From the NCBI GenBank assembly GCA_021287065.1, contig JAJTBE010000006.1, positions 1 to 25,746 on the forward strand: a DNA stretch of 25,746 bases, in the 5' to 3' direction. Shown piece by piece: positions 1 to 25,746 of the stretch; the stretch's first letter is position 1; each line of letters begins with the position of its first letter. Both the position numbers and the translations under genes were made by a program. The DNA comes from Bacillota bacterium. GTDB taxonomy: Bacteria; Vulcanimicrobiota; JAJTBE01. The notes beneath the pieces were generated by a model that did not search any database, had not been told where the DNA came from, and was given only the letters and a program-made list of their open reading frames with translations.

Positions 1-273
1 CGGGGGACCGTGGGGGTTGGGGACCGTCAGAGGGAACCACGCTTTTTTAAAAAAGCGAGGTTGCCCTCCGAACCTCCCTCCTTGAAAAACAAGAGTATTG
101 GGCTGGAAATTGGAGTAAGTTTTACTAATTCAGTGGCATTGGGATTTGGGGACCCTCAGAGGGACCCACGCTTTTTTAAAAAAGCGAGGTTGCCCTCCGA
201 ACCTCCTTCCTTGAAAAACAGAACTCCTGGGCTGGGGGATTTGAGTGGATTTTTACTAATTCAGCGGCATTGA
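1..273. repeat. Two tandem copies (~14-133 and ~138-270) of a ~115-bp repeat module ('module A'). Each carries the perfect 18-nt palindrome cgcttttttaaaaaagcg (40-57; 169-186) flanked by 'ggggaccgtcagagggaacc' and 'gaggttgccctccgaacctccctcc'. The element is probably truncated by the window edge.
   Basis: Direct self-similarity inside 1-273 and to 13891-14010 (rc), 20905-20990 (rc) and 21826-22020. The ORF 10..273 (GTG start, no RBS) is a translation artefact of the repeat. Confidence 0.8.
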
Positions 274-471
274 GACGGACCCTGCCGGTCCTCGTCGAAG
301 CTGGAAGCCTCTCCTGCGATCCCTTGCTAAGCTTTTTGTTGTGCGGGATATTAGGTTGCTTAACAGCAGTAGCAGGCGATGTTGTTGTATCGAGCCGGAA
401 ATAAATTTACCGGGTTCAGCAGAGACTCAAACCGATTTAACTTCCTATGGTTGAAATAGTTTGTCTTTTTT

Positions 472-1839
472 TTGAAAAATCTGATAGAATTAGTATTGTA
501 TTCAGCAACAGTTTTTGAAAGTGAGCAGGTTATGTATCAGTATAAGGATTTTTTCAGAGGAACAGTTGAGGAAATTGAGCAGCGGCAGAATGGCCGTATA
601 AGGGAGATGGTGGAATATGCATACCACAATTCTTTCTTTTACAGGGAAATGATGGATATTGCAGAGGTGAAGCCTCAGGATGTGCAGACTGCCGGAGATT
701 TGAAAAAACTGCCCATAACAAGAAAAGATGATCTCCGGGAGTATAATGACAGATTTTTTGCGGCTCCCCGTTCTCGCTGGCTTGATATTGCCAGTACATC
801 GGGATCTACCGGTGCCCCTGTTTATATTCCGTTTACCCTGAAGGATATGGAAAGGATTTCTCTTTACGGAGCGCAGACTCTCAGCCTTTCCGGGCTTTCC
901 GGGGAGGATACGGTTCATCTTACCCTGCCAATGAGCGCCTGGCTCTGGATGGCAGGTTTCGGATTTTATTTCTGTTTTACAACTCTTGGAACCGGCGTTA
1001 CCCGCTTTGGTCCGGGGTTTTCCGAAAAATCCATAAGAATCATTCAGGAAACCTCTTCAACCGCCCTGATGGCTGCGCCGTCGTTTGCGCTCAAGCTGGG
1101 CAGGGAGATTAAGAGAAAAGGGATTTCCCACAGTATTAAACGCATCTTTATTGTTGGCGAAAATGTCCTTGACAGGGATTTAAAGAAAAACGGTCTGGGC
1201 AGGATGATTGAAGAAGCCTGGAATGCCGAGCTTTTCTCCTGTTACGGCGCTACGGAAGGTTGTTTTGTTACTGTGGAATGCAGCGCTCATAACGGACATC
1301 ATATCAACCCTGATGAGGTTTTCTTTGAGATTCTTGATCCTGATACTCTCGAACCTGTGGAAGACGGAAAAGAGGGGCTTGTTGCTATTACCCCCCTCGG
1401 CGTTGAGGGCATGCCTCTTCTCAGATACATGAACGGAGACAGATCCTATCTGATTCCCGGACCCTGCCCCTGCGGCAATATGCATAAAAGATTAGGCCCA
1501 ATACTTGCCCGGAATGATCACATGGTTAAAATCAAAGGTGTAATGGTATATCCTGACGCTGTAAAAAATGTGCTTTCTGAGAATGGAATTGTGATGATGC
1601 AGGTTGAGGTGGTTGAAAAGGATTTTGCCAATCATCTTATTGTATATATCCCTGCAAAACCGGGGGATAATACGGCATTTGAAGCTTTTATACAGGAGCA
1701 GATCCGGAGAAAACTGGGTGTCACTCTTGAGGTAAGAGCTATTGAGGAAGACGAACTTAATCACAGAATTATGCCGGAAGCTACCCGCAAGCCGGTGGTA
1801 TTTGTTGATAACAGACCAAAAAATAACGACAGGAATTAA
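472..1839 (+). CDS. Phenylacetate-CoA ligase / coenzyme F390 synthetase family adenylate-forming enzyme. The track start 472 is TTG; the more likely start is ATG 532 (MYQYKDFF...).
   Basis: Length and motif order are typical of the PaaK family: 'TSGSTGAPVY' AMP-binding P-loop-like motif, 'YGATE' and a C-terminal 'VKIKGVMVYP' region. There is no shadow-ORF competition. Confidence 0.8.
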   Translation: MKNLIELVLYSATVFESEQVMYQYKDFFRGTVEEIEQRQNGRIREMVEYAYHNSFFYREMMDIAEVKPQDVQTAGDLKKLPITRKDDLREYNDRFFAAPRSRWLDIASTSGSTGAPVYIPFTLKDMERISLYGAQTLSLSGLSGEDTVHLTLPMSAWLWMAGFGFYFCFTTLGTGVTRFGPGFSEKSIRIIQETSSTALMAAPSFALKLGREIKRKGISHSIKRIFIVGENVLDRDLKKNGLGRMIEEAWNAELFSCYGATEGCFVTVECSAHNGHHINPDEVFFEILDPDTLEPVEDGKEGLVAITPLGVEGMPLLRYMNGDRSYLIPGPCPCGNMHKRLGPILARNDHMVKIKGVMVYPDAVKNVLSENGIVMMQVEVVEKDFANHLIVYIPAKPGDNTAFEAFIQEQIRRKLGVTLEVRAIEEDELNHRIMPEATRKPVVFVDNRPKNNDRN

Positions 1840-1889
1840 ACTTCCGTCATAGAAAAAAAATCTGCAATTTAATTATCAGGGGTGGCAAA

Positions 1890-3419
1890 ATGGCACGAAT
1901 ATTCGAACACCAGAGCAAATCAGTTTTAAATAAGTTTAAGATAGGCATCCCCAGAGGAAAAACAGCTTCCACGCCTGAAGAGGCAGAGCAGATTGCTGTT
2001 GAATTCAACTGCCCTGTAGTGGTAAAAGCCCAGACCTGGACAACTGGAAGAGCAGGCACAGGGGGGATTAAATTTGCCGATACCCCGCAGCAGGCAAAAG
2101 AAGCTGCTGCATCGATCATAGGGCTGACTATAAAAGGATTTACCGTTGAAAAAGTTCTTGTTGAAGAGAAGCTTGATATCGAAAAAGAGTATTATGCGGG
2201 TATAATAATAGATGATTCCCATGCGTCGCCGGTTATGATATTCTCGGCGGTCGGCGGAACGGGAATCGAGGAGATCGCCAGGGAGCACCCTGATAAAGTG
2301 ATCCGACACACCATCGATATAAAAGAGGGGCTTCCTGATCATCATGCCCGAAACCTGCTTCGCAAAGTCGGCATCAGTGGGGCTGAACAATCAAAACTTG
2401 CCGATTTTCTGGTGAAACTTTATACCGCAGCGAGAACCTATGAAACCCGCTCGGCTGAAGTGAATCCTCTGGTAAGGGTGAAATCAGGCGATATTCTTGC
2501 CGCCGACTGCCATATGACTATTGATGATTATGCGGTTTTCCGCCATCCCGATTTGGGAATAGAAATTGCGAGGGAACTTTCAAATCCTCCGTCAGATCTT
2601 GACAAAATTGCATTTAATGTTGAAAAGAATGATTACAGGGGAACTTTCTATTTTATCCAGATGGAAAGGGAATTCTCCGGAGGTCAGGGATATGTGGGCT
2701 TCCACGGAGCCGGTGGCGGCGGATCCATGATGAGTATGGACGCTGTTCTTGCCGAGGGTTTCAAAATAGCCAACTTCTGCGACACATCGGGCAACCCCCC
2801 TGCTTCCAAGGTTTACCGCGCTGCTAAGATTATTATGGCACAGAAGGGAATCGATGCTTACTTCGGTTCCGGTTCAGGGGTTGCTTCTCAGGAGCAGTTT
2901 CATTCAGCCAGAGGCTTAGTTAAGGCGTTTCGTGAAAACTGGGTTACAATCCCCGTCGTAATGAGGCTTGGCGGCAATCAGGAAGAAAAAGCCATCGAGA
3001 TTATGACCAATTACACCAGAGATCTTCCTGCACCCATCGAATGTTACGGCAAGGAAACCCCTGCTTCACAATGCGCCCGCAGACTCAGGGAACTTGTGGA
3101 TAAGGCTGAAATCAGGGATATTCCGAAACCTGAAGAAAAACCCCACAAAGATGATTATGCCTTCAAAACGGTTTCCGGCGGTCAGGTTTCCTTTGACTAC
3201 AGTTATTGCGACAAGTGCGAATCAAAGGCTTGTGTGAGTGAATGCGTGCCTAAGATTCTTAAACTTGAGGAAGGCAGACCCGTTCTGGCAATCTCTGAAG
3301 CAGATGCCGCCAAAGGCAAATGCACCGAATGCCTCTGCTGCGAACTGGAATGTCAGTTTAAGGGCAACGGAGGGGGCAAAATCGACCTTCCCATAGCAGG
3401 TTTAAACGAATACAAATAG
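1890..3419 (+). CDS. Succinyl-CoA synthetase beta (SucC)/ATP-citrate-lyase-like ATP-grasp plus CoA-ligase domain protein, with a ~120-aa C-terminal Cys-rich extension of possible Fe-S/ferredoxin type ('CDKCESKACVSEC...CTECLCCELEC').
   Basis: Collinear similarity to E. coli SucC from memory: 'MARIFEHQSKSVL..TPEEAEQIA..PVVVKAQ..GGRGKAGG' N-terminus; 'EVNPLV..GDILAADCHMTIDDYAVFRHPDL'; 'GFHGAGGGGSMMSMDAVLAEG..ANFCDTSG'; 'PVVMRLGGNQEE'. RBS aggggtgg lies 6 nt before ATG 1890. Confidence 0.88.
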   Translation: MARIFEHQSKSVLNKFKIGIPRGKTASTPEEAEQIAVEFNCPVVVKAQTWTTGRAGTGGIKFADTPQQAKEAAASIIGLTIKGFTVEKVLVEEKLDIEKEYYAGIIIDDSHASPVMIFSAVGGTGIEEIAREHPDKVIRHTIDIKEGLPDHHARNLLRKVGISGAEQSKLADFLVKLYTAARTYETRSAEVNPLVRVKSGDILAADCHMTIDDYAVFRHPDLGIEIARELSNPPSDLDKIAFNVEKNDYRGTFYFIQMEREFSGGQGYVGFHGAGGGGSMMSMDAVLAEGFKIANFCDTSGNPPASKVYRAAKIIMAQKGIDAYFGSGSGVASQEQFHSARGLVKAFRENWVTIPVVMRLGGNQEEKAIEIMTNYTRDLPAPIECYGKETPASQCARRLRELVDKAEIRDIPKPEEKPHKDDYAFKTVSGGQVSFDYSYCDKCESKACVSECVPKILKLEEGRPVLAISEADAAKGKCTECLCCELECQFKGNGGGKIDLPIAGLNEYK

Positions 3420-3518
3420 ATGGAGATTCCATCCCCATATCGGCATTTACCCATTATTCCGCCGGTTTTCCGGATCTCTGGCGGAACTGGTTATTAACAT
3501 AATATTTGAGGTTTTAAG

Positions 3519-4961
3519 ATGCAGGTTCATGATAAATATATAATCTACAATCCCACTGTGCAGACAGCTTCGGCAGCTCCCAAATCTGAGCCGGTTAAAC
3601 TTACACCGTCTGCCTGGCAGAAGGAAACTCTCGGCGCTCTTGAGCTTTTTGACGAGAAAAAAACAAAATTTTCTCCCCTGACTGATTCAGGTTCAAAACA
3701 GGGGGAAAAAACCGGCCGTGAAGCTCCGGCGGCAGAGTCTCCCGCAGCTTCAGGGGGCGGAGAGGCTCAGACAGTTGAAAACTCTCAGGCAAAAGAGATT
3801 ATCAATGCACCAAACGGCAACGAGGTTCTCAAGCCCGGGTTTGTGTTGAAAAATGACCAGCATCCCCATATTCACAACAAAAAGCTGCAGGATGGAAACA
3901 ACCCACAGCCTCTGATTGAAGGCGCTCCCAATTTCAGAAAAGTAAAGGATGAAAATACCTATGGGGTAGGGCAGCCTACCGTTGACGGTATGAAAGCTGT
4001 ATTGAAGGAAGCTGGTGCAGCTCCCGGATGCGAACCTCAGAAAAAAGCAGTCTGGGTAAATCTGCGTGAAGAACCTGTGGTCTATATAAACGGAAAACCT
4101 CACAACCTCCGTCAGGACGGGGACAAAACCATATTTAAGAATTTCGAGAATCCCGGCGCCACCAAAGAAGATGTGGAAGCTATGGAAAAGAAGATGAAAG
4201 CTGAGATTCTTGAAGAAGCAAAGAAAAACGGCGGAAAAATGCTTGTAGCCGATGAAACTCCCGATGGCAAGGTTGTTTACAAGTGGGAAAAAGTTGATGA
4301 AAATTCAGTGAAAACCGTCGGCGAGGTTTATGACGACCTCAAAAAAGAAGGTTATAATGTTGAATACGACCGGGTTCCAATCACTGATGAAAAGAAACCG
4401 GAGCCAAAGGATTTCGAATCACTGACCGACAGGCTCAAGGGTGTGGACAAGGACACTCCCGTTATTTTCAACTGCCACGCAGGAAGAGGCAGAACCACAA
4501 CCGGAACTGTAGTTGCCAGCATTATCAGAAAAAACCAGAACGAGGAAGCTTCCGGCAAGTTCACCAAAAATCAGGGTATAAAAGATGATATCCGGGAACA
4601 GGGCAATTATTCACGAACAGAATACCGCAAGATTTTCAACTTTATAAACCTGATTCAGAAAAATCCCGCTTCGAAAGATGAAGTGGACAAGCTTATCGAT
4701 AAGAATTCGGATATGCAGAACCTTCGTGATGTTATCAAAACAGAAAAGGAAAAAGCAGGCGGATACAGCGGAAAAGCTCAGGATTATCTTGAACGCTACC
4801 ACAGCCTTATTTCCTATGATGCTTATGTAAAAGCGGAGGGTCCCGGTTTCAGTAAATCCTATACCCAGTGGTCAAGCGAACATCCGGAAATTAACCAGCA
4901 GATTGAAACAATCAGAACTGCGATGCACTTCCCCGGAAATCTTACAACAGCGGCGGCATAG
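3519..4961 (+). CDS. PTP-like phytase / paladin-type cysteine phosphatase domain protein (CX5R P-loop 'NCHAGRGRTTTG' and upstream 'EGAPNFR' motif). The N-terminal ~90 aa are low-complexity Ala/Gly/Pro/Ser-rich with no signal peptide.
   Basis: Both motifs are hallmarks of the PTP-like phytase family (established knowledge). RBS gagg lies 7 nt upstream of ATG 3519. Confidence 0.85.
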   Translation: MQVHDKYIIYNPTVQTASAAPKSEPVKLTPSAWQKETLGALELFDEKKTKFSPLTDSGSKQGEKTGREAPAAESPAASGGGEAQTVENSQAKEIINAPNGNEVLKPGFVLKNDQHPHIHNKKLQDGNNPQPLIEGAPNFRKVKDENTYGVGQPTVDGMKAVLKEAGAAPGCEPQKKAVWVNLREEPVVYINGKPHNLRQDGDKTIFKNFENPGATKEDVEAMEKKMKAEILEEAKKNGGKMLVADETPDGKVVYKWEKVDENSVKTVGEVYDDLKKEGYNVEYDRVPITDEKKPEPKDFESLTDRLKGVDKDTPVIFNCHAGRGRTTTGTVVASIIRKNQNEEASGKFTKNQGIKDDIREQGNYSRTEYRKIFNFINLIQKNPASKDEVDKLIDKNSDMQNLRDVIKTEKEKAGGYSGKAQDYLERYHSLISYDAYVKAEGPGFSKSYTQWSSEHPEINQQIETIRTAMHFPGNLTTAAA

Positions 4962-5678
4962 ATGGACGATCAGCAAAAAATCGGAAATGAAACAGAACAG
5001 GAAAAGGACCTGAACCTCCTTGTGGAATGGGAGGATGAAGCTTCTGCTTCGGAATTGTCTGAAAAAGACGGCGAAGATGATGTTCTTTCAATTTCTTCTG
5101 CTGAAACTTCAAAAGAAGATGACAGTTCATTTGAGGGAATCACCATCAGGAATGAATCGGAAGAAGCACACCTTCTTTCAATAGCTGGAACGGGAGACCC
5201 CCATATATGCTTTGGAGCGGAAGCATTTCCCGAACTTCCTGAGGAAGATGAATTCAAATGGAGCGACGAACTCGACCGTGCCATTGATGAAGCTCTGGAA
5301 CAGATGAGCGGAATTTCCGCTCCTGTGGTATATTCAAGGCTGAAAAGGATTACTGCTTTATTTTCCGCCGGAGATATAACCAGAGAAAGAGCATTATTTC
5401 TTCTGGATGAAGTTGACACTTATCTGAAAAAGCAGATAACAATAAGGGTAAATGCCATTCCCATCGCCCACGAGGGAATGCAGAAAGCTCGATCGCTGCT
5501 CCTTGATGCTTTATACTCATTTCACGAATCCTGCGCCGCCCTGAGAAACTACATAAAAACCGATGCGGAAGAAGACAGGGTTCTTGGTGAAAACCTTGCA
5601 GAACACGGAATCGCAAACGCCCTCGAAGGCGTAGAGGAAATGCTCGGTGCAGAACCCGGGGAGTATGAGGAAGAATAG
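4962..5678 (+). CDS. Highly acidic (Asp/Glu-rich) 238-aa hypothetical protein. Its start codon directly abuts the stop of the upstream phosphatase gene.
   Basis: Long ORF with a coding-like composition. Stop TAG 4959-4961 is followed at once by ATG 4962, suggesting translational coupling. No recognisable motifs. Confidence 0.6.
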   Translation: MDDQQKIGNETEQEKDLNLLVEWEDEASASELSEKDGEDDVLSISSAETSKEDDSSFEGITIRNESEEAHLLSIAGTGDPHICFGAEAFPELPEEDEFKWSDELDRAIDEALEQMSGISAPVVYSRLKRITALFSAGDITRERALFLLDEVDTYLKKQITIRVNAIPIAHEGMQKARSLLLDALYSFHESCAALRNYIKTDAEEDRVLGENLAEHGIANALEGVEEMLGAEPGEYEEE

Positions 5679-5752
5679 CTTCCTGAAGGTGTTTCCTGCT
5701 GAAGGCATAATTATAATCTAAATACATTTTTACCAAACAGGAGAAGATAAGG

Positions 5753-6853
5753 GTGAAGGAATCGAAGCCTCCGGGAATTATGATTTCCGGTTATTACGGA
5801 TTTGGGAATGCTGGGGATGAGGCAATACTTGCATCTATTGTGCGGCAGTTGAAGAAGAACATCCCAGGCGTCCGCATTATTGTTCTTTCAGAATCGCCTC
5901 TGGAAACCGCAGCAGCTTTTGATGTGGAATCCCACAACCGGAAAGATATGCTTGGTATTATGCGCCGTATGAGTAAAATCGATCTGCTTATCAGCGGAGG
6001 CGGGGGCTTAATTCAGGACAGCACCGGTTTTTCCACTGTTACATACTATCTTGGCATAGTTCAGATGGCTAAGATGCTTGGTAAGAAAGTAATGTTCTAT
6101 GCTCAGGGTCTTGGACCCCTCAATCTTTCAAAAAGCAGAAAATTTGCTGCCTTTGTTATGAATCAGGTTGATTTTATAACATTTCGTGATGAAGATTCAG
6201 TTACTCTTGCAAGAGAAATAGGGGTAACAAAACCACCTATTCATGTAACCGGAGATCCGGTGTTTGCTCTGGAAGCGCCCGGGGATGATATTCTTGATCC
6301 TGTGGCAAAGGCTGAAAAACTTGAGCCGGGAGCATTCAGGCTCGGTATTTCTGTTCGCCCGTGGAAGACGGATTCTGATTATATTGCTGATATTGCAAAA
6401 ACCGCAGATTTTTTTGTGAAGGAAAAGAAAGCTTTTGTTTATCTTTTTCCTTTTCAGGAATCACAGGACCTTGAAATATGCAAGAAAATCCAGCGACAGA
6501 TGGAGAATACCGCACGAATTATTCCCAGAAAGTATCCTGTTGATGTTATGCTTGGTCTTATGGGCCGTATGGACATGGTTCTCGGAATGAGGCTCCACTC
6601 CCTGATTTTCTCCGTTGTGCAGAATACTCCGGCAGCAGGAATCTCATATGATCCCAAGGTATCAGCGCTTTGCGAAATAGCCGGGCTTCCCTATCTTCAT
6701 CTTGATGTTGTTACAAAGGACAGTATTATGGACCTTGCATTGTCCGTATATGAGAAAAAAGATGACATAAAATGGAACTTACCGGCAAAAAGCAGTGTTT
6801 TAAAAGAGAAGGCGGAAAAAAACACCCAGCTGCTTATCGAAAATCTGCTTTAA
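5753..6853 (+). CDS. csaB: Polysaccharide pyruvyl transferase, CsaB family. GTG 5753 has an RBS; the alternative start is ATG 5780.
   Basis: N-terminal 'ISGYYGFGNAGDEAIL' is the signature start of CsaB/pyruvyl-transferase proteins, and the length (366 aa) matches. RBS aggaga lies 7 nt before GTG 5753. Confidence 0.8.
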   Translation: MKESKPPGIMISGYYGFGNAGDEAILASIVRQLKKNIPGVRIIVLSESPLETAAAFDVESHNRKDMLGIMRRMSKIDLLISGGGGLIQDSTGFSTVTYYLGIVQMAKMLGKKVMFYAQGLGPLNLSKSRKFAAFVMNQVDFITFRDEDSVTLAREIGVTKPPIHVTGDPVFALEAPGDDILDPVAKAEKLEPGAFRLGISVRPWKTDSDYIADIAKTADFFVKEKKAFVYLFPFQESQDLEICKKIQRQMENTARIIPRKYPVDVMLGLMGRMDMVLGMRLHSLIFSVVQNTPAAGISYDPKVSALCEIAGLPYLHLDVVTKDSIMDLALSVYEKKDDIKWNLPAKSSVLKEKAEKNTQLLIENLL

Positions 6854-7015
6854 AAGAACATTTACAGGAACTGACCCTGAAGTAATAGCGGTTAACAATA
6901 CCCGGCTTTTGGGGCAGCTTCTTTTTTAGCGGATGATGCCTTAAGCCTGCAGAAAAACTGTTTCGAATTATTTACGCAGGCAGCCCCTCAGAATAAATTA
7001 TAAGGGGGACTAAAA

Positions 7016-8005
7016 ATGTTGAAATTAAAATATGGTATCACCGCTGTTCTCGTTCTGTTGATTTCATTCATTTTGATTTTGTTTCAGGGAAAAACAGAAG
7101 AAATACACGCCCACCCGAATGCAGATGCCCACCCTGCTGTAGGAGCTTCCCCCGGCCTTGCTGTTTCGCCTGAAGCTGCAGAGGCATTTGCATTGCTTGA
7201 TAAGGGGAAATATACCGAACTGCAGGAAAAACTCAGAAAAAATCCCTCTCTGCTGAATGTAAGAAATGCAAATGGTGAAACAATGCTCAATATCTGCTCG
7301 AAATACGGCGTGAGAGATTTCTGTGTTCTGCTGGTGCAAATGGGAGCTGATGTTAAGATTAAGGATCTCAACGGACTGACCCCACTGCACGGTTCTGCCC
7401 TTTCCGGAGATATTCAAATAGCTGAGCTTCTGCTGAAAAAAGGCGTAAACATAAATTCCACAACTTCAAGGGGGATGACTCCCCTCCATTTTGCCGCAAT
7501 GCGCGGAGATGAAAAAATGGTGAAGTTTCTCAAAGAAAAAGGGGCGGAAATACATGTGAAAGACAGCTTTTATGGATATACTCCCCTTCATCTGTCTGCC
7601 AGAAACGGAAATCTGGCGGTAGTCGAATTCTTTCTTAAATCGGGAATAGATGTTAATGAGAGAGATGCAGGCGGATGGACCGCTCTTCATTGCGCAGCGG
7701 CATCCTGCAGAAAGGAAGTGTGCCGGATCCTTATTTCCAGAGGAGCAAGACTCAGTGCAGTAGGCAACGGCGGAGAATATCCCGTGCATGAAGCTGTTAT
7801 GAGCGGAGATCCCGACACTCTCAGTTTTATTCTTGATTGCGGTGCTGATATAAACTGTGTTGATAAAGACGGCAGAACACCCCTCGACTGGGCTGACGAG
7901 CAGCCTCACCTTAAAGGACTTCTTGAAGGAAGGGGAGCAAAAAGAGGGAAAGATCTAAAACCTGATATCTGGCAGGATTTTAAGAATTTATTTTGGAATA
8001 ATTAG
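7016..8005 (+). CDS. Secreted or membrane-anchored ankyrin-repeat protein (N-terminal hydrophobic signal 'ITAVLVLLISFILILF', about 6 ANK repeats).
   Basis: Repeated 'G.TPLH.A...G' ANK consensus (e.g. 'NGLTPLHGSALSGDIQIAELLLKKGVNIN', 'GMTPLHFAAMRGDEKMVKFL'). RBS aaggggga lies before ATG 7016. Confidence 0.85.
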   Translation: MLKLKYGITAVLVLLISFILILFQGKTEEIHAHPNADAHPAVGASPGLAVSPEAAEAFALLDKGKYTELQEKLRKNPSLLNVRNANGETMLNICSKYGVRDFCVLLVQMGADVKIKDLNGLTPLHGSALSGDIQIAELLLKKGVNINSTTSRGMTPLHFAAMRGDEKMVKFLKEKGAEIHVKDSFYGYTPLHLSARNGNLAVVEFFLKSGIDVNERDAGGWTALHCAAASCRKEVCRILISRGARLSAVGNGGEYPVHEAVMSGDPDTLSFILDCGADINCVDKDGRTPLDWADEQPHLKGLLEGRGAKRGKDLKPDIWQDFKNLFWNN

Positions 8006-8022
8006 TTGAAGCGAGGTGCAAC

Positions 8023-8358
8023 ATGGGACTTACGAGAAATCTTGAAATAATCAGAGACATTCTGGCGAGAGAGCTGGAAACTGTCAGCACATACCAGCGC
8101 TGGGCTGAGGAAGTGGACAATGAAGAGCTGAAGAGAATGATTGGCCACATCCGTGATGAAGAAAAGGAACATATTGCAGAATGCTATAAATACCTTTCCC
8201 TTCATGACGCAACACAGGATCATGCCAATGAGGAAGTTGACGAAGAACATTTTCCAAATGGTGTTTTTGTCGCAACCCCTGCAGGAGAAGCATCACCGGA
8301 AGCAGAGGAAAACAAATCACTTTCTCCTGATAGCCTCACCGTCGGAAGCCTGAAGTAA
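8023..8358 (+). CDS. Encapsulated-ferritin (EncFtn)-like ferritin-fold protein carrying a C-terminal encapsulin cargo-loading peptide ('...SPDSLTVGSLK*').
   Basis: The core 'ELETVSTYQRW..ELKRMIGHIRDEEKEHIAECYKYL' parallels the characterised EncFtn motif '..AVDWYDQR..ELTAILAHNRDEEKEHAAMTLEWL' (Glu/ExxH metal ligands; quoted from memory). A P/E/A/S-rich linker precedes the terminal 'LTVGSLK', matching the family-1 encapsulin targeting-peptide consensus. RBS gaggtg is present and the gene starts 17 nt after the ankyrin gene. Confidence 0.85.
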   Translation: MGLTRNLEIIRDILARELETVSTYQRWAEEVDNEELKRMIGHIRDEEKEHIAECYKYLSLHDATQDHANEEVDEEHFPNGVFVATPAGEASPEAEENKSLSPDSLTVGSLK

Positions 8359-8365
8359 AGCTCCG

Positions 8366-8809
8366 ATGAAGTATGATAAGGAAAAGCAGATATTCAGAGA
8401 TTTTCTGAAAAAGAAGAATCTAAAGCGAACTGAACAGAGGGATATAATCCTCGAAACCTTCCTTAAACTCGAAGGTCATATTTCACCTGAGGATTTTTAT
8501 CAGAAGTTGAGAAAGAAACATCCTGATATAGGGCTTTCTACCGTTTACCGCACCTTAAAGCTGTTCTCAGAGTGCGAACTTGCCCGGGAAGTTCAGCGCC
8601 GGGATGGAGGCACTCTTTTTGAACACGAACACGAACACCCCCACCACGATCATATGCTCTGTAGTCAATGCGGGAGATACTTTGAATTTTATGACGATCT
8701 TGTTGAGAGGCTTCAGGAAGATATTGCTCATAAACACAACTTCAAAATGACAGGCCATAATCTGGAAATTTTCGGCATCTGCAGCGGTTGCCAGACTGAA
8801 CAGGAATAA
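8366..8809 (+). CDS. fur: Fur-family metal-responsive transcriptional regulator (Fur/PerR/Zur-like).
   Basis: 'RTEQRDIILETF', 'STVYRTLKLF', a His-rich metal site 'HEHEHPHHDH' and a C-terminal CxxC...CxxC pair. The gene starts 7 nt after the EncFtn stop, so it is probably co-transcribed. Confidence 0.9.
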   Translation: MKYDKEKQIFRDFLKKKNLKRTEQRDIILETFLKLEGHISPEDFYQKLRKKHPDIGLSTVYRTLKLFSECELAREVQRRDGGTLFEHEHEHPHHDHMLCSQCGRYFEFYDDLVERLQEDIAHKHNFKMTGHNLEIFGICSGCQTEQE

Positions 8810-8971
8810 CGCCGGCTTTTAAAAACAGGTTTCCACCGGATTCCTGATTTGCGCGTTAATTCATCATCGTGAAGCAGCTCCGCCGTTATAGCCTGAATTC
8901 AGTCTGAATGGTATAATAAGCATACTGTCTATTTTTTGATATGGATCTATTATAATTTTCAGGGGGATATG

Positions 8972-10081
8972 ATGAAAAACAGGATAAAACTCCACAGGTA
9001 TTTCTTTGTTATTTTTGCAATTGTGGTAGCTGCCTTTCTTGCAAACACCTGCATGACTTCCTGCGCAGCGCCGGCTTCAAAACTGAACTGGGCTATAATT
9101 TCCCGCACCGGAGATCAGATCTATCCTTCAATGGTTGTGGTGTTTTCCACAGCGAAGCTTGAGGAGAAAAAAGAGCCGAACACAATGGGCATGCCTTTGG
9201 GACTGCTTGGCGTTTATGTGGTTTCGCCTTCTGATAATGCAAAAGTAAAAGTTGTCATCAACAGCCCTAAACTGGTGAAAACCAGTGTTTTCGAAGGAGT
9301 TCTGCCAAAAGCCGGGGTTAAGTATAAAATTTATCCCCATATCAAATATGATTATGATCAGCTTTACAAAGTAAGGCAGATCTTCCCTGAAGATGTTACC
9401 GCTGAAGTCTTTATCAACGGAGTTTCACAGGGTGAGAAGAATAAGATATTCTCCGTAATGTCTCTTAACGATTGTGTTTATGAGATGATAAACGGAAATG
9501 ATGAAGTTGATATATCGTGGATGTTTGCCGCCTATGTAAATGAAAATCATCCCCTTGTGGAGCAGGTTCTGAAAGAAGCCCTTAAAAAAGACATCTCTTC
9601 CTTTGCAGGTTATCAGGGAAATGCAGAAGATGTAAAGGCTGAGATAGAAGCTATCTGGCAGGCTCTTCAGGACAGGGGAATCAAATACAGCAGTATCAGT
9701 GTCCCCTCAGTTTCCTCCGACTATGTCAGCTGCCAGCATGTAAGGCTTCTCGGCGATTCCCTCAAAGGAAGTCAGGCAAACTGCGTCGATGGCACAGTGC
9801 TGCTTGCTTCAGTTCTGAAAAAAATTGAGCTTAATACTTATCTGGTAATGAATAATGAGCATATGTATCTTGGCGTCGATCTCACGGAAGACGGCAAAAA
9901 GAGAATATATATCGAAACAACAATGATTGACGATTCTGATCTTGATGATGCCATTCAGGCTGGAAAAGAGCAGTTTCAGGAAGATCAGAAGAAAAAAGGC
10001 GAACTCATTATTCTCAATGTTGATGAAGCCAGAGAAATGGGTGTTATGCCTCTGAAAGATGTCGGAAATAAGGCGGAATAG
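8972..10081 (+). CDS. Secreted hypothetical protein with an N-terminal signal peptide (MKNRIKLHRYFFVIFAIVVAAFLA...). The track start 8936 is upstream of the RBS; the likely start is ATG 8969/8972.
   Basis: RBS aggggga lies 5-7 nt before ATG 8972. There is a hydrophobic h-region and a long ORF with no informative motif. Confidence 0.65.
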   Translation: MKNRIKLHRYFFVIFAIVVAAFLANTCMTSCAAPASKLNWAIISRTGDQIYPSMVVVFSTAKLEEKKEPNTMGMPLGLLGVYVVSPSDNAKVKVVINSPKLVKTSVFEGVLPKAGVKYKIYPHIKYDYDQLYKVRQIFPEDVTAEVFINGVSQGEKNKIFSVMSLNDCVYEMINGNDEVDISWMFAAYVNENHPLVEQVLKEALKKDISSFAGYQGNAEDVKAEIEAIWQALQDRGIKYSSISVPSVSSDYVSCQHVRLLGDSLKGSQANCVDGTVLLASVLKKIELNTYLVMNNEHMYLGVDLTEDGKKRIYIETTMIDDSDLDDAIQAGKEQFQEDQKKKGELIILNVDEAREMGVMPLKDVGNKAE

Positions 10082-10262
10082 TCGTCGGATTGCTGAATGT
10101 TAACATTTTGTTAATGTGAAGAATGTATTAAATTTCCGTCTTGCATGATAAAATAAGTTGTTGGAAAATACCGTGTTTTTGGCTTTTATCCATGCCAGCG
10201 AATCAGTTTTATCCGGAAAGTTAAGATAAAAGTTTGAATATTATTTTTTTGAGAGGTTAAGT

Positions 10263-12044
10263 ATGAACAATTCCCTGTCATCCGTAACCAGCAGCGAAAT
10301 CCGTTTCCCCTCAAGGATAGAATCGGGAAAGATTTCACAGCCACAGGCTCCTCCGGTAGGTGAGGAATCCCTTCCGAAAGACGGAGTTACCATTACCGGC
10401 GGACAGCAGCCCGCTCCCGAAGCTCCCAAAATGGTAAAAGTCAGCGTTTTTCCTCAGGATCCCCTGATGGACAAACCGGTTACCGACCAGATTGAGCAGT
10501 CCAAAATCGGAAAGAATCTCGAAGGACCCAGAGCAAAAGCTATGGATAGCAGCAAACCGGTTGCTATAGCGGATCCCGACGGAAACTTCTTCTTTGATCC
10601 GGTAAAACCCGAGTTTGATCAGGCAAGTTCTTTTGTTTATGTTTATAAGACTCTCGATATGCACCAGAATTATCTCGGACACGAAGTCAAATGGGCATTC
10701 AACGACAAACAGCTTGATATCAACTCACACGCCGGCGAAGATAAAAATGCTTATTATGCAAGATGGCAGCAGTCAGTCAACTTCTTCCATTTCGAATCAG
10801 CCCCTCTCGGCAAAACCATTCAGACAGCGCAGTCCGTTGATGTGGTATCCCACGAAACAGGCCACGCCACCCTTGATGGCATGAAACCCAAATACCTCGG
10901 CGGCTGGGGCGGAGAAACCATGGCTTACCACGAAGCGTTTGCAGACTGCACAGCTATGCTTTACACCCTTGGTTCCGAACACAATATCGGCAAGATTATC
11001 GAAGAGACAGGGGGAGACCTCCGTCAGAATAACAGACTCTCCATGCTTGCAGAAGAGTTTGGAAAAGCTATTAAACTCGAAAATACGGATCCGAACGACG
11101 ACAATAAAACCTGGCTGCGCAACGCCAGAAATGAATTTAAGTATGTCCCGCCGGATCAGCTTCCCGACCACGGTCCCAGAGATGAACTCACTGCTGAAGT
11201 CCACAGCTTCTCAAGAGTATTCTCAGGCGCTTTCTATGATTGTGTGAACAGCCTTTATGACAGATTCGTATCAGAACTTCCCCCGCTTCCGCAGCCGGAA
11301 ACACCGGAAGGACAGCAGCCTCAGCCTCCTCAGCCCGATCGCATCGGTGCTCTGACAAAGGCAAGAGATGTTATCGGACCCCTTCTTGATAAAGGTACCG
11401 AACTCGCACCTACATCAGGAGCCACCTACAAGGAGATCGCCCTCGGAATGCTCAAGGCTGACGAGATGAACAACAACGGAGCTTATAAAAACGAACTGAC
11501 AAAGGTGTTCCTCGACAGAAATATTCTCACCAGCGATGATATTACTCAGACCAGAGCACTGGCAGATGTTAAGCTCGAAACACCCGTAGCCGGTAAGGAT
11601 GCCGCCCTCGAATTCCTTAAAGCCAATGCGGAAAAGATGGGCGTAGATGCTTCTGCATATACCGATGCCAATGTCATAACCAATAACAGAGGCGAAACAA
11701 TCATTGAGTTCGAAAGCTCCAGAGAAGTGCCTCTTTCACAGCATGGCATTTATCAGGTAGCCGGCGCCAGTGATCTTTACACCGATGTTTACGGCGGACT
11801 TACAGTGGCATTCGATAAATCGGGCAAACTGGTAAGCCAGTCGGAAGATCCCATTACACCTGAAAAGATTAAATCGGCAGTTGATCACATCAACAACGCC
11901 CGTAATGAGGAACTTATCCGCATGACTCCCCTCTACAAGGGCACAAACCTCTTTAAATCAAAGAATGTCCCCTATGTCGGCGAAGTTTATCAGGAGCCTT
12001 CAGGTAAGATGAAAATAAGGAGAATCCCCATTGCAGTGGATTAA
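10263..12044 (+). CDS. Thermolysin-like (gluzincin, M4-like) zinc metallopeptidase: HExxH 'VVSHETGHATLDG' and a downstream Glu ligand 'AYHEAFADCTAM'. It has a Pro/Gln-rich linker and no signal peptide.
   Basis: Spacing and context mirror thermolysin 'VVAHELTHAVTDY...(~20 aa)...AINEAISDIFGTLVEF' (established family knowledge). RBS gagagg lies 6 nt before ATG 10263. Confidence 0.8.
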   Translation: MNNSLSSVTSSEIRFPSRIESGKISQPQAPPVGEESLPKDGVTITGGQQPAPEAPKMVKVSVFPQDPLMDKPVTDQIEQSKIGKNLEGPRAKAMDSSKPVAIADPDGNFFFDPVKPEFDQASSFVYVYKTLDMHQNYLGHEVKWAFNDKQLDINSHAGEDKNAYYARWQQSVNFFHFESAPLGKTIQTAQSVDVVSHETGHATLDGMKPKYLGGWGGETMAYHEAFADCTAMLYTLGSEHNIGKIIEETGGDLRQNNRLSMLAEEFGKAIKLENTDPNDDNKTWLRNARNEFKYVPPDQLPDHGPRDELTAEVHSFSRVFSGAFYDCVNSLYDRFVSELPPLPQPETPEGQQPQPPQPDRIGALTKARDVIGPLLDKGTELAPTSGATYKEIALGMLKADEMNNNGAYKNELTKVFLDRNILTSDDITQTRALADVKLETPVAGKDAALEFLKANAEKMGVDASAYTDANVITNNRGETIIEFESSREVPLSQHGIYQVAGASDLYTDVYGGLTVAFDKSGKLVSQSEDPITPEKIKSAVDHINNARNEELIRMTPLYKGTNLFKSKNVPYVGEVYQEPSGKMKIRRIPIAVD

Positions 12045-12690
12045 ACTTAATAAAATAGTAGTAACCGGATTTCTGCTCATTGCTTTTATAGCAATGGGCA
12101 GAATTGTTTTTGCGTCGGAAATGGGCAAAGCAGCAACAAAAGGCGATTTGGCAAAGGTCAAATCCATAGCTGCCAAAAATCCCGGATCCGTGAATGAGAA
12201 AGATCAGGGAATGATGACCCCTCTTCACTATGCAGTGATGAACGGCCATAAAGCAGTAGCTGAATTTCTCATTTCAAAAGGCGCAAAGGTAAACGCCAGA
12301 GGCGAAGCAGGCGTAACCTGCCTTTTCCTTGCTCTCAATGAAAAGCATAAGGATATTGCCATTCTTTTAATCAACAAGGGTGCTGATGTCAACACCAGAG
12401 TTGAAAACGGAAAATCGCCCCTGCATGTTGCCTCTGAAAATGGATACATCGATGTGGTAAAAGCGCTTGTTTCCAAAAAAGCCAATGTCAACCCGAAAGA
12501 CGAAAACGGCGATACGCCTCTTCTTCTTGCAGTTGAAAAAAGCCACGCTGATGTAGCTAAGTTTCTGCTTTCGAAGGGAGCTAATGTCAATGCCCGTAAT
12601 AATTCGGGCCAGACCTCCCTGCGTATCGCCATGAGCAGCGGAAATAACGAAATGATAGAGTTGATCAGAAGTTACAGTGGAAAAGAATAG
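12031..12690 (+). CDS. Secreted ankyrin-repeat protein (signal peptide 'IVVTGFLLIAFIAMGRIVFA', 5-6 ANK repeats). TTG start overlaps the metallopeptidase gene end by 14 nt.
   Basis: ANK consensus repeats ('GMMTPLHYAVMNGHKAVAEFLISKGAKVNA', 'GKSPLHVASENGYIDVVKALV', 'GDTPLLLAVEKSHADVAKFLLSKGANVNA'). RBS aaggaga lies upstream of TTG 12031. The next in-frame ATG would delete the signal peptide. Confidence 0.8.
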   Translation: MQWIKLNKIVVTGFLLIAFIAMGRIVFASEMGKAATKGDLAKVKSIAAKNPGSVNEKDQGMMTPLHYAVMNGHKAVAEFLISKGAKVNARGEAGVTCLFLALNEKHKDIAILLINKGADVNTRVENGKSPLHVASENGYIDVVKALVSKKANVNPKDENGDTPLLLAVEKSHADVAKFLLSKGANVNARNNSGQTSLRIAMSSGNNEMIELIRSYSGKE

Positions 12691-12691
12691 T

Positions 12692-13714
12692 TTAGAATAT
12701 TCTTCCCATTGATTTGATCCGTTCTTCCATCTCTACCAGCAATTCCATCCAGCGGATATTGTAATAACGGGGGTGGCTGAGATCCATCTCGGTTTTGCCC
12801 TCAAGTCCTTCCCAGATAGCCAGAGCTGCCGGAGTAATGCCTCTTTTAGGTTCAAATCCGATAGCTCTTTTTATTTTGTCTCCGTTTACTCTGTATGAGC
12901 GTACCGGAGCGGATTCAAGATAACGGACATCAACTTCAAGCTGTTTCTTCTCTCTGAGAATATATTTAAGCCAGTGGGCAAGTTCAAGAATTCTGTAGTT
13001 TTTGTGGACAACATTGAAAATCTGTCCTTTTACCCGATCTTCCGGAGCATCAAGACAGGCGATGTATGCATCAACCGCATCATTAATGTCAAGAAGCGGG
13101 CGCCACATTTCGCCGCCGCCGTGGACTGTAACTCTGCCTTTGAGATATGCGTGGAGTGAAAAAGTATTGACGACCAGATCATAACGCATTCTGGGAGATT
13201 GTCCGAAAATCGTGCCTTTCCGGAGAATTACCGGGCAGAAACTATCGTCTTCAAGGGCTTTGAGTGCATTTTCGCCGTCAAATTTTGATTTTGAATAAGG
13301 TGCAGTGGGGCTTACCGGTGATTCTTCATCCAGCATTGTATCTTCAGGAGTGAGTGTATAATAAATGGAACAGGAAGATGCATAGACAAATCTTTTTACA
13401 CCTTTTTCCTTACAGGCTTCTGCAAGCCTGCGGGTTCCGATATGGTTCATTTCATCATTGGCTTTGGGATTGTATTCTGCAGTGGGATCGTTTGAAAGCC
13501 CTGCAAGGTGGATAACTCCGTCAATTCCGTCCAGAACCGAAGGCTCGACATCCCGGATATCGCCCTGAACAAGTTCTATGCGGTTTTCAACATCTTTAAG
13601 AGCGTCTTTTCCAAAATAGAGCTTGTCAAAAACCCTGACCTGTTTGCCCCGTTCGAGAAGCTGTTTGACCAGCAGACACCCTATATATCCGGCTCCGCCT
13701 GTTACAAGAATCAT
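12692..13714 (-). CDS. NAD-dependent epimerase/dehydratase (extended SDR family; GalE/UDP-sugar-epimerase-like).
   Basis: N-terminal Rossmann 'ILVTGGAGYIG' and catalytic 'YSKSK' (YxxxK). RBS aaggaga before the ATG. It is convergent with the upstream + strand block, 1 nt from the ankyrin gene stop. Confidence 0.9.
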   Translation of the reverse strand: MILVTGGAGYIGCLLVKQLLERGKQVRVFDKLYFGKDALKDVENRIELVQGDIRDVEPSVLDGIDGVIHLAGLSNDPTAEYNPKANDEMNHIGTRRLAEACKEKGVKRFVYASSCSIYYTLTPEDTMLDEESPVSPTAPYSKSKFDGENALKALEDDSFCPVILRKGTIFGQSPRMRYDLVVNTFSLHAYLKGRVTVHGGGEMWRPLLDINDAVDAYIACLDAPEDRVKGQIFNVVHKNYRILELAHWLKYILREKKQLEVDVRYLESAPVRSYRVNGDKIKRAIGFEPKRGITPAALAIWEGLEGKTEMDLSHPRYYNIRWMELLVEMEERIKSMGRIF

Positions 13715-13890
13715 AACTGTCTCCTTTCGGTTTATGAAAAAGTAAAAAATTCCAATAATAGATGTTTGTTCTTCAGATGGTTTCTATTACGGGCTTTTTA
13801 TTCCTCTGTTGTTCGATTTTTGATGAACAGGCAGGCTCATGGTTACAAAATTCCATGGTATCCCTGCAAAAAGGGAGGATTTAGACTAAT

Positions 13891-14165
13891 GTCACTGAAT
13901 TAGCAAAATTTACTCCAATTCCCAACCTAATACTCTTGTTTTTCAAGGAGGGAGGTTCGGAGGGTAACCTCGCTTTTTTAAAAAAGCGTGGTTCCCTCTG
14001 ACGGTCCCCAAACCCTACGGTCCCCGGTCGGTCCCCAATTCATAAGTTTTGGGAAGGAGGTCCGGAGGAAACTTTTTTCAAAAAAGTATCCTCCGGAAGC
14101 TGGGCAGACCGCTCCAGTTCCCGTGATCGACAAGATATATCTATGCCTTAATTCATGGGCATTGG
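13891..14165. repeat. Composite repeat element in inverse orientation. It contains module A (palindrome cgcttttttaaaaaagcg 13971-13988), three 'ggtcccc' direct repeats (14005-14040), module B palindrome ggaggaaacttttttcaaaaaagtatcctcc (14065-14095), and a 'cggaagctgggca...gccttaattcatggg' tail matching 21665-21730 (rc).
   Basis: Sequence identity to 1-273, 20905-21075 and 21665-22020. It sits in the 625-bp divergent intergenic region between the epimerase and the membrane-protein gene. Confidence 0.8.
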
Positions 14166-14340
14166 GATTTAGACTGTCAGTGGATTAATGATGACAGGAG
14201 GGTGTCTTTTCCTGATTTGTAAACAATTATTTATAGCAAATAACGCAGAGGCATTTCAGGTTTGTTCTTCCCATTTCGATATGAAAAATAATTGCATAAC
14301 GATGAAGTAATTGCAAATCATTGGATAAATAGAAGTTGAT

Positions 14341-14952
14341 GTGAAAAATTCGTTAAAGACATTCAATTTAACAATTCTGGCAATGCTTGCAGCTTGCAAC
14401 GGAATTCTTGAACTGACCATAGGCAGCTACCTGCATATGATTAAGTTTCCGATGGTCGGCGCTGTAATGGTCGGAATAAATGTGATTGTCTATACACTTG
14501 GATATTCAGTGGTTCCCAAAAAGGGAGCCGTTTTTTCTATGGGTATAATTACAGCCTTTCTCAATCTGGTCCTCGGAGGAGCTTTTAAACCCTGGTCAAT
14601 TCTTGCGATAATTCTCGAAGCTCTGATAATAGATCTGTTTTTTGCCGTAATGGGCTTCAGTTTTATTTCCGTGGCTGCATCTTCAGTTACTGCCAGCATT
14701 TTTGCTTTTGCATATACGGTTGGCGTTATTGCTGCCGTAGTGGGCAAGGGTGTGCTTTACTCCCTTAATTCCGCACTTTCCAGAATCGTTCCCGACCCTG
14801 CATTTCTTAAAACATCTCTCATTTTTGCCGCCGTTGTGATTATTGTAATTCATGCTGTTTCAGGTTTGCTTTTTTCATGGATAGCCTGGAAAATATCAAG
14901 CCGCATTGAATTGTTTCCGGGGAGGATTGCCAGTGGAAAACCGGTGGAATGA
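14341..14952 (+). CDS. Small polytopic membrane protein (about 5-6 TM helices), possibly an ECF-type/ThiW-like substrate-capture component; function unknown. The start is uncertain (GTG 14341 or a downstream ATG).
   Basis: Strongly hydrophobic ORF with a TM-helix periodicity. No riboswitch or identifiable motif. The assignment is by general resemblance only. Confidence 0.6.
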   Translation: MKNSLKTFNLTILAMLAACNGILELTIGSYLHMIKFPMVGAVMVGINVIVYTLGYSVVPKKGAVFSMGIITAFLNLVLGGAFKPWSILAIILEALIIDLFFAVMGFSFISVAASSVTASIFAFAYTVGVIAAVVGKGVLYSLNSALSRIVPDPAFLKTSLIFAAVVIIVIHAVSGLLFSWIAWKISSRIELFPGRIASGKPVE

Positions 14953-15670
14953 TATTATAAAAAGCCTCTTTGGGAGAGATGTCAGAATTGTTTATCCAAA
15001 ATTCTTCTATAGCAAGAAAAATCAGGTTACCCTCCTTTATCTTGAAAGCGCGGGAAAACAGTTTTGCGTAGTTGCAAAGTATTTCGTATGGGGAGATCCC
15101 GAAAAAGAAAAATACATCCTCGAAAAAGCTGCTCTGGAAGGTGTCAGAGTGCCAGCCGTTACCGCATCCTATGAAAATATTCTCTTTATTGAGTATATCC
15201 CGGGCACTACAATAAAAAGCATACTGGCTAACGGAGGCTTTTTCCCTGCAGAAACAACCGCTCAGTGGCTTGGGCAATTTCACCGCGCCCTGAAAACAGA
15301 AAACGGAGCGTTTCTTAAAGGTGATGCCATGCCTCCTAATTTTATCATCCACAAAGAATCAGAACTTGTATATGGAATAGATTTTGAAGAATCAGCCCCC
15401 GGACATATTGAAGAAGATATTGCCGACATTACAGCCACCATCAGGCTTATCGGCGGAGGCAGTGAGACGGACAGAGCCGGAATGACCGCTCGTTTTCTGC
15501 AAAGCTATCTCAAAGAAAATCCGGTTGAAATCAACTATAACAGATTAATTGAATACACTATCGAAGCATTTGAAAGAAGATATAGATATTTACCTGAATT
15601 AACCGATCGGATAAGTGAATATAAAGCTATTATTAAAAAAGAGGGCAAGGATTTTTTTCACCGTTTTTGA
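14933..15670 (+). CDS. Protein-kinase-like-fold protein (Kdo/lipopolysaccharide-kinase / RIO / APH-like small kinase). Probable start GTG 14933; the track start TTG 14906 overlaps the upstream gene.
   Basis: 'LKGDAMPPNFIIH' (catalytic-loop-like, cf. HGDLHxxNIL) followed by 'YGIDFEES' (DFG/IDFD-like). GGAGG (14920-14924) lies 8 nt before GTG 14933. Confidence 0.6.
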   Translation: MENRWNDIIKSLFGRDVRIVYPKFFYSKKNQVTLLYLESAGKQFCVVAKYFVWGDPEKEKYILEKAALEGVRVPAVTASYENILFIEYIPGTTIKSILANGGFFPAETTAQWLGQFHRALKTENGAFLKGDAMPPNFIIHKESELVYGIDFEESAPGHIEEDIADITATIRLIGGGSETDRAGMTARFLQSYLKENPVEINYNRLIEYTIEAFERRYRYLPELTDRISEYKAIIKKEGKDFFHRF

Positions 15671-15802
15671 ATATTTATCTGACAGGAGCACAACGGATTC
15701 CTGATCAAAATCATTAAATAAACAGAATTTCAATGTTGTGGATGCTCTCGCCGCAGGGCATACAAACACTGCCTGTATAAACATATAACAGGAGGACTCT
15801 TT

Positions 15803-16594
15803 ATGGAAATCAGACCCTGCATTATCGGACCGGATCTTTCCATAAGTTCCGATATAGTATATTCAATAATCGACGGTCCCGGACTTCCTATGCTGGGCAT
15901 AAAGGGCGGATCCTGGGAAACTACGCTGCTTCTCGGAGAATACCGTGAAATTGCTCTGGGTATGGATTTGATTATGCCTATGACTCTTCAGGGCACAACC
16001 GGCAAAAATGAAGCGGATCTGAGTCTTAATCTCACTGAAGAACAGAGAAATATGAAAGGTTCATTCTGCGGCCTTTTTGGTTCGTATTTCATCTATCCCA
16101 TCGAAAGCGGATTCTGGGTGAAAGGAACCAACGGAAAATACCTGCTTGATATGAGAATCAACGCCACAGGCAATTATACAAAGGTTTTCGGAACTATCGG
16201 AAATGATAAAATCGAAATAACCATCAATATGATTACGGAAACCACAATTCTGGTCCGTGGCTTTCATGGCTCCCAGAAAATAGAGATAAATGTAATATAC
16301 GGCAATGAGGGTATAAAGATAAAAGGAACCCATGGACCACACTTCCTTGATTACACTGTTACCGCAGGTGAGGACAGGGTTACTACAAAAGGAATAACAC
16401 AGGATGGGTTTGTAAATTACGATATGGTTCTTGAAGATGAAAGCAGTGTGAGAATCAAAGGCAAACCCGGCAAACTTGAAGCGGATTATATGCTCAACAT
16501 TTACGGCAACGGAATTGCCGTTAAGGGTGATGTAGGACTTTTTAAAGCCGACTATGCGTTTGTGCTGGGACAGCTTGACGGTGAGTCCGAGTAA
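15803..16594 (+). CDS. 263-aa Gly-rich periodic repeat protein of unknown function, with about 8 copies of a ~22-residue '[IV][KR]G-x2-G-x3-5-[DN]Y' unit (e.g. 'IKGTHGPHFLDYTV', 'KGITQDGFVNYDMV', 'IKGKPGKLEADYML', 'VKGDVGLFKADYAF'). It is encoded 30 nt upstream of the MVP gene.
   Basis: AGGAGG RBS lies 7 nt before ATG 15803. The internal periodicity is visible by eye. It has no similarity to an encapsulin/HK97 fold or to known vault partners. Confidence 0.7.
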   Translation: MEIRPCIIGPDLSISSDIVYSIIDGPGLPMLGIKGGSWETTLLLGEYREIALGMDLIMPMTLQGTTGKNEADLSLNLTEEQRNMKGSFCGLFGSYFIYPIESGFWVKGTNGKYLLDMRINATGNYTKVFGTIGNDKIEITINMITETTILVRGFHGSQKIEINVIYGNEGIKIKGTHGPHFLDYTVTAGEDRVTTKGITQDGFVNYDMVLEDESSVRIKGKPGKLEADYMLNIYGNGIAVKGDVGLFKADYAFVLGQLDGESE

Positions 16595-16623
16595 TTAAAA
16601 AAAGAACTGAAAGGGGAATTATC

Positions 16624-25075: not shown

Positions 25076-25723
25076 TTAATCATCATTTCTATCGTCCCGT
25101 TTCAGTGAATATATGTGAGCTATCCATCCATCAGCAAGAGAAACATTCTTGATATTTCTAAAATTCTTTGCATCATATATCTTCTGCAGTTTTTCAGCCA
25201 GATAATAAGGTATATCTTTTTCCCAAGGTGATTTGTCAACTGATATTATGATAAAATTAAGATAGTCTCCATGTTCCTCATTTTCTGTACCTTTAATATC
25301 GATTATTACAGTACCTGAAGGATTGTAAGTCTGAACCTGAATAATTTTTTCCCATTCTTCTCCCCTTTGTATTGATGCTGAAGCGGGATACTTACTTATT
25401 ATTTCATAGGCAAAAGCTGAATCCGAGACCTGAGCTTTTTCTCCTCCTTTAACTATAACCATTGTCTTATCGCTGTCTACAAGTTGATCTACCACATCTG
25501 AAACTTTATCAAGGTTCCAGTTTGTCTTATCCGGAGGAATGGAGAAAAAAACAAAATCTCTCTTATCTTTCATTAATGATTCAAATTTTGGCAATATCCA
25601 TAAAGATGAGCTGCAAAAGCTGGCTATCAGTAATACTGTTAATAATGCCATTTTTAAAAATTTATGTTTTATTGCATCTATCCAAAAGACTGTGAATGTT
25701 GCAGTTAGTGGGGTTAGTGGCAA
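25076..25723 (-). CDS. Membrane-anchored hypothetical protein in an AT-rich segment (N-terminal TM/signal anchor 'MALLTVLLIASFCSSSLWIL'). The start is uncertain (TTG 25723 or ATG 25651).
   Basis: Long ORF on the minus strand in the visibly lower-GC terminal ~750 bp. No SD motif found and no recognisable domain. Confidence 0.5.
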   Translation of the reverse strand: MPLTPLTATFTVFWIDAIKHKFLKMALLTVLLIASFCSSSLWILPKFESLMKDKRDFVFFSIPPDKTNWNLDKVSDVVDQLVDSDKTMVIVKGGEKAQVSDSAFAYEIISKYPASASIQRGEEWEKIIQVQTYNPSGTVIIDIKGTENEEHGDYLNFIIISVDKSPWEKDIPYYLAEKLQKIYDAKNFRNIKNVSLADGWIAHIYSLKRDDRNDD

Positions 25724-25746
25724 AAGATATCTGGAATCTTTATTTT

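Follow-up and report, generated by a model that had tools for sequence, protein, structure and literature searches.

An EncFtn-type ferritin gene with a putative encapsulin targeting peptide lies beside fur in a small uncultured bacterial clade

A protein of 111 amino acids encoded in the window, the 25.7-kb (25,746-nucleotide) stretch of DNA that was analyzed here as a whole, is probably a trans-encoded, or "secondary", ferroxidase cargo of a family 1 encapsulin whose shell gene is located elsewhere in the genome. The gene for this EncFtn-type ferritin (8023-8358, forward strand, with an ATG start and a TAA stop codon) has stood directly upstream of a resident fur gene since the ancestor of a small clade of uncultured bacteria, and the (ankyrin)-encFtn-fur unit has been maintained in that clade since the placement. 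Names attached to relatives of another gene in the window suggest that these bacteria are Eremiobacterota/Xenobia-like, whereas the MAG is labelled 'Firmicutes bacterium' at NCBI. What is new is this lineage-wide position of a cargo gene, apparently kept by selection, in an ankyrin-encFtn-fur unit, together with a natural series of tag and active-site decay among the relatives. The original prediction had described the protein as an "orphan" cargo, which is true for the window, while the gene has most likely been split from its shell and would then be of a kind already described.

The start codon of the EncFtn gene is preceded by the sequence GAGGTG (8013..8018, forward strand), read from the sequence as a ribosome-binding site and also present before the start codon in the clade loci L005, L001, and L003. 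Residues 1-83 (8023..8271, forward strand) make up the EncFtn ferritin-like domain, as delimited from the Pfam family PF22277, relatives in the PDB, and an AlphaFold2 model. The Pfam EncFtn-like model PF22277 matched the 111-aa protein with 29.5 bits (E = 6.4e-7), narrowly above its gathering cut-off of 27 bits. Three more specific models matched below their cut-offs, namely EncB_fam (NF058679; 73.1 bits, 1.8e-20, curated cut-off 90), TIGR04535 (ferrit_encaps; 58.3 bits, 6.8e-16, curated cut-off 125), and the NCBIfam EncB model (55.6 bits, cut-off 210), and the alignments to EncB_fam and TIGR04535 ran over the full length of the protein, C-terminus included. By sequence, the top matches among solved structures were Myxococcus xanthus EncB (7S5C, 3.7e-9) and EncC (7S8T), the latter aligned through LTVGSL, and the further PDB relatives were other encapsulated ferritins, including Rhodospirillum rubrum EncFtn (5DA5). 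A protein database contained 399 homologues, nearly all of them already annotated with PF22277. Judged by these profile and structure matches, the protein is a divergent member of the EncFtn group and not an EncB orthologue.

The AlphaFold2 model, made with 60 homologues, placed helices at residues 3-30, 34-61, and 63-76 with pLDDT values above 90, so that the domain folds as two long antiparallel helices and a short third helix, followed by a tail that is disordered from about residue 77. All of the 50 top matches of a Foldseek search against the PDB were EncFtn-family chains (target-normalised TM 0.68-0.94), the best being 3K6C. The two motifs that had been quoted in favor of an EncFtn identity are both present, as RELETVSTYQR (residues 16-26) and HIRDEEKEH (residues 42-50), and with PF22277 passed and the 50 top Foldseek matches all of the EncFtn type, that identification was borne out. 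An ungapped alignment to 5DA5 with an offset of +15 equates E17, Y24, E47, and H50 with R. rubrum E32, Y39, E62, and H65, and the segment H42-xxx-E46-E47-K-E49-H50 fits HxxxEExEH, the motif of bacterial EncFtns (PMC11202242). By alignment, the 111-aa protein thus has a complete set of ferroxidase-centre residues.

The domain is followed by a P/E/A/S-rich linker at residues 84-104 (8272..8334, forward strand; pLDDT 42-62) and the protein ends in ...SPDSLTVGSLK, of which the last seven residues, with the stop codon, occupy 8335..8358 on the forward strand and were assigned as a family 1 targeting peptide from their likeness to LTVGSLR and their alignment with the tail of EncC. LTVGSLR is the tag of M. 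xanthus EncB, EncC, and EncD, and its binding to EncA has been structurally defined (PMC11126975). The six core residues, LTVGSL, are identical between the tag of the 111-aa protein and the experimentally mapped M. xanthus targeting peptide, which, with a linker that is disordered in the model, agrees with the earlier description of a flexible linker that leads into a family 1 targeting peptide. No other open-reading frame of the window ends in a targeting-peptide-like C-terminus.

Selection on the tag was assessed by comparing the codons of the window gene with those of P0003, a relative that is 81% identical. One of the seven tag codons was identical and the other six differed by synonymous changes, with no nonsynonymous change, while the 21 codons of the adjoining linker comprised 3 identical, 3 synonymous, and 15 nonsynonymous ones (tag versus linker, Fisher p = 6e-4). 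The domain, with 49 identical, 28 synonymous, and 6 nonsynonymous codons, gave no difference from the tag in the same comparison. LTVGSL was also kept in the relative with 56% identity, where all six codons are unlike those of the window. This codon pattern indicates that the targeting peptide is under purifying selection, and the six synonymous and zero replacement changes beside a diverging linker, with LTVGSL retained down to 56% identity, therefore suggest that something reads the peptide.

A shell that could read it is not encoded in the window, as had been predicted. A Pfam and NCBIfam search of all window open-reading frames of at least 100 aa returned no match to Linocin_M18 or any other encapsulin family, and a custom shell HMM, built from 12 verified Linocin_M18 shells, found no match at E <= 10 among the six-frame segments of at least 30 aa over the entire window. 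The same HMM gave 391-444 bits for the 12 shells used in training, and it also recovered one shell from outside that set, which is truncated at the end of its contig (81 bits, 9e-24). These searches covered, in all frames, up to 8 kb upstream and up to 17 kb downstream of the EncFtn gene without finding a shell, and the HMM likewise found none within 13-20 kb around the EncFtn gene in any of four clade lineages. Open-reading frames 4962-5678, 15803-16594, and 25076-25723 were considered as a possible cryptic shell and rejected, as none had a Pfam, NCBIfam, or shell-HMM match. The sequences of these three reading frames do not look HK97-like.

Outside the clade, the arrangement is different. 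A scan of a genome collection returned 33 further EncFtn-like loci, of which 13 encode a C-terminal tag of the TVGS/N-L type, and a Linocin_M18 shell is directly adjacent in all 13 (one of these shells runs off the end of its contig, and the other 12 are complete). The closest EncFtn relatives outside the clade, P0006 and P0007, both have a shell directly downstream as well, giving an adjacent shell in 15/15 tag-bearing homologues outside the clade (the 13 loci and these two). Another 20 of the outside loci encode tag-less short forms of 66-101 aa, none with a shell nearby. A Fur homologue was found in 0/36 loci outside the clade, and the next-closest Fur orthologues (64-66% identity, one of them on a 7.6-Mb contig) have a UDG gene upstream and no EncFtn. 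Within this sample, the clade is an exception to a strong rule of shell adjacency. Because P0006 and P0007 keep the shell downstream and the more distant Fur orthologues are without EncFtn, the position beside fur is better read as a relocation than as the ancestral state, and the history that requires least is one in which fur was already in place and a cargo gene was moved to its side. The original prediction had stated that EncFtn is encoded immediately upstream of its shell; this holds as a rule for the homologues outside the clade but it is not universal, as M. xanthus EncC and secondary cargo illustrate.

In the window, the EncFtn gene has fur as its downstream neighbor where a core cargo has an adjacent Linocin_M18 shell, and, being tag-bearing and outside any core operon in the window, it has the location of a secondary cargo. 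This term, which in the work of Giessen & Silver (bioRxiv 10.1101/085266; published 2017) covers 27 Flp proteins among others, denotes tag-bearing cargo encoded outside the core operon of shell and cargo. The gene described here fits by tag and by location, the category having been defined in genomes with a known shell and being read here from one window, and a fixed, lineage-wide place beside fur is found here and is not part of the secondary-cargo description. M. xanthus EncC (MXAN_4464), with its gene far away from that of EncB (MXAN_3557, beside the shell), carries the same LTVGSLR tag and, by its locus tag, resembles the EncFtn gene here in being distant from the shell gene. For Mycobacterium tuberculosis, too, a cargo with its gene outside the operon has been proposed, namely BfrB.

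The downstream neighbor encodes a Fur-family metalloregulator of 147 aa (8366-8809, forward strand; PF01475, 5.8e-35), the start of which is 7 nt past the EncFtn stop codon. An assembly artifact or a horizontal-transfer junction at 8358-8366 was considered and rejected, since an independent assembly from Logan, made from run SRR17235527, agrees with window positions 243-13923 at every base, GC content and composition are even across the window, and the junction is kept in relatives. The mis-assembly that the original prediction had allowed for at this point is thereby excluded. Only four close relatives of the protein were found in the protein database, at 84, 81, 65, and 56% identity. The fur gene is directly 3' of EncFtn in all clade loci, and the order is preserved in four lineages, down to 56% identity, with gaps of 7-18 nt (11 nt in L005/L006 and 18 nt in L001). 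The tight adjacency first noted for the window is therefore real and conserved in the clade. The K8T10 MAG (L002-L004/L008), in which fur also directly follows EncFtn, was the only clade genome returned by the genome-collection scan, and a metagenome scan with the clade alignment gave 422 pattern matches, none of which was confirmed.

On the other side of the EncFtn gene lies a gene for an ankyrin-repeat protein of 329 aa with an N-terminal hydrophobic segment (7016-8005, forward strand), the stop codon of which is 17 nt before the EncFtn ATG. Its Pfam Ank_2 match (3.4e-56) upheld the earlier identification of the upstream neighbor as an ankyrin protein. An ankyrin gene is directly upstream of EncFtn in three lineages, represented by the window, L005/L006, and L001. 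From the gaps of 17 nt and 7 nt, the shared strand, and the conserved order, the ankyrin, EncFtn, and fur genes appear to be co-transcribed; EncFtn and fur are probably transcribed together, in a unit that probably begins with the ankyrin gene. A search for Fur and PerR boxes in the sequence before the ankyrin and EncFtn genes of the four lineages found none within 3 mismatches of the 7-1-7 consensus, with one weak PerR-like AT-rich match in L003 as the sole exception, and a scan for promoters and terminators gave counts no higher than in shuffled sequence. As there is neither a Fur or PerR box nor an informative promoter or terminator signal, spacing and synteny are what Fur control and co-transcription of the unit rest on. 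In both the window and L005, short GAAT-N-ATT(C) palindromes were seen by eye 15-35 nt before the start codon and were not judged significant. Scans of the window for Rfam families, tRNA genes, and tandem repeats were negative.

The nature of the regulator bears on what signal the unit would respond to. If the regulator were a PerR-like peroxide sensor, the genes would form an oxidative-stress operon, with EncFtn acting mainly in peroxide or oxygen defence. This is in keeping with the frequency of rbr-perR operons in anaerobes, with a regulator that falls under every NCBIfam equivalog cut-off and is also matched by PerR models (1.2e-22), and with the lack of a canonical Fur box upstream. The regulator is closer to Fur, however, both among solved structures (Campylobacter jejuni Fur 1.8e-34 versus Bacillus subtilis PerR 3.6e-21) and in its NCBIfam scores (99-106 bits for the Fur models versus 80 for PerR), and we consider the PerR-like assignment unlikely. 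It would touch the input signal only and is compatible with the cargo model.

Operons of rubrerythrin and perR genes in anaerobes, such as rbr-perR-rbo of Clostridioides difficile, perR-rbr-rdl of Desulfovibrio vulgaris, and perR-rbr-roo of Geobacter, resemble the unit described here in joining the gene for a di-iron protein of the ferritin superfamily with that for a Fur-family repressor, and they are typically autoregulated. They differ from it in that the enzyme here is an EncFtn with an encapsulin targeting peptide, the regulator is closer to Fur, and no operator was found. The encapsulin literature searched made no mention of Fur beside an EncFtn gene. The Fur coupling, which the original prediction had called unusual, is thus without an EncFtn precedent in that literature, but it resembles this known class of operons.

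The relatives of the window gene differ in the state of both tag and active site. In the K8T10 MAG, a +1 frameshift and a TGA codon sever the domain (85 aa) from a relic of the tag, KSKLTMGSLKK*, located just before fur, and the same severed open-reading frame recurs in three assemblies. In the branch formed by P0004 and K8T10, K replaces the ferroxidase ligand E47, and P0004 also has C in place of Y24; K at position 47 is found in both P0004 and P0005. Three states thus occur in the clade: tag and catalytic site are both intact in the window, the tag alone is intact in P0004, where the site is mutated, and in K8T10 the site is mutated and the tag severed. Evidently, the EncFtn domain can persist beside fur without the tag, and, going by the substituted ligand, it can probably persist there without catalysis.

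The K8T10 gene, which has lost the link between domain and tag and is still beside fur, is in keeping with another reading, in which the lineage has no encapsulin and the protein is a free-standing cytosolic decamer serving as a ferroxidase, an iron buffer, or an iron-handling partner of Fur, with the tag a recent relic or in use for another purpose. Such a protein would resemble the s-FLPs, among which Nitrosomonas europaea NE0167 (PDB 3K6C) has the same fold without being shell-adjacent, and s-FLPs of this kind still form decamers (PMC11202242); the K8T10 relative is effectively in the s-FLP state. The 20 tag-less homologues without a shell nearby, which come from GTDB loci, and the lack of a shell within the 13-20 kb searched at every clade locus are also compatible with a free-standing protein. 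Against it, a relic tag should decay as it has in K8T10, and the 111-aa protein differs from the s-FLPs in having a long linker and an intact peptide that appears to be selected, as judged by its purely synonymous changes beside a diverging linker and its retention at 56% identity. Moreover, Flp cargos without a shell cannot keep mineralised iron soluble (PMC8346489), and this requirement argues against a purely free-standing role in storage. We therefore regard a shell-less protein as possible, although doubtful.

A tag that seems to be under selection though no shell is linked to it might also be read by a partner without the HK97 fold. Candidates are a Major-Vault-Protein-like (MVP-like) shell, encoded in the window 8 kb downstream (16624-19113), Fur, and the ankyrin protein, which is made of repeats that serve as protein-binding modules and has its gene kept upstream of EncFtn in three lineages. 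This reading is nevertheless highly improbable in our judgment, as the peptide is a canonical family 1 motif for which the pocket in EncA is structurally defined, and nothing indicates that a vault protein, Fur, or an ankyrin protein recognizes it. At E <= 0.001, more than 6,800 relatives of the MVP-like protein were counted in the protein database, the named top hits come from several bacterial phyla, and the occurrence of the family is not tied to the rare EncFtn clade. MVP homologues are already known from bacteria (bioRxiv 10.1101/872010). The earlier suggestion that the tag is read by a different compartment was left without support, the MVP-like gene being near EncFtn-Fur in no other clade locus. 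We likewise give very little credence to a lineage that has no HK97-fold encapsulin and in which the selected LTVGSLK is read by another partner, be it the MVP-like shell, the ankyrin protein, or Fur; in that case, the ferroxidase would be coupled directly to iron sensing.

A secondary cargo of a family 1 encapsulin would work as follows, by homology to characterized EncFtn proteins. The protein would be catalytically competent: monomers with two long helices would pair, E17, E47, and H50 would make up the di-iron ferroxidase centres, with Y24 close by, and the paired monomers would assemble into decamers. By way of the disordered linker, LTVGSLK would reach the pocket that binds such peptides on the inside of the shell protomers, the enzyme would be packaged, and its Fe3+ product would mineralise inside the shell. 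If the three genes are co-transcribed, as their spacing suggests, the supply of cargo would be tied to the expression or autoregulation of Fur, that is, to iron or oxidative status, and would be independent of shell expression.

With respect to M. xanthus EncB and EncC, the 111-aa protein has the same two-helix EncFtn fold, ferroxidase motif, and LTVGSL core, while identity is only about 35-40% and the protein is below the EncB_fam and EncB cut-offs; linkage to fur and an ankyrin gene, as seen here, is unreported for EncB and EncC in the encapsulin literature searched. The canonical EncFtn operons of R. rubrum (Rru_A0973), Haliangium ochraceum, and Thermotoga maritima have in common with it the domain, the fold, the catalytic residues, and a linker with a C-terminal tag, but there the shell gene is adjacent, in contrast to fur downstream and no shell within 25.7 kb here. 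A literature search for encapsulin together with Eremiobacter* found no papers, and the supplements of Andreas and Giessen contain no Eremiobacterota or Xenobia entries. By its methods, that study (Andreas & Giessen 2021) looked for cargo no more than 5 kb away from a shell gene, and surveys with this restriction will miss cargo genes like the EncFtn gene described here.

The EncFtn-fur arrangement leaves the present picture of encapsulins unchanged. The clade provides a natural series for testing the contributions of the tag and of the catalytic site. If the shell is encoded elsewhere in the genome, this clade uncouples its cargo from the regulation of the shell and ties a ferroxidase cargo to an iron regulator, which suggests that iron status can tune the loading of an iron-storage compartment.

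The gene encoding an 829-aa Major-Vault-Protein-like protein (positions 16624-19113 of the window, forward strand) was assigned by matches to the Pfam models MVP_shoulder (5.7e-30), Vault_3 and Band_7, and the rat and human MVP structures match its residues 468-811 at ~1e-17. More than 6,800 relatives were found in the protein database (E ≤ 0.001), with 60-90% identity among the matches listed, and the top matches that carry names are spread over several phyla of bacteria: Eremiobacterota/Xenobia, Desulfobacterales, Riflebacteria and Magnetoovum. MVP homologues of bacteria have already been described (bioRxiv 10.1101/872010). On one side the gene is flanked by that of a 263-aa, beta-rich repetitive protein (15803-16594, forward strand) with no match in Pfam or NCBIfam, and on the other by that of a radical SAM/SPASM maturase (19404-20615, forward strand) resembling DynA (4e-61) and anaerobic sulfatase maturase (7e-57), both below the cut-off. 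No linkage of the MVP-like gene to the EncFtn-Fur pair was found in the loci of relatives.

Downstream of fur in the window lies the gene of a 381-aa protein with a hydrophobic N-terminal segment (8936-10081, forward strand), a position that is not kept in relatives. This protein has no Pfam match and aligns, at 1.2e-24 but well short of the cut-off, with the N-terminal 300 of the 1,903 positions in the NCBIfam model of anti-phage ProA. A 593-aa protein (10263-12044, forward strand) with a weak match to the thermolysin (M4) catalytic domain (0.005) and a second ankyrin-repeat protein of 219 aa (12031-12690, forward strand) are encoded by genes overlapping by 14 nt, end to start, and may constitute a peptidase-ankyrin pair. 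The window also encodes a succinyl-CoA-synthetase-beta/citrate-binding ATP-grasp protein (1890-3419), a PTP-like phytase (3519-4961) and a TldD/PmbA metallopeptidase pair (22274-24944). This MAG carries the NCBI label "Firmicutes bacterium", which is probably wrong: its genes have relatives under the names Eremiobacterota, Xenobia or Vulcanimicrobiota.

Outside the clade that shares the EncFtn-fur order, the closest Fur orthologues, at loci L045 and L046, have 64-66% identity, and the gene preceding fur at both is of the UDG family, not EncFtn. The L045 orthologue (10001-10441) lies on ENA contig ERZ21831104 ctg97552l, the near-complete 7.6-Mb genome of a relative, with an ankyrin gene ~2 kb upstream of fur. 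In the 56%-identical EncFtn relative (locus L001), a tandem repeat (8094-8316; 5.4 copies of a 41-nt unit, 94% matches) with a short GAGG...CCTC hairpin in every unit lies upstream of the ankyrin-encFtn-fur unit; no tandem repeats were found in the window.

Short EncFtn-like proteins of 66-94 aa without a tag are encoded in MAGs of Thermoleophilia, Dehalococcoidia and others (loci L014, L018, L019, L023, L025-L029, L032-L038 and L040). Their genes have two conserved contexts, near an FAD-dependent oxidoreductase or after GMP synthase, with no encapsulin shell gene nearby at these loci, and they look like stand-alone proteins of the s-FLP type.

Within the clade, the K8T10 MAG (GCA_021107945.1) has a split EncFtn frame, in which the ORF ends at 85 aa and is separated by a +1 frameshift and a TGA from a still recognisable targeting-peptide relic, KSKLTMGSLKK* (within L003 2999-3175, also L002 5460-5636), whose end immediately precedes fur. 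Three assemblies carry the same shortened ORF, and targeting appears to have been lost recently. Lysine replaces the ferroxidase ligand equivalent to E47 both in this protein (P0005, L003 2741-2998) and in the 56%-identical relative (P0004, L001 10001-10336), where cysteine also replaces Y24. Because its ferroxidase ligand is changed and yet its tag, LTVGSLQK, is intact, P0004 may be a non-catalytic cargo.
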